NCBI RefSeq assembly: GCF_003018235.1
Contig: NZ_CP027437.1
Reading direction: 5' to 3' (one strand)
Length of the DNA: 64,000 nt
DNA from: Escherichia coli
GTDB lineage: Bacteria > Pseudomonadota > Gammaproteobacteria > Enterobacterales > Enterobacteriaceae
Part shown: piece by piece, positions 1 through 64,000 of the stretch
Position numbering within the stretch: position 1 is the stretch's first letter
Layout of the letters: each line of letters starts with the position of its first letter
Translations under genes and position numbers: made by a program
Notes under the pieces: model-generated
Seen by the model: the letters and a program-made list of their open reading frames with translations, nothing else
Databases searched by the model: none
What the model was told of the DNA's origin: nothing

Positions 1-878
1 CCACCGGGTCATGTACATACGACTGCGTGTTCAGCCCGCCGCTCAGTTTCAGCGGATCCTGGCTTAAATACTGCCCCGTTCCGGCATCGTAGTAGCGGTG
101 TAAATTATACCACAGCCCGCTCTCCTCATCCTGCCACTGGCCCATGAAGCCCGCATCACAGCTTTCACGCTCACTGTCCGGCGAGTCGTTTGCTGCCAGC
201 CCCCACAGGCTGCGGTGTTTCGTCCACACCTTCCGCCCGTTTGCGCTGTACATCTCCTGCGGTACACCGTCCGGGCCGGTCACTATCGGGTAAAAATGGC
301 TCCGGTCATCATTCGCCGCCCGACGTTCCTTCGCCAGCAGTTCAAATCCGCCACGGTAGTGCCACTGCTCCCGCAGCGCCGGGCTGCCGTCTGCATACCG
401 CTTCTCGCTCGCCGACAGCGCCATGCCCTGCCACTGGTAGCGCACTTCACTGATGGCCTGTTGATGTCGTTTCCACGTCGCCCAGATAACGCAGCGTTTG
501 GCAGTTCTCCGGCCAAAGGCGTCGTAGCTGTACTGCCATACCTCACCGTCTGGTGTCTTTATCTCGCGCAGACGGTCAAAATCGTCCCAGCGGTAGCGCC
601 ACTCCTGTGGGCGAAAGCCGCGTTTTTGTTCTGTGCGCTTTGTCACCCTGCCGCAGGCGTCGTATTCGTAGCGGCTGTCGCCCGCCTGAGTCACACATTC
701 ACGGCTGTACTGGTGCTGCGACAGAATGCCGTTTATCCGGCTTTCCGCTATCTGCTCGTTTACCGTATAGCGATAGCGTTCTTCCTGCGCCGGGCCGTCG
801 GCGTCCAGCCGCAGTACACTGGTTATCTGGTCGCGGGCATCCTACTGGTAGCGCGTTTCCCGCTCCGTACGCGTTTAT
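1..878 (-). pseudogene. Orphan rhs core 3' fragment. It is 5'-truncated and has no start codon. It leaves the window at the DPVGW core-end motif.
   Basis: nt 1-878 are a near-identical direct repeat of nt 1703-2583 inside the main rhs gene. They read in the same YD-repeat frame on the minus strand. An in-frame TAG sits at 842-844 where the main copy has TAC. No RBS or ATG is present. Confidence 0.8.
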
Positions 879-910
879 TAGAAATCAAAAGATACCGATA
901 AAGATTCCCT

Positions 911-1267
911 TCATTTTTTTTCAAGCAACTCCTCATAAAGCCACATAACTAACCATTTACTATTTCTTGAATGTTCTAACATATAATGTCCAGACAAATA
1001 TTTAACAAATTCGCCATCATGAAGAGAAATATTTTTATTCATACTGTCAGAAATTATATTCAGAGTCCCTGACTGTACAAAAATATATCCCGTCATCATT
1101 GTTGTAGGTAAAGACAGCGCAGTTTTGTGAATTTTACTAACAATTCTTGAATTATTTACATTTAAACCAACTGTTAATCTAACATTATCTTCAGTGAGAG
1201 GGATGTCAAAATAATCTGACCACTTATAGATATGAAAGTCACTTAAATTTAGAAAAAACTCTCTCAT
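911..1267 (-). CDS. Putative Rhs immunity protein (RhsI), 118 aa
   Basis: AT-rich ORF beginning at an ATG (1265-1267) 19 nt downstream of the rhs stop. The tool's 157-aa version overlaps the rhs 3' end, so I trimmed it to MREFF. Position and composition are typical of rhs immunity genes. No family was recognised. Confidence 0.6.
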   Translation of the reverse strand: MREFFLNLSDFHIYKWSDYFDIPLTEDNVRLTVGLNVNNSRIVSKIHKTALSLPTTMMTGYIFVQSGTLNIISDSMNKNISLHDGEFVKYLSGHYMLEHSRNSKWLVMWLYEELLEKK

Positions 1268-1286
1268 ATTATTCTCATATAAAAGC

Positions 1287-4200
1287 TTAAGGAAAAATAA
1301 CCCCGTATTCTTCAAACGCAGCTCTAGCCGCTGCTTCAGATGCAGCGTTCTGAGTTCCAGTATTTCCGAAATGATAATGACCACTGTGAGGGGCTATATC
1401 AGTACCGAATCGTCCATTCACAACAGTAGCCTCTCCCGCCGCAAGAACTGGTTTTCCATTTGCAATTGCAGCATGAGAAATTTCTATCCCATCTTGCATT
1501 TTTGGTGCAGTTAATAGAGTGCCATCCTCAAGAAGGACATACTTTATATCGCCAGCTTCATCAGCCATATCTGCAAAACGTGGGTCTGATGGTTTCATCG
1601 GTTCAACACCGGCCTCTCTCATTGCAGCCAATTCCTCATCTAAATGTTCCGGTAATTGATTTTTAAACGGGCACCCAATAAAACCCCACGGATCACACCA
1701 GCCCACCGGGTCATGCACATACGACTGCGTGTTCATCCCGCCGCTCAGTTTCAGCGGGTCCTGGCTTAAATACTGCCCCGTTCCGGCATCGTAGTAGCGG
1801 TGTAAATTATACCACAGCCCGCTCTCCTCATCCCGCCACTGGCCCATGAAGCCCGCATCACAGCTTTCACGCTCACTGTCCGGCGAGTCGTTTGCTGCCG
1901 GAAGTCCCCACAGGCTGCGGTGTTTCGTCCACACCTTCTGGCCGTTCGCGCTGTACATCTCCTGTGGTGCGCCGTCCGGGCCGGTCACTATCGGGTAAAA
2001 ATGGCTCCGGTCATCATTCGCCGCCCGGCTTTCCTTTGCCAGCAGTTCAAACCCGTCACGGTAATGCCACTGTTCCCGTAGCGCCGGGCTGCCGTCTGCG
2101 TAGCACTTCTCACTGATGGAAAGCGCCATGCCCTGCCACTGGTAGCGCATTTCACTGATGGCGTGGCCTTGCTGCTTCCATGCAGCACGGATAACGCAGC
2201 GTTTTGCGGTTCTCCGGCCAAAGGCGTCGTAGCTGTACTGCCATACCTCACCGTCTGGTGTCTTTATCTCGCGCAGACGGTCAAAATCGTCCCAGCGGTA
2301 GCGCCACTCCTGTGGGCGAAAGCCGCGTTTTTGTTCTGTGCGCTTTGTCACCCTGCCGCAGGCGTCGTATTCGTAGCGGCTGTCGCCCGCCTGAGTCACA
2401 CATTCACGGCTGTACTGGTGCTGCGACAGAATGCCGTTTATCCGGCTTTCCGCTATCTGCTCGTTTACCGTATAGCGGTAGCGTTCTTCCTGCGCCGGGC
2501 CACCGGCGTCCAGCCGCAGTACGCTGGTTATCTGGTCGCGGGCATCGTACTGGTAGCGCGTTTCCCGCTCCGTGCGCGTTTTCGACCACACTTCATGCCC
2601 GGTCAGGCGGCCCGATTTATCCCACGCGTAGCGGTGTTCGCCCAGCGGTCGCCACGACGCCACGCTCTGGTGACCGCCAGCCAGCCGCTCTGCGCCCTGT
2701 TTTTGCCATGCCGTACGCCCGCAGGCGTCATATCCCTGCTCCTGCATATACACCGCATGGTTCAGCGGCGTCTGTGCCAGCCAGCTTTCCTCATTCTCCG
2801 GGCGGTAACGTCTGCTTTTTTCCAGCCCGGCGGGGGAATGACCGAAGTCCATCCGGTGGCCGTTGCTGCGGTAGCCCATGAGAATGCCCGAAGCATCGTA
2901 TTCTCTCTGTGTTTCCCCGTCCGGCGTTGTGGTGCCCGCCAGCCGTCCGGCTTCGTCGTAACGGTACTCCGTGCGCTGGCCATCCTGCTCTTCCGCCACC
3001 AGGCGATGACGTTCGTCCCACTCCAGTTTTACCTCGCTGGTCAGCGTGTAACCTGCTTCACTGGCATCACTGCGCTCATACACCTGCGCGCTCACCATCC
3101 GGTCATAATGGTCGTACTGATAACAGAGTTGCTGATGCTCGCCGCTGATGGTCGTCACCCGGCCATAGCCATCCCGCGCATAGCGCCATACGCTACCGTC
3201 CGGGCGGTGTTTTTCTGCCAGTCGGCCCTGTTCATCACGGATATAGACGGTTCTGCGTCCGGACCAGTCATCCTCCCCGGCCATCTGGCCCGCTGCATCA
3301 TAGTGCAGCCGCCACTGCTGGTTGCCGCTGCGCGTAAGCTGCGTCAGCCTTGCGGCACCGTCGTAGTTGCAGAGTATCCGCTGCCCGCCCGCGTCTTCCA
3401 CTTCCCGCAGCAGGTCAAATGCCCCGTGGCGGTAGCGCGTGGCCTGCCCCATGGCCCCGGTGTGGAGGGCGATTTTGCCTTCACCGTCATAGCGGAAGGT
3501 TTCCACGCCGCCATCGGCCCGGATAACCGCACTCAGTTTCTCATGCGGGTTATCAGCACCGGGGCGGTACTGCCAGTTCATGCTGCGCCCTTCCGCATCC
3601 ACCAGCCCCGTCAGCCGCAGCCAGCGGTCTTCCGTGTAATGGGTCGTGCGGCCTTCAGCATCCGTATGGGAAAGCAGGCCACCGTGGGCGCTGTAGCCCC
3701 ACTGTTCGTGGCTGCCGTCCGGGTATGTCACTTCCTTCAGCAGACCGTCTTCGGTATGACGGTACTGCCATTTTTGCCCGTTCACTTCCCGCCGGATAAG
3801 GTTCCCTTCGGCGTTATAGCTATAAGCTGCCGTGGTGTGATGGTCACGGTAGGCCGTTACCTGGCCGAACTCATCCCGCTGCCATTCACGCTTGCGCCCG
3901 TTCTCGTCCGTTTCGCTCAGGATACGCCCGGCGTAGTCGCGTTTTATCTGTGTGATACGCCCGCCCGGCTGGCGGATACACAGCGGCTGGTCGTATTCGT
4001 TACGCTCCCATTCAGTGATACGCCCCAGCGGGTCACGCTGTTTTTTCAGCAGCCAGGATTCATCGAACCACAGCGTGGTGGTGGCTCCGGTGGCGTCGGT
4101 ATAATCGGTTCTGCGCTCATCAGGGAAGTAGCGGAAGGTGTCGTTATACAGGCCTTCCTGTGTGCCTGTGGCAGTCACCCGGCCTTCATCGTCATAGCGC

Positions 4201-5813
4201 AGGTGGAAGTGCGTCGGGCCATTGTCGCGCCAGGAACTCAGCCAGCCCTGTTCGGTATAGGTATAGTGCAATGCACCATTAAAGCGGGTCTGTACATCAC
4301 GCAGCCGCTGCTCATCGCCGTGGCTGATATAGTCGTAACGCACCAGCTCGCTGCCGTCTGACTCGTCGGTCACACGGAATATCTGCCCCTGCGGGCCACA
4401 CCTCACCCGCAGACTCAGGCCGCTACTGTGGGTTACGTTTGTCAGGTGGCCGATGGCGTTATAGGTGAAGCGAATTTCGTTGCGGTTGCGGTCTTTTATT
4501 ACTGTTAGCCGCAGACGACGTGCGCCGGGGGAGATGGGCGTAAAGATATAACCCAGTTGTGAGTATTCGTCGAAAATAATAGCCCGCTCACGGTTTCCCA
4601 GGAGGCGATAGTGCGGGACAAGCAGGTTACGGCTACTGTATGGTGCCTGCTCCGTGGAGTAGGCCGGACATAGCCCCTCAGCATCAAAGTAGGTGACGTT
4701 TTTCCCGTTGCTATCGAACTCCAGAAACTGCGACCAGTTACACAACCAGCGACTGCCCAGCAAACCACTAACCGGATGTCGGCCTGTATAAGCACGTTTC
4801 AGCGTCAGCGGTAAAATATGCGAATAGTTGAAATCAGTTCGGTAATCCAGATATTCACCCGTTCCGGTATCCACCGGATCGCTGAACCCCTGACTGATAC
4901 GCTCATTGGCGGCTCTGTTTAACTGCTTTGCTCCCCATAGAGCTGTTAACACCTCCAGACTTGATACAACAGATTGTTCCAGTACCGTCATATCTGCATT
5001 AATCGGCCCATACTGTCCGGTTGTCTTATCAGCCGTGATGGTTTTACATCCTTCCTGAATAACTGCCGAGCAGGTAATTTTATGGCCCTTACGCGCCAGC
5101 GGCAGGCTGTTGACGGAAATAATTTTGCTCCCTTCCACTATCTGCGGAGGAGGACTGCCCGGATCCTTACTACATTCAACCGGATCAGTGACGCGAGCTA
5201 CCGCTTTTCCTTCAAAAAAAACATTAGGTGAGCCTTCTACAATCTGCCCGGTTTCAGATGCCCAGCGGGAACCAATTACCATCGCTGCACCACCGACAAA
5301 TCCACCAGCTAATCCCCCGGCCCCGGCAGCAACGGTGGCAGCAAGCACACCCAATGCGGCGCCCCCTGTAGCGACAACCAGAGCCCCCACTGCAATCCCT
5401 ACGATAAGTCCACCGATTAACCCACCAATAGCACCCAGAAAGGAATTGTTATGAACAATGTGATGACCCACACACGCCGGTATATCTGTTGGGCCGGAAA
5501 CAGCGTGATCTTTACCCCAGGTATCCATGAACCAGTCACCTGCTTTGGTGCCCAGCCATCCCCCCAGCATCCCGCCAGCCAGTCCGGCAATCAAAGGGCC
5601 TCCAAATCCTGCAACAGCTTTGGCTATTCCGGCTGCACAGGTATTTGCTGCGGCGGCTGCCAGTCCCACCTTTGCCGTTGCTCCCACCATGCTGACAGCC
5701 ATTATTCCAGTACTGGCAATATGTCCTGTGGTAGCAATACTCTCCACTGTTTCGGCATTACTGTCCCGTTGGTCCAGCTCCGCTAACTTCTCCTGCGCGC
5801 TTTTTTCCGTCAT
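1287..5813 (-). CDS. rhs: Rhs-family T6SS effector, 1508 aa. Layout: N-terminal hydrophobic Gly/Ala segments, a split PAAR domain, the YD-repeat shell, then a variable C-terminal toxin.
   Basis: Many YD repeats (YDxxGR-type). PAAR-like motifs GKAVARVTD and LPLARKGH. Core-end motif YVHDPVGWCDPWG, followed by a roughly 130-aa divergent tail. SD GGAAGGA lies upstream of the ATG at 5813. Sits directly downstream of a DUF1795/Eag gene. Confidence 0.92.
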   Translation of the reverse strand: MTEKSAQEKLAELDQRDSNAETVESIATTGHIASTGIMAVSMVGATAKVGLAAAAANTCAAGIAKAVAGFGGPLIAGLAGGMLGGWLGTKAGDWFMDTWGKDHAVSGPTDIPACVGHHIVHNNSFLGAIGGLIGGLIVGIAVGALVVATGGAALGVLAATVAAGAGGLAGGFVGGAAMVIGSRWASETGQIVEGSPNVFFEGKAVARVTDPVECSKDPGSPPPQIVEGSKIISVNSLPLARKGHKITCSAVIQEGCKTITADKTTGQYGPINADMTVLEQSVVSSLEVLTALWGAKQLNRAANERISQGFSDPVDTGTGEYLDYRTDFNYSHILPLTLKRAYTGRHPVSGLLGSRWLCNWSQFLEFDSNGKNVTYFDAEGLCPAYSTEQAPYSSRNLLVPHYRLLGNRERAIIFDEYSQLGYIFTPISPGARRLRLTVIKDRNRNEIRFTYNAIGHLTNVTHSSGLSLRVRCGPQGQIFRVTDESDGSELVRYDYISHGDEQRLRDVQTRFNGALHYTYTEQGWLSSWRDNGPTHFHLRYDDEGRVTATGTQEGLYNDTFRYFPDERRTDYTDATGATTTLWFDESWLLKKQRDPLGRITEWERNEYDQPLCIRQPGGRITQIKRDYAGRILSETDENGRKREWQRDEFGQVTAYRDHHTTAAYSYNAEGNLIRREVNGQKWQYRHTEDGLLKEVTYPDGSHEQWGYSAHGGLLSHTDAEGRTTHYTEDRWLRLTGLVDAEGRSMNWQYRPGADNPHEKLSAVIRADGGVETFRYDGEGKIALHTGAMGQATRYRHGAFDLLREVEDAGGQRILCNYDGAARLTQLTRSGNQQWRLHYDAAGQMAGEDDWSGRRTVYIRDEQGRLAEKHRPDGSVWRYARDGYGRVTTISGEHQQLCYQYDHYDRMVSAQVYERSDASEAGYTLTSEVKLEWDERHRLVAEEQDGQRTEYRYDEAGRLAGTTTPDGETQREYDASGILMGYRSNGHRMDFGHSPAGLEKSRRYRPENEESWLAQTPLNHAVYMQEQGYDACGRTAWQKQGAERLAGGHQSVASWRPLGEHRYAWDKSGRLTGHEVWSKTRTERETRYQYDARDQITSVLRLDAGGPAQEERYRYTVNEQIAESRINGILSQHQYSRECVTQAGDSRYEYDACGRVTKRTEQKRGFRPQEWRYRWDDFDRLREIKTPDGEVWQYSYDAFGRRTAKRCVIRAAWKQQGHAISEMRYQWQGMALSISEKCYADGSPALREQWHYRDGFELLAKESRAANDDRSHFYPIVTGPDGAPQEMYSANGQKVWTKHRSLWGLPAANDSPDSERESCDAGFMGQWRDEESGLWYNLHRYYDAGTGQYLSQDPLKLSGGMNTQSYVHDPVGWCDPWGFIGCPFKNQLPEHLDEELAAMREAGVEPMKPSDPRFADMADEAGDIKYVLLEDGTLLTAPKMQDGIEISHAAIANGKPVLAAGEATVVNGRFGTDIAPHSGHYHFGNTGTQNAASEAAARAAFEEYGVIFP

Positions 5814-5843
5814 CTGTTCGTCCTTCCCGCTGAACTGGCTGGG

Positions 5844-6275
5844 TTATTTATCCTGCGGCATTCCAAAACAAAAATTCAATAATGCTCCCCGCATCGCTTT
5901 ACGATCCTCCTCTGCCAGCGCCTGTGTTGAGGAATAGGTCAGCGTCAGTACTTGTCGCTCGTTCAGAATTACCAGCAGCAACTGCTGTATCATCACCCCC
6001 TTGTTATCCCAGCTAAATTCCCAGTATTCCGCCGGGCGCTCCTGTACATGACAGCGTTCTTCGACGGTGAACACCATTTTCGACAGTTCGGTACGGAATT
6101 TCTTTTTCTGCACCGCCAGATAGTCATCAAACTGCGCACCATCCGGCAATATTTCACGGGTAACAACAACATTAGCCCCGGCAATCGCACTTAATACCGG
6201 TGTCAGAATATTCATACTGCTGTCCTGCCAGTTTCCTGGCAGGGTGAAATGTCCTTCATTAATTAGATATTGCAT
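5844..6275 (-). CDS. eagR: Eag-family (DUF1795) T6SS effector chaperone, 143 aa
   Basis: N-terminus MQYLINEGHFTLPGNWQDSSMNIL is typical of DUF1795. Located between vgrG and a PAAR-Rhs gene with TM segments, as for EagR/SciW in SPI-6. Confidence 0.8.
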   Translation of the reverse strand: MQYLINEGHFTLPGNWQDSSMNILTPVLSAIAGANVVVTREILPDGAQFDDYLAVQKKKFRTELSKMVFTVEERCHVQERPAEYWEFSWDNKGVMIQQLLLVILNERQVLTLTYSSTQALAEEDRKAMRGALLNFCFGMPQDK

Positions 6276-6480
6276 TCTCTTCCCCTGACATTAATTAAAA
6301 AAAATACCATTGATTTAATAATTGAATAACACCAAGATACTTGCATCATGAGTTTATATAGTTTTCCCGCCAACCTATATTTGTTTTTTCACACAAATAA
6401 GAATGTACTTACACACAAACCAATAAATCCACTGGTATCTAAAATAATTATTCTTTACATTATCTTAATCACAGATTTTA

Positions 6481-6930
6481 CTAATGGTTTCTCAAAAAAA
6501 TCTTTGCGTAATTAGGATTATTTAACTCTAAGTTCACCACATTAGATTTAAAATTATAAAAATCCGCATCTCTATCATCCTCTGTAACCTTTGAATCAAC
6601 CGTCGACCACACATTCGTATAAAAACTACACTCATGCTTTCCTGGCGTAATATGGTAATCTCTGGCAATTTGTACATAGTCCCCCACCTTCATTTCTCCG
6701 GGAGAGATTTTGTAATATTCCCCTTGTCCAAGGTTGTACATTACACCTGAATAACGAATCTTCTTGCCATCACATTCAACACTCAATTGATCGGAGCTCG
6801 GATATTTACCTTGAGATATGTACCTGACATCTATATATAATGGAATTTCACCATTATTTTTAACACGTACAGCAACATAAACGTCATCTTCTTTGGGTAT
6901 AACATCCACAATAACCATGTAACATGGCAT
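6481..6930 (-). CDS. Hypothetical beta-rich protein. Candidate immunity or inhibitor for the VgrG C-terminal metallopeptidase (149 aa from the ATG at 6930).
   Basis: AT-rich ORF starting 17 nt after the vgrG stop. No signal peptide or lipobox is visible. The start is ambiguous (ATG at 6930 or 6918; the tool's upstream start overlaps vgrG). Confidence 0.45.
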   Translation of the reverse strand: MPCYMVIVDVIPKEDDVYVAVRVKNNGEIPLYIDVRYISQGKYPSSDQLSVECDGKKIRYSGVMYNLGQGEYYKISPGEMKVGDYVQIARDYHITPGKHECSFYTNVWSTVDSKVTEDDRDADFYNFKSNVVNLELNNPNYAKIFLRNH

Positions 6931-6946
6931 CCATAAATTAAGCCTT

Positions 6947-9784
6947 TTATTCAAAATAACGTTCAAAGTTATAAGCACTTTGTAATGAGGCCCGCTTACC
7001 CTTTTTAGCTAGATCTATACCACCACTTCTTAAACCCTCATCAAAACTTCCGAGCACATCATAAAAATGTGACATTTCATGAATCAAAGTTATGACTTGT
7101 GAATCACGACCGTCCAGGGGATCGTCAATAAATTTATTTCCAAGATAAATGGTATGGGTATAATCTCCATCATTAACTCTTCCATGAACATTAACATCCA
7201 TAAATTCAAAATTTTGGTACTTAATCCCCTCATTAATTTCAATTTCTTTTTTTACAGCGTTTAAAATTTTATTCCTGGCTGCCTCATCATCAACACCGAA
7301 TATATTTCCAAAACGCTCTTTATCGTTATCATTCCAACGAATCAACTCATCTCTTGCTGATTTTAATTTTTTACGCTGCGCTTCAAGAACAAGTTTCATA
7401 TCATTTTCACTGATCCTTTTCTCCTCTATCATTTCATAAACAGGATTTCCATAATTATCTGTAAGAGGTTTTCCATTATATCCAATTATAGCTACTCCAT
7501 TACCCGGCCCTGATGTAGAAAAATCTCTAATTGTATTAATTTTATATTTACCATTTGCGTCACTACCGCCAGGATTCAGTGCCAAGTGAGTAGGTCCATC
7601 AAGGATGATAGTGCCGTCTGAATTCATCACGAGAGTGCTGCTTCCCACAGTCAACGTAATGTTCGTTGCCGCAGTCAAATGAATGGCACCAGATTTTGAT
7701 GTGATGGTAATATCCCCTTCGACAGTCTCCGTGCAGGTTCCCGTTTCTACCGTCACTTCGCGTTTACCCGTTTTCACCGTCAGAGACTGGTCACCTTCTG
7801 TCACAGTAATATCCCGGTTGCCTTTGATGGTTTCGGTGTGCTTACCCTCAACAAATTCTGTGCGATCGATTTTTACCGTAGATGTTTCGTTATGAATGAT
7901 GGTTTTCGTCCGATCTGCCTTTACCGTGTGTGTTTCGTTATTTTTCACGACGGTATTCAGATCTTTCTCCGCAAGAAACCTCACTTCTTCCGCACCTGTT
8001 TTATCGTCAAAGCGCAGCATGTTTCCGTTGGTCGGCCCGCCATACAGCGAGTGGCTGAATATCCCGCTCTGCGACGCCATGCCCGGCAATCCCCACGGCG
8101 GCATGGTGTCCTGGTTATAGGTGCGCCCTACAATGATCGGTAAATCCGGGTCGCCGTTTTTGAAATCCACCAGCACTTCCTGGCCGATGCGCGGGATCTG
8201 GATCATCCCGAATCCTTTCCCCGCCCACGGGTAGCTGACGCGGATCCAGCAGGAGCTGTTTTCGTCATTCTTTCCGTAACGGTCCCAGCCAAACTGGACC
8301 TTCACCCGGCCATATTTATCCGTCCAGATTTCCTGCCCCGCAGGGCCGGTGACGATGGCGCTCTGCGGGCCTTTGGTGTGGGGTTTGCTCAGGGTTCGCT
8401 GTGGGCGGTAAACTTCGCTGGTGGGATGCAGTTCAAACGTGGTGACATAGGTAAAATGCTGCTCCTGACCGCTGTGCTGCGCATTATCCCGTAAAAACAG
8501 CGTGGTCTGTACCAGTAGGTATTCCTGGTTGACCTCTGCCGTTGGATGATTCATCAGCGTAAAGGTGTAACCCGTCATGAGGGTGCGGATATGACCTGCC
8601 CCATGTGCCCGGCTGCCGGGGCTGCGCTGCGCTTCCATACGAATGCGCGTCAGCATCTCGCCTTCGCCCGTAGTGAAGTAATCACCAGGCCATTCATAAT
8701 GCTCGTATTCAGCATGACCGGTATCACGCGGACTAGCCACGGTACTTTTAAGCAGCGAACGAGGCTTCATAAAATCAAAATCGTCCATCACCCACTTTCC
8801 AGTACGTAGCCTCTCACTGGCCGTAATGGTGTGGATAAATTCCTTGTCCAGTTTCAGACCTTCCTGGTGCCACTCCACCAGTGGCGAGTCAGGGCACGCT
8901 TTATGACCATTGATGGCATCCGCCAGCACCAGCGTATGGCTGTTCTCGCTGTGCTCAAACCACCAGTAAATTCCCCACTCCTGCATCAGGCGCTGGATGA
9001 AATCAAAATCCGTTTCACCGTACTGTACCTGCCAGGCACGAGGTGGATAATTTTCCACCAGCCGTTTTTCCACCGGAAAGGAATATTCATCCAGTACTTC
9101 ATCGAGAATATCCACCACGGTTTTATTCTGGAACGCCTTGTAGTCGCTGGTATGGGTCAGCAGCTTCAGCCATGGCTCAATGCGTAATTCATACGTTACC
9201 GAACGGCCCTCATGGCCGACCACCCGCGCTGCCGTCACCAGCCCGCTGATATACCGTTTTTCGCCACCGTCCAGTTCAATACTGACGCACAGGTCTTTGC
9301 CCACCATGGGCTGAAGCGGCAGGTTGGCAGCGGGAGAAACGTAACCCAGGTTCAGGATGTCCGGCGTTTTAAGCTGTACTGTGTAGGAAAACAGATTCCC
9401 AAGTCCTTCCGAACCATTCATGCCTGCAAACAAAAGCAACTGCGGCGGCACCGCGCTACCACTTACTGTGACGTTATGCGCCCCCGGACCACCGGCTGCA
9501 AGCGACGACGCCGCATCCTGAACTGTACCAGCCATATCCGAGATCCCTACTGCAGCAGCGGCAGCCTGCGCAGCAGTTACTGCAGCTTTAACCAGACCTG
9601 ACGGTTCCGGCAACGCACCAAACAGGTCCGCCGCGGCCTGTTCTGCCATCTCCTCGGCGGCACCAGATACATCGGTTACGGCTGAACTGGCGCTTACAGC
9701 ACTACTTTCTCCGGCTATCGGTGGCGTGGAGATAGCTGGCCCACCGTTACTGCCAGATTTATTACTCGTAGATACAAAACTCAT
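6947..9784 (-). CDS. vgrG: Evolved VgrG spike protein, 945 aa. It has an Ala/Ser-rich N-terminal extension and a C-terminal aspzincin-like (M35-like) zinc metallopeptidase domain.
   Basis: gp27/gp5-like core ([12 protein letters not shown]..., beta-helix repeats [25 protein letters not shown]...). The last roughly 207 aa are AT-rich and contain TLIHEMSHF (HExxH at nt 7067-7081). An Asp lies 9 residues after the second His (GSFDEGL), which is the aspzincin spacing. SD AAGGAA lies before the ATG at 9784. Confidence 0.9.
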
Positions 9785-9808
9785 GATATTTATTCCTTTA
9801 ATATCGGA

Positions 9809-10180
9809 TTAGAATTTAGCGCCCGGCGGCCAGAAAAAATAAGAAATAACCCGCCACTGTCCATCTTTATAATGAAAAAAACATGTCAGATTTAAATCCC
9901 CCCGCAAATGCCAAAACATTTCTTTGATGGGAATATTTCTGAATTTAGGATTTGTTGAGCGATAGGTGTTTTCAATTTCTATATAATACTCACCGACAAA
10001 TTTATAACGAGGATTTATAAATTCATACGCTGGCTGACCATAGTTATTTAATAGAACATTCTCTTCAACTCCATTATACACACCACTCGCATTCAGATAA
10101 GCATGCCCAGGAATATCAGACATGCTATTTTTCGCCCCACCCACTATCAAAAAAATTACCACAGCGTATATTAGTTTCAT
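9809..10180 (-). CDS. Secreted (signal-peptide) small protein, 123 aa. Putative periplasmic immunity for the upstream HELGH metallopeptidase.
   Basis: N-terminus MKLIYAVVIFLIVGGAKN is a classical signal sequence. Its start overlaps the upstream stop as ATGA (10177-10180). AT-rich. Confidence 0.6.
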   Translation of the reverse strand: MKLIYAVVIFLIVGGAKNSMSDIPGHAYLNASGVYNGVEENVLLNNYGQPAYEFINPRYKFVGEYYIEIENTYRSTNPKFRNIPIKEMFWHLRGDLNLTCFFHYKDGQWRVISYFFWPPGAKF

Positions 10181-10911
10181 TTTTTTACGCTTTTCACAAA
10201 AAAATTAGAACCCGGAACCATTCTATTTAACCGCTCAATGACATTTCCCATATAACGAGAGCGCAGTTCCATACCAATATTCATTAACGCACTGGCGTCC
10301 CCGGAGAATGGTGTAGTTGCTTTATCTGCATCATCACTATAGTATTCATCAGCAAGATATCCAATAATATGCCCAAGCTCGTGAGACAGCCCTATTTGCT
10401 CATGGCAAACTTTTGATGAGCCAAGACATTTAGCTGCTGCAACTATATCTTTAGAGTCAAGTTCAACGTATCGACTATTCCAGACAATGGAACTCTGTCG
10501 AAAACTATTTGGATCATCATTATCAATTTTAAACACCACCACATCCCAATACCCATGACGATCAGTCTGAATTATTTCTATTGAGAAAGATAAATCCTTA
10601 CCATTAAACTTACTGGCAAACTCAGACTTCCCAGAAACGGATAAAAAAATCTTATTATTCCATGTTTGATTAATGACAAAAATAACTTCCCCATGAAAGG
10701 TATTTTTCTCCAAATCTGTCCAGTCAGTTTTTGCATCCCATCTTTTTATCCAATTATATTTCCATCTCAGCAACAATGAGATTGCACCATTTTCACGGTC
10801 AATTCTTAAATCTCCCCAGGCATCATTGTCCCTGAAATATCGTTTATCCAGCATTAAGTCGTCATAAGCATCGTATGCCTGCTGAATAGCCTCATCATGA
10901 GAGTTACCCAT
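10177..10911 (-). CDS. Putative T6SS effector: zinc metallopeptidase with a HELGH motif, 244 aa
   Basis: HExxH at nt 10369-10383 in the context GLSHELGHIIGYLADEY, followed by ALMNIG (a possible Met-turn). Strong SD AAGGAGG lies 5 nt before the ATG at 10911; the tool's GTG at 10917 lies inside the SD. No signal peptide. Located between tagF and vgrG. Confidence 0.65.
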   Translation of the reverse strand: MGNSHDEAIQQAYDAYDDLMLDKRYFRDNDAWGDLRIDRENGAISLLLRWKYNWIKRWDAKTDWTDLEKNTFHGEVIFVINQTWNNKIFLSVSGKSEFASKFNGKDLSFSIEIIQTDRHGYWDVVVFKIDNDDPNSFRQSSIVWNSRYVELDSKDIVAAAKCLGSSKVCHEQIGLSHELGHIIGYLADEYYSDDADKATTPFSGDASALMNIGMELRSRYMGNVIERLNRMVPGSNFFVKSVKK

Positions 10912-10943
10912 GATCACCTCCTTATATTGCTATATATCCAATA

Positions 10944-11037
10944 AACCTGAAGATGCTTGCTTACCCACCAATGCAGACGGGACCAAGGGTAGCCTGAAGT
11001 CAACAGATAGCAATCAACTTGAAGTTCATGGGTATAT
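10944..11037. repeat. ERIC/IRU-related remnant (partial)
   Basis: The segment gtcaacagatagcaatcaacttgaagttcatgggtata resembles the right arm of the ERIC copy at 16018-16055 (gtcaacgcagaggcaacctgaaggataaggtgtata). Alignment was by eye only. Confidence 0.3.
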
Positions 11038-11102
11038 TTTTTCCCCATCTACACGTTTATCGTCATATTTTTGTATAGCTATTCTCAGCATTCGTGGGCA
11101 CA

Positions 11103-11867
11103 TTATTTTTTCTCCAGTCGCAAAGCATCCACATACCGCCCTTCGCTGTTCTGCTGCCAGAACCAGCCCTGCCCCTGCTGCGCCTGCGTCAGCATTTTGT
11201 CCGGCCAGCCCGGCCACGGCAGGTGGCGCACACCGGGCAGTTCCACTACCGGCGCATCCGGCAGCCCGGTGAGTTCCCGGCTACGCTGCGGCACACGTCG
11301 TAGGCCGCGCAGCCATTGCGTCCAGCGCTGCCCCGGTCGCCACATCGCCCAGAGCTGGTCGGCCTGCTCTGCCAGTCGCCCGCGCCGTTCCGCCTGTGGT
11401 GCAACCTGCGCCGCCACCAGCCGCGCCAGCCAGTACAGCCAGCCCTGTGTGTCATCCAGGCTCTCTTCCAGCCATTCCCGCCCGGCACACTGGTAAATCA
11501 CCAGTGGCCACGGCCTGCCCGTACTGTCACGCGAGGCGGTCAGTACCCCGGTCAGCCACTCATCGCGCCCACCAATGGGTAAAAATCCCGGCGATAAAAC
11601 AAAGCTCCACGGTAGCGGATGGTGTTCCGGCACCGCCGTTTTCTCGCGCGGTGACAGATGCATCCAACCGTCAGTTACTCCGGTCTTCGCAGCATCCGTT
11701 CCTTCCGGCAGAACAATATGCCGCCCCTGTCCCAGCCACGTCTGCTGGTTCAGCCACGCCTGCCACACCTGCCCTTCGTTCGCACTCACCCGCCAGCGCA
11801 CATAGTCCCGCTGGTCCGGCAGTCTGCCGAACATCGCCGGAGCCGATACCACTGCCCGGCGAATCAC
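11103..11867 (-). CDS. tagF: TagF (DUF2094) T6SS accessory protein, 254 aa
   Basis: N-terminal FGRLPDQRDYV matches the TagF signature GKLPxxGDFV. GTGA overlap with the tssM stop. An alternative ATG start exists at 11834. Confidence 0.75.
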   Translation of the reverse strand: MIRRAVVSAPAMFGRLPDQRDYVRWRVSANEGQVWQAWLNQQTWLGQGRHIVLPEGTDAAKTGVTDGWMHLSPREKTAVPEHHPLPWSFVLSPGFLPIGGRDEWLTGVLTASRDSTGRPWPLVIYQCAGREWLEESLDDTQGWLYWLARLVAAQVAPQAERRGRLAEQADQLWAMWRPGQRWTQWLRGLRRVPQRSRELTGLPDAPVVELPGVRHLPWPGWPDKMLTQAQQGQGWFWQQNSEGRYVDALRLEKK

Positions 11868-14800
11868 AGCGCTCGCTCCGGGCAGGCGAAGCGTTGCAAT
11901 AGTCCGCGATCCACTGGGTCAAAATCCCGTCCGGCGGTGATTTCCAGTATCACCCGCCGACCATCAAAGCTGTACTCCACCTGCTGTGTTCCCCGTACCG
12001 CCGTTTCTTGCGCTTTTCCCGCATCCAGCAGGTGAAACAGCGCCCACGGTCCATTAGTCAGCAGCGTCGAGGTGTCCTGGCGGATGCGCGGGCTGGCGGT
12101 TATTTCCGCCATTGAGCCGTTGCGCGGACCCGGCCAGTTAACTTTCAGCGGCCTGACCGGGCCGTGAGCGTAACGCAGTACCTGGCCGTCAATGTCAATC
12201 ACCAGTTCGGTGATGGCCGGGTCCATATCCACGACGCGGACCTGCATCGCCCATGAGAACTTTTTCCCTCCGTCGCCGTTAAAAAACACGCTGCGGATCT
12301 GTTTCGCCTCCTGAAACGGCGTCAGGTCCGGCCCCTGTAAGGTCATGTTGCCTTCGGTCGGTTTGTAGCGCCACGGATTGCTGGCGGTGTCCGCCTGTGG
12401 GGCCAGTTGCTTCGTCCAGAAGGCATCCAGCACGCCGCCGCTGGCAAAGATACGGTTAAAATCGTCCGCGCTGACCTCCTGCGGGCTGTCGGTGAAGGGG
12501 TAGCGCCCGTCGATGGCGTCGCGGCACTCATCACCGATCACCGCTTCCATCTGCGCGTTCAGCACTTCACCGGTGCCGGCGTTGATTTTTCGCGTTCCCT
12601 GCTGCGTGAGATCCAGCAGAATATTTTTCAGCGGCGCGGGCAGTTTTGCCGCCTCCAGTTGCAGTTTATCCGCCGCAGAAATGCGCCCCGGCAGAGTGCT
12701 CGCAGCCAGCGCACTGTCGGCAATGGTGAGCTGAGTGTAATACTCATTGAGCATCGTCAGCAGCGAATTTAATTGCGGCACGCCGCCGCCCTGCCCGCTG
12801 TCCGTCCGCCCGGAAACCACTTCCCGCAGGGCGGCGAAGCGGTCTTCCACCAGTGATTTTTCCAGCCGCTCTTCCGGGTGAATGTCCTGCAACAGCTTCG
12901 CCGTCTGCACCGCTTTTCCCGCATTGCCGGAGAGCCGGTCCTGCGCGCGCTGGGCCATCTGCTTTTGTCTGGCCTGCGCATCCAGAGGCGGCACCAGCGT
13001 GGTCTGCACCACCACCGCTTTACTCAGGCGCATCAGCGGGGAATCCGGCGAGGCCAGAGTGCGGAGCACCTGAAGGTCATACGCTAGTCCAGGGCTACCG
13101 TCCTCCCCGGCGCTGTTGATGCTGTGAATGCTTGCCAGAAAATCCTGCCATCGGCGAGCATATTCAGCCAGGTACAGACGACGTACCTCACGGGTAACCG
13201 GGAGTTCCTGCCCCGGTAGCTGACTCATCACAATATCAGTCGTTTTTTTTTGCGCACTTTCCCGGCCCATCACCCAGGCGTCGTCCGCTGATGCGGCGGC
13301 GACAAACTCCGACAGCCGTTTGTCGAACAGTTCCCGGTAGCCTTCGCGGGTGAAGATGCCGGGCACGCCCCTGTCCAGCGGCGCGCCATCCGTGCGGACA
13401 AAAACCGTTCCCGCATCCGCGCCCACAGCGCGAACCAGCGAAAACTCCTGCGGTGCTTCGCTCTCCATGGAAGCCAGGGCTCGAGTGTAGATACGCTCAG
13501 TGCTGTTATGGCCGTCAAGGAAGGCCCGCGCCTGGCGGATCAGCCCCTCATCTTTTTCCCAGGGCGAATGCACCACGCGGCTGCCGTCAAACAGGGCGTC
13601 AATATGCTCCAGCACGGCTGCGCGACCGCCAAACTCCGCTACGCTGTCGCGGTTGTCCAGATCGTTCAGCACCCAGGCGTGGATCTCCGCCGCGTTGTAT
13701 TTGTCCTCGTGGTCCTTATCGAGGTTCAGCAGCAGATAAACATGCAGGGCGTCATAGGCGGCTTTGCTGTCCTGACGCGCAATCGCATCTGAAAGCACGT
13801 ATTCCATTCGTTTCACCAGCGGAGGGAGCAGTAGCTGGTCCAGCAGGCGGTCATACAGGGATGCGACACTCTCCATCACCGGCGGGACGCTGTAAAGACC
13901 ATAACGCCAGGCCAGCGGCGGCGAGTCCGGGTCCATCCCCGGCCAGGCAGAGAGCGCCCGCGCCTGATTCAGCAGGGCCGGAACAGGCTGCATAGCAGGT
14001 TTTCCGGTATAGGCTTTGACATCACCATCCAGTTGGGTCGTCCGGCTGGCGATTTCATTCAGATAACCGCTGTTACCCTGCTGGCTACCCTGCATTCCCT
14101 GCCACAACCAGAAAACCAGCGCCAATACCAGCAGATGCCCGCCGGTACGCAGCAGGCGATAACGCCAGGCCCATTGAAGATTCGGCTCCACCAGGTGCGC
14201 TTCGCGGAAGATAAACCGCGTCAGTAGATCGTGCAGGAAATAGCTGCGGTTGCCGTCCGGCAGGGTATGGGATGGGGAATCTGCCTTCCCTTTGATCGCC
14301 CGGACAAAACGCTGCCAGATGCCTGTCTGATCGGCCACCGCGTCTGCCTGCGCCTGCGCGGCACTGGTGAAAAATACGCCGCGCAGGGTGTTGTTAAGCT
14401 GGGTAGCATCAAATTTTGAATCGAGGAAAATCTGTTCAATAGCTTCCAGCAGCGGCGCGCCCAGCGCGGCAAATTCACGCGGGAAGCGGTAGAGCCGCTG
14501 ACGGCTTTTAAGGTCGTACTCTTCCTGCAACCGGGTATCCAGCCCCTGATCCAGCCGCTGTGTCAGGTTTGCCAGTTCCCGGCCACAGAGCGCATGCAGC
14601 GACTGCGGATCGCTGGCGTGACGCCTGCGGCTGTAAGGCAGGGTGAAGCCCCAGACCTGGGCTCGCAGGTGACTGGTCAACCCACGGAAATACTCCGTAA
14701 AGCCCGGCAGCAGATCCATCTTGGTGACAACCAGATAGACCGGAAAACGAATGCCCAGCGTCTCCCGCAGTTCCGCCAGCCGCGCACGCAGAGCTGCACA

Positions 14801-15730
14801 GGCAGCCAGCCGTTCCGCCGGGGACTGCGCGGTCAGATCCGCCACGTTCAGCGTCAGGATCACGCCGTTGAGCGGTGCGCCTGGGCGGTGTTTACGCAGC
14901 AGCCCCAGAAACCCCTGCCATTCCCCGGCGTTACGCTGGGTCGCGCTGATTTCGCCGCCGTCATCGTGTCGGGCATAGCGCCCGGCGGTATCAATAAGCA
15001 CTGCTTCGTTGGTAAACCACCAGTCGCAGTGCAGCGTGCCGCCGCCCGGCACGGTGAGGATATGCGCGGTCTGCTCCATCTGCTCCGCCAGCGGAAACTG
15101 TAGCCCGGTGTTAAGCAGCGCAGTGGTTTTACCATCGCCGGGGCTGCCGATAACCATAAACCACGGCAGTTCGTACAGAAAACGCTTTCCTTCCAGGACT
15201 TTTCGCCAGCCAGGAAGATCCACACGCAGTTGTTTCAGTTGCCGGATGGCGCGGCTGACAATATGGCTGACGGTACGCAGGTCGGCTTTAATTTCCCCTG
15301 CCACAGGTACGTCTTCCCCACGCGGATGCAGGAAACGGCGCAGCAGTTGTTCATCCAGACGCAGCGCCCGCCACAGCCGGTACAGGCCATACAGAGCATA
15401 AGTCAGCAGGATCAGACCGATAAGCGTCAGACGCAGCCACAGCGGCGCAAATGGATGAACATCACCGAGGGACAGCAGGGGTGAAACAAAACCGATGACC
15501 AGGCACAGAACCGTCACGCCAATGATGCTCATCGACCAGTTAACCAGCCACAGTGCGAGGAACATCAGTAACAGAACGATGGTGACTACCCGACTTCCCA
15601 CGGACGCGAGCGGATGCAGGGTGTCAAACGCCACCAGCGGCCCAACAAACCAGACCAGCAACGCCAGCATCACCACGCCAACAATGGCCAGCGCGCGGCG
15701 GGAAAACAGCATACTGAGAAATTTTTGCAT
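11864..15730 (-). CDS. tssM: TssM (IcmF-like) membrane complex protein, 1288 aa
   Basis: Three N-terminal TM segments, Walker A GSPGDGKTT, and the size and position typical of IcmF/TssM. Confidence 0.93.
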   Translation of the reverse strand: MQKFLSMLFSRRALAIVGVVMLALLVWFVGPLVAFDTLHPLASVGSRVVTIVLLLMFLALWLVNWSMSIIGVTVLCLVIGFVSPLLSLGDVHPFAPLWLRLTLIGLILLTYALYGLYRLWRALRLDEQLLRRFLHPRGEDVPVAGEIKADLRTVSHIVSRAIRQLKQLRVDLPGWRKVLEGKRFLYELPWFMVIGSPGDGKTTALLNTGLQFPLAEQMEQTAHILTVPGGGTLHCDWWFTNEAVLIDTAGRYARHDDGGEISATQRNAGEWQGFLGLLRKHRPGAPLNGVILTLNVADLTAQSPAERLAACAALRARLAELRETLGIRFPVYLVVTKMDLLPGFTEYFRGLTSHLRAQVWGFTLPYSRRRHASDPQSLHALCGRELANLTQRLDQGLDTRLQEEYDLKSRQRLYRFPREFAALGAPLLEAIEQIFLDSKFDATQLNNTLRGVFFTSAAQAQADAVADQTGIWQRFVRAIKGKADSPSHTLPDGNRSYFLHDLLTRFIFREAHLVEPNLQWAWRYRLLRTGGHLLVLALVFWLWQGMQGSQQGNSGYLNEIASRTTQLDGDVKAYTGKPAMQPVPALLNQARALSAWPGMDPDSPPLAWRYGLYSVPPVMESVASLYDRLLDQLLLPPLVKRMEYVLSDAIARQDSKAAYDALHVYLLLNLDKDHEDKYNAAEIHAWVLNDLDNRDSVAEFGGRAAVLEHIDALFDGSRVVHSPWEKDEGLIRQARAFLDGHNSTERIYTRALASMESEAPQEFSLVRAVGADAGTVFVRTDGAPLDRGVPGIFTREGYRELFDKRLSEFVAAASADDAWVMGRESAQKKTTDIVMSQLPGQELPVTREVRRLYLAEYARRWQDFLASIHSINSAGEDGSPGLAYDLQVLRTLASPDSPLMRLSKAVVVQTTLVPPLDAQARQKQMAQRAQDRLSGNAGKAVQTAKLLQDIHPEERLEKSLVEDRFAALREVVSGRTDSGQGGGVPQLNSLLTMLNEYYTQLTIADSALAASTLPGRISAADKLQLEAAKLPAPLKNILLDLTQQGTRKINAGTGEVLNAQMEAVIGDECRDAIDGRYPFTDSPQEVSADDFNRIFASGGVLDAFWTKQLAPQADTASNPWRYKPTEGNMTLQGPDLTPFQEAKQIRSVFFNGDGGKKFSWAMQVRVVDMDPAITELVIDIDGQVLRYAHGPVRPLKVNWPGPRNGSMAEITASPRIRQDTSTLLTNGPWALFHLLDAGKAQETAVRGTQQVEYSFDGRRVILEITAGRDFDPVDRGLLQRFACPERAL

Positions 15731-15935
15731 TATTGTTCAGAACTCCACATTGTAATCATCAACAATAAAAGGCCACAAGCTGAAAATGTTTTCCCGATTC
15801 AGCACAAAAAAATAGATGGCGATCCGAAACATCACTAAACCTGAAAAATAAAATTTCGCAGCATCATTTTATTTACATCATCACGCAACAACGTTGTCAT
15901 TATTAGGTTTATGCTCAATATTTTAATTTATATAC

Positions 15936-16055
15936 AAAATCATTCGAGTTGCATCAAGGCGGCAAGCGAGAGGATCCCGAAGCATTTATTCCGGTAAGTG
16001 ACTCGGGTGAACGAGTGCAGTCAACGCAGAGGCAACCTGAAGGATAAGGTGTATA
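15936..16055. repeat. ERIC (IRU) intergenic repeat element
   Basis: Matches the remembered ERIC consensus blocks (caaggcggcaag..., gtaagtgactcgggtgaacgag, gcaacctgaaggat). It has an imperfect palindromic structure. Lies in the 327-bp tldi1-tssM gap. Confidence 0.7.
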
Positions 16056-16057
16056 CA

Positions 16058-16501
16058 TCAAAATTCTCTGGATAGAATAATATAGCCATTGAATCTTACG
16101 GAACACTCATTTTCATTAATAAGGCCGGATGCAATAACAACATCTTTCCCCCTGTCATTGTTAATATAGGTATATTTTGCCACAATAGACTTAGCATGAT
16201 TTTCATAGTAGCTATCAAAATACGATTTTTCATCTAACATTGCCTTCTTATTTCTGGCTTTGTCCTTCTCATAATCAATCTTAGCCAGAGACTCTGCATA
16301 AAACTTAGACACAGGAGAAACATCAAGAACTTCTACCCTTGTTTTATCTCTTAAAATAGTAGAAGAATTTATATTCAAATCACTTTTCATTGCATCAAAT
16401 AACGACAACTCTATTGAGGCTCCAACCGTAGCGCAACCATCATTTTGTGCATATGAAATTGCAGGTATGCCAGCTAACAGGCAGATTATTACCTTGAACA
16501 T
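16058..16501 (-). CDS. tldi1: Tldi1-like periplasmic immunity protein, 147 aa from the ATG at 16501
   Basis: Signal peptide MFKVIICLLAGIPAISYA. Its start lies 1 nt after the Tlde1 stop. AT-rich. Confidence 0.65.
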   Translation of the reverse strand: MFKVIICLLAGIPAISYAQNDGCATVGASIELSLFDAMKSDLNINSSTILRDKTRVEVLDVSPVSKFYAESLAKIDYEKDKARNKKAMLDEKSYFDSYYENHAKSIVAKYTYINNDRGKDVVIASGLINENECSVRFNGYIILSREF

Positions 16502-16502
16502 A

Positions 16503-16871
16503 TTAGTCCTCAACCACTAATATTTTATCAGTACTGGCAGCAATAACCTTGCGATAAGGTAAATCCAGAATTATACAGCCATCAGAGGCTTCTCCTGGAT
16601 GGGCTGAACTCTCTCCGTGTATCATGAAACCGTCACGCCCGCACATTTGATTTTCGGGGTAAGGCGTGAGCCTCATCGTCCATGCTCTTGTTCTTGCATG
16701 AAAAAATGCAGGTCCAATTGTATATGAACCTCTTGGCAATGGTCCCTTATCTCTTACACACTCATTAACAGAGTCATCTTTAAAACCCGGTCTGCCAGAA
16801 TATCTGGCATTGAACTGATAGCTACCATTTAAATAAAATGAACGTGCATTAATTTTGTATACCCAAGGCAT
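16503..16871 (-). CDS. tlde1: Tlde1-family (DUF2778, L,D-transpeptidase-like) T6SS peptidoglycan effector, 122 aa
   Basis: Catalytic-type motif HGESSAHPGEASDGCIIL (His ... S-x-G-C). Same size and same position between tssL and tssM as Tlde1 in Salmonella SPI-6. Confidence 0.75.
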   Translation of the reverse strand: MPWVYKINARSFYLNGSYQFNARYSGRPGFKDDSVNECVRDKGPLPRGSYTIGPAFFHARTRAWTMRLTPYPENQMCGRDGFMIHGESSAHPGEASDGCIILDLPYRKVIAASTDKILVVED

Positions 16872-16962
16872 TACACAATCTCCTTTTTGTTAAAAAATAA
16901 TAGTCAGATCAGAACACCATATTTTATTGTTAGTTTTCTGACCTAACCATAGTCATATTAAT

Positions 16963-18279
16963 TCACTCCACCACCAGAATTTCCACCCGACGGTTCTGCG
17001 CCCGTCCGGTTTTAGTGCGGTTATCGGCCACCGGTACGGTATCTCCTTTCCCGACAACCCGGATCCGGCTGGCCGGAATACCACCGGACGTCAGCAGTGA
17101 AGCCACTTCCGCCGCCCGTTTTTCCGACAATACCTGGTTGGACGGGAATTCAGCGGAGTGGATCGGCTGGCTGTCCGTGTGGCCGGTCACCGTCACCGCG
17201 CCCCCCACACGCGCAATCTCACGCGCGGCCTTGTCAATCACCGGGCGCAGCGCATCATTCACGGTTTTCTGCCCCGGTATAAACATCGTATCGCCACGAA
17301 AGATTACACGGCTGTGATGGTCATCTTCCTCCACCGTCAGCAGGCCACGGGCGATTTCGTTCGCCAGCAGGATTTTCAGCCGCAGTTTATGCACTGGAAC
17401 GGGTGGCGGCGGTAGATTTTTACCAATGGCGTCGATACGCTGTTGTACGGTTTCGGTGGCGAGGTTCATCCGGTGGCTGTAAAGGCCAAACAGCGTCAGC
17501 ATCACCAGCAGGGCGATTCCGGCGCTCAGCCAGACCGGCACCCGGCGCATCCGCCGCATTCGCCCACTGACGGCACCGGCAAAACCCGGCGAGAGCGTCG
17601 GCGTGATCGGATCGCGACGCTGGACCAGTTGAGTCAGCAGTTGCTGGCGGATATCGTCCAGTTGTTTACGCCCGTCAGGCCGTACACTGTAGCGGCCTTC
17701 AAAACCCAGTCCCAGAATGTGGTAAATGATTTCCAGTACATCGCTGTGCTCCTGGAAGCTGGCGGCCAGACGCCCGATTATCTGAAACAGCTTGATGCCG
17801 CCTTCACTTTCGCCATGAAAAGTCACCAGCAGGCTCTTCCCGGCCCAGACACCGCGTCGCCCCCAGACGGTGTTGTTGGCAGCTTCATCCAGCGCCGTGC
17901 ACACGCAGTAACGTACCGCCAGCACATGTTCGCGGCGCAGGTTTGCCTGGTCGCACAGCGTCTGATACCGGCGGACTTCACGCTCCAGTAGGGCGCGATA
18001 ATGTTCGACAAAACCAGGGGAAAGTTCACGGGGCATTTGCGCCAGCGCGCATAACAGAGGGCTGGCCGCCGCCAGAAGAGGATTCACAGCAGCAGTGATC
18101 TCAGCCAAGCGGAGCTTCAAATCTGGCCCGTCTTCAACCACCACCTTTATATCTTCCCTGCGAAGGCTGTCCTGGACGAGCGTATCGTAACCGTCATTAT
18201 CAGGCGACCTTGTTCCCCTTATTGAAGGCTGTAATTGCAGGGTATTCACCGCAGGTTGCGTCAGAATATCGTCGGTCAT
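16963..18279 (-). CDS. tssL: TssL (DotU) fused to a C-terminal OmpA-like peptidoglycan-binding domain, 438 aa
   Basis: DotU-like N-terminal region, one TM segment (VWLSAGIALLVMLTLFGLY), and an OmpA_C motif TGHTDSQP...NRRVEILV. Confidence 0.9.
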   Translation of the reverse strand: MTDDILTQPAVNTLQLQPSIRGTRSPDNDGYDTLVQDSLRREDIKVVVEDGPDLKLRLAEITAAVNPLLAAASPLLCALAQMPRELSPGFVEHYRALLEREVRRYQTLCDQANLRREHVLAVRYCVCTALDEAANNTVWGRRGVWAGKSLLVTFHGESEGGIKLFQIIGRLAASFQEHSDVLEIIYHILGLGFEGRYSVRPDGRKQLDDIRQQLLTQLVQRRDPITPTLSPGFAGAVSGRMRRMRRVPVWLSAGIALLVMLTLFGLYSHRMNLATETVQQRIDAIGKNLPPPPVPVHKLRLKILLANEIARGLLTVEEDDHHSRVIFRGDTMFIPGQKTVNDALRPVIDKAAREIARVGGAVTVTGHTDSQPIHSAEFPSNQVLSEKRAAEVASLLTSGGIPASRIRVVGKGDTVPVADNRTKTGRAQNRRVEILVVE

Positions 18280-19619
18280 TTATCGCGAACTCCCCACAGC
18301 TCCAGCTCCAGCCCTGGAAACTCTCCGGCGGTATGCATTGCCATGCCACCATAGCGGGCGATATGTTCCCACAACACGCCGTCGCGGCGGATGTCGTAAT
18401 AGATGTAACCGGACTGGAACGGGATCTGACGCGGTGGCACTGGCAGCATCTGTAGAACAAGACCAGGAAGGTGCGAGCGAATCAGTTCCGGCAGGCGTTC
18501 TGACGGCCCTATTTTGGTCTGAGCCGAAAAATGTTGTAGTAAGGTGTCGGCGGACATCTGTGCCTTCACCGCCAATACTAACGAGCTGAAATCTGACAGT
18601 TCGGTAGGTTCAACCACCGCATTGAGAATACCGTAAGTTCCCTCTTCCAGAGGGATTCGCTGCGCCCCACGTATTAGCACAGCATTCAGCAGATACTGAA
18701 CCTCGTCCACCACCGATTTCAGCCCGGCATAGGGCGTCAGGTGCTTATATTCTTTATATTCTTCCGGACGACGTGTTTGCGGACGCACGTAGGTAGAGAG
18801 TTCTCCGGCCAGTGCGCAGAGGTTACGATAGAGTACTTCAGGCGATAGCGGCGTTTTCGACATATGGATCAATAAGGGGCCGAAACGATTAAGAACTTGC
18901 AGAAGCAGGTAATCCGACACTTCCGCCGCTTCATGACCGTGTTTGTCGCTCCCCGTCAATCGTTCCGCCAGCGAATCTGCACGCATTTTTATCAGATCGT
19001 TAATCCACGACAGCCAGGTACATATCAGCGTACTGGCCTGGTAGTTCGCCACTGGCGGGATCAACTCTTTGTCTATATCGACCCGACCATCGGGATGCAG
19101 CGCCGTGATGCGCGTCAGCGGCAGGCCGATCCACGCGTCTGTCACCGCCTTTTCCGGTAACAGTCGCAAGCGCAGGTGGCTAAGTTGCAGCAGTTGCGCG
19201 CCTCGCCCCAGCGAATTGGCATCACGGATTTCACTTTCATGTACCGAAAAACGTGCCAGTGATTCAGGGTTATTGTCGAAACTGGTTTCTTCACTGTTCG
19301 GCGTACGTATTGGCACAGCCAGATAAATCAACTGGTTAAGATGTTCTGGAAGGATGGTCAGAGGCGGCGGGAGTGGTGTATGACCCGGCGCATTAAAAGG
19401 TGTACCGTCAGCAAATACCCCGGAAGCCTTCGTAAGTACCAGTTTTCCGATGTTCAGCGCCTCACTACCAATACCATACTCATTGAAGCCCCAGTAAAAA
19501 GGTGAAAGAGGCAAACTGCGATAATGAATGACATGTTCCAGATAGCGTTCCTGCTGCTGAAACATCTGTGGCAACAAAAATTGTCCTTCACTCCAGACCA
19601 CCCGGTTATTCCAACTCAT
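18276..19619 (-). CDS. tssK: TssK baseplate protein, 447 aa
   Basis: N-terminus MSWNNRVVWSEGQFLLPQMFQQQERY is characteristic of TssK. ATGA overlap with tssL. Confidence 0.92.
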   Translation of the reverse strand: MSWNNRVVWSEGQFLLPQMFQQQERYLEHVIHYRSLPLSPFYWGFNEYGIGSEALNIGKLVLTKASGVFADGTPFNAPGHTPLPPPLTILPEHLNQLIYLAVPIRTPNSEETSFDNNPESLARFSVHESEIRDANSLGRGAQLLQLSHLRLRLLPEKAVTDAWIGLPLTRITALHPDGRVDIDKELIPPVANYQASTLICTWLSWINDLIKMRADSLAERLTGSDKHGHEAAEVSDYLLLQVLNRFGPLLIHMSKTPLSPEVLYRNLCALAGELSTYVRPQTRRPEEYKEYKHLTPYAGLKSVVDEVQYLLNAVLIRGAQRIPLEEGTYGILNAVVEPTELSDFSSLVLAVKAQMSADTLLQHFSAQTKIGPSERLPELIRSHLPGLVLQMLPVPPRQIPFQSGYIYYDIRRDGVLWEHIARYGGMAMHTAGEFPGLELELWGVRDK

Positions 19620-19622
19620 AAT

Positions 19623-20195
19623 TTACTCATCCCGTTCTTTAATCACTATGGCGCTTTGCTCTATGCCAGCATCCAGTTCGACTTTTTTCTTTGGCATAAA
19701 GCGGCTGTACCAACTTTTTTCCGGTGGATCAGGAATTTTATATGTAGCCCGCCAGACCGATTTTCCCAGATTGCGGTATCCGGCGAGGATCCCCAGCGTG
19801 GTAGTTTCCTTATTGAGGGCGCGGCGTAATTTTTTCTCCTCGCCCGGACGCAGGATAAAGCTGTCGCGGTGGAGTAAATCATCGGCAAGAACAGCCTTGT
19901 CATTGTCCTGAAGGGACCACCAGTCCGCCGCCGTGAAAGCTGCATCAATTTTCAGTTCATAAACGCGTATCTCTATGGGCGCGGCTTTTTTCTGATTGTC
20001 AGGATTCATCTTATCGGAAGCCTTAATCACCAGATCGAGTCTTTGTGACATCAGGTCCGGCACGTCGTCGCTGTCAATGCTGCACCCGGAAAGCAGGAAG
20101 ACAAAAGACAAAGCTACCGCACATAACCACCCACCGGGGTTACGCCATTTATTCACTTTAATTTCCTTTAAAATCAAATAATAAAAACCGGCCAA
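19623..20195 (-). CDS. tssJ: TssJ outer-membrane lipoprotein
   Basis: Lipobox LLSGC. Conserved position upstream of tssK. The true start is more likely the GTG at 20156, preceded by SD AAGGAA. Confidence 0.88.
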   Translation of the reverse strand: MAGFYYLILKEIKVNKWRNPGGWLCAVALSFVFLLSGCSIDSDDVPDLMSQRLDLVIKASDKMNPDNQKKAAPIEIRVYELKIDAAFTAADWWSLQDNDKAVLADDLLHRDSFILRPGEEKKLRRALNKETTTLGILAGYRNLGKSVWRATYKIPDPPEKSWYSRFMPKKKVELDAGIEQSAIVIKERDE

Positions 20196-20223
20196 GCTAT
20201 ATACCTGGCCGGGAAAATGTTGC

Positions 20224-20709
20224 TTAAATTTCTTTGTTAGCTTTGAAATCGTAACCTGCCGTGATAGTGCCGCCGCTGCCGCCCTGCTGGTTCTGCACCA
20301 CGTATTCCTGCTTCACGGTGCTGAAAGAGAGTTCGACTGACTCACGAGAAGCTATTTCTCCCCCCTGACTCCCGCTGGGCGAAACCATTGCTACGATCAA
20401 ATCAGTAAAACTGTATTTGAGGTATTCCAGTGGGTTGCCGCCTGCTTTGCGCATGGTCAGCACGGCTTTCGGAATGTGTTTGCCGGAGGCGCAGTATTTG
20501 AACAGGTTCGGGCTGGCGCGATCGATATAGTGTTCAAATGAAAGATTAGTTACGGATACCTTGCCGGATCCCAGACCGCTACCCGCGTGCATGGTGGACT
20601 CCTGGTGGATATTCCAGCGCCAGCTCAACACCTCAATTTCATTTTTATGTTTGTCATCCATTGACTCGCCGTCAATGCCGTCAATTTTCAGAAAAATATC
20701 ATAAGACAT
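20224..20709 (-). CDS. hcp: Hcp tube protein, 161 aa
   Basis: MSYDIFLKIDGIDGES... is a canonical Hcp N-terminus, and the size fits. Confidence 0.95.
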   Translation of the reverse strand: MSYDIFLKIDGIDGESMDDKHKNEIEVLSWRWNIHQESTMHAGSGLGSGKVSVTNLSFEHYIDRASPNLFKYCASGKHIPKAVLTMRKAGGNPLEYLKYSFTDLIVAMVSPSGSQGGEIASRESVELSFSTVKQEYVVQNQQGGSGGTITAGYDFKANKEI

Positions 20710-20820
20710 ATTTCATACCTTTTATTTAAATTAATTTTGGTTTATCCGCTTACAAATAAACCATTACTTTACAACACTCTTCCACATATGGAATCGGCAG
20801 AACAAAGGATTGAATATATT

Positions 20821-21192
20821 TCATTTCTTAACACTCCTGGAAATCAACTCATCCAATTCATTTCCATGAATGAAATCTATACATTTCATAGTACTGAAGT
20901 CTGATGCTATAGAACCATCATATTTTAATGATGCATATTTTCTCGCTATCGCATCTATTTCACGAAAAATTTCTACAGGTTGCTGACCATATTCAAGATA
21001 AGCACTAGCTGTAGCTCTGGCATCATCCTGAACGACATCATTTTTATACACCAATGACAAACAATGACTCAAAGCCCAATTGCGTAAGAGCTCTGACTGA
21101 GAATATTTTTCAGTCAATGCTTCCTGAGCATAAGATAATTGACATATCTGTAGCCCACAGAGGCCCCAAAATATTAATTTCAGCCATTTCAT
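20821..21192 (-). CDS. tai4: Tai4 immunity protein, 123 aa from the ATG at 21192
   Basis: Signal peptide MKWLKLIFWGLCGLQICQLSYA. ATGA overlap with the tae4 stop. Confidence 0.75.
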   Translation of the reverse strand: MKWLKLIFWGLCGLQICQLSYAQEALTEKYSQSELLRNWALSHCLSLVYKNDVVQDDARATASAYLEYGQQPVEIFREIDAIARKYASLKYDGSIASDFSTMKCIDFIHGNELDELISRSVKK

Positions 21193-21674
21193 GGTAGTAC
21201 CCACAGGATTCCGACTTCAGGAACAAATGTTCCATTATCTGGATCATTTAGTAGATGGCATTGATCTGAACAAACGCTACCATTCCATAATGTTACATGT
21301 CCCCGAGCATTGCTCCAGCCATGGCCTTTTACAACAATGATGCCTTTTTTACCTGTAAAGTCACCAGGAGTTGGATTATTAATGACAAGATCTGGCTTCC
21401 CCATAATCTGGGTCAGATGTTCAATCATATCATTCACACGATAAATATAAAATTTCTTATCAGAACCACTAACCGTTGCATAGGGAGAACTACGGGATAT
21501 CGGAAATCCCGTAGCATTCAAAACATAACTCATACGAATTGGACAAGCATTTTCAAAATAGCCACCTGAAATATTTTGCCCAACATTTCCGCCAATTATA
21601 AGACCGACATCAGCAACGGGAAAATTCACTTTTCCAAATGCCGACCATGCCTCATTAAATGAAGGTCTACCCAT
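21189..21674 (-). CDS. tae4: Tae4 family T6SS peptidoglycan amidase effector, 161 aa
   Basis: Closely resembles the remembered Salmonella/Enterobacter Tae4 sequence (RPSFNEAW...NACPIRMSYVLN...GHGWSNARGHVTLWNG...CHLLNDPDNG). The catalytic Cys (ACPIRM) and His (GHVTLW) contexts are present. Confidence 0.88.
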   Translation of the reverse strand: MGRPSFNEAWSAFGKVNFPVADVGLIIGGNVGQNISGGYFENACPIRMSYVLNATGFPISRSSPYATVSGSDKKFYIYRVNDMIEHLTQIMGKPDLVINNPTPGDFTGKKGIIVVKGHGWSNARGHVTLWNGSVCSDQCHLLNDPDNGTFVPEVGILWVLP

Positions 21675-21726
21675 TTTCTTTATCCTCTAAAAAATCTGCA
21701 TCACAAGCTTTATGAAATATAATAAA

Positions 21727-23241
21727 TCAGGTATTACCCTGTTTTACCGACGGCAGTTTTGTGACCAGACGCAGTGATCCTGTTAACCCTTCAAGCTGAA
21801 AATGCGGGCGCAGGAAGAATTTGGCATCGTAATAATCCGGATTACCTTCCACCTCTTCCACCACCACTTCAGCAGCTGCCAGTGGGCGACGAGCTTTGGT
21901 TTCCTGTGAGGAGTTCACCGGATCGGCATCGACGTAGTTCATGATCCACTCATTGAGCCAGCGCTGCATATCTTCACGCTCTTTGAACGAGCCGATCTTG
22001 TCGCGCACGATACATTTGAGGAAGTGCGCAAACCGTGAACAGGCGAAAAGATATGGCAAACGAGCTGAGAGATTGGCGTTGGCCGTAGCGTCCGGATCGT
22101 AATACTCCTGCGGTTTTTGTAGAGACTGAGCGCCAATAAAGGCGGCGTAATCAGAGTTTTTGCGGTGGATAAGTGGGATAAAACCATTTTTCGCCAGTTC
22201 AGCTTCACGACGGTCAGAGATGGCAATTTCTGTCGGGCATTTCATATCCACGCCGCCGTCATCGGTCGGGAAGGTATGACAGGGCAGATTTTCCACCGCG
22301 CCACCAGATTCAACACCGCGGATCAACGTACACCAACCGTAATGTTTGAAAGAGCGGTTGATATTTACACCCATTGCATAGGCGGCATTGCTCCAGACAT
22401 ATTTGCTGTGATCTGCGCCATCCGCATCTTCTTCAAAATCAAACTCATCGACAGGGTTTGTTTTCGCACCATAAGGCAAACGGGAGAGAAAACGTGGCAT
22501 CGTCAGGCCAATGTAGCGAGAATCCTCACTTTTTCGCAGCGAGTTCCACGGTGCGTATTCGAGGTTTTGGGTCACAATTTTGGTCAGATCACGCGGGTTA
22601 GCCAGTTCCTGCCAGGAGTCCATCTGCAACACTGACGGAGAGGCCCCAGCAATAAACGGCGCATGGGCTGAGGCTGCCACTTTGGCAATGGAGCCGAGCA
22701 GATCCACATCCGGTGGCGTGTGATCAAAATAATAATCCGCAATGATACAACCGTAAGGTTCTCCGCCTAACTGTCCATATTCAGCTTCATAAAGCTTTTT
22801 GAACATGGGGCTTTGATCCCAGGCGATCCCTTTGTAACGCTTCATATTTTTCCGCAATTCATCCTTTGAAAGATTCATAAAACGGATTTTTAATTTTTCA
22901 TCGGTTTCAGTGTTGTAAACCAAATGTTCCATCCCACGCCAGGAGGACTCCAGTTTCTGAAATTCCGGATGACTCAGGATTAGTTTGATCTGCTCAGTTA
23001 ATTTGAAATCGATCTGCTCAATAATCGCAGCAATACTTTTATAAGCGTCGTCACTGACGGTGACGGTATTTGTCAAAGCCTGTTGGGCCAGCGTCTGAAC
23101 TGCTGCCTCAACAGCCTTTGCTGCCTGAGGTGTCTTGGGACGGAAGGCTTTATCCAGGAGCGAATCAAATTCAGTGTCCTGATAGGCAGTGGTTTGCGCA
23201 GCAGAGAGTTCGCCAGTCGCCAGAAGAGTATCGTTTACCAT
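21727..23241 (-). CDS. tssC: TssC sheath large subunit, 504 aa
   Basis: Size, position after tssB, and conserved VipB-like sequence. Confidence 0.95.
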   Translation of the reverse strand: MVNDTLLATGELSAAQTTAYQDTEFDSLLDKAFRPKTPQAAKAVEAAVQTLAQQALTNTVTVSDDAYKSIAAIIEQIDFKLTEQIKLILSHPEFQKLESSWRGMEHLVYNTETDEKLKIRFMNLSKDELRKNMKRYKGIAWDQSPMFKKLYEAEYGQLGGEPYGCIIADYYFDHTPPDVDLLGSIAKVAASAHAPFIAGASPSVLQMDSWQELANPRDLTKIVTQNLEYAPWNSLRKSEDSRYIGLTMPRFLSRLPYGAKTNPVDEFDFEEDADGADHSKYVWSNAAYAMGVNINRSFKHYGWCTLIRGVESGGAVENLPCHTFPTDDGGVDMKCPTEIAISDRREAELAKNGFIPLIHRKNSDYAAFIGAQSLQKPQEYYDPDATANANLSARLPYLFACSRFAHFLKCIVRDKIGSFKEREDMQRWLNEWIMNYVDADPVNSSQETKARRPLAAAEVVVEEVEGNPDYYDAKFFLRPHFQLEGLTGSLRLVTKLPSVKQGNT

Positions 23242-23265
23242 GAAAGTTCCTTAATAAAATCGCAG

Positions 23266-23811
23266 TTAGTCTGCTGTTCCCGTTTCACCTGATAAGACAC
23301 TTTCCTGTTGAGCGACAGGTTTTGGCGCACTAGCCAGAGCTTTCAGTAACGTAGGGTCTTGTAATAGTTTGTTGATAAGATTTTCTGCTCCCGCTTTACC
23401 ATCCATGTAGGTTTGTAGGTTGGCAAGCTGAGTACGCGCTTCCAGCAGCTGGTTCAGGGCATCCACCTTACGGGCAATCTGCGCAGGCGAAAAATCGTCC
23501 ATATTCTCTAACGTGATATCGACCATTAACTGCCCTTCGCCCGTCAGCGTATTGGGGACAGCAAACGCCACGCGCGGCGCAATGGCTTTCATCCTCTCGT
23601 TGAAGTTATCGATATCAATATCAAGGAATTTACGATCGGTGACCGGCGGCAGCTCTTCACGCGGTTTACCCGCCAGGTCGGCCAGCACCGCCATGACAAA
23701 CGGCAGTTCGATTTTTTTCTCGGAGCCGTAAATCTCAACGTCATACTCAATCTGCACGCGGGGCGCGCGGTTGCGGGCAATAAACTTCTGCGCGCTGTTG
23801 TTGATAGCCAT
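23266..23811 (-). CDS. tssB: TssB sheath small subunit, 181 aa
   Basis: The RAPRVQIEYDVEIYG motif is typical of TssB/VipA. Confidence 0.95.
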   Translation of the reverse strand: MAINNSAQKFIARNRAPRVQIEYDVEIYGSEKKIELPFVMAVLADLAGKPREELPPVTDRKFLDIDIDNFNERMKAIAPRVAFAVPNTLTGEGQLMVDITLENMDDFSPAQIARKVDALNQLLEARTQLANLQTYMDGKAGAENLINKLLQDPTLLKALASAPKPVAQQESVLSGETGTAD

Positions 23812-23872
23812 AATCCTTCATTTCCTTATCAGTCAGCCGACGACCACCTGGGGAGTGGCCCGACGGTACAGT

Positions 23873-24163
23873 TTAAAAATCATACGCAGAGAGTATTTTT
23901 ATAATCTCTTTGTTTTCTTTGTACTTTTCCCGAAGCACAGGGAGTGATTTCTTCGCCGGAGGACACCAGGTATCAACCCCCTTTTCGATGTCTCTTTTAT
24001 CCTTCTTTGGTAAAGAACTGTCCCATTCACCAGCAAGATGCTGGCACATTTCCGCATTACTCAGAAAATGCTGCACATCCTGTGGTAAAGGCGGTTCCCC
24101 CTGAACACAGAAAGCGAACATCATTAACAGGAATGTCAACAACATCGGATAACGAAATGTCAT
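23873..24163 (-). CDS. Secreted 96-aa Cys-containing protein. Putative periplasmic immunity for the upstream M15-like peptidase.
   Basis: Signal peptide MTFRYPMLLTFLLMMFAFCVQG. Its start lies 2 nt after the upstream stop. Confidence 0.55.
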   Translation of the reverse strand: MTFRYPMLLTFLLMMFAFCVQGEPPLPQDVQHFLSNAEMCQHLAGEWDSSLPKKDKRDIEKGVDTWCPPAKKSLPVLREKYKENKEIIKILSAYDF

Positions 24164-24165
24164 AC

Positions 24166-24729
24166 TTAATGTCCATCAATTGACCAGTGAGGTATATCTG
24201 TATTGCCGCCAACAAATTTTCTGACGCCGTAACCCAGACCTACCGCCTGAAGCTGGGCATTCATTCCGGTTCGAGGTAGTGTATTAATTGCAACATTCTG
24301 ACCATTGCTCCCCGCAATTGTTAATGTTCCGCTCCAACTGATATTCATATCTATCGCAGTACCGCGTGTATGGTTGGAGCTCAGTGCAGGCGCGACATTC
24401 AGATTATTCATACCATAGGCCGTAACCATAGCCTGCGCCGCTTCAAGCGAGGCTTGCTCAGTCGGGTGAACCCACTCAATATCCATCCCCTCCATCGCCG
24501 GGACGTTTTTTGCCTGAACGATTTCATGAGCAATCAACCATGACCAGTGCATGAGATATGCTCTGGCGGGAGGGCGATATGTTGCAGAGATACTGACCCT
24601 TGCACGCGCATTACCAAGCGCGCGCAAAAAATTATCTACCGATGCACGAAAAGTCCCCTGCAAATCATTAGTGGAAGAACTTCCAGGAAAGCGACTGACC
24701 CACAGTGCGCCACTTAATTCTTTTGCCAT
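24166..24729 (-). CDS. Putative T6SS effector: LAS/M15-type (VanY-like) zinc peptidoglycan peptidase, 187 aa
   Basis: SxHxxGxAxD motif SNHTRGTAID at nt 24349-24378 (H-x6-D zinc ligands), plus a distal DIPHW His. No signal peptide. Sits 12 nt downstream of clpV, inside the T6SS operon. Confidence 0.65.
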   Translation of the reverse strand: MAKELSGALWVSRFPGSSSTNDLQGTFRASVDNFLRALGNARARVSISATYRPPARAYLMHWSWLIAHEIVQAKNVPAMEGMDIEWVHPTEQASLEAAQAMVTAYGMNNLNVAPALSSNHTRGTAIDMNISWSGTLTIAGSNGQNVAINTLPRTGMNAQLQAVGLGYGVRKFVGGNTDIPHWSIDGH

Positions 24730-24741
24730 AAGGATGCTCCA

Positions 24742-26223
24742 TTAATCCGTTTCAAAAATAATCTGTTCATCCTCATCAACACGAATGCGGATTTGCGTGA
24801 TGGCCGTTTTCTCTGTCATCGCCTGCAACCAATAACGGGACAGTTGTGGGAGGATATGTTGTTCGATATAGCCGATGAGCAAACGAGCGCCGGTTTCGTG
24901 CATCGGGCAGCGCGACACAATATGCGTAATCAGTTCATCGCCATACACCAGTGAAACGCCATGCTGCTCCGCCATCCGATCCATCAATCTGCCAAGATGC
25001 AGGCGGGCAATAACACCACGCGCGGTCTCATCCAGCGGTAAATAAGGAATAACCGTCACACGCCCCAGGAAAGCCGCCGGGAAGTGTTTACGTAACTCCG
25101 GCATTAACGCCTCTTTTAGTCCTGCCGAATCAGGCATCAGCGCCGGATCCTTTTCGATATGGCGTTTGTACTCGCTCCAAGTGGTTGCGCCGATGGTGCG
25201 CAGGGTGCCACGCGCCAGCGCCGGTTTCAGCAGGTTGGCAGCATCCCCCGTACCGGATGTACCACCAGCGCCCACCAGCGTGTGAACTTCATCAACAAAA
25301 AGGATTACCGGCTGCGGCGAGCGCGCGGCCTCTTCTAGCAACGCTTTCAGGCGGGATTCAAATTCACCCTTCATGGACGCCCCAGCCAGCAGCGCTCCAA
25401 CATCCAGTGACAGCAACCGCACGTTACGCAGTGAAGGCGGTACTTCCCCCCCGGCAATCGCCAGCGCGAATCCTTCCACCACTGCCGTTTTCCCGACTCC
25501 CGCTTCGCCGGTCAGTAGCGGGTTGTTCTGGCGACGGCGCAGCAGAATATCCGTCATAGTACGGATCTCGTGTTCGCGACCGGTGACCGGATCGATATTG
25601 CCTTCACGGGCCAGCGCAGTCATGTCCTGGCAGTATTTCGCCAGCGCGGATTTGCTTCCGGTTGATTCGCCGGCAAAGACCTGGCTAGCTTCCCCCGGTA
25701 CTGCAGAATTTAAATCCGAGCCGTCATAAGGCATTTCTGTTAATTCAGGAGATGAAGTGATTAAAGACGGAAGAATATCTAATAGTTCATCTACCGGTAG
25801 CTCTGCCAATGGCGCACAAATATTTTTTAACACCCGACACAATTCTGGCGTGGTTAACCAGGCAAGTAATAACCATCCACTACGAATTTTTTTATCGCCA
25901 AAGCGGATACTTGCCAACATCCAGGCTTTTTCAACAGAAAGATCGATATGATGGGAAAAATCGTTAATTACACTCGCTCCGGCAGGCAATATATTCAATT
26001 GCTGAATTAACGCCTTCTCAACATCAGCAGATGTTATTTGATAATGTCGAAGCACATTGTGAATGTCATTCTCTGGTTGTTGTATTAACTGATGCAACCA
26101 ATGCGTCAGTTCGACATAAGGATTAGCGCGTAATTTACAGAACGTCGTCGCAGATTCCAAAGATCTAAACAAAGATTTGGTTAGCTTTCCATACAGTGCA
26201 CTGCGCGAAACAGGAGTGTCCAT
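24742..26223 (-). CDS. clpV: ClpV AAA+ sheath-recycling ATPase carrying an apparent large in-frame internal deletion (493 aa instead of roughly 850-900)
   Basis: ClpV N-domain, then D1 Walker A GEAGVGKT and Walker B ILFVDEVH. At ...IEKDPAL|[26 protein letters not shown]... (junction about nt 25135-25145) the sequence jumps into the C-terminal small domain. There is no second Walker A. Confidence 0.8.
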
Positions 26224-26555
26224 CTGTTACACCTAATGATGTAAGAACATATAAATGATACATAAACATAACTGTACCGATTAAAACTTCTAATTAATAG
26301 AATTATCAAAAAGGCCGAATGAAACAATGATGCATATCACAGAACACAATGTAATATAGCAGGTAGTATCTTTTTCATGGTGATATTCAATAGAGCAAGC
26401 CAATTTCATACATACCATGAATATATTAAATTGAAAATCGCCACTATATATTTCCGCGAAAACTTATATTGATAAAGTAAATTGATCAGCATTGCTTATC
26501 TAAAAATTTAGAAAACTTATTCTTTTGAAAGAAACATTCTACACAGTGATACACA
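26224..26555. promoter_or_regulatory. AT-rich divergent control region between the clpV operon (-) and the tagH operon (+)
   Basis: A 332-bp very AT-rich non-coding gap between divergently oriented first genes. It contains the dyad GATAA-N20-TTATC around a GATC at 26484-26487. No promoter was mapped. Confidence 0.5.
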
Positions 26556-27470
26556 ATGAAACCAAATATTACGTGGGGACTCCAAAAAATACAGGCGCAC
26601 GGGATCGCCGATAACACAATTTACGCGACTGAAGGAACCCAAATTATCTTCACCGTTACCTCACCCTGGATTCCTGTTTTTGAGGTGAATGATGATGTAA
26701 AGATTGCCCTCAGTCTGACCCGCCACGAAGAAGCATGGTGGATTATCAATCAGTCTACCGAATATTGCTGTACGGTAAACGACCAGATTGTGGAACCTCA
26801 TCACCGTATGCGTCTGAATGAAGGCGATCTGATAGAATGGGGGTTATCTTCATGGTGCCTTGTGCACGGCAATCCATCATCTCCGGACCTGAGCGCAGTA
26901 AATACGACATCGCAGACTGCCACCATGTCGGAAACAATAACCGAATATCTGGATCTGGATTGGTTCAGGCAGCAGCATCTGACATCACAAAATCCATTCG
27001 ATATCATTCCTGTTCATGGAGCCTCCTCCACTGGAGAAGATGCTAAAAAAGAAAATGCCCTGACTCGACTTTATCAGGAATACCGCGAGGCGTTGTTATC
27101 TCCTGAACAAGATCTTCATCGCCATGCTGATCCTTTTCCCTTTAACGAAGAGCCCTCCTCACAGGATCTGGATTCATTGCGTGATCTGGTCACTGAAGCC
27201 GAGACATTGCAGGATATGGTCACTGGCGGGTTAAGCATTGACGCTATTCTCGATGTCCTGGACGCCACCGGCGAAGGGGAAACCGCCTGGCCTGCCGAAA
27301 AGACGCCCCCAGATATCCTGCACCTGCTATCCCCGGAATGCGCACCGGAAACAGCGCATAACACCGTTCTACCCGACCTGACACGCAAAGAGCATCGCAT
27401 CATTGGCATTGACAGCCATTATCGGATAAACCCGGCACAACACGGAGAGATATCTCATGACAAACAATAA
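26556..27470 (+). CDS. tagH: TagH-like protein with a degenerate N-terminal FHA-like domain, 304 aa
   Basis: First gene of the + operon. The segment CTVNDQIVEPHHRMRLNEGDLIEWG resembles the FHA core. The C-terminal half is acidic and low-complexity. Confidence 0.5.
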   Translation: MKPNITWGLQKIQAHGIADNTIYATEGTQIIFTVTSPWIPVFEVNDDVKIALSLTRHEEAWWIINQSTEYCCTVNDQIVEPHHRMRLNEGDLIEWGLSSWCLVHGNPSSPDLSAVNTTSQTATMSETITEYLDLDWFRQQHLTSQNPFDIIPVHGASSTGEDAKKENALTRLYQEYREALLSPEQDLHRHADPFPFNEEPSSQDLDSLRDLVTEAETLQDMVTGGLSIDAILDVLDATGEGETAWPAEKTPPDILHLLSPECAPETAHNTVLPDLTRKEHRIIGIDSHYRINPAQHGEISHDKQ

Positions 27471-28287
27471 CGAGCTACCGGCTACCCTGTCGGCGCTGCT
27501 GCGGGATTATTCCGTGGCGGAGGGCATTCAAATGGCAGAGCAGCAGGTCAGGATGCACCCGGCGCAGGCCTCCCGCCGCCACAGCTTATTTCAGTTATTG
27601 TGCGTGGCAGGCTACTGGTCGCGGGCACTGCAACAGATCCAGCTATGCGCCCGGATGGACGCAAATTATACCCGCGAAGCGCAGGTATTTGGCGAGCTGA
27701 TACGCTGTGAGATATACCGCCACGCCTGCTTTCAGGGAGAACAGCGGCCCGATTTTATTCTCCCGCCGCCCGCCTGGATGGAGGATCTGCTGACCGCCCT
27801 CGCCTGTAACGCTCGTGGTGAAGCGCAGGAAGCTGACGCCCACCGCAGCCGCGCACTTGAGGCCATAACAGATACTGCAGGGCAGTGGAATGGCGGCGCA
27901 TTTGACTGGATTAGCGACAGCGACTCCCGTACCGGTCCGGTACTCGAACTCATCGCGGGCGGAGTATATATCTGGCTGCCGTTTTCACAAATCTGTTCGC
28001 TAAAATCGCCGCGGCCTGCGCATCTGACCGATTTGATCTGGAAACCCGTCAACGTCACACTGAATAATGGCGACACACACAGTGCCTGGCTGTTTTCCCG
28101 CTACAGCGGCTCTGAAAAGGCTGCCGACTCCCTGCGTCTGTGCCGGGAAACGGTCTGGCAGGACGGGCCGGGAGAGACTCTGGTACAGGCGCTGGGTCAG
28201 AGGGTGTGGCTCACCGGTCACGGCGATATCAGCCTGCTGGATTTGTCCACCTGTACCTTTAACACCGCTGAAGGAAGCGACGCGTGA
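27457..28287 (+). CDS. tagJ: TagJ (ImpE/SciE family) T6SS accessory protein, 276 aa
   Basis: TPR-like N-terminal part and an ImpE-like C-terminal part (WISDSDSRTGPVLE...YIWLPF). Position before tssE. Confidence 0.7.
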   Translation: MTNNNELPATLSALLRDYSVAEGIQMAEQQVRMHPAQASRRHSLFQLLCVAGYWSRALQQIQLCARMDANYTREAQVFGELIRCEIYRHACFQGEQRPDFILPPPAWMEDLLTALACNARGEAQEADAHRSRALEAITDTAGQWNGGAFDWISDSDSRTGPVLELIAGGVYIWLPFSQICSLKSPRPAHLTDLIWKPVNVTLNNGDTHSAWLFSRYSGSEKAADSLRLCRETVWQDGPGETLVQALGQRVWLTGHGDISLLDLSTCTFNTAEGSDA

Positions 28288-28778
28288 GCGCTTCCCGCCA
28301 GCGTCCGGGCAATCACCTGCTGCCCACGCTGTTTGACCGCCTGTGTGATGATGCCCCAAACCAGAAACGCGACCACGATATCAGCGTCAGCCCGGTTCAG
28401 CTTAAGGAGATCATTCGCCGGGATTTGTCATTTCTGCTCAACACCGTCAGCCATGAAGATGATATTGATGCTGCACGTTATCCGGACGCGGCAGCGTCCG
28501 TACTGAACTACGGCCTGCCGCCACTGGCGGGCAGCTTTCTGTATGAACACAAGTGGGACGATATTCGCAGGGCCATTTTGCGTACCATCATCCGGTTTGA
28601 ACCCCGGCTGAAAGCGTCCACCCTGCAAATCATCCCACTTCAGGATGAGCGCCACCAGAGCGGCCATAACACATTACAGTTTGAAATTCGCGGCGAGATC
28701 CTCACGCAGCCCTACCCGATGGCATTCCGGGTACGCAGCGCGCTGGATATGGAACAGAGCCGCATTACGTTTTTTTAA
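28284..28778 (+). CDS. tssE: TssE (gp25-like) baseplate protein, 164 aa
   Basis: LLPTLFDRL...L...SV..DL..LLNT motifs. GTGA overlap with tagJ. Confidence 0.9.
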   Translation: MSASRQRPGNHLLPTLFDRLCDDAPNQKRDHDISVSPVQLKEIIRRDLSFLLNTVSHEDDIDAARYPDAAASVLNYGLPPLAGSFLYEHKWDDIRRAILRTIIRFEPRLKASTLQIIPLQDERHQSGHNTLQFEIRGEILTQPYPMAFRVRSALDMEQSRITFF

Positions 28779-28793
28779 TTCAGAGAGAAACCG

Positions 28794-30677
28794 ATGGATC
28801 CACGGCTACTGGAATACTACAACCGCGAACTGAGCTATCTGCGGGAAACGGGAGCCGAATTTGCCGCCCGTCATCCTAAAGTCGCCGCCCGACTGGGTAT
28901 GCAGGGAACGGATATTGCCGATCCGTATGTGGAGCGAATGGTCGAGGCCTTCAGCTTCCTGACCGCCCGCACGCAGCTAAAAATTGACGCTGAATTCCCC
29001 CGTTTCACCCAGCGTCTGCTGGAAGTGGTCAGCCCCAATTACGTCACACCCACGCCCTCAATGAGCGTGGCGCAGCTTCATCCCGATCCGGAAGAAGGCG
29101 ATCTGGCGAAGGGATTCACCGTCCCGCGCAACACGGCCTTTTTTTCCGCCATTCCGGAAGGCGAAAGTACCGCCTGCCAGTTTCGTAGCAGCCAGAATGT
29201 GACGCTGTGGCCACTTGCCATCGAAGAGGTGCGGCTGACCGCCGCGCCGCCGGATATGCCTGCCCTGCACCGCTACCTGCCAGCCAACATTCACGTCGCT
29301 GGTGCGCTGCGTATTACCCTGCGCACCTTTGGTGAACTGACGTTCAGTCAGCTTGCAGGGCTGAACAAGCTGCCATTTTATCTCTGCGGCGAGGAGCGCA
29401 CGGCCTCACACCTGTTCGAACTACTGCATACCAGCGCCATCGCGAGCCTGGCTGGCATTCCGGGGCATTTTGACGGCGCACTGGATGTGAATCTGAAACA
29501 GCCCGTTATGTACGAAGGCCTGGATCCGGATCAGGGACTGTTGCCGCTGGCGTGGAATGTGTTTCACGGCCATAACCTGCTACATGAATATTTTACCTGT
29601 CCGGAACGCTTCTTTTTTTTCACCCCGACAGGCCTGTCTGCCGGGTTACAGAAAATTAACGGCGGCGTGGCGGAGATTGTTATCCTGCTGAACCGCCTGC
29701 CGCCGGACTGGCTGATCCACCAGACAAACGCGGCACAGTTCAGCCTGTTCTGTACCCCAGTTATCAACCTGTTTCCCCGCGTCGCCGCCCGGATCGATGT
29801 CACGCACAGCACGACGGAACAGCATCTGGTGGTGGACAGAACCCATCCGCTGGATTATGAGGTGTTCTCGGTCCAGGAAGTGGAAGGGCTGGAAACTGAC
29901 ACCACACGGAAGATGGCCTTTCGCCCGCTCTACCACACCCGCAATAATGATGAAGGCAATCACGGACGTTATTTTTCCCTGCGCCGGGAGCCGCGCCGGT
30001 TGTCGGAAAATGCCCGCCGCTATGGCACCCGCACCTCCTATACAGGATCAGAAGTGTTCCTGTCGCTGGTTGACCAGTATGAAGCGCCGTACCCGGAAAA
30101 TCTGCGCCATATCACCATCACGGCTATGGTCACCAACCGCGATCTGCCCTGTCTTATTGCCCGCAATGGACGGGACGATCTGACCGTGGATGCGGCCATC
30201 CCGGTGGCGGGCGTGGGGCTTATCCGTCCGCCGCGTCCGCCGCAGCCTCCGCTGGCTGAACGTGAAATGGCCTGGCGGTTGATCCGCCAGTTATCCTTTA
30301 ACTATCTGCCGCTGGCCGATCTGGATCACCGTACCGGTGGTCAGGCGCTGCGCGATCTGCTTAACCTGTTTATTCCGGCGCATGACAGTCCGCAGTCGCG
30401 CCAGGTGCGCAGCCTGATTGGCTGCAACACCACCCCGGTCACCCGCCGTCTGCCCGGTTCCGGGCTGCTGGTCTATGGGCGCGGCGTCAGTTGTGAACTG
30501 ACCGTGGATGAGGAGGGGTTCTCCGGTATCAGTCCGTATCTGTTCGGTCTGGTGTTGGAGCACTATATCGCCCGTCATGTTTCCATTAATACCTTCTCGC
30601 AGATGACGCTGCACAGCATGCAGCGCGGCAAAATTATGACCTGGCCTGCCAGGGCGGGACAGCGGGGAAGCGTATGA
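28794..30677 (+). CDS. tssF: TssF baseplate protein, 627 aa
   Basis: N-terminus MDPRLLEYYNRELSYLRETGAEFAARHPKVA is canonical TssF. Confidence 0.95.
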   Translation: MDPRLLEYYNRELSYLRETGAEFAARHPKVAARLGMQGTDIADPYVERMVEAFSFLTARTQLKIDAEFPRFTQRLLEVVSPNYVTPTPSMSVAQLHPDPEEGDLAKGFTVPRNTAFFSAIPEGESTACQFRSSQNVTLWPLAIEEVRLTAAPPDMPALHRYLPANIHVAGALRITLRTFGELTFSQLAGLNKLPFYLCGEERTASHLFELLHTSAIASLAGIPGHFDGALDVNLKQPVMYEGLDPDQGLLPLAWNVFHGHNLLHEYFTCPERFFFFTPTGLSAGLQKINGGVAEIVILLNRLPPDWLIHQTNAAQFSLFCTPVINLFPRVAARIDVTHSTTEQHLVVDRTHPLDYEVFSVQEVEGLETDTTRKMAFRPLYHTRNNDEGNHGRYFSLRREPRRLSENARRYGTRTSYTGSEVFLSLVDQYEAPYPENLRHITITAMVTNRDLPCLIARNGRDDLTVDAAIPVAGVGLIRPPRPPQPPLAEREMAWRLIRQLSFNYLPLADLDHRTGGQALRDLLNLFIPAHDSPQSRQVRSLIGCNTTPVTRRLPGSGLLVYGRGVSCELTVDEEGFSGISPYLFGLVLEHYIARHVSINTFSQMTLHSMQRGKIMTWPARAGQRGSV

Positions 30678-31669
30678 GCGACGATTTCACTCAGGCGCAG
30701 GAAACCCCCTGGCGTTACGGTTTTCTGAACCTGATGCGCCGCGTGGATGTGCAGTTGTGTACCGTTCCGGCAGGCAACACCTGGCAACCACGGATGGAAA
30801 AATTTCGCCTCGGACAAACTCCCGCGCTGACCTTTGCGCCACGGGAAATCGCCAGTGTGAGCTGGCAGGAAGAGCGGCTGCACATCAGTTTGTACAGTCT
30901 CGGGCTGTGGGGGCCGAACGGTCCACTGCCGCTGCACTACACCGAACTGGCGCGCAACCGGACTGAAAGCCGAAGAGACCCGACGCTAACCCGTTTTTCT
31001 GATCTTTTTCATCACCGCTGGCTGACGCAGTTTTACCAGGCATGGCGCAGCGCCCAGTCCGCTGGGGGCGGTCTGGATAAACCACAACATGACCGTTTTG
31101 CCTTTTATATCGCCAGCCTCAGCGGGCAGGATTTGCGGGAGAGCGCCGACAGCCCGTTGCCGGATCACGCTCGCCTGGCGGCATCGGCCCATCTGGTGCG
31201 TGAGTCCCGCAATCCGGACGGTCTGGCCACCACGCTGGCGCACTATTTCGGTGTACCTTTCCGGATACAGGAGTATGTCCTGCACTGGATAGCCGTGGCG
31301 GACGATGAGATCACCCGGCTGGGGATGCCAGCCCCCTCTTCCGTTATTGGCAACGGTGCACTCATCGGCCAGGCCGTGCCGGACATGCAGTATAAGTTCC
31401 GGCTGGTTATCGGCCCGCTGACGCTGGAGGATTACCGACGTTTTCTGCCTGGCGGCAATAACCTGCCAGTCCTGACAGAACTGGTCCGCGCCTTTAGCGG
31501 TTTTGAATACTGCTGGGAAATTGAGCTACAGCTAAAGCCCCACGCCGCCCCTCCGGCTGTTACCGGTGGTTCGTACCAACTGGGCTGGACCGCATGGGCG
31601 GGTAAAGCCATGCACGAAAACCCGGTGACGGGCATGATTTTCGAACCAGAACACTACCTGGCGCACTGA
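30674..31669 (+). CDS. tssG: TssG baseplate protein, 331 aa
   Basis: ATGA overlap with tssF. Conserved RYGFLNLMRR and QxPALTFAP motifs. Confidence 0.93.
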   Translation: MSDDFTQAQETPWRYGFLNLMRRVDVQLCTVPAGNTWQPRMEKFRLGQTPALTFAPREIASVSWQEERLHISLYSLGLWGPNGPLPLHYTELARNRTESRRDPTLTRFSDLFHHRWLTQFYQAWRSAQSAGGGLDKPQHDRFAFYIASLSGQDLRESADSPLPDHARLAASAHLVRESRNPDGLATTLAHYFGVPFRIQEYVLHWIAVADDEITRLGMPAPSSVIGNGALIGQAVPDMQYKFRLVIGPLTLEDYRRFLPGGNNLPVLTELVRAFSGFEYCWEIELQLKPHAAPPAVTGGSYQLGWTAWAGKAMHENPVTGMIFEPEHYLAH

Positions 31670-31679
31670 GGATAATTTA

Positions 31680-32726
31680 ATGGATACATCCCTGTCTGAC
31701 CCAATTTCGGCAGAATGCCCCTGCGGCCCGGATCTGGAGTACGATCCGGAATACCTGCTACTGTTCACGCGCGCCGCACCGCGTGAAGAAGCGCAATACG
31801 GCGATTTTGTCAGTACGCCGGAAACCATTAACTGGGCGGAGCTTGAGCGGGATGCCTGCCGACTGCTGACGCGCAGCAAAGATATCCGCATTCTGGTTGT
31901 CCTGCTGCGCTGCCGTATCCAGCAGGCCGGTGCCAGGGGACTGGCGGAGGCGCTCGCGCTGCTGGAAACGTTGTGCGCCACGTACCCGAACGCCATCCAT
32001 CCTCAACTGCTCGCGACTGAAGATATCACCGCCGAAGAGGCGGCAGTGGCACGTAGTAACGCCCTGGCGGCATTGCTGGACCATGAAGGCGTAATAGCGG
32101 ATATTCGTGGCATTACACTGTCAAACAATGCTGCCATACGCCTTCAGGTACGGGATGTGGAGCGTTCGCTGTCTGCATCACGCCCGGCGGATGCGCTGGC
32201 ACCAGAATCGGTACGCCAGCAACTGGCCGACCTGGAGGCGCGCGGCACACTGCCGCTGGATGCCTTTCGCCAGGCCGCAGAGACCACTGAGCGGCTGCAA
32301 CGCCATGCGCTTGAAACGCTGAATGACCAGGCACCGAACCTATCCCGTCTGACACAATTGCTGGCCCTGTTGCCGGGAGCGATACGGACCACCACGCCGG
32401 AGATCCTGCCACAACCAGTGGCTGAACAGCCGGAGAGCACCACCATCGTTCATACTGAAGAGATATCATCAGAGCAGATTGCGCTACCGGTGCATATCGC
32501 GGAGGAAATATCACCGATGTCCGGCGCAGAACCCCGGCAGATCCGCGACCGGAACGACGCGCTGGAACGCCTGCGTGTCATCCGTCGCTGGTTTGAGCAC
32601 AGCGAACCGAGCAGCCCGACCATTCCTTTGCTGCGCCAGGCAGAACGCCTGGTCGGAAAACGCTTCTCGGAGGTAATAAATGAAATTCCAGTAGAACTGC
32701 TGGAAAAATGGGATGCGCTGGAGTAA
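31680..32726 (+). CDS. tssA: TssA (short, ImpA_N-containing) protein, 348 aa
   Basis: ImpA_N signature CGPDLEYDPEYLLL. Conserved C-terminal EPSSPTIPLLRQAERLVGKRFSEV. Confidence 0.85.
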   Translation: MDTSLSDPISAECPCGPDLEYDPEYLLLFTRAAPREEAQYGDFVSTPETINWAELERDACRLLTRSKDIRILVVLLRCRIQQAGARGLAEALALLETLCATYPNAIHPQLLATEDITAEEAAVARSNALAALLDHEGVIADIRGITLSNNAAIRLQVRDVERSLSASRPADALAPESVRQQLADLEARGTLPLDAFRQAAETTERLQRHALETLNDQAPNLSRLTQLLALLPGAIRTTTPEILPQPVAEQPESTTIVHTEEISSEQIALPVHIAEEISPMSGAEPRQIRDRNDALERLRVIRRWFEHSEPSSPTIPLLRQAERLVGKRFSEVINEIPVELLEKWDALE

Positions 32727-32732
32727 CAGAAG

Positions 32733-32764
32733 TGGCCAGAATTTATATTATCTGGCCATTTTTT
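32733..32764 (+). terminator. Rho-independent terminator of the tagH-tssA operon
   Basis: Stem tggccaga/tctggcca with a 10-nt loop, followed by TTTTTT. Confidence 0.75.
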
Positions 32765-32817
32765 AAATCATATTCGTTTTACTTGCGGAGTGAAAAATTC
32801 TCGCTTCACCAAAACGA

Positions 32818-32850
32818 CGAAAGCCCGAATCAGTAATGATTCGGGCTTTC
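32818..32850 (-). terminator. aspV terminator hairpin
   Basis: Perfect inverted repeat gaaagcccgaatc / gattcgggctttc, immediately 3' of tRNA-Asp. Confidence 0.75.
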
Positions 32851-32857
32851 TGAATAT

Positions 32858-32934
32858 TGGCGGAACGGACGGGACTCGAACCCGCGACCCCCTGCGTGAC
32901 AGGCAGGTATTCTAACCGACTGAACTACCGCTCC
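32858..32934 (-). tRNA. aspV: tRNA-Asp (GUC), 77 nt including CCA
   Basis: The reverse complement reads GGAGCGGTAGTTCAGTCGGTTAGAATACCTGCCTGTCACGCAGGGGGTCGCGGGTTCGAGTCCCGTCCGTTCCGCCA. Adjacent to dnaQ, as in K-12. Confidence 0.97.
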
Positions 32935-32962
32935 GCGTTGTGTTCCGTTGGGAACGAGGCGA

Positions 32963-32991
32963 ATATTACGGATTGCCTCTCCCTTCGTCAA
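32963..32991 (-). promoter_or_regulatory. aspV promoter
   Basis: On the minus strand: TTGACG, a 17-nt spacer, TAATAT, then a GC-rich discriminator just upstream of the tRNA 5' end. Confidence 0.6.
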
Positions 32992-33066
32992 CGGTTTTTC
33001 TCATCTTTTGAATCGTTTGCTGCAAAAATCGCCCAAGTCGCTATTTTTAGCGCCTTTTACAGGTAT

Positions 33067-33798
33067 TTATGCCCGCCAGAGGCAGCTTCCCCCCTTCTTC
33101 TGCACCAGATCGAGACGGGCTTCATGTGCTGCAAGCTCTTCATCTGTCGCAAAAACAACGCGTAACTTACTTGCCTGACGCACAATGCGCTGAATTGTTG
33201 TTTCATCTTGTTGCTGTTGTGTCTCTCCTTCCATCGCAAAAGCCATCGACGTTTGCCCACCAGTCATCGCCAGATAAACTTCCGCAAGGATCTGGGCATC
33301 GAGTAATGCCCCGTGCAACGTTCGTTTACTGTTATCTATTTCGTAGCGGGCACATAACGCATCGAGGCTGTTGCGCTTACCGGGAAACATTTTCCTCGCC
33401 ACCGCAAGGCTATCGGTGACCTTACAGAAGGTATTGGTCTTCGGAATATCGCGCTTAAGCAACGAAAACTCGTAGTCCATAAAGCCGATATCGAACGCTG
33501 CGTTATGGATCACCAACTCCGCGCCGCGAATATAGTCCATGAACTCATCGGCTACTTCGGCAAACGTGGGCTTATCGAGCAAAAATTCATCGGCAATACC
33601 ATGTACGCCAAAGGCTTCCGGATCCACCAGCCGATCGGGTTTGAGATAAACATGGAAGTTATTGCCCGTCAGGCGACGGTTCACCACTTCAACGGCACCA
33701 ATCTCAATGATCTTGTGGCCTTCATAGTGCGCGCCAATCTGGTTCATACCGGTAGTTTCGGTATCGAGAACGATCTGGCGTGTAATTGCAGTGCTCAT
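33067..33798 (-). CDS. dnaQ: DNA polymerase III epsilon subunit (3'-5' proofreading exonuclease), 243 aa
   Basis: [17 protein letters not shown]... matches DnaQ. The tool ORF starts 3 codons upstream. Confidence 0.97.
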
Positions 33799-33862
33799 AG
33801 CGGTCATTTATGTCAGACTTGTCGTTTTACAGTTCGATTCAATTACAGGAAGTCTACCAGAG

Positions 33863-34330
33863 ATGCTTAAACAGGTAGAAATTTTCACCGATGGTTCGTG
33901 TCTGGGCAATCCTGGACCTGGGGGTTACGGCGCTATTTTACGCTATCGCGGACGCGAGAAAACCTTTAGCGCAGGCTACACCCGCACCACCAACAACCGT
34001 ATGGAGTTGATGGCCGCTATTGTCGCGCTGGAGGCGTTAAAAGAACATTGCGAAGTCATTTTGAGTACCGACAGCCAGTATGTCCGCCAGGGTATCACCC
34101 AGTGGATCCATAACTGGAAAAAACGTGGCTGGAAAACAGCAGACAAAAAACCAGTAAAAAATGTCGATCTCTGGCAACGTCTTGATGCTGCGCTGGGGCA
34201 GCATCAAATCAAATGGGAATGGGTTAAAGGCCATGCCGGACACCCGGAAAACGAACGTTGCGATGAACTAGCTCGTGCCGCAGCGATGAATCCCACACTG
34301 GAAGATACGGGCTATCAAGTCGAAGTTTAA
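33863..34330 (+). CDS. rnhA: Ribonuclease HI, 155 aa
   Basis: [23 protein letters not shown]... matches RNase HI. Divergent from dnaQ. Confidence 0.97.
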
Positions 34331-35049
34331 GCCTGTGGTTTACGACATTGCCGGGTGGCTCCAACCGCCTGGCGAATTCGTGGCTTGTTTTTACTCTGTT
34401 TCATCGGATTTAGCGTTAAAGGAATAGTCCGTTTCCGGGCGACAATAAGTTGTAAGCAACCAAGCGCAGGAATATGCGCATTCAATAGTTTTCCACCGTG
34501 TTTGTTCCACGGGAGAACGTGGAAACGGCTGGCGTGTAGCACTTCAAAATTCAACAAAGAGAGCCAGTCCAGCTGCCGCATCAGAGTAAACATCCGGCTG
34601 TTATAGGGAGAGGTTTTTCGCAATACCGGCACAAGTTTGCGTAATCCCATTAAACTGATGGGATTGAAGCCACTAATCACCAGCCAGCCATCATCAATCA
34701 ATACCCGATCGGCTTCACGCAATAAACGATGCGGATCGGTGCACCACGGCAATGTATGTGCCAGTAGACAAACATCAACGGATTTATCGGCAAAAGGAAG
34801 ATGAAGTGGGTCCGCCTGCACCTGGACGGGCATTCCTTGCGCAGAAACATTCACTTGATGAGAAACCGCGCACGCTTCGCAATTGATTTCTGCGCTTAAA
34901 TTGCCAATCTTAAGCAGATGAAAACCATACATTTTAGTGAACCACGGGTTGAGCTGGCGCTCCAGCGCCTTGCGATAAAGCTCTCCCCAGGGCAAATCGC
35001 CCCAGCAATCAGGAGCCACGACAGTTTGAGGGACTCTTGCCGGTTTCAT
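34327..35049 (-). CDS. yafS: SAM-dependent methyltransferase-like protein YafS, 240 aa
   Basis: Sequence and synteny between rnhA and gloB. Start taken at MKPARVPQ. Confidence 0.85.
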
Positions 35050-35079
35050 CACAACCTTCCGTTTCACACTGAGAGGTAA

Positions 35080-35838
<759 letters not shown>

Positions 35839-35909
35839 TAAAACTTTCTTGTCATCGGCTCCGTTCGCCGTTATGATCGGTCGTCTTTTAAGCAACTATT
35901 GACACACAC

Positions 35910-37268
35910 ATGAAGGCAAAAGCGATATTACTCGCCTCTGTCCTGCTCGTGGGTTGCCAGAGTACCGGCAACGTTCAACAGCACGCACAGAGCCTTTCTG
36001 CAGCTGGTCAAGGGGAAGCAGCAAAGTTTACAAGTCAGGCACGATGGATGGACGATGGGACGTCTATCGCGCCAGATGGTGACTTGTGGGCTTTCATTGG
36101 CGACGAGCTAAAGATGGGAATTCCGGAAAATGACCGGATTCGCGAACAGAAACAGAAATATTTACGCAATAAGAGCTATCTCCACGATGTAACTTTACGG
36201 GCAGAGCCGTATATGTACTGGATAGCCGGGCAAGTTAAAAAACGTAACATGCCTATGGAACTGGTACTACTACCCATAGTGGAGAGCGCTTTTGATCCTC
36301 ACGCAACGTCTGGCGCCAATGCAGCAGGCATCTGGCAGATCATTCCGAGCACGGGGCGCAATTATGGTTTGAAACAGACCCGCAATTATGACGCGCGTCG
36401 CGATGTTGTTGCTTCAACAACTGCCGCGCTGAACATGATGCAGCGTCTGAACAAGATGTTTGACGGCGACTGGCTTCTGACCGTAGCGGCTTATAACAGC
36501 GGCGAAGGTCGAGTCATGAAGGCAATTAAAACGAACAAAGCACGTGGGAAATCCACGGACTTTTGGTCGTTACCGTTGCCGCAGGAAACGAAGCAGTACG
36601 TGCCTAAAATGCTGGCATTGAGCGATATTCTCAAAAACAGTAAACGTTATGGTGTACGTCTGCCGACGACCGATGAAAGCCGTGCTCTGGCGCGTGTACA
36701 CCTGAGTAGCCCGGTTGATATGGCGAAGGTTGCAGATATGGCGGGAATTTCCGTCAGCAAGCTGAAGACATTCAACGCTGGTGTGAAAGGCTCCACGCTG
36801 GGCGCAAGTGGCCCGCAGTACGTGATGGTGCCAAAGAAGCATGCAGATCAACTGCGTGAATCTCTGGCTTCGGGCGAAATTGCTGCTGTACAGTCGACGC
36901 TGGTTGCCGACAATACGCCGCTTAACAGCCGTGTTTACACCGTACGCTCTGGCGACACGCTTTCAAGCATCGCTTCACGTCTCGGCGTAAGCACCAAAGA
37001 TTTGCAGCAGTGGAACAAACTGCGCGGCTCTAAGCTGAAACCAGGCCAAAGTCTGACGATTGGCGCAGGTAGTAGCGCACAGCGGTTGGCAAACAACAGC
37101 GATAGCATTACTTATCGTGTGCGCAAAGGCGATTCGCTTTCAAGCATTGCTAAACGCCACGGCGTGAACATCAAAGATGTGATGCGCTGGAACAGCGATA
37201 CTGCGAATCTGCAACCAGGCGATAAGCTGACGTTGTTTGTGAAAAACAACAACATGCCAGATTCCTGA
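35910..37268 (+). CDS. mltD: Membrane-bound lytic murein transglycosylase D, 452 aa
   Basis: Lipobox LLVGC, an SLT domain, and two C-terminal LysM repeats (YTVRSGDTLSSIA and YRVRKGDSLSSIA). Confidence 0.95.
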   Translation: MKAKAILLASVLLVGCQSTGNVQQHAQSLSAAGQGEAAKFTSQARWMDDGTSIAPDGDLWAFIGDELKMGIPENDRIREQKQKYLRNKSYLHDVTLRAEPYMYWIAGQVKKRNMPMELVLLPIVESAFDPHATSGANAAGIWQIIPSTGRNYGLKQTRNYDARRDVVASTTAALNMMQRLNKMFDGDWLLTVAAYNSGEGRVMKAIKTNKARGKSTDFWSLPLPQETKQYVPKMLALSDILKNSKRYGVRLPTTDESRALARVHLSSPVDMAKVADMAGISVSKLKTFNAGVKGSTLGASGPQYVMVPKKHADQLRESLASGEIAAVQSTLVADNTPLNSRVYTVRSGDTLSSIASRLGVSTKDLQQWNKLRGSKLKPGQSLTIGAGSSAQRLANNSDSITYRVRKGDSLSSIAKRHGVNIKDVMRWNSDTANLQPGDKLTLFVKNNNMPDS

Positions 37269-37282
37269 CAAACCAGATAATA

Positions 37283-37313
37283 AAAGGCACCGATTCCCCC
37301 GGTGCCTTTTTTA
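37283..37313. terminator. Bidirectional terminator between mltD and yafE
   Basis: Hairpin aaaaggcaccg / cggtgcctttt flanked by A- and T-runs. Confidence 0.75.
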
Positions 37314-37314
37314 T

Positions 37315-38085
37315 TTATGCCGCTTTATGTGCTTCTACCATGATGATATCACTGGTGAAAGAGCCATCATTCTGCAAGGCAAAATACGTTTTCACCTCTG
37401 TCGATGCGCTCTGTTGGTAAATGCGAATAGCGTCTACTAACGCTTCTGGCGTACGCATTCTCGCGACCCATGAAGAAAATTCTAGCGGTAACCTATCTGT
37501 AATTAAATTATCAACGATCAGATTGGCTTCATTGATTAACGTCAACCACTCACCGCTGGCGTAGTTTCGTACGTGAGAGATATCGCGTAATGCTTCTACC
37601 GTCTGTAACCAGACGTCGCGCACTGGGTGACCCGGAGACATTACGTCCATCACAATCAGCCTACCGCCAGGTTTCAATATCCTATTCACTTCTCGCAGTG
37701 CTGCACCAACATCATGCCAGTGATGGGCAGAATAACGGCTGATAACAATATCAAATGCGTTATCGGCAAATGGCAGACTTTCGGCATAACCCTGGCGGGT
37801 GGCGATATTTTTCAGTTGCCGGGCTTCGGCAGCTTGTGCCACGACATCCAGCATTTGGGCAGATAAGTCATACGCCACCACCGCGCTCACGTTTTGCGCA
37901 GCGACAAAGCTGGCATGCCCTGCTCCGCAGCCCATATCAAGTACACTTGCATCAGGATAATCAGCCAGACGCACCGCCAGGCGCTGTAAATCTCGCCCGG
38001 ATGCATGTACGGTACTGGTTAAATACTCACTGGCCTGCGAGCTAAACTGCTTTTCTACGTGGTCATGGTGGGATTGTGTTGTCAT
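37315..38085 (-). CDS. yafE: SAM-dependent methyltransferase YafE, 256 aa
   Basis: Motif I VLDMGCGAGH. Synteny. Confidence 0.88.
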   Translation of the reverse strand: MTTQSHHDHVEKQFSSQASEYLTSTVHASGRDLQRLAVRLADYPDASVLDMGCGAGHASFVAAQNVSAVVAYDLSAQMLDVVAQAAEARQLKNIATRQGYAESLPFADNAFDIVISRYSAHHWHDVGAALREVNRILKPGGRLIVMDVMSPGHPVRDVWLQTVEALRDISHVRNYASGEWLTLINEANLIVDNLITDRLPLEFSSWVARMRTPEALVDAIRIYQQSASTEVKTYFALQNDGSFTSDIIMVEAHKAA

Positions 38086-38161
38086 TGCGCTGTCCTTTTA
38101 TTGTTTGATTAAAAAGGGCAGCGCCAAACGTTGGTCTGCCCTGTGGCAGACCTGACATACC

Positions 38162-39013
<852 letters not shown>

Positions 39014-39202
39014 CTACTGTTATAGGGATTTTAGCTCACTCTTTCAACGAGCAATTGTATATTGTTATGTAAGCAAGTGCTTACACCGGTCAGAAATTTG
39101 CTCATTATTGAGAACATTAAATCGGATGACATATCACGCATCCTGATGGTTTAATGACAAATAAATTCAAAATATCTCATCTATTTTGCAACAGGAGCAA
39201 AA

Positions 39203-40117
39203 ATGAAAGCCACGTCGGAAGAACTCGCCATTTTTGTTTCGGTCGTCGAAAGCGGCAGCTTTAGCCGGGCAGCGGAACAATTAGGGCAAGCAAACTCAGC
39301 GGTAAGCCGGGCGGTGAAAAAGCTGGAGATGAAACTTGGCGTTAGCCTGCTTAATCGCACCACGCGACAACTTAGCCTAACGGAAGAAGGCGAGCGTTAT
39401 TTTCGTCGCGTACAGTCAATTTTGCAGGAGATGGCAGCGGCAGAATCAGAAATTATGGAGACGCGTAATACACCGCGTGGACTGTTGCGCATCGATGCCG
39501 CAACTCCAGTGGTGCTGCACTTTCTGATGCCGTTAATTAAGCCTTTCCGTGAACGCTATCCGGAAGTCACTTTATCGCTAGTCTCCTCCGAAACGATTAT
39601 TAATTTGATCGAAAGAAAAGTGGATGTCGCGATACGCGCTGGTACGTTAACGGATTCCAGCTTACGTGCCAGGCCGTTATTTAACAGTTATCGAAAAATT
39701 ATCGCCTCCCCCGATTATATTTCCCGCTACGGGAAGCCAGAAACGATCGACGATTTAAAGCAACATGTTTGCCTGGGATTCACTGAACCCGCTTCCCTCA
39801 ATACCTGGCCGATAGCCTGTAGTGATGGACAATTACATGAGGTGAAGTACGGTTTGTCATCCAATAGTGGGGAAACACTGAAACAGCTTTGCCTGAGTGG
39901 CAACGGGATTGCGTGTTTGTCCGACTACATGATCGACAGAGAAATCGCTCGCGGAGAATTGGTGGAGTTAATGGCAGATAAAGTATTGCCAGTGGAAATG
40001 CCATTTAGTGCAGTCTATTACAGCGACCGTGCGGTAAGTACGCGCATCCGGGCTTTTATCGATTTCCTTAGCGAGCATGTAAAAACAGCTCCCGGAGGAG
40101 CTGTCAGAGAGGCTTAA
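39203..40117 (+). CDS. yafC: LysR-family transcriptional regulator YafC, 304 aa
   Basis: N-terminal wHTH ([23 protein letters not shown]). Synteny. Confidence 0.9.
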
Positions 40118-40916
40118 TCCCATTCAGGAGCCAGACCTTCCGGGCTAACCAGGCGATCGTTGCAATCCAGTGCGGCGATCGCTTTTTTATCTTCGGCATC
40201 AAGCTGTAAATTTTGTGCCTTAAGATTACTTTCCAGGTTTTTACGTTTAGTAGAAGAAGGAATTACGGAGTAACCTTCCCCCATAGCCCACGCCAGAATC
40301 ACTTGTGCCGGAGTCGCATTGTGTTTAGCTGCGATACGAGCAATAACCTCATCTTTCAGGGCCTTACCATACGCCAGTGTCATATAGGAAGTAATATGGA
40401 TGCCGTGCTGTTTAGCCAGGCAACCACTTTACGGTTTTGCAGATAAGGAGAGAGTTCAATCTGGTTAGTAGCGATGTTTTCAGCGCCAACAGCAGCAATC
40501 GCCTTTTCCATCAATGGGATCGTGAAGTTGGAAATACCGATCTCACGCGTCAGCCCTTGTTTTTTGGCTTCCAGCAGCGCCTGCATAAACTCTTCAACAG
40601 AGACTTCATCGTTTGGTGACGGCCAGTGGATTAGCGTCAGATCAACATAATCGATACGCAATTTTTGCAGGCTCTCTTTCAGACTCGGGATCAATTTGTC
40701 TTTGCTGAGATTTTCAATCCAGATTTTAGTGGTGATGTAGAGTTCATGACGTGGCACGCCACTTTCTGCAATCGCGTGACCTACTGCGGCTTCGTTATCA
40801 TAGATTTGTGCGGTATCAATTGCGCGATAACCAAGTTCAAGCGCCGTTTTCACAGATGAAATAACAACGTCGTCTTTCAGACGGAAAGTACCTAAACCAA
40901 ATGCAGGGATAGCCAT
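40114..40916 (-). pseudogene. dkgB: 2,5-diketo-D-gluconate reductase B (aldo-keto reductase) disrupted by a 1-nt frameshift
   Basis: Two abutting ORFs, 40380-40916 (178 aa) and 40114-40383 (89 aa), together cover a full AKR. The frame changes after ...NRKVVAW near nt 40415-40420, and the first ORF ends in the out-of-frame tail [11 protein letters not shown]. Confidence 0.85.
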
Positions 40917-41033
40917 AATATGCCTCTTTTAATGCTTTTCGTTAACTGAGGTGATTATGGGCTTCAGACTGTTGCGGAAAAAGAGCGTAAAACGCAGAGG
41001 ATTTTTGCGATTCTGGCAATAATAGATATCCAG

Positions 41034-41064
41034 ACGAAAAAAAACCTCGAGCGTTAACTCGAGG
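41034..41064 (-). terminator. rrnH operon terminator (distal to aspU)
   Basis: Hairpin cctcgag-cgttaa-ctcgagg followed by a T-run on the minus strand. Confidence 0.75.
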
Positions 41065-41076
41065 ATTCTTAATAAG

Positions 41077-41153
41077 TGGCGGAACGGACGGGACTCGAAC
41101 CCGCGACCCCCTGCGTGACAGGCAGGTATTCTAACCGACTGAACTACCGCTCC
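41077..41153 (-). tRNA. aspU: tRNA-Asp (GUC), distal tRNA of rrnH
   Basis: Identical 77-nt sequence to the copy at 32858-32934. Confidence 0.97.
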
Positions 41154-41205
41154 ACCGAATTCTTTTACAACCACCGGTTTTATGACCGGCTTACTGCTTA
41201 ATTTG

Positions 41206-41325
41206 ATGCCTGGCAGTTCCCTACTCTCGCATGGGGAGACCCCACACTACCATCGGCGCTACGGCGTTTCACTTCTGAGTTCGGCATGGGGTCAGGTGGG
41301 ACCACCGCGCTAAGGCCGCCAGGCA
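41206..41325 (-). rRNA. rrfH: 5S ribosomal RNA
   Basis: The reverse complement matches E. coli 5S (TGCCTGGCGGCC...CTGCCAGGCAT), 120 nt. Confidence 0.97.
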
Positions 41326-41417
41326 AATTCTGTTTCATCAGACCGCTTCTGCGTTCTGATTTAATCTGTATCAGGCTGAAAATCTTCTCTCATCCGCCAA
41401 AACAGCTTCGGCGTTGT

Positions 41418-44321
<2,904 letters not shown>

Positions 44322-44504
44322 TCACAACCCGAAGATGTTTCTTTCGATTCATCATCGTGTTGCGAAAATTTGAGAGACTCACGAACAACTTTCGTTGTTC
44401 AGTGTTTCAATTTTCAGCTTGATCCAGATTTTTAAAGAGCAAAACTTCGCAGTGAACCTTTGCAGGTACACTCTGAAATATTTTTTATTTAATCACTACA
44501 GAGA

Positions 44505-44580
44505 TGGTGGAGCTATGCGGGATCGAACCGCAGACCTCCTGCGTGCAAAGCAGGCGCTCTCCCAGCTGAGCTATAGCCCC
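44505..44580 (-). tRNA. alaV: tRNA-Ala (UGC), spacer tRNA
   Basis: The reverse complement reads GGGGCTATAGCTCAGCTGGGAGAGCGCCTGCTTTGCACGCAGGAGGTCTGCGGTTCGATCCCGCATAGCTCCACCA. Confidence 0.97.
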
Positions 44581-44622
44581 ATAACATGTAGTTAAAACCT
44601 CTTCAAATTTGCGGTGCAAATT

Positions 44623-44699
<77 letters not shown>

Positions 44700-44767
44700 G
44701 TAGAGGTTTTACTGCTCATTTTCATCAGACAATCTGTGTGAGCACTGCAAAGTACGCTTCTTTAAGG

Positions 44768-46309
<1,542 letters not shown>

Positions 46310-46440
46310 AAAAGTTTGATGCTCAAAGAATTAAACTTCGTAATGAATTACGTGTTCACTCTTGAGACTTGGTATTCATTTTTCGTCTTGCGACGTTAAG
46401 AATCCGTATCTTCGAGTGCCCACACAGATTGTCTGATAAA

Positions 46441-46453
46441 TTGTTAAAGAGCA
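46441..46453 (-). promoter_or_regulatory. rrn leader antitermination boxA
   Basis: The minus strand reads TGCTCTTTAACAA. Confidence 0.85.
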
Positions 46454-46493
46454 GTTGCGACGCGGCTTTCAGCTCACTGTCGCGAGGTGGCGT

Positions 46494-46521
46494 ATATTAC
46501 ACTTTCCTCTTTCAGAGTCAA
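46494..46521 (-). promoter_or_regulatory. rrnH P2 promoter
   Basis: The minus strand reads TTGACT-N16-TAATAT (ttgactctgaaagaggaaagtgtaatat). Confidence 0.8.
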
Positions 46522-46603
46522 CCCTGAATTTCAGGATTTTTCTCTTCAACCGAACCGGCTGTTTGTGTGAAGTGATTCACATCCGCCGTGTCGATGGAGG
46601 CGC

Positions 46604-46632
46604 ATTATAGGGAGTCGGCTCAGGAAGACAAG
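46604..46632 (-). promoter_or_regulatory. rrnH P1 promoter, with an upstream A/T-rich UP-like region
   Basis: The minus strand reads CTTGTC...TATAAT followed by GCGCC (cttgtcttcctgagccgactccctataatgcgcc). An A/T-rich tract lies at 46633-46660. Confidence 0.8.
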
Positions 46633-46674
46633 CGGAAAAATGCATTTTTATGTCAACCGCTCATCTTTTAATCA

Positions 46675-47247
46675 TTACGCCGGTTTTTGCTGCTTTTTTA
46701 TCGCTTGCGGCAGGTCTGCCAGGCTATTTAACACCCAATCCGCCGCGTTTTCTGCTTCAGGCGTAACAGGTTTACCCGTACGCACCAGCACTTTTGTTCC
46801 CACGTTCGCCGCAGCCGCTGCCTGCATATCTTCTAATTTATCGCCCACCATATAAGAAGCGGCCATATCAATATGCAAATAATCGCGTGCTGACAAAAGC
46901 ATCCCCGGATGTGGTTTGCGGCAGTCGCAGACCTGGCGAAACTCTTCAACACTACCCTGCGGATGATGCGGGCAATAATAGATACCATCCAGATCGACAT
47001 CGCGGTCCGCCAGCGACCAGTCCATCCACTCGGTCAGCGTTTCAAACTGTGCTTCAGTAAATTTACCGCGAGCAATGCCAGACTGGTTGGTTACTACCAC
47101 CAGCGCAAAGCCCATTTTTTTTAGCTCGCGCATGGCGTCAATAACACCGTCGATAAATTCAAAGTTGTCGATCTCGTGGACATAGCCGTGATCGACATTA
47201 ATGGTGCCATCACGGTCAAGAAAAATTGCGGGTACGCTCTTCGCCAC
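46675..47247 (-). CDS. gmhB: D-glycero-beta-D-manno-heptose-1,7-bisphosphate 7-phosphatase
   Basis: HAD motif FLDRDGT. Full-length recall match. Synteny next to rrnH. Confidence 0.95.
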
Positions 47248-47336
47248 CTTTTATAGCTCCTTAATAAGGCATGTGACGCTAGTATCGCATGTTTCGACCA
47301 GCAAGAAAGTGCTCTTCGCATAAACCTGATTGATTT

Positions 47337-47360
47337 AGACGTCTGGATGCCTTAACATCC
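47337..47360 (+). promoter_or_regulatory. MetJ operator (tandem met boxes) upstream of metN
   Basis: AGACGTCT (a perfect 8-bp met box) followed by two degenerate boxes, GGATGCCT and TAACATCC, about 75 nt upstream of metN. Confidence 0.65.
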
Positions 47361-47434
47361 ATTTCATTGACGGCGTTGCCCGTTCCAGGCATTCGAAATG
47401 CCACGACTAACTTAATGACGATAATAAATAATCA

Positions 47435-48466
47435 ATGATAAAACTTTCGAATATCACCAAAGTGTTCCACCAGGGCACCCGCACCATCCAGGCGTTGAAC
47501 AACGTCAGCCTGCATGTGCCAGCTGGACAAATTTATGGCGTTATCGGTGCCTCAGGCGCGGGTAAGAGTACGCTTATACGTTGTGTAAACCTGCTGGAGC
47601 GCCCAACCGAGGGTAGCGTGCTGGTCGATGGCCAGGAACTGACCACGCTGTCAGAATCCGAGTTGACCAAAGCTCGCCGCCAGATTGGTATGATTTTCCA
47701 GCATTTTAACCTGCTCTCTTCGCGTACTGTTTTTGGCAACGTGGCTCTGCCGCTGGAGCTGGACAACACACCGAAAGATGAGATCAAACGTCGCGTGACG
47801 GAATTGCTGTCATTGGTTGGTCTTGGCGATAAGCATGATAGCTACCCGTCGAATCTTTCCGGTGGGCAGAAACAGCGTGTGGCGATTGCCCGTGCGTTAG
47901 CCAGCAATCCCAAAGTATTGCTGTGTGATGAGGCCACCAGCGCGCTGGATCCGGCAACGACACGTTCTATTCTCGAACTGCTGAAAGACATCAACCGCCG
48001 TCTGGGTTTGACGATTCTGTTGATCACCCACGAAATGGACGTTGTGAAGCGCATTTGTGATTGCGTGGCGGTCATCAGCAATGGCGAACTGATCGAGCAG
48101 GACACGGTAAGTGAAGTGTTCTCGCATCCGAAAACGCCGCTGGCGCAGAAGTTTATTCAGTCGACCCTGCATCTGGATATCCCGGAAGATTACCAGGAAC
48201 GTCTGCAAGCGGAGCCATTCACTGACTGCGTGCCGATGCTGCGTCTGGAGTTTACCGGTCAATCGGTCGATGCCCCACTGCTTTCTGAAACCGCGCGTCG
48301 TTTCAACGTCAACAACAACATTATTAGCGCGCAGATGGATTACGCCGGTGGCGTTAAGTTCGGCATCATGCTGACTGAAATGCACGGCACACAACAAGAT
48401 ACGCAAGCCGCCATTGCCTGGCTGCAGGAACACCATGTAAAAGTAGAGGTACTGGGTTATGTCTGA
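47435..48466 (+). CDS. metN: Methionine ABC transporter ATP-binding protein, 343 aa
   Basis: Walker [10 protein letters not shown], signature LSGGQKQR, and a C-terminal NIL domain. Confidence 0.96.
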
Positions 48467-49112
48467 GCCGATGATGTGGCTGCTGGTTCGTGGCGTATGG
48501 GAAACGCTGGCAATGACCTTCGTATCCGGATTTTTTGGGTTTGTGATTGGTCTGCCGGTTGGCGTCCTGCTTTATGTCACGCGTCCGGGGCAAATTATTG
48601 CTAACGCGAAGCTGTATCGTACCGTTTCTGCGATTGTGAACATTTTCCGTTCTATCCCGTTCATTATCTTGCTGGTATGGATGATTCCGTTTACCCGAGT
48701 TATTGTCGGTACATCGATTGGTTTGCAGGCAGCGATTGTTCCGTTAACCGTTGGTGCAGCACCGTTTATTGCCCGTATGGTCGAGAACGCTCTGCTGGAG
48801 ATCCCAACCGGGTTAATTGAAGCTTCCCGCGCAATGGGTGCCACGCCAATGCAGATCGTCCGTAAAGTGCTGTTACCGGAAGCGTTGCCGGGTCTGGTGA
48901 ATGCGGCAACTATCACCCTGATTACCCTGGTCGGTTATTCCGCGATGGGTGGTGCAGTCGGTGCCGGTGGTTTAGGTCAGATTGGCTATCAGTATGGCTA
49001 CATCGGCTACAACGCGACGGTGATGAATACGGTACTGGTATTGCTGGTCATTCTGGTTTATTTAATTCAGTTCGCAGGCGACCGCATCGTCCGGGCTGTC
49101 ACTCGCAAGTAA
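48459..49112 (+). CDS. metI: Methionine ABC transporter permease, 217 aa
   Basis: Polytopic permease. Overlaps the metN stop. Synteny. Confidence 0.95.
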
Positions 49113-49151
49113 CGTTCAACACAACATAAATAATTGAAGAAGGAATAAGGT

Positions 49152-49967
49152 ATGGCGTTCAAATTCAAAACCTTTGCGGCAGTGGGAGCCCTGATTGGAT
49201 CACTGGCACTGGTAGGCTGCGGTCAGGATGAAAAAGATCCAAACCACATTAAAGTCGGCGTGATTGTTGGTGCCGAACAGCAGGTTGCAGAAGTCGCGCA
49301 GAAAGTTGCGAAAGACAAATATGGTCTGGACGTTGAGCTCGTAACCTTCAACGACTATGTTCTGCCAAACGAAGCATTGAGCAAAGGCGATATCGACGCC
49401 AACGCCTTCCAGCATAAACCGTACCTTGATCAGCAACTGAAAGATCGTGGCTACAAACTGGTCGCAGTAGGCAACACTTTTGTTTATCCGATTGCAGGTT
49501 ACTCCAAGAAAATCAAATCACTGGATGAACTGCAGGATGGTTCGCAGGTTGCCGTGCCAAACGACCCAACTAACCTTGGTCGTTCACTGCTGCTGCTGCA
49601 AAAAGTGGGCTTGATCAAACTGAAAGATGGCGTTGGCCTGCTGCCGACCGTTCTTGATGTTGTTGAGAACCCCAAAAATCTGAAAATTGTTGAGCTGGAA
49701 GCACCGCAGCTGCCGCGTTCTCTGGACGACGCGCAAATCGCTCTGGCAGTTATCAATACCACCTATGCCAGCCAGATTGGCCTGACTCCGGCGAAAGACG
49801 GTATCTTTGTCGAAGATAAAGAGTCCCCGTACGTAAACCTGATCGTAACGCGTGAAGATAACAAAGACGCCGAGAACGTGAAGAAATTCGTCCAGGCTTA
49901 TCAGTCTGACGAAGTTTACGAAGCAGCAAACAAAGTGTTTAACGGCGGCGCTGTTAAAGGCTGGTAA
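49152..49967 (+). CDS. metQ: Methionine-binding lipoprotein, 271 aa
   Basis: Lipobox LVGCG. NlpA family. Confidence 0.95.
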   Translation: MAFKFKTFAAVGALIGSLALVGCGQDEKDPNHIKVGVIVGAEQQVAEVAQKVAKDKYGLDVELVTFNDYVLPNEALSKGDIDANAFQHKPYLDQQLKDRGYKLVAVGNTFVYPIAGYSKKIKSLDELQDGSQVAVPNDPTNLGRSLLLLQKVGLIKLKDGVGLLPTVLDVVENPKNLKIVELEAPQLPRSLDDAQIALAVINTTYASQIGLTPAKDGIFVEDKESPYVNLIVTREDNKDAENVKKFVQAYQSDEVYEAANKVFNGGAVKGW

Positions 49968-50084
49968 TTTTTAGGCTGTTTCCACAATTTGTAATATCAT
50001 TCAGGACGGGCGCTTGCCCGTCTTGTCATTTCTACAAGCTCCTGATTCAATATTGACGTTTTGATCATACATTGAGGAAATACT

Positions 50085-50489
50085 ATGCGTGCTTTACCGA
50101 TCTGTTTAGTAGCACTCATGCTAAGCGGCTGTTCCATGTTAAGCAGATCCCCTGTCGAACCCGTTCAAAGCACTGCACCCCAGCCGAAAGCGGAGCCTGC
50201 AAAACCGAAAGCGCCGCGCGCCACGCCGGTCCGAATTTATACCAATGCAGAAGAATTAGTCGGCAAACCGTTCCGCGATCTCGGTGAAGTCAGTGGCGAC
50301 TCTTGCCAGGCCTCTAATCAGGACTCTCCGCCGAGCATTCCAACCGCGCGTAAGCGGATGCAAATCAACGCCTCGAAAATGAAAGCCAATGCGGTATTAC
50401 TGCATAGCTGCGAAGTCACCAGCGGTACGCCAGGCTGCTATCGTCAGGCTGTATGTATCGGTTCTGCGCTTAACATTACGGCGAAATGA
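50085..50489 (+). CDS. rcsF: Outer-membrane lipoprotein RcsF (Rcs phosphorelay sensor), 134 aa
   Basis: Lipobox LMLSGCS, a Pro/Lys-rich linker, and four Cys in the C-terminal domain. Confidence 0.93.
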   Translation: MRALPICLVALMLSGCSMLSRSPVEPVQSTAPQPKAEPAKPKAPRATPVRIYTNAEELVGKPFRDLGEVSGDSCQASNQDSPPSIPTARKRMQINASKMKANAVLLHSCEVTSGTPGCYRQAVCIGSALNITAK

Positions 50490-51193
50490 GCAGTTTCCAG
50501 TTCGAGCAAATAGGCGTTATTCGCTCGCCCTATAAAGAAAAATTCGCCGTTCCGCGCCAGCCAGGTCTGGTAAAAAGCGCCAACGGCGAACTGCATCTCA
50601 TTGCTCCCTACAACCAGGCCGACGCCGTTCGCGGCCTGGAAGCGTTCAGTCATTTATGGATCCTTTTCGTCTTTCATCAAACGATGGAAGGCGGCTGGCG
50701 TCCGACTGTGCGTCCACCGCGCCTCGGCGGTAATACCAGAATGGGTGTTTTCGCTACGCGCTCCACTTTCCGCCCTAACCCGATTGGTATGTCGCTGGTA
50801 GAGCTGAAAGAGGTTGTTTGCCATAAAGACAGCGTGATTCTGAAGCTCGGCAGTCTGGATCTGGTAGATGGGACGCCGGTGGTGGATATCAAACCGTATC
50901 TCCCCTTTGCCGAATCGCTTCCCGATGCCAGTGCCAGCTATGCGCAAAGTGCGCCAGCTGCAGAGATGGCGGTGAGTTTTACCGCAGAGGTCGAAAAGCA
51001 GCTTTTGACGCTGGAGAAGCGTTATCCGCAGTTAACGCTGTTTATCCGCGAAGTACTGGCGCAGGACCCGCGCCCGGCCTATCGTAAAGGTGAGGAAACG
51101 GGCAAAACCTATGCCGTCTGGCTGCATGATTTTAACGTTCGCTGGCGCGTCACCGACGCAGGTTTTGAAGTCTTTGCGCTGGAACCGCGTTAA
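50486..51193 (+). CDS. tsaA: tRNA (m6t6A37) methyltransferase TsaA/YaeB, 235 aa
   Basis: Sequence recall (IGVIRSPYKEKFAVPRQPG). Synteny. Confidence 0.9.
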   Translation: MSSFQFEQIGVIRSPYKEKFAVPRQPGLVKSANGELHLIAPYNQADAVRGLEAFSHLWILFVFHQTMEGGWRPTVRPPRLGGNTRMGVFATRSTFRPNPIGMSLVELKEVVCHKDSVILKLGSLDLVDGTPVVDIKPYLPFAESLPDASASYAQSAPAAEMAVSFTAEVEKQLLTLEKRYPQLTLFIREVLAQDPRPAYRKGEETGKTYAVWLHDFNVRWRVTDAGFEVFALEPR

Positions 51194-51303
51194 ATTCACG
51201 CCCTTCTCTTTTGACATTTCTTTTGCACTGGTAAACTAAATCACTTTTTTTGTCCCAGGCTCACCTTGAGCCTGTTCTACCTTCCAACTGGAACCGTAAC
51301 AAC

Positions 51304-53022
51304 ATGCGTACTAGCCAATACCTGCTCTCCACTCTCAAGGAGACACCTGCCGACGCCGAGGTGATCAGCCATCAGCTGATGCTGCGCGCCGGGATGATCC
51401 GCAAGCTGGCCTCCGGGTTATATACCTGGCTGCCGACCGGCGTGCGCGTTCTGAAAAAAGTCGAAAACATCGTGCGTGAAGAGATGAACAACGCCGGTGC
51501 GATCGAGGTGTCGATGCCGGTGGTTCAGCCAGCCGATTTGTGGCAAGAGAGTGGTCGTTGGGAACAGTACGGTCCGGAACTGCTGCGTTTTGTTGACCGT
51601 GGCGAGCGTCCGTTCGTACTCGGCCCAACTCATGAAGAAGTTATTACAGACCTGATTCGTAACGAGCTTAGCTCTTACAAACAGCTGCCGCTGAACTTCT
51701 ATCAGATCCAGACCAAGTTCCGCGACGAAGTGCGTCCGCGTTTCGGCGTCATGCGTTCCCGCGAATTCCTGATGAAAGATGCTTACTCTTTCCATACTTC
51801 TCAGGAATCCTTACAGGAAACCTACGATGCAATGTATGCGGCCTACAGCAAAATCTTCAGCCGCATGGGGCTGGATTTCCGCGCCGTACAGGCCGACACC
51901 GGTTCTATCGGCGGTAGCGCCTCTCACGAATTCCAGGTGCTGGCGCAGAGCGGTGAAGACGATGTGGTCTTCTCCGACACCTCTGACTATGCAGCGAACA
52001 TTGAGCTGGCAGAAGCTATCGCGCCGAAAGAACCGCGCGCTGCTGCTACCCAGGAAATGACGCTGGTTGATACGCCGAACGCGAAGACCATCGCGGAACT
52101 GGTTGAACAGTTCAATCTGCCGATTGAGAAAACGGTTAAGACTCTGCTGGTTAAAGCGGTTGAAGGCAGTAGCTTCCCGCTGGTTGCGCTGCTGGTGCGC
52201 GGTGACCACGAGCTGAACGAAGTTAAAGCAGAAAAACTGCCGCAGGTTGCAAGCCCGCTGACTTTCGCGACCGAAGAAGAAATTCGTGCCGTGGTTAAAG
52301 CCGGTCCGGGTTCACTGGGTCCGGTAAACATGCCGATTCCGGTGGTGATTGACCGTACCGTTGCAGCGATGAGTGATTTCGCTGCTGGTGCTAACATCGA
52401 TGGTAAACACTACTTCGGTATCAACTGGGATCGCGATGTCGCTACCCCGGAAATTGCTGATATCCGTAACGTGGTGGCGGGCGATCCAAGCCCGGATGGC
52501 CAGGGTACACTGCTGATCAAACGTGGTATCGAAGTTGGTCACATCTTCCAGCTGGGTACCAAGTACTCCGAAGCACTGAAAGCCTCCGTACAGGGTGAAG
52601 ATGGCCGTAATCAAATCCTGACGATGGGTTGCTACGGTATCGGAGTAACGCGTGTAGTAGCTGCGGCGATTGAGCAGAACTACGACGAACGCGGCATCGT
52701 ATGGCCTGACGCTATCGCACCGTTCCAGGTGGCGATTCTGCCGATGAACATGCACAAATCCTTCCGCGTACAGGAGCTTGCTGAGAAACTGTACAGCGAA
52801 CTGCGCGCGCAGGGTATCGAAGTGCTGCTGGATGACCGCAAAGAGCGTCCGGGCGTGATGTTTGCTGATATGGAACTGATCGGTATTCCGCACACTATTG
52901 TGCTGGGCGACCGTAACCTCGACAACGACGATATCGAATATAAATATCGTCGTAACGGCGAGAAACAGTTAATTAAGACTGGTGACATCGTCGATTATCT
53001 GGTGAAACAGATTAAAGGCTGA
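51304..53022 (+). CDS. proS: Prolyl-tRNA synthetase, 572 aa
   Basis: [30 protein letters not shown]. The tool's upstream TTG start was rejected. Confidence 0.97.
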
Positions 53023-53029
53023 TGCCAGA

Positions 53030-53058
53030 AAGGGTCCTGAATTTCAGGGCCCTTTTTT
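53030..53058 (+). terminator. proS terminator
   Basis: Hairpin agggtcctga / tcagggccct followed by TTTTTT. Confidence 0.8.
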
Positions 53059-53074
53059 ACATGGATTGTATAAA

Positions 53075-53899
53075 ATGGATAAACCAAAGGCGCATTGCTG
53101 CCTGCTTCTCCCCTGCTTTCTTTTACTTTCGGCCTGTACCGTTGATATCAGCCAGCCAGACTCATCAGCCACAGTGGTAAATGCCGAGACGAAAACATGG
53201 GCTGTAAAATTCCAGCATCAAAGCTCTTTCACCGAACAATCAATAAAAGAAATAACGGAACCAGATCTCAAACCCGGCGATTTGCTTTTCTCCTCAAGCC
53301 TTGGGGTAACCTCATTTGGTATCTGCGTATTCAGCACTTCCTCTGTGAGTCACGTTGCAATCTATTTGGGAGATAATAACGTTGCCGAAGCGACAGGCGC
53401 TGGCGTCCAGATTGTTTCCCTTAAAAAAGCCATAAAGCATAGTGATAAGCTTTTCGTCTTACGAGTCCCGGATCTTACCCCGCAACAAGCCACAGAAATC
53501 ACCGCGTTCGCCAACAAAATTAAAGATAGCGGTTACAACTATCGCGGCATTGTCGAATTTATTCCATTTATGGTGACTCGCCAGATGTGCTCACTAAATC
53601 CGTTCTCCGAGGATTTTCGTCAACAGTGCGTCAGCGGCCTGGCGAAAGCGCAGTTAAGCAGTGTGGGCGAAGGAGACAAAAAGTCGTGGTTTTGTTCGGA
53701 ATTTGTCACTGATGCATTTGCCAAAGCCGGGCATCCGCTTACGCTGGCGCAATCAGGCTGGATTAGCCCTGCCGATCTGATGCATATGCGTACTGGCGAT
53801 ATCTCTGCGTTTAAGCCAGAAACGCAGTTACAGTATGTTGGGCACATGAAGCCTGGGATTTATATCAAGACAGGCCGCTTTGTTGGGCTGACTCAGTGA
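53075..53899 (+). CDS. yaeF: NlpC/P60-like lipoprotein YaeF, 274 aa
   Basis: Lipobox LLSAC. Sequence recall and synteny. Confidence 0.88.
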   Translation: MDKPKAHCCLLLPCFLLLSACTVDISQPDSSATVVNAETKTWAVKFQHQSSFTEQSIKEITEPDLKPGDLLFSSSLGVTSFGICVFSTSSVSHVAIYLGDNNVAEATGAGVQIVSLKKAIKHSDKLFVLRVPDLTPQQATEITAFANKIKDSGYNYRGIVEFIPFMVTRQMCSLNPFSEDFRQQCVSGLAKAQLSSVGEGDKKSWFCSEFVTDAFAKAGHPLTLAQSGWISPADLMHMRTGDISAFKPETQLQYVGHMKPGIYIKTGRFVGLTQ

Positions 53900-53924
53900 T
53901 AAAAGCCAGCCTCGTGCGCAAAAT

Positions 53925-54024
53925 GCCGGATGCGGCGTGAACGCCTTATCCGGCCTACAAAATTGTGCTAATTCAAAATATTGCATTGTATGCTTTATGA
54001 CTGATAAGCGCAGCGCATGAGGCA
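53925..54024. repeat. REP/BIME element (two REP units)
   Basis: gccggatgcggcgtgaacgccttatccggcctac and ctgataagcgcagcgcatgaggca are REP-type palindromes in the convergent yaeF/nlpE gap. Confidence 0.75.
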
Positions 54025-54054
54025 ATATTTCATTTGTTTCTGTCTCAAGACGGG

Positions 54055-54765
54055 TTACAGCCCCAAACTACTGCAATCCTGGTTTGGGTAAAATTTACCT
54101 GCCGTATCGGGCGCTAATACTTTGGTCGGCGCACCGGTATCCGGATTAGCCTCAAGCGTAAAGTGACCTTCTACTGACAGTAACACCGGTTTTTCACTGT
54201 TACCGCGCGCAGCCAGGTAGCCACGCTCCAGCTCTGCGTTATTCGCCACCATGAAACGTTTTCCGGTCGCGCAATCAGTGAAGGTCGCCGCATCAGCCAT
54301 ATAAAAATACATGCCCCGCAGGGTCATCGGTGTCATGGGTAAGCTGGATTGTGCCGGTTCCAGCGTATAGTTGAACTGCGATTCAATCGGATTACCTTCA
54401 CGATCGAGCATCTCCAGCGCATCGCCTTTCGCCCGATAATATGACTTTTCACCTTTGCTGTCGGTTAATACCAGCTTGTCAGCGGTTCGCGCCCATGTAC
54501 CGTAGGAAGTGAAAGAGGAAGGCTCTTCACGCGCACCAAGATAGCGTTCATTCATCACCCAGGTTCCATCTTTTTCGAGGAACAAAGAGGTTTCGATCCC
54601 TTCGCAATCGGCACACGGCAGCACGCCGCGCCAACTTTGCGGCATCGGTTTCAGTTCGGCAGCCTGCGCCGGAGAAAGCGTGTCGACTTCGGCCCGATTA
54701 TTACATCCCATCAGAGTAAAGAGGCTGATTACAGTCATCGCTGTCACTATCGCTTTTTTCACCAT
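54055..54765 (-). CDS. nlpE: Lipoprotein NlpE (Cpx-pathway activator), 236 aa
   Basis: Lipobox LMGCN and a CxxC motif (CADCEG). Confidence 0.93.
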   Translation of the reverse strand: MVKKAIVTAMTVISLFTLMGCNNRAEVDTLSPAQAAELKPMPQSWRGVLPCADCEGIETSLFLEKDGTWVMNERYLGAREEPSSFTSYGTWARTADKLVLTDSKGEKSYYRAKGDALEMLDREGNPIESQFNYTLEPAQSSLPMTPMTLRGMYFYMADAATFTDCATGKRFMVANNAELERGYLAARGNSEKPVLLSVEGHFTLEANPDTGAPTKVLAPDTAGKFYPNQDCSSLGL

Positions 54766-54778
54766 CCATTCCTTCTTT

Positions 54779-55201
54779 TTATTCCCGACCGCTGCGCACT
54801 TTGCCGCGCATCGCCTTCACGCTTGATTTTTGTGCTTTCGATGCCAGCCTGCGCTCTTTTGATGCGCGGGTGGGCCGCGTGGGTCGTCGGGCTTTTTGTT
54901 CTGTTGTTAAATCTTTAATCACTGCCACCAGCCGGGCCAGCGCCGCTTCGCGGTTGAGCTCCTGATTGCGGTATTCCTGTGCCTTAATGACAATCACGCC
55001 ATCACTGCTGATCAAATGATGGCTGGCGGCGAGCAGACGCTCTTTGTAATACTCTGGCAGGCTGGACGCCCGAATGTCAAAACGCAGATGAATAGCCGTT
55101 GAGGTCTTATTAACATGCTGCCCGCCCGCACCCTGCGCACGAATGGCGGTGATCTCAAGCTCACCATCGGGGATAGCAACATGTCGGGAAATCACAATCA
55201 T
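54779..55201 (-). CDS. arfB: Peptidyl-tRNA hydrolase ArfB (ribosome rescue factor), 140 aa
   Basis: GGQ motif ([10 protein letters not shown]) and a basic C-terminal tail. Confidence 0.95.
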
Positions 55202-55743
55202 GAAGGTTGTTGCCAGACGGTTAAGTTCACTTCCAGATTATTCTTATCATCCGATAACCAGATCACGCCATCCTGAATCGTTGCCTGCAGCGTCATGGTA
55301 CGATCGGCAAAGGCGCTTACTTTCGCCAGTTGTTCATCGTCCAGATACCAGACGGAAAGATTGGCAAACTGCGCACATTTGCTCTGATTTTGCTGCCACC
55401 AGATTTGCGCCGCCCGACTATTATAGGCAAACAGCGCTACTTCTGCGGCCTGGGTGCAGGCTTTCTTAATCCGCCGCTCATCCGGCAGCCCCAGCTCAAT
55501 CCACAAATCAATGCCCAGGTGATCGTTACGCAGCCACGCTTCCGGCTCATCATCGGCACACAAACCACGGGTAAATTGCAGACGTTCATCAGCATATTTC
55601 AGCCACGCCAGCAGGCGCAGCATCATGCGCTCCTGGGTTTCTGAAGGGTGGCGCGCCAGCGTCAGAGAGGCATCGAGAAACTGGTTGCGGTCGAGATCGG
55701 CCACATTAACCGTCGCTTTATAAATTGTCGCTTTAAGCGCCAT
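55198..55743 (-). CDS. yaeQ: YaeQ family protein, 181 aa
   Basis: [20 protein letters not shown]. Synteny. Confidence 0.9.
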
Positions 55744-55908
55744 AAGAAAACTCCTTTTGAATCAGGAGGCCATTGTAACGGAATACGTGCAGTTGCGGCG
55801 CTGATATTGCAGAAATGAGTGTGGTATAGTCACCTTGCGAAACAGAGTTTATCTTCGTAGGCTTAGACTTGCATCCACGGTTAAGTCAGAGTGCTGACAG
55901 GAGGGCAT

Positions 55909-56109
55909 GTGGAAAAATATTGTGAGTTAATACGCAAGCGGTACGCGGAAATCGCCAGCGGAGACTTAGGATACGTTCCGGACGCGCTGGGCTGCGTTTT
56001 GAAAGTGCTGAATGAAATGGCTGCCGACGACGCCCTTTCTGAGGCTGTCAGGGAAAAAGCAGCATACGCTGCGGCAAACTTACTGGTGAGCGATTATGTC
56101 AATGAATGA
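55909..56109 (+). CDS. yaeP: UPF0253 protein YaeP, 66 aa
   Basis: GTG start preceded by AGGAGG. The sequence (M)[18 protein letters not shown] matches by recall. Confidence 0.85.
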
Positions 56110-56356
56110 TACGTATCAACCAATCAATTGTGATGATTACGATAATCTTGAGCTCGCCTGCCAGCATCATTTAATGCTGACACTTGAGCTGAAAGATGGC
56201 GAAAAATTGCAGGCGAAGGCCAGCGATTTAGTCTCCCGCAAAAATGTGGAGTATCTGGTCGTCGAGGCCGCTGGTACAACCCGCGAGCTGCGTCTGGATA
56301 AAATTACCAGCTTTAGCCACCCGGAAATCGGTACGGTGGTGGTGAGCGAGTCCTGA
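56096..56356 (+). CDS. rof: Rho-binding antiterminator Rof (YaeO)
   Basis: [23 protein letters not shown].... The start is either 56096 or 56102. Confidence 0.9.
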
Positions 56357-56365
56357 TTGACTTTC

Positions 56366-56398
56366 GCCGGATGCGACGTTTGAAGCGTCTTATCCGGC
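56366..56398. repeat. REP element
   Basis: The palindrome gccggatgcgacgtttgaagcgtcttatccggc. Confidence 0.75.
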
Positions 56399-56404
56399 TT
56401 TCAC

Positions 56405-57703
56405 TTAACTAAGCGTTTTCTGCCAGACAAAACTGACGCCATTCTCACCTTCAGCCACACCTTCTTGCGTCACAAATACCCCTGCCGCCGCAATCAACGT
56501 TTCGCCATAAAACAGCAGTGGCGTGGTGTCACGTAGCCACGGCGGCACACCCAGCTCTTGCCAGATTTTCTTCAGCTTACGTCCGCCGTTGCGCCCGATA
56601 ATATGCAGCAATCCTGGCGCTTTGAAACGCACGCTGACCGCTTCGTCTGCACGCGGAGGGCGAATATCGCCTCCCGCAGTAAGCTGTACACTTCCCAGTC
56701 CCGCCGGTAATTCCAGCGGTTGTAGCCACGTCTGCCACGGCACAATGGTTTCGCTTTGCCCGGCAACGGATTTAATCCACCACAGTTGCGACTGATAGCG
56801 GCGGATTTCAAACGCGCCCAGACGTAAACAGGGGGAAGCATCTTCCCGCGCCAGCGCCACTTCCTGCCAGATCCTCACCAACGCGTCGCGGGAAGGCATC
56901 GGTGCATTCTTCCCTGCCAGCCAGCGGCGGATAATCGCCGCGCGGCGGGCATCACTCATCGCCAGCATTGGCGCAATCTGCAGCGTCCCCTGCGGCTTTT
57001 GACAGTGCGCTATATCATCCGCCAGCAGTTCATCTAACAGGCTCTCTTGTTCAGCGCAAAGCGCAGCGCTGCGGGCCGTTGCTTCGGCAAAATGCGGCCA
57101 ACGCTGCTGCAATAACGGCACCACGCGCAGGCGCAGAAAGTTACGATCGTAGCTATCATCCTGATTACTTTCGTCTTCAATCCAGCGTAAATCATACTGA
57201 CGCGCCCACTGCACCAGTTCTCCCCGCGTGCGGGCGAGCAACGGACGGATAAGCCGTGTTCCGGCAAACTCCGAAACTTCTCCCATAGCCGAAAGCCCGG
57301 CAGGGCCGCTACCGCGTTTTAGCGCCAGCAGAAAGGTTTCACATTGATCGTCGAGATGTTGCGCGGTGACCAGCACTTCACCGGGCAACAAGGTGCGGGC
57401 AAATGCCTGATAACGCGCCTGCCGCGCCTGGGCCTCAATCCCCAGTCCTTCTTGTGCAAGTTGCACGCGCTCGACCACCAGCGGCACCTGCCACTGTTGG
57501 CAGATGTTTTCGCAATGCGTAACCCAAGCATCGGCATTGGCACTTAAACCGTGATGCACATGGATAGCGCGCAGAGTGACGCCCGGATTTTCCGCCCGCC
57601 ACTGCACCAACTGATGCAGCAAAACGGTGGAGTCAAGCCCGCCGCTAAAGGCCACCAGAATCTGGCGTGAGGTGAGAAATTGTCTATTGAGCGTGAGTGT
57701 CAT
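56405..57703 (-). CDS. tilS: tRNA(Ile)-lysidine synthetase, 432 aa
   Basis: PP-loop SGGLDS. Synteny. Confidence 0.95.
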
Positions 57704-57767
57704 AATGGTGCGATTTTACAGTAGCAATGCCCGGCACGTTACCGGGCAAATGCGGCGATGACAAGCC

Positions 57768-58157
57768 TTACTGCTCATACAGTTCCAACGGCAGCCCGTC
57801 CGGATCGTTAAAGAACGTGAAGCGTTTTTGCGTGTATGGATCGACACGGATGGCTTCACACTTCACGTTATGGCTTTCAAGGTGCGCCACTGCCGCATCG
57901 ATATCATCAACGCTAAAAGCCAGATGACGCAGGCCGCAAGCTTCCGGTCGGCTGGGGCGCTCCGGCGGGAACGGAAATGAGAAAAGCTCAATCACATATT
58001 GCCCATTAAGCGCCAAATCCCCTTTCCACGAGTCGCGCGCTTCGCGATAGACTTCGCTTTGCAGCGTGAAACCAAGAATATCGCAGTAGAAAGCTTTGCT
58101 CACCGCATAATCCGTCGCAATAATCGCAATATGGTGAACCTGTTTTAAACCCAGCAT
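57768..58157 (-). CDS. yaeR: Glyoxalase/VOC-family protein YaeR, 129 aa
   Basis: MLGLKQVHHIAIIATDY.... The tool start lies 9 codons upstream. Confidence 0.88.
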   Translation of the reverse strand: MLGLKQVHHIAIIATDYAVSKAFYCDILGFTLQSEVYREARDSWKGDLALNGQYVIELFSFPFPPERPSRPEACGLRHLAFSVDDIDAAVAHLESHNVKCEAIRVDPYTQKRFTFFNDPDGLPLELYEQ

Positions 58158-58213
58158 AACGTCTCCTTTATTTGTTAACAGCACGTTACTCGCCCGGAAG
58201 CCGCTCTGGCAAA

Positions 58214-60355
58214 TTATCCCGCCATTTTTAGGACTCGTACGCGGTAAACGCCGTCTTCGTCCTGTTTCGCGCCGTGAATATCCGTTTCAAAACCGGGGTA
58301 ATGTTGCCCTACGGAACAAAGCATCAGTAGAAAATCGAGTACTGTGCGGCTCTCTTTGGTCAGCATTTCTCCAGGCATCAACAGCGGTACGCCCGGTGGA
58401 TAAGGCAGGATCATATTTGCCGATACTCTACCGACCAGTTGTTCCAGCGCAATGGTTTCTACTTCACCTTTAATCTGTCTCTGCCATGCCTGATGTGGCG
58501 TCATGATCATTTCCGGCAAGGTATCAAATGCCCGCAACATCAAACCGGGAAGATCGTGTTTACGAATCAGCTTATGGATCCCTTGCGCCAGATCCTGAAT
58601 ACGCATATTGCGGTAGAAATCAGGATCTTCTGCATAGAGATCGGGCAGCATATTTTTGATCCGCAGGTTGAGATCGTAAGAGCGCTTAAATTCCGTCAAC
58701 CCACGCAATAATCCCATTGCTTTGGTTTTATCGATGCCAATACTAAAGAGAAACAGCAGGTTATAAGGGCCGGTTTTCTCTACAACGATCCCACGTTCGT
58801 CGAGGAATTTTGCCACCAGCGCCGCCGGGATCCCCTCATCGCTCATATTGCCCTGCTCGTCCATCCCCGGTGTCAAAATAGTGACTTTAACCGGATCGAG
58901 AAACATATGATCGGCATCCGCATCGTTAAAGCCGTGCCACTGTTCGCCAGGCGCAACGGGCCAGCATTCGGCTTCATCCACCTGCGGCGGTTGCCAGATA
59001 TCGAAAAACCAGCCGTCAGACTCTTCCCGCAGCCGCTGGACCTCTTTGCGAAAATGCAGCGCCCGCTCCACCGAACGGTTAATCAGCCGTTTGCCCGGAT
59101 TACCACGCAGCATCGCCGCCGCCGTCTCAACCGAAGCAACAATGGGATAACTGGGCGAGGTGGTGGTATGCATCATAAAGGCTTCGTTAAACGCCTCTTC
59201 GTCATACTCGCCTTTAATGTGGATCAGCGAAGCCTGCGATAACGCCGCCAGCATTTTGTGGGTCGATTGCGTTTCGAAGATCACTTTTCCCGCAACACGC
59301 TCACCGCTCATGCCACTTTTACCCTGGTAGATCGGATGAAAATGGGTGTACGGCACCCAGGCAGAATCGAAGTGAATCGACGGGACATCCAGCGTCTGTT
59401 TGATCCAGTCGGTGTTGTAGAGCAAGCCATCATAGGTGGAGTTGGTAATCACCGCATGAACCGGCCATTGTGCTTGCGTGGTAGCAGCGACTTTCTCTGC
59501 GATGCTGTCGCGAGTAAATTCACGGCGCGGGATCCCACCCAGAATCCCCAACGCATTACGCGTCGGTTTCAGCCAGACTGGCACTACATCGTTCATCATC
59601 AACAGATGCGCCAGCGATTTATGACAATTGCGGTCGATCAACAGCGTACTGCCGGATGGCGCGGCGTACATACCCACAATTTTGTTCGACGTCGATGTTC
59701 CGTTGGTAACGATATAACTCTGTTCCGCGCCAAAAGTCCGCGCGATGTACTCTTCCGCTTCCAGGTGTGGCCCGGTGTGGTCGAGCAACGAACCAAGCTC
59801 GGTAACCGAAATAGAGACATCAGCCTTAAGAGTATTCCCGCCGAAAAAATCATAAAACAGACAGCCAACCGGGCTTTTTTGATATGCGGTGCCGCCCATA
59901 TGACCCGGCGTACAAAAGGTGTACTTCCGCTCTTTGACGTAGGTAAACAAGGCTTTCGTGAACGGCGGTGTAATGTTATCAAGATATTCGTCGGTGTACT
60001 GACGCATACGAATGGCGATATCTTCCGCCTGCCCCAGCGCATATTCAAAAAACCAGAGCGCCATCCGCATATCCTGCACGCTGACATCCATCGTCGAGTG
60101 GGTGTTGATGAAGGTATAAAGCGGGAGATATTCATTAAGTTGATTGATATCGCTACATAAATCGAGACTGTACTCATCCCAGTCAAAAATCACGCCGCAA
60201 ATTCGAGGGTTATGTTCGATAAATTTCAGCAAATCAACGCTGTTTTGTGGCCAGATAATCTGAAAGCCTTGCGCCACCAGCGCCGACTCCAGTTCTTTGA
60301 TGGGCTCATCTTTATAAAAGACGCCATGCGGTCCCATAATGGCAATGATGTTCAT
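58214..60355 (-). CDS. ldcC: Constitutive lysine decarboxylase, 713 aa
   Basis: Full-length Orn/Lys/Arg decarboxylase with the PLP Lys context STHKML. Synteny between accA and yaeR. Confidence 0.95.
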   Translation of the reverse strand: MNIIAIMGPHGVFYKDEPIKELESALVAQGFQIIWPQNSVDLLKFIEHNPRICGVIFDWDEYSLDLCSDINQLNEYLPLYTFINTHSTMDVSVQDMRMALWFFEYALGQAEDIAIRMRQYTDEYLDNITPPFTKALFTYVKERKYTFCTPGHMGGTAYQKSPVGCLFYDFFGGNTLKADVSISVTELGSLLDHTGPHLEAEEYIARTFGAEQSYIVTNGTSTSNKIVGMYAAPSGSTLLIDRNCHKSLAHLLMMNDVVPVWLKPTRNALGILGGIPRREFTRDSIAEKVAATTQAQWPVHAVITNSTYDGLLYNTDWIKQTLDVPSIHFDSAWVPYTHFHPIYQGKSGMSGERVAGKVIFETQSTHKMLAALSQASLIHIKGEYDEEAFNEAFMMHTTTSPSYPIVASVETAAAMLRGNPGKRLINRSVERALHFRKEVQRLREESDGWFFDIWQPPQVDEAECWPVAPGEQWHGFNDADADHMFLDPVKVTILTPGMDEQGNMSDEGIPAALVAKFLDERGIVVEKTGPYNLLFLFSIGIDKTKAMGLLRGLTEFKRSYDLNLRIKNMLPDLYAEDPDFYRNMRIQDLAQGIHKLIRKHDLPGLMLRAFDTLPEMIMTPHQAWQRQIKGEVETIALEQLVGRVSANMILPYPPGVPLLMPGEMLTKESRTVLDFLLMLCSVGQHYPGFETDIHGAKQDEDGVYRVRVLKMAG

Positions 60356-60410
60356 GTGTTCCTCCTGGAAAATCCTTCCTTAATCATAGCCTGCTCAAAC
60401 CGTGGCGATA

Positions 60411-60440
60411 AAAAAGGGCCACCGAAGTGACCCTTTTTCA
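60411..60440 (-). terminator. accA terminator
   Basis: Minus-strand hairpin aaagggtcac-ttcg-gtggcccttt followed by a T-run. Confidence 0.75.
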
Positions 60441-60453
60441 GAACTTTTGCGAA

Positions 60454-61413
60454 TTATGCGTAACCGTAGCTCATCAGGCGCTGATAACGACGATTTTTTA
60501 AATCTTCAGTGCTTAACACGTCGAGATCGGCCAGATCCGCCAGCAGTTGCGCTTTCAACGATGCAGCCATCGCTTCCGGGTTACGATGAGCGCCGCCCAG
60601 CGGTTCCGGGATGATGGAGTCGATCAGTTTCAGCTCTTTCAGACGCGGAGCGATGATACCCATCGCTTCAGCCGCCAGCGGCGCTTTGTCGGCGCTCTTC
60701 CACAGAATGGACGCACAACCTTCCGGCGAGATAACGGAATAGGTGCTGTATTGCAGCATATTCACTTTATCGCCCACGCCAATCGCCAGCGCACCGCCAG
60801 AACCACCTTCACCGATAACCGTACAAACTACCGGTACGCCGAGGCGAGACATTTCACGCAGGTTGCGTGCAATGGCTTCAGACTGACCGCGCTCTTCTGC
60901 GCCCACGCCAGGATAAGCCCCCGGGGTGTCGATAAAGGTGATGATAGGCATCTTAAAGCGTTCAGCCATTTGCATCAGACGCAGTGCTTTACGGTAACCT
61001 TCTGGCGCTGGCATACCAAAGTTACGGCGAATTTTTTCTTTGGTTTCACGACCTTTTTGATGACCAATGATCATCACCGGACGACCATCGAGACGGGCGA
61101 TACCACCGACGATAGCTTTATCGTCTGCATACGCGCGGTCGCCAGCCAGTTCGTCAAATTCATCAAATGCCAGGCGAACGTAATCCAGGGTATAAGGACG
61201 CTGTGGATGGCGTGCCAGTTGCGCAATCTGCCATGCACCGAGATCGGCGAAGATTTTACGCGTCAGTTCTACGCTTTTTTCACGCAGACGATGCACTTCT
61301 TCATCGATGTTAATATCCAGTTTCTCATCCTGACGGCTAACCGCAGTCAGAGAATCGATTTTCGCTTCCAGCTCTGCAATCGGCTGTTCAAAATCAAGGA
61401 AATTCAGACTCAT
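60454..61413 (-). CDS. accA: Acetyl-CoA carboxylase carboxyltransferase alpha subunit, 319 aa
   Basis: [22 protein letters not shown]... matches by recall. Confidence 0.97.
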
Positions 61414-61425
61414 AGTATTCCTGTA

Positions 61426-64000
61426 TTAGTCAAACTCCAGTTCCACCTGCTCCGAACCAATGAGGCCACGGAGATCGTTTAATAAACGATCGCTCGGAGA
61501 GACACGCCACGTCGCGCCAAAACGCAACCGCGCGCGTGCATCCGCCCTCTGATAGTAGAGATGTACTGGAATTGTCCCAGAGCGGTGGGGTTCCAGAGAC
61601 TGACGGAGTCGGTTTAAAAGCTGGTCATCAATTTGCCTGTCCGTCAGCGAGATAGCAAGCCCGCGAGCATATTTTTCCCGGGCTTCGTCAATATCCATCA
61701 CTTCGCGAGCGGTCATTTTAAGCCCACCGCTGAAGTCATCAAAGCTGACCTGTCCGCTGACGATAAGTATGCGGTCTTTTTCCAGCAATTGCTGGTATTT
61801 ATCCAGGGCGTCAGTAAACAACATCACTTCCAGCCGCCCGGAACGGTCATCCAGCGTGCAGAGACCGATACGATTGCCGCGCTTGGTGACCATAACCCGC
61901 GCGGCAACAACGAGCCCCGCAGCCGTGATGACTTTACCACGTTCTGTCGGGTGCATGTCTTTCAGCCTTACGCCTCCGACATAACGCTCAATCTCTTTTA
62001 AATACTGATTGATAGGGTGTCCCGTCAGGTACAGACCTAACGTTTCACGTTCCCCATCTAATACCACCTGCTCCGGCCACGGTTGGCAGCTGGCGTAGGA
62101 TTGTTCAATTTGTTCCGGCTCTTCGGCCAGCACACCGAACATATCGGCCTGACCGATAGCTTCCGCTTTCGCGTGTTGATCTGCCGCTTTTAACGCATCG
62201 CCCAGCGAGTTCATCAGCGCCGCGCGGTGTGGCCCAAGACGGTCAAACGCCCCGGACATGATCAGTTTTTCCAGCACCCGCCGGTTTAACTTTTTGGTGT
62301 CGGTACGGGCGCAGAGATCAAACAGTTCGCGGAAGTAGCCGCCTTTATTACGGGCTTCGATGATCGCCTCAATCGGACCTTCACCGACCCCTTTGATCGC
62401 GCCAATACCATACACGATTTCGCCGTCGTCGTTGACGTGGAAATGGTAAAGACCGGAGTTTATATCCGGCGGCAGGATTTTCAGCCCCATCCGCCAGCAC
62501 TCATCCACCAGGCCCACCACCTTCTCGGTATTGTCCATATCGGCGGTCATTACCGCCGCCATAAACTCCGCCGGATAGTGCGCTTTCAGCCATAACGTTT
62601 GATATGACACCAAAGCATAGGCCGCAGAGTGCGATTTGTTAAATCCGTAACCAGCGAATTTCTCCACCAGGTCGAAGATTTTCATCGCCAGTTCGGCGTT
62701 GATTCCGTTCTTTTCTGCACCTTCAGCAAATACAGAACGCTGCTTAGCCATCTCTTCCGGCTTTTTCTTACCCATCGCACGACGCAGCATATCCGCGCCA
62801 CCGAGGGTATAACCAGAAAGCACCTGGGCAATCTGCATGACCTGTTCCTGATACAGGATGATGCCGTAGGTTGGCTCCAGTACCGGTTTCAGGCTTTCAT
62901 GCTGCCACTGCACGTCCGGATAGGAGATCTCTTCGCGACCATGTTTACGGTCGATAAAGTTATCCACCATCCCTGATTGCAACGGGCCGGGGCGGAACAG
63001 TGCCACAAGTGCGATCATATCTTCGAAGCAGTCAGGTTGCAGACGCTTGATCAGGTCCTTCATGCCGCGCGATTCAAGCTGGAATACCGCCGTGGTTTCC
63101 GAGCGTTGCAGCATGTCGAAGCTTTTCTTGTCATCCAGCGGGATCGCGGCGATATCCAGCGGCGGCTCGCCATTCTTCGCCCGCCGCTTGTTGATCATCT
63201 CCAGCGCCCAGTTGATGATGGTGAGCGTACGCAAACCGAGGAAGTCGAACTTCACCAGCCCGGCGTATTCAACGTCGCTTTTATCAAACTGGGTGACCGG
63301 ATGTTTGCCCTCTTCATCGCAGTAAAGCGGCGCAAAATCGGTAATTTTGGTCGGTGCGATAACCACCCCACCGGCGTGCTTACCGGCGTTACGGGTGACC
63401 CCTTCCAGTTTGCGCGCCATGTCGATCAGCGCCTTAACTTCTTCATCCGCTTCGTAGATTTCCGGCAGCTGCGGCTCGGCTTCAAACGCTTTTGCCAGCG
63501 TCATCCCCGGATCGGGCGGGATCAGTTTCGAGATACGGTCGACAAAGCCGTACGGATGCCCCAGCACGCGGCCTACGTCGCGGATCACCGCTTTCGCCGC
63601 CATCGTACCGAAGGTGATAATCTGCGATACCGCATCACGACCGTACATGTCCGCTACGTGCTCGATAACCTGGTCGCGTTTCTCCATACAGAAGTCAACG
63701 TCGAAGTCAGGCATGGAGACACGTTCCGGGTTAAGGAAACGTTCGAACAGCAGGTCAAATTCCAGCGGATCGAGGTCGGTGATTTTCAGCGCGTAGGCCA
63801 CCAGTGAACCCGCACCGGAGCCACGGCCTGGCCCTACCGGTACGCCGTTATCTTTCGACCACTGGATAAATTCCATAACGATGAGGAAGTAACCCGGGAA
63901 GCCCATCTGGTTGATAACCTGAAGTTCAGTCTCCAGACGCTCGTCATATTCTGGGCGGCGCTTCAGACGTTCTTCCTCGTCAGGGAATAAAAAGGCCAGA
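61426..64000 (-). CDS. dnaE: DNA polymerase III alpha subunit. Only the C-terminal roughly 858 codons are here; the 5' end lies beyond the window.
   Basis: The frame is open to the window edge. The sequence matches the DnaE fingers, beta-binding, OB and tau-binding regions, ending ...EQVELEFD. Confidence 0.96.

Follow-up and report, generated by a model that had tools for sequence, protein, structure and literature searches.

A candidate LAS-type zinc peptidase effector and its putative periplasmic immunity protein between clpV and tssB of an Escherichia coli type VI secretion cluster

TagX of Acinetobacter is an L,D-endopeptidase of the VanY superfamily that is encoded in a type VI secretion system (T6SS) cluster and is needed for the secretion of Hcp (PMC5061870; PMC13584744). 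It has two transmembrane segments, which put its peptidase domain in the periplasm, and it passes the pfam13539 model (PMC5061870). Assembly of the E. coli T6SS requires a murein hydrolase, MltE (PMC13584744). In the effector/immunity pairs Tae1-4/Tai1-4 and Tlde1/Tldi1 of SPI-6-type clusters, a small cargo effector that attacks peptidoglycan and has no signal peptide is encoded within the cluster and its gene is tightly coupled to that of a periplasmic immunity protein; the Tae effectors are papain-like Cys-His amidases, and the fold of Tlde1 is that of an L,D-transpeptidase (PMC12994826). M15-like, MepA-like, and M23 toxin domains have also been predicted for the T6SS, in WHIX effectors (PMC12135965) and in Tpe14 and Tpe18 of A. 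baumannii (PMC6833914).

The nearest described system is in Salmonella. In the list of Blondel et al. (2023), 18 of 60 SPI-6 clusters have an effector/immunity module at the tssH-tssB junction (PMC10469887). They called the candidate effector, which lies in SPI-6 VR1, an "L-Ala, D-Glu endopeptidase," and its open reading frame (ORF) is just 32 amino acids long (PMC10469887).

Here we analyse a cassette of two genes, encoding proteins of 187 and 96 amino acids, between clpV and tssB of an E. coli T6SS cluster. Like Tae/Tai and Tlde1/Tldi1, it pairs a small signal-less candidate effector with a tightly coupled gene for a putative periplasmic immunity protein inside the cluster, but the 187-aa protein differs from Tae and Tlde1 in its predicted zinc LAS fold and in having no cysteine. 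Like the WHIX and Tpe proteins, it is a proposed wall-targeting LAS peptidase with a signal-peptide-bearing immunity neighbor. Curated models (M15, M23, or CDD) pick up the WHIX and Tpe domains, whose carriers are WHIX, LysM, or VgrG-linked proteins; in contrast, the family described here passes no curated model and goes with PAAR proteins, with a VgrG neighborhood, or with a stand-alone cargo form. With the TagX proteins of Acinetobacter, Burkholderia, and Ralstonia, the 187-aa protein shares a predicted LAS/VanY-superfamily fold, Ply500-like catalytic residues, and a gene within a T6SS cluster. TagX is anchored in the membrane, works on the wall of the cell that makes it, is conserved in its clusters, and lacks an immunity partner. 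Unlike TagX, the 187-aa protein appears to be soluble and dispensable, it has a putative periplasmic partner, and its relatives are fused to PAAR.

The clpV-tssB cassette and its two proteins

The features discussed below lie within the window, which is the whole 64,000-nucleotide stretch of E. coli DNA that we analysed:

24742 to 26223, minus strand: clpV/tssH, 493 aa, with its stop codon at 24742-24744
24730 to 24741, minus strand: spacer from clpV to the effector gene, TGGAGCATCCTT, 12 nt, with a GGAG ribosome-binding site inside
24166 to 24729, minus strand: ORF of the 187-aa effector candidate, ATG start, predicted divergent LAS/M15-like zinc peptidase domain
24574 to 24576, minus strand: R52, within the invariant block RPP-x-RAYLMHW, a candidate substrate or transition-state arginine
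24349 to 24378, minus strand: SNHTRGTAID (SxHxxGxAxD motif), residues 118-127, with H120 and D127 as predicted zinc ligands
24169 to 24198, minus strand: DIPHWSIDGH, residues 178-187, with predicted base D178 and predicted third zinc ligand H181
23873 to 24163, minus strand: ORF of the 96-aa immunity candidate, ATG start, predicted signal peptide and a small helical domain of about 74 aa
24098 to 24163, minus strand: putative signal peptide of the 96-aa protein, MTFRYPMLLTFLLMMFAFCVQG, residues 1-22, from a sequence heuristic and an alignment of homologues
23963 to 24046, minus strand: segment from C40 (24044-24046) to C67 (23963-23965), a predicted disulfide between helix 1 and helix 2, with E46 between
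23266 to 23811, minus strand: tssB, the small subunit of the sheath and the downstream flank of the cassette (Pfam T6SS_VipA, 6e-58; TIGR03358)
20821 to 21674, minus strand: Tae4 (21189-21674; Pfam Tae4, 1.3e-21) and Tai4 (20821-21204; Pfam Tai4, 2.1e-19)

An earlier note on this DNA had described the 187-aa ORF as beginning 12 nt past clpV, without a signal peptide, and as tightly coupled to the next ORF. The coordinates and the hydrophobicity of the protein agree with this: just 2 nt separate the stop of the 187-aa ORF from the start of the 96-aa ORF. Another 61 nt lie between the 96-aa ORF and the start of tssB. Between 23200 and 26700, promoter-like and terminator-like sites were not more numerous than in shuffled sequence, which is consistent with a single transcript that would run from clpV through the effector and immunity genes to tssB; the scan is silent on any internal promoter. 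Tae4 and Tai4, which are a known peptidoglycan amidase effector/immunity pair, are encoded in the same operon, 2.5 kb from the cassette. They are the one other wall-targeting pair that we verified in the window, where the earlier note had counted the 187-aa protein as a fourth such toxin.

The 187-aa protein (20.1 kDa; pI 8.2) has no cysteines, which makes the Cys-His dyad of the Tae amidases impossible, and the only gene to match Pfam's Tae4 family is the one at 21189-21674. Its N-terminus is not hydrophobic, and a hydrophobicity heuristic identified no signal peptide or transmembrane segment in it or in 27 homologues. In particular, TagX-type N-terminal transmembrane segments are absent from the 187-aa protein (the highest 19-residue Kyte-Doolittle mean is 0.57).

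LAS enzymes require an arginine, then H-x(3-6)-D, and then (D/E)-x-x-H, and the 187-aa protein has these in order, as R52 ... H120-x6-D127 ... D178-x2-H181. R52 presumably has a role like that of the conserved arginine of VanX-type enzymes. SNHTRGTAID is exactly where it had been reported, and its signature residues are S118, H120, G123, A125, and D127; DIPHWSIDGH, in which a distal histidine had been noted, contains H181. Across 28 homologues (50-97% identity), H120, D178, and R52 are invariant, as are W182 and S183, while D127 and H181 reach at least 90% conservation. The pattern recurs in 78 multidomain relatives, where the residues corresponding to R52, D127, D178, and H181 never vary and the one corresponding to H120 is at least 90% conserved. 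Judging from the sequences, the SxHxxGxAxD motif of the 187-aa protein is beyond chance. By analogy with Ply500 and TagX (PMC5061870), D178 would act as the base in catalysis, and H181 would be the third ligand of the zinc ion.

The predicted structure of the protein has the Hedgehog/DD-peptidase fold. Its top structural matches include the phage endolysins Ply500, LysB4, LysECD7, and the T5 enzyme as well as VanY/LdcB carboxypeptidases, and VanX was also matched. The L-alanoyl-D-glutamate peptidases among these (Ply500, LysB4, and the T5 enzyme) and VanY/LdcB have in common the pattern H-x6-D ... D/E-x-x-H. The conserved catalytic residues and the fold matches thus agree with the LAS-type pair of motifs that the earlier note had recognized. 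The M15 half of its label "M15/LAS" was not borne out by Pfam's profiles. The sole Pfam alignment, to Peptidase_M15_4, scored 14.7 bits versus a cut-off of 25 and covered residues 117-132 only, and the thresholds of VanY and M15_3 were missed as well. Across the 28 members of the alignment, VanY matched 7 (best E = 0.002) and M15_4 matched 4 (best E = 0.048). Overall, searches of the 187-aa protein against Pfam and NCBIfam gave sub-threshold matches only and no curated peptidase family was passed; the DdpX model of NCBIfam (PRK10178) reached 14.3 bits versus a cut-off of 176 (E = 0.024; residues 101-130 only). Because the protein falls below every curated M15 cut-off, we place it in a divergent LAS clade rather than in Pfam's M15 families. 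A search of all PDB sequences with the family's profile found no LAS enzyme, and so sequence does not allow a residue-by-residue alignment with Ply500 or VanX. The 187-aa protein is most likely a divergent zinc peptidase of the LAS superfamily (Pfam clan Peptidase_MD), with zinc binding and activity being predictions.

The 96-aa protein begins with a positively charged residue (R4) and a hydrophobic core (residues 7-18), followed by a plausible cleavage site between VQG and E. We called this signal peptide by eye and from hydrophobicity. The earlier note had also reported a signal peptide, which we retain, and three further cysteines, which needs correction: the protein has three cysteines in all (C19, C40, and C67), and C19 is inside the signal peptide, so two rather than three lie beyond it. 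C19 aligns with the lipobox cysteine of homologues from Enterobacter and Intestinirhabdus. C40, E46, C67, L77, and Y81 are invariant in the alignment of partner proteins. The AlphaFold2 model (pLDDT of 86 overall and 90-96 over residues 31-96) has helices at 28-46, 53-80, and 85-91. A disulfide bond between C40 and C67 is predicted to staple helix 1 to helix 2, and the protein is predicted to be periplasmic. A fold search with this model returned generic helical hairpins only (best E = 0.7).

A profile search identified at least 786 clusters of partner proteins at 90% identity. They belong to no Pfam family, and Pfam scans of 35 relatives gave just coiled-coil noise. (Matches of the 96-aa protein to StoA/ResA, at 28.6 bits versus a cut-off of 210, were also discarded as noise.) The 96-aa protein is most likely a periplasmic immunity protein.

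Relatives, domain fusions, and links to secretion

The effector family includes at least 1133 clusters at 50% identity and is absent from the curated families of Pfam and NCBIfam, and we found no experimental report on it in the literature. (NCBI's product name, "peptidoglycan-binding domain-containing protein," seems misleading for the stand-alone form.) The peptidase domain is C-terminal in all 150 of the family matches listed. Proteobacterial versions have no signal peptide, and their genes follow or are joined to a PAAR gene, follow vgrG, or lie within a T6SS cluster. Versions from Paenibacillus and from planctomycetes (Singulisphaera and Isosphaeraceae) have a Sec signal peptide right before the domain, which points to action beyond the cytoplasm. 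Since the family is also found in bacteria that lack a T6SS, its use by the T6SS is specific to some lineages and is not a property of the domain. Relatives are fused to SLT, pesticin-type lysozyme, or GH19-like domains, as well as to PG_binding_1 (7 cases), PG_binding_3 (5), SH3_3 (3), Amidase_2, and VanY, which suggests peptidoglycan as the substrate, and four relatives carry an eCIS_core domain.

At least 34 of 80 related loci are linked to a T6SS. A tblastn search with the core T6SS proteins of E. coli alone linked just 13 of the 80, and it was a PAAR hidden Markov model built from the loci that revealed the main association: 28 loci contain a PAAR ORF, which abuts or is fused to the gene in 26. 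In two loci from Rhodanobacteraceae (L032 and L047), PAAR and the peptidase form a single ORF. In three Pseudomonas loci, the gene directly follows vgrG; a Rahnella protein of 1162 aa, encoded between vgrG and tssM, has the domain at its C-terminus; and the gene lies within T6SS clusters of Escherichia, Salmonella, and one betaproteobacterium. In the remaining 46 of the 80 loci, our searches found no T6SS gene within 10 kb, and a homologue on a rhizobial plasmid has no annotated T6SS neighbors. Within E. coli, 117 of 5426 complete genomes contain the effector gene, and it is always at the clpV-tssB junction of the T6SS.

In 35 of the 80 loci, which span Gammaproteobacteria and Betaproteobacteria, the next gene after that of the effector encodes a homologue of the 96-aa protein. 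In 34 of the 80, the partner is about 100 amino acids long, has a signal peptide or a lipoprotein signal, and lies at -14 to +17 nt; in L068 the overlap is greater. Two patterns that are expected of an effector/immunity pair were thus found: linkage to the T6SS, in several lineages, and (by heuristic calls) an effector without an export signal next to a co-directional gene for an exported partner.

The Salmonella module and decay of the toxin gene

The SPI-6 VR1 module of Salmonella has the same two genes at the same junction as the cassette in the window, and its immunity ORF is 82% identical to the 96-aa protein. (The published length of that immunity protein, 146 amino acids, appears from the sequences to be an over-extended gene call, as the homology spans 96 amino acids.) The earlier note had presented the pair as new, and this was overstated, because the module is already in the list of PMC10469887. 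Its remark that the SPI-6 prototype lacks a cassette is consistent with that list, as no S. Typhimurium is among the 18 strains. As for other recent work, the main text of a 2026 PLoS Biology survey of Salmonella effectors names no LAS, M15, or VanY family. The candidates T6EC11, T6EC12, and T6EC17 of a 2026 machine-learning preprint are other proteins, and a preprint on STEC T6SS1 concerns different proteins in a different type of cluster.

The published 32-aa ORF consists of MPKELSGAQWV joined to YGVTKFVGGNTDKPHWSIDGH, which are the first 11 and the last 21 residues of the 187-aa protein. It is the relic of an in-frame 465-nt deletion, whereas the window has the full-length form. It has lost R52, H120, and D127 and so cannot have enzymatic activity. 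An intact gene for the 187-aa protein is present on a Salmonella contig that is 98-99% identical on both flanks.

More broadly, the toxin gene is often decayed while the partner is intact. This is the case for the 32-aa in-frame remnant in Salmonella, for the frameshifted effector gene in CP015229, and for a 67-aa in-frame remnant in strain 6EVA. Alleles with D127N or H181Y occur in a minor lineage of E. coli. (We had considered D127N, which is present in a cluster representative, as a common allele of E. coli, but contig counts assigned it to the minor lineage.) In S. salamae, the immunity gene persists beside a fragment of tssB after the cluster was lost, and in strain A20, the clpV-tssB junction is empty, which implies that the cassette is dispensable. 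Orphan immunity genes and toxin decay, as expected for an effector/immunity pair, are therefore seen in natural variants of both E. coli and Salmonella. With an intact toxin at one end, then point-inactivated and truncated ones, then immunity alone, and finally an empty site, this natural series neatly illustrates the decay of effector/immunity cassettes, and it provides ready-made controls for experiments.

Explanations for the cassette and a proposed mechanism

We think it quite likely that the T6SS uses the 187-aa protein, as a zinc-dependent peptidoglycan peptidase of the LAS type, for an antibacterial cargo effector, with the 96-aa protein as its periplasmic immunity protein. This reading draws on the predicted fold, the catalytic residues, the domain fusions, the linkage to PAAR and VgrG, the co-conservation of the partner, and the series of decaying toxin genes, and these same lines of evidence support the central proposal of the earlier note.

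Whether the pair is still a weapon in the window strain is a separate question. The pair might be a genuine effector/immunity module that has been disarmed, with a crippled clpV and with the cassette kept for immunity against related attackers, and we consider the chances of this to be about even. The clpV gene has lost 1152 nt (384 codons) to an in-frame internal deletion, which takes away most of its second AAA domain and makes T6SS delivery uncertain in this strain. Nucleotides 1-1087 and 1073-1482 of the gene align to positions 1-1087 and 2225-2634 of its counterpart in CP015229, which encodes 877 aa, with an overlap of 15 nt (25137-25151), and the match to TIGR03345 covers profile positions 1-338 only. 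None of the 5426 complete E. coli genomes has this deletion junction. Loss of the toxin with retention of immunity, across E. coli and Salmonella, fits this explanation as well. On the other hand, the effector ORF of the window strain is intact and retains all of its catalytic residues, and some species reportedly have residual T6SS activity that is independent of ClpV. Furthermore, the deletion might have arisen in the assembly, as an artefact between repeats of 15 nt.

It is very unlikely that the 187-aa protein is instead an accessory enzyme like TagX, which would open the producer's own peptidoglycan for the membrane complex. TagX provides a precedent for a LAS endopeptidase from a T6SS cluster that is required for Hcp secretion, the gene in the window is part of the core operon, with clpV on one side and tssB on the other, Ply500 (of the same fold class) is among the top structural matches, and MltE illustrates that T6SS assembly in E. 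coli requires a wall hydrolase. However, TagX has transmembrane segments and passes pfam13539, while the 187-aa protein has no hydrophobic segment and scores below the Pfam cut-off. Nor is the gene universally present without an immunity gene, as a TagX-type gene would be: the junction is empty in A20, and the gene is broken in CP015229, in 6EVA, and in many Salmonella, in clusters that otherwise look complete. A conserved periplasmic partner that outlasts the gene, and homologues that are fused to PAAR, also argue against a role in assembly.

We give even less credence to a cytoplasmic housekeeping dipeptidase or carboxypeptidase of the VanX/DdpX type, acting on D-Ala-D-Ala, that is in the island by chance. 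The absence of a signal peptide, the weak match to PRK10178, and the presence of VanX among the fold matches would fit such an enzyme, but the PRK10178 score is far below its cut-off, and the gene occurs in just 117 of 5426 E. coli genomes, always at the T6SS junction. This explanation also leaves unexplained the periplasmic partner, the fusions to PAAR, VgrG, eCIS, and murein hydrolase domains, and the Sec signals of the Gram-positive versions. Finally, capture of a prophage endolysin (an L-alanoyl-D-glutamate peptidase) in the island, which the matches to Ply500, LysB4, LysECD7, and the T5 enzyme might bring to mind, has a negligible probability, as tblastn matched none of 50,697 phage genomes, no phage genes are beside the cassette, and the modules that accompany the domain serve secretion and wall binding.

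If the two proteins are indeed an effector and its immunity protein, then the producer would synthesize the effector in its cytoplasm and, as there is no signal peptide, its own wall would be out of the effector's reach. Given its size (20 kDa) and given that it has no PAAR or VgrG partner in the Enterobacterales, the effector would most likely be loaded into the tube of Hcp (encoded at 20224-20709 in the window), which is a guess from size. Once fired into the periplasm of a neighboring cell, with zinc held by H120, D127, and H181, the effector would use D178 as a general base to cut a peptide bond in the stem or the cross-link of murein, which would weaken the sacculus. The bond might be L-Ala-D-Glu (as for Ply500 and TagX) or a D-Ala-linked bond (as for VanY and LdcB); both are equally compatible with the fold matches. 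Sister cells would export the 96-aa protein via Sec, the C40-C67 disulfide would form in the periplasm, and the incoming effector would be bound and blocked, perhaps by E46 plugging the zinc site, which is speculation. The clpV deletion probably leaves the window strain with impaired machinery, and the pair may mainly be retained immunity plus a toxin that cannot be delivered.

A more elaborate proposal strikes us as unlikely, although not wildly so: that this is a new and widespread toxin/immunity system of the T6SS, with delivery rules of its own, in which an uncurated LAS clade cuts a murein bond (such as L-Ala-D-Glu) that is new among the experimentally shown T6SS effectors. In this proposal, Burkholderiales would use a dedicated PAAR protein of about 200 amino acids whose conserved C-terminal extension docks a conserved peptide, MTTAQLTP..TPAVV, at the N-terminus of the effector, Enterobacterales would load the effector as bare cargo of Hcp, and the immunity protein would be a disulfide-stapled helical hairpin that inserts the invariant Glu46 into the zinc site. 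The general kind of effector/immunity pair is already known.

If the assignment of the two proteins as effector and immunity protein is confirmed, a large family would join the arsenal of T6SS effectors that target the cell wall. The "32-aa effector" of about 30% of SPI-6 clusters would then be a dead relic that guards an orphan immunity gene, while the active form would persist in a minority of E. coli and Salmonella strains.

The cassette between clpV and tssB

Comparative evidence makes it quite likely that the cassette between clpV and tssB is a T6SS effector/immunity pair whose toxin is a LAS-fold zinc peptidase. (LAS refers to the M15-type zinc peptidase superfamily.) The earlier note had proposed a cell-wall-cutting T6SS toxin with a periplasmic immunity protein at this junction, and this reading was essentially right. 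All genes of the cassette region are on the minus strand:

Features of the cassette region
24742-26223, minus: clpV (tssH)
12 nt, minus: spacer from clpV to the 187-aa ORF, with GGAG inside
24166-24729, minus: 187-aa ORF, effector candidate
24349-24378, minus: SNHTRGTAID, in the 187-aa ORF
24169-24198, minus: DIPHWSIDGH, in the 187-aa ORF
2 nt, minus: spacer from the 187-aa ORF to the 96-aa ORF
23873-24163, minus: 96-aa ORF, immunity candidate
61 nt, minus: intergenic, from the 96-aa ORF to tssB
23266-23811, minus: tssB
21727-23241, minus: tssC
21189-21674 and 20821-21204, minus: Tae4 and Tai4

Beyond Tae4/Tai4, the order continues with hcp, tssJ, and tssK, and the island ends at a tRNA-Asp (32858-32934). 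This arrangement is SPI-6-like, as annotated in E. coli 06-00048. Both spacers, the exact position of SNHTRGTAID, and the distal-histidine motif DIPHWSIDGH were as the earlier note described. The 187-aa protein (20.1 kDa, zero cysteines) has no hydrophobic segment, in agreement with the claim that it lacks a signal peptide, and the N-terminal signal peptide claimed for the 96-aa protein is plausible. The "three further Cys" attributed to the 96-aa protein should be two (C40 and C67), as the remaining cysteine, C19, is within the signal peptide.

ARAGORN reported a 94-nt tRNA-His within the coding region of tssF (30460-30553), which is probably a false positive. In the cluster's VgrG (6947-9784; 945 aa), residues 819-944 form a C-terminal extension that falls just short of the threshold for Aspzincin_M35 (28.5 bits, cut-off 30), and the protein may be an evolved VgrG with a metallopeptidase domain.

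The 187-aa protein is barely visible to curated profiles, and its structure is clearer. The assignment to the M15 type stood only in part when checked by profile: Peptidase_M15_4 did align to the protein, over residues 117-132 only, with a score below the cut-off (E = 0.048, 14.7 vs. 25 bits). The DdpX model gave 14.3 bits (cut-off 176). Among 28 relatives, VanY touched 7 (best E = 0.002) and M15_4 touched 4 (best E = 0.048), and the family profile did not match any solved LAS enzyme by sequence. An AlphaFold2 model built from the 28-sequence alignment had a mean pLDDT of 94.1, and when it was compared to the PDB with Foldseek, the first 19 matches were all LAS/M15 enzymes, including Ply500, LysB4, LdcB, VanY, VanX, VanXYc, LysECD7, and ChiX.

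Fold-match table (structure, value)
VanYB, 7.4
Ply500, 7.3
LysB4, 7.1
LdcB, 6.6
VanXYc, 6.4
VanX, 6.2
Sonic hedgehog, 5.7
T5 endolysin, 5.0
MepA, 4.3

R52, H120, and D178 are invariant across the 28 homologues, while D127 and H181 are at least 90% conserved, and their counterparts are likewise conserved in 78 long multidomain relatives. The order of these residues (Arg, then H-x6-D, then D-x-x-H) is the LAS order. We found no homologues of the 187-aa protein among 50,697 phage genomes. NCBI names the protein "peptidoglycan-binding domain-containing protein." The stand-alone form has no PG_binding domain, which is found (at the N-terminus) only in some long relatives, so the name looks to have been propagated from these fusions.

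Links to type VI secretion and to the cell wall

We scanned one genome per species, which gave 80 loci. (Handles such as L001 are extracted loci, and coordinates that follow them are within the locus.) At least 34 of the 80 are linked to T6SS, PAAR, or VgrG: 13 have T6SS genes within 10 kb, as identified with E. coli core proteins as queries, and 28 have PAAR ORFs, as identified with an HMM built from the loci. In 26 of these 28, the PAAR ORF either stops at the LAS gene or forms a fusion with it. Two Rhodanobacteraceae loci (L032 and L047) encode PAAR, a linker, and LAS in a single ORF (337 and 332 aa), and in three Pseudomonas loci the LAS gene lies immediately after vgrG, with an Rhs gene downstream. 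In plasmid PRA1 of Rahnella aquatilis HX2 (L090 5043-8531), the LAS domain makes up the last 175 residues of a 1162-aa protein that is encoded between vgrG and tssM and matches no Pfam domain; three small unannotated ORFs lie downstream. Many of the remaining loci are stand-alone two-gene modules, which are common among cargo effectors.

In Burkholderiales, the C-terminus of the PAAR protein (~200 aa) is extended by a conserved stretch (…YDLFFHV…ITLDDG…PYYD…) with a Cys-rich tail (PCGC, ACDC, or CCC) at its end. In 5 of the 6 Burkholderiales and Xanthomonadales loci that we examined (L017, L018, L029, L043, L061, and L068, at about 9300-10000), the PAAR and effector genes overlap by 53-71 nt. 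Effectors from Oxalobacteraceae and Ralstonia have a conserved N-terminal peptide of ~20 aa (MTTAQLTP..TPAVV), which is absent from the enterobacterial form, including that of E. coli. The PAAR extension and this peptide may be an adaptor-docking pair, and together with the gene overlap they suggest that loading in Burkholderiales is PAAR-dependent. For the E. coli effector, we infer loading into the Hcp lumen because of its 20-kDa size.

An exhaustive profile search (E up to 0.001) found at least 1133 cluster representatives of the LAS family. Protein lengths range from 182 to 1317 aa, and in 150 of the 150 matches listed, the LAS domain is at the extreme C-terminus. We tallied the N-terminal partner domains of the 78 long members: these include wall-related domains (PG_binding_1 in 7, PG_binding_3 in 5, and SH3_3 in 3), enzymes (GH19-like in 2, Amidase_2, SLT, and VanY), and delivery domains (PAAR in 3 and eCIS_core in 4). 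The four eCIS_core fusions suggest that extracellular contractile injection systems are loaded with this toxin domain as well. Individual loci encode fusions of LAS to SLT (one cyanobacterium), pesticin-lysozyme (one planctomycete), or GH19-like domains (two further loci). In Paenibacillus, Singulisphaera, and one Isosphaeraceae genome, a classical Sec signal peptide directly precedes the LAS domain, which implies that the enzyme works in the wall compartment. None of the proteobacterial versions has a signal peptide, so they need another route to that compartment.

As a sole query, the 96-aa protein finds relatives only in Escherichia, Salmonella, and Citrobacter. A homologous gene of ~100 aa is immediately downstream of the effector in 35 of the 80 loci (34 of them within -14 to +17 nt), across Enterobacterales, Oxalobacteraceae, Pseudomonas, and Xanthomonadales. 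Every one of these downstream partners has a signal peptide, with a lipobox in many of them; C40, E46, C67, L77, and Y81 are invariant. A profile search found at least 786 clusters, and no Pfam family describes the protein. Its model (overall pLDDT 86, and 90-96 over residues 31-96) has three helices and resembles no solved structure. C40 and C67 are placed on the first two helices, which suggests a disulfide-stapled hairpin, as is typical of a periplasmic protein. In Ralstonia and some other Burkholderiales (L009-L016, L008, and L045), a different protein of ~174-190 aa (a lipoprotein of ~189 aa in Ralstonia) begins within 50 nt of the effector's stop codon; it carries either a signal peptide or a lipoprotein signal and has no Pfam match. 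Presumably, this is an alternative immunity protein that replaces the ~100-aa family.

The main functional rival is that the effector candidate is a TagX-like enzyme, that is, a T6SS-encoded LAS endopeptidase that acts on the producer's own wall. This reading fails on three points: the candidate, unlike TagX, has no membrane anchor, is not conserved across its clusters, and comes with a partner gene. LAS-type toxin domains have been predicted for T6SS before, for example the MepA-like or M15-like domains of WHIX effectors (PMC12135965) and Tpe14 of A. baumannii (PMC6833914). We found no paper in the open-access literature that names or tests this LAS family.

Decay of the cassette in E. coli and Salmonella

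Of 5426 complete E. coli genomes, 117 have the window's type of T6SS, and in 107 of these 117 at least 80% of the cassette region is present. Intact, point-changed, frameshifted, relic, and empty states of the clpV-tssB junction are seen across E. coli and Salmonella. (The immunity ORF was taken as intact from the annotation where listed, and for Salmonella by translation.)

In the window, both cassette ORFs are intact despite a lesion in clpV, which encodes 493 aa instead of 877. Nucleotides 1088-2239 (1152 nt) are missing in frame, so that the second AAA domain is mostly lost; the junction near 25137-25151 has a 15-nt overlap, as from a deletion between 15-nt repeats, and is in none of the 5426 complete E. 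coli genomes. Either this strain has an impaired T6SS machine or the repeat was collapsed in the assembly.

The common effector alleles (576, 359, and 41 contigs) retain D127. In a minor E. coli lineage (protein alleles P0001, P0172, and P0176-P0180), the predicted zinc ligand is altered by D127N; P0172 has H181Y in addition. Because ORF length is unchanged in the D127N alleles, they would be expected to be annotated as intact. In TagX, D287N, which is also an Asp-to-Asn change, served as the point-mutant control in a muropeptide assay (PMC5061870). In the closest complete genome, E. coli 06-00048 (L001 5179-6495), the effector is frameshifted and tssL has an internal stop; its T6SS looks to have decayed as well, by lesions other than those in the window. 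E. coli 6EVA (L088 1966-2169) has a 67-aa in-frame relic from a deletion between two HWS motifs (…RAYLMHW|SIDGH) and retains the immunity gene beside it. In E. coli A20 (L087 1613-1713), the junction is cleanly empty (101 nt).

Earlier work on Salmonella had drawn attention to this locus. In 18 of 60 Salmonella genomes, Blondel et al. 2023 (PMC10469887) described a 32-aa ORF without annotation, an "L-Ala, D-Glu endopeptidase," together with a protein that has a signal peptide, both between tssH and tssB; a later study tracked this module in Chilean isolates. Sequence comparison identifies the module as our candidate cassette in relic form. The 32-aa ORF (L005/L006 5900-5998) joins the first 11 codons to the last 21 and lies ahead of an intact immunity gene, and it differs from the intact gene of another Salmonella contig (L091 5001-5564) by a 465-nt in-frame deletion, with both flanks 98-99% identical. 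The relic is not a functional effector because it lacks R52, H120, and D127, which are three of the five catalytic residues. In S. enterica subsp. salamae (L002-L004; about 4002-4454 in L002), the immunity homologue is intact and lies next to a tssB fragment of 28-38 aa; the rest of the T6SS cluster is gone, and autotransporter and outer membrane protein (OMP) genes are nearby. The 140-aa gene call there is the 96-aa protein over-extended at its N-terminus. An effector/immunity pair would be expected to lose its toxin and keep the partner, as seen here; an assembly factor would not show this pattern.

The published 32-aa candidate from Salmonella is corrected, and the cassette offers a clean natural decay series. 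The effector family and the immunity family are both large, and neither Pfam nor NCBIfam curates them.

Follow-up and report, generated by a model that had tools for sequence, protein, structure and literature searches.

An in-frame deletion between direct repeats in tssH (clpV) of an Escherichia coli type VI secretion cluster

The first gene of the minus-strand type VI secretion system (T6SS) run in the window, by which we mean the whole 64-kb stretch of Escherichia coli DNA analysed here, is tssH, also called clpV. Its reading frame opens with ATG and continues without interruption for 493 codons to the stop codon. The initial annotation described the frame as intact and proposed that it had lost, in frame, the end of the first AAA+ module (D1) and nearly all of the second (D2). 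The locus raises the question of whether this short gene is a deletion allele, a natural short form of ClpV or a product of assembly, and of what its product might still do.

A deletion of 1152 bp between two direct repeats

Profile matches and genomic position both relate the 493-aa protein to TssH. Its top NCBIfam match is TIGR03345, the ClpV1/TssH equivalog, which aligns in two stretches but, with 576.8 bits, falls short of the curated 884.95-bit cut-off; the best stretch pairs residues 14-362 with profile positions 1-338 of 852. Pfam places AAA at residues 236-346 and ClpB_D2-small at residues 397-472. The frame occupies the orthologous place in the T6SS cluster, being syntenic with the tssH genes annotated in strains MEI003 and 06-00048, where tssH measures 2634 nt and encodes 877 aa. 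NCBI, UniRef and Logan all list the exact 493-aa sequence under the automated name 'AAA family ATPase [Escherichia coli]'. In a motif count, as first described, each Walker motif occurs a single time: Walker A as GEAGVGKT at aa 239-246 and Walker B as ILFVDEV at aa 307-313. A scan of the whole frame detects neither RRF nor the GYVGY pore loop, and GxxGxGK[ST] does not recur. The 877-aa orthologue, counted in the same way, has two copies of each Walker motif, RRF at position 364 and GYVGY at position 664. The 493-aa TssH does not comprise the two AAA+ modules, D1 and D2 with a Walker A and a Walker B each.

Comparison with other genomes defines the missing segment. A 3001-bp query spanning window positions 24000-27000 is matched by 435 complete E. 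coli genomes, with at least 80% query cover in 114. Among the 30 best matches listed, the query splits into two aligned pieces across about 4153 bp or more, or into three pieces where IS3 has inserted; the closest of the matches listed is E. coli MEI003, at 99.5% identity. In an ungapped comparison, the window gene corresponds to the start of the full-length gene over its first 1087 coding nucleotides and to the end over its last 410, and the left and right homologies share a perfect 15-nt overlap, AGGATCCGGCGCTGA. The full-length gene has this sequence at coding nucleotides 1073 and 2225, a spacing of 1152 bp, and the gap relative to the MEI003 gene is exactly 1152 bp, or 384 codons. The 15-mer is found twice in the full-length genes of L001, L002 and L006; the window and three further carriers of the short allele (L003-L005) have a single copy. 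Identical repeats thus flank the segment in the full-length gene and one copy is kept in the product, the arrangement that defines a direct-repeat deletion; a single event removed 1152 bp between two perfect 15-bp repeats. The loss of 1.1-1.2 kb anticipated by the initial annotation agrees with this size, and the junction it had placed at 25135-25145 was right to within a few bases (Table 1).

Outside the gap the allele is nearly indistinguishable from its full-length counterpart. Relative to the TssH of MEI003 (WP_024229215.1, 877 aa), residues 1-362 are 99% identical, the final 410 nt, comprising the repeat and all that follows up to the stop codon, are identical, and residues 363-746 are absent (equivalently 359-742, since DPAL is coded on either side). 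The locus and its neighbours are also alike, with tagK and tagJ lying upstream in divergent orientation, and tssB-tssC downstream after two small genes. TssH of the Salmonella SPI-6 type is more distant, at about 84% identity. The 384-codon gap against full-length alleles of 99% identity substantiates the proposed in-frame loss, which takes in the end of D1 and almost the whole of D2.

The 15-mer is the longest perfect direct repeat of full-length tssH, and a 15-nt repeat of any sequence appears in only 12 of 2000 codon-shuffled versions of that gene. Its two copies code for (K/E)DPAL, one in D1 and the other at the equivalent position in D2. Because the peptide and its frame are common to both copies, recombination between them necessarily yields an in-frame product, and the open reading frame gives no sign of selection, its maintenance across the deletion being forced by the repeats. 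The event itself would most likely have been RecA-independent replication slippage or short-homology recombination.

Table 1. Features of the tssH deletion allele and of associated genes in the window (coordinates counted from the first nucleotide of the window)
Feature	Position	Strand	Basis or remarks
tssH/clpV deletion allele	24742..26223	(-)	ORF, Pfam, TIGR03345, alignment to full-length gene
ClpV1-type N-terminal domain, aa 1-160, with R7 and D88	25744..26223	(-)	4uqw match, class definition
D1 AAA+ large subdomain to ...EKDPAL, aa 200-362	25138..25626	(-)	Pfam, TIGR03345, ClpB alignment
D1 Walker A	25486-25509	(-)	Motif count
D1 Walker B	25285-25305	(-)	Motif count
Deletion junction, sole remaining copy of AGGATCCGGCGCTGA (coding strand)	25137..25151	(-)	K358(part)-D-P-A-L-M363(part)
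D2 remnant, aa 363-493: helix, FLGR, VTVIPYL, small domain, GAR	24745..25137	(-)	ClpB_D2-small, ClpB alignment
Arginine-finger residue R388 (FLGR)	25060-25062	(-)	ClpB alignment
Sensor-2 GAR residue R447	24883-24885	(-)	ClpB alignment
tagJ (ImpE family), likely ClpV N-domain-TssB adaptor	27457..28287	(+)	PF07024, E 6.9e-41; intact
tssC, sheath gene (ClpV substrate)	21727-23241	(-)	Full length
tssB, sheath gene (ClpV substrate)	23266-23811	(-)	Full length

Carriers of the junction and other shortened alleles

The exact 493-aa protein is represented by 31 blocks in the position index, with 24 contigs read, and by 21 contigs in the cluster table, the longest of 5.01 Mb. A variant with Q111 in place of K111, Q111 being the ancestral state, is found on six further contigs. 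The tssH frame is still open in all carriers. Three of them were compared with the window over longer distances: GCA_026700625.1 (L003) shows no SNPs over 21.5 kb, GCA_012768955.1 (L004) shows four over 21.5 kb, and SRR6362503 (L005) shows two over 18.1 kb, against a difference of 0.4-0.7% from the nearest intact genome. Of the complete E. coli genomes in RefSeq, 430 contain the tssH locus, and none of these has a match across the junction. The near-identity of the carriers, together with this absence, indicates that the deletion is real, arose once and is inherited clonally in one fairly tight clone, and that it is rare in E. coli.

Two alternatives would remove the need for a deletion altogether. 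A collapse between repeats in assembly, or another sequencing artefact, might be suspected from the fact that a repeat bounds the missing segment; this repeat is, however, only 15 bp long, presumably below the k-mers of assemblers, and the identical junction is shared by about 30 contigs, assembled independently from different samples and with different assemblers, which include NCBI assemblies, Logan assemblies of read runs and the 5.01-Mb contig, as well as by the two allelic sub-variants. The probability of an artefact is negligible on these grounds, and the assembly collapse for which the initial annotation had allowed can be set aside. A natural short ClpV family, with contiguous homology and no deletion, was the other reading it had left room for, and the databases do hold other short TssH proteins. 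These are, however, separate deletions, each with its own junction, in otherwise full-length alleles of E. coli or Salmonella, while the window allele is 99% identical to the full-length form on both sides of a clean gap, is confined to one clone and has full-length nearest relatives, so that a short family is next to impossible. The clonal deletion is the reading that we follow below.

Within the clone, the four SNPs over 21.5 kb are all nonsynonymous and all located in T6SS genes; no synonymous, intergenic or flanking-housekeeping SNPs were seen over the same distance. With MEI003 as the outgroup, tssH Q111K (window position 25893) and tagK K116N (26903) are derived in the lineage of the window, and tssF R611H and tssG T11P (equivalents of window positions 30625 and 30704) are derived in L004. 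The pattern suggests relaxed constraint following the loss of ClpV, with four substitutions being too few for a test. The junction itself offers a marker for following this E. coli clone.

The other short TssH proteins, brought up by a search with the 493-aa sequence, include at least 16 distinct in-frame deletion alleles from E. coli and Salmonella, which lack 26-312 residues when mapped on the 877-aa protein (database matches P0003, P0008-P0014, P0016-P0021, P0023, P0025, P0027 and P0028). Some are carried widely: P0003, of 723 aa, is found on 39 contigs and P0019, of 780 aa, on 52; P0023 measures 574 aa. Several remove the D2 Walker A only, and many end on the right just past this motif, near TETALALAE. 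The type of lesion is the same as in the window allele and often lies between short repeated peptide motifs; the junctions differ, and the window allele, lacking 384 residues, has the largest loss among the alleles mapped. In three further proteins the N-terminal part of tssH is fused to another sequence, namely to the OmpA-like C-terminus of TssL in P0030 (E. coli) and P0037 (Salmonella), and to a non-T6SS protein, aldehyde dehydrogenase-like by eye, in P0040; the deletions underlying these fusions take out much of the cluster.

We considered whether tssH is a special hotspot of in-frame deletion. A control search with TssM of the same cluster returned a similar number of variants shortened by protein length, among them proteins of 1208, 1203, 1192, 1142, 1104, 1096, 1071, 1044, 994, 969, 869 and 803 aa; the 1208-aa length is found on 54 and 30 contigs, and the 869-aa length on 117. 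Since the shortened set of TssM is comparable by length to that of tssH, the hotspot was rejected, and the variants are better ascribed to general T6SS decay in very deeply sampled species.

Composition and predicted function of the hybrid protein

The elements lost and kept were mapped by aligning a full-length orthologue to E. coli ClpB and applying the established motifs of Hsp100 proteins. From D1, the deletion removes the arginine fingers (TRRF), beta5 and the small domain or lid; the coiled-coil middle domain is lost as well; and from D2, the Walker A (GPSGVGKT), the pore loop (GYVGY), the Walker B (LLDE) and sensor 1 (TTN) are gone. The protein keeps its N-domain and the D1 Walker A, Walker B and sensor 1, the last of which is contained as GATT in the D1 large subdomain, now devoid of RRF arginine fingers, beta5 and lid. 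From D2 it keeps the arginine finger, the former beta5 VTVIPYL, sensor 2 and the small domain; the arginine finger is R388 of FLGR, which aligns with the D2 arginine-finger segment FINR of ClpB. The initial annotation had recognized in the C-terminal piece the very end of D2 and the small domain; the small domain is indeed present, and the piece also brings in R388 and the sensor-2 residue R447. As the junction lies at structurally equivalent points of D1 and D2, the product amounts on paper to an N-domain followed by one hybrid AAA+ module.

The N-domain links the protein to a particular class of ClpV. Residues 4-160 match the N-domain of Pseudomonas aeruginosa ClpV1 (4uqw) with an E value of 2.4e-40, and the matches to the N-domains 4hh5 and 3zri are far weaker. 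The ClpV1/TagJ class is defined by an Arg/Asp pair in the groove of the N-domain and by the presence of a TagJ/HsiE gene (Forster et al. 2014, PMC4239648), and TagJ of P. aeruginosa has ClpV1 and the N-terminus of TssB as binding partners (PMC4239648). R7 and D88 of the 493-aa protein align with R6 and D87 of ClpV1, and an ImpE/TagJ gene is present in the cluster. The likeness to P. aeruginosa ClpV1 thus covers the N-domain match, the class-defining Arg and Asp and the adjacent tagJ; it ends at the ATPase, which is two-ringed in ClpV1 and reduced to one hybrid module here. The groove residues and the adjacent tagJ favour recruitment by way of TagJ and TssB. It had been assumed earlier that the N-domain could bind TssC, a contact of the Vibrio type; given the class, it appears more plausible that the 493-aa protein would reach the sheath through TagJ and TssB.

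Structure prediction bears on whether the two halves of the module could join. The AlphaFold2 model of the 493-aa protein, built on a 42-sequence alignment, has a mean pLDDT of 77.5 and a pTM of 0.39; pLDDT falls below 50 at residues 357-359, beside the junction, and residues 388-395, the former D2 beta5, form coil and no strand. The control was P0026, a near-full-length E. coli TssH of 761 aa that lacks only part of the N-domain. In the control model this D2 segment does form a strand (E658-661), within a block whose pLDDT is about 89, as does D1 beta5 (E250-254). A Foldseek search of the PDB yielded nothing beyond the Hsp100 N-domain and NBD1 structures to be expected, for example 1jbk, with an rmsd of 3.1 over 170 columns. 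The model, itself of moderate confidence, weakly suggests that D2 beta5 does not complete the D1 sheet.

The D2 ring is the main threading motor in proteins of the ClpB type. The only pore loop left in the 493-aa protein is that of D1, which reads SMKGEF where D1 of ClpB has the pore tyrosine (KYRGEF). Unfoldase function is likely to have been lost, even if the chimeric module, having all types of AAA+ motif, may retain some ATPase activity or oligomerization. The contrary reading takes the hybrid for a single-ring ClpV, comparable to class II Clp/Hsp100 unfoldases such as ClpX and HslU, that disassembles sheaths with one AAA+ module, perhaps more slowly. It can draw on the fusion at the equivalent DPAL of both modules, on the complete motif set supplied by D1 (Walker A, Walker B and sensor 1) and D2 (arginine finger, sensor 2 and small domain), and on a frame maintained in about 30 assemblies. 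Yet the conserved D2 GYVGY is missing, the model leaves D2 beta5 undocked from the D1 sheet and has low confidence at the junction, the allele is limited to one recent clone and absent from the 430 complete genomes, and the repeats impose an in-frame outcome for which selection is not needed. A functional hybrid seems very improbable. If it did exist, a working one-ring ClpV would mean that a two-tier Hsp100 can be reduced to a one-tier unfoldase in one step, and an active hybrid module, unlikely as it is, would be a useful natural construct for work on the Hsp100 mechanism. The allele could also act as a dominant-negative brake, its N-domain docking on contracted sheaths, by way of TagJ and TssB or of TssC, without unfolding them, so that the apparatus would be locked once it had fired. 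In favour of this, the protein has an undamaged N-domain of the ClpV1/TagJ class, tagJ, tssB and tssC are intact, and TagJ contacts both ClpV1 and TssB in P. aeruginosa (PMC4239648). In a cluster without a functional ClpV, however, there is nothing to dominate, the phenotype would be hard to tell from that of a null allele, and selection for the allele is without evidence; we consider such a brake unlikely. The best explanation, which we hold with good probability, is a clonal, slippage-type deletion allele of tssH/clpV that has lost its function and permits low-efficiency firing at best.

The surrounding cluster and T6SS decay

The remainder of the cluster is undamaged, as the initial annotation had found for the other core genes and the toxin and immunity genes. 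The T6SS proteins of MEI003 (TssA/B/C/E/F/G/J/K/L/M, Hcp, TagF, TagJ, TagK, Tae4/Tai4, and Tlde1 with its neighbour gene) all align to the window over their full length and without gaps, and the corresponding window frames are of matching or greater length. After tssH, the minus-strand run continues with tssBC, tae4/tai4, hcp, tssJKL, tlde1, tssM, vgrG and rhs; VgrG is an intact 945-aa frame and is followed by a 1508-aa PAAR-Rhs protein. The cluster is the aspV/dnaQ-linked, SPI-6-like T6SS of E. coli. A second T6SS or a second clpV may be present elsewhere in the genome, the view taken here being that of the 64-kb window.

Several further features of the region were recorded. Stretches 32841-32934 and 41066-41153 match both annotated tRNA-Asp genes of MEI003 as well as one another; one adjoins tssA/dnaQ at the border of the T6SS island, the other lies beside an rRNA operon, which fits an insertion site of the aspV type. 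The two small minus-strand genes between tssH and tssB encode 187 aa (24166-24729) and 96 aa (23873-24163), and neither product has a Pfam match. The larger gene is annotated in 06-00048 as a frameshifted 'peptidoglycan-binding domain-containing protein', and the stretch SNHTRGTAID in its product resembles the SxHxxGxAxD motif of LAS/M15 peptidases; the smaller product has a hydrophobic N-terminus. The two genes may constitute an effector-immunity pair. VgrG (6947-9784, minus strand) has a C-terminal extension with an Aspzincin_M35 match of E 2.4e-6 and 28.5 bits, under the cut-off of 30; its orthologue in MEI003 is identical over the first 726 aa and is called a partial pseudogene by PGAP. 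By comparison with MEI003, dkgB (40117-40916, minus strand) lacks 1 bp of a CCC run; the resulting frameshift near 40416 splits the 267-aa protein into residues 1-167 and 168-267 in different frames and leaves an ORF of 178 aa. The frameshift could represent a real pseudogene or a homopolymer sequencing error.

In the literature we found related cases of T6SS degeneration and none that concern this specific tssH allele. O157:H7 carries a 28-bp repeat insertion in tssM, a nonsense mutation in vipB and a 12-bp deletion in clpV (PMC12981562), clade C of ST131 has ISEc12 in tssM (PMC10711316), and the avian STEC strain RM9513 has a deletion of about 2.4 kb from tagO to tssH between 10-bp direct repeats (PMC10562709). 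The window allele resembles all three in the lineage-specific inactivation of a core T6SS gene while the cluster is otherwise preserved, and shares with RM9513 recombination between short direct repeats. Unlike the RM9513 deletion, that of the window allele is confined to tssH, preserves the reading frame, has a flanking repeat of 15 bp rather than 10, and joins equivalent points of two AAA+ modules. It is another case of the known decay of T6SS in E. coli, and its only distinctive feature is the origin of its repeats in the paralogous DPAL-coding segments of D1 and D2.

The loss-of-function reading makes predictions for the clone. The 493-aa protein would most likely be unable to form a two-tier hexamer or to thread TssC, and contracted sheaths would in consequence not be actively recycled. 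Since the deletion is in frame, the effector and immunity genes downstream should not suffer from polarity, and with the apparatus otherwise intact their products are probably still made by the clone. The system would assemble, its sheaths would be poorly recycled, and firing would be inefficient at most, as in a clpV knockout. A clpV deletion mutant of EAEC keeps an intermediate-low antibacterial activity and serves as an 'intermediate minus' control, placed between a tagA mutant and a null deletion of the cluster (bioRxiv 10.1101/2025.02.08.637259); clpV is, by this intermediate activity, not absolutely required for firing.

Although each of its genes is an intact open reading frame, the T6SS cluster described here should not be scored as fully functional. 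The tssH allele provides a clean example of how paralogous motifs in a gene with duplicated domains serve as substrates for in-frame deletion.
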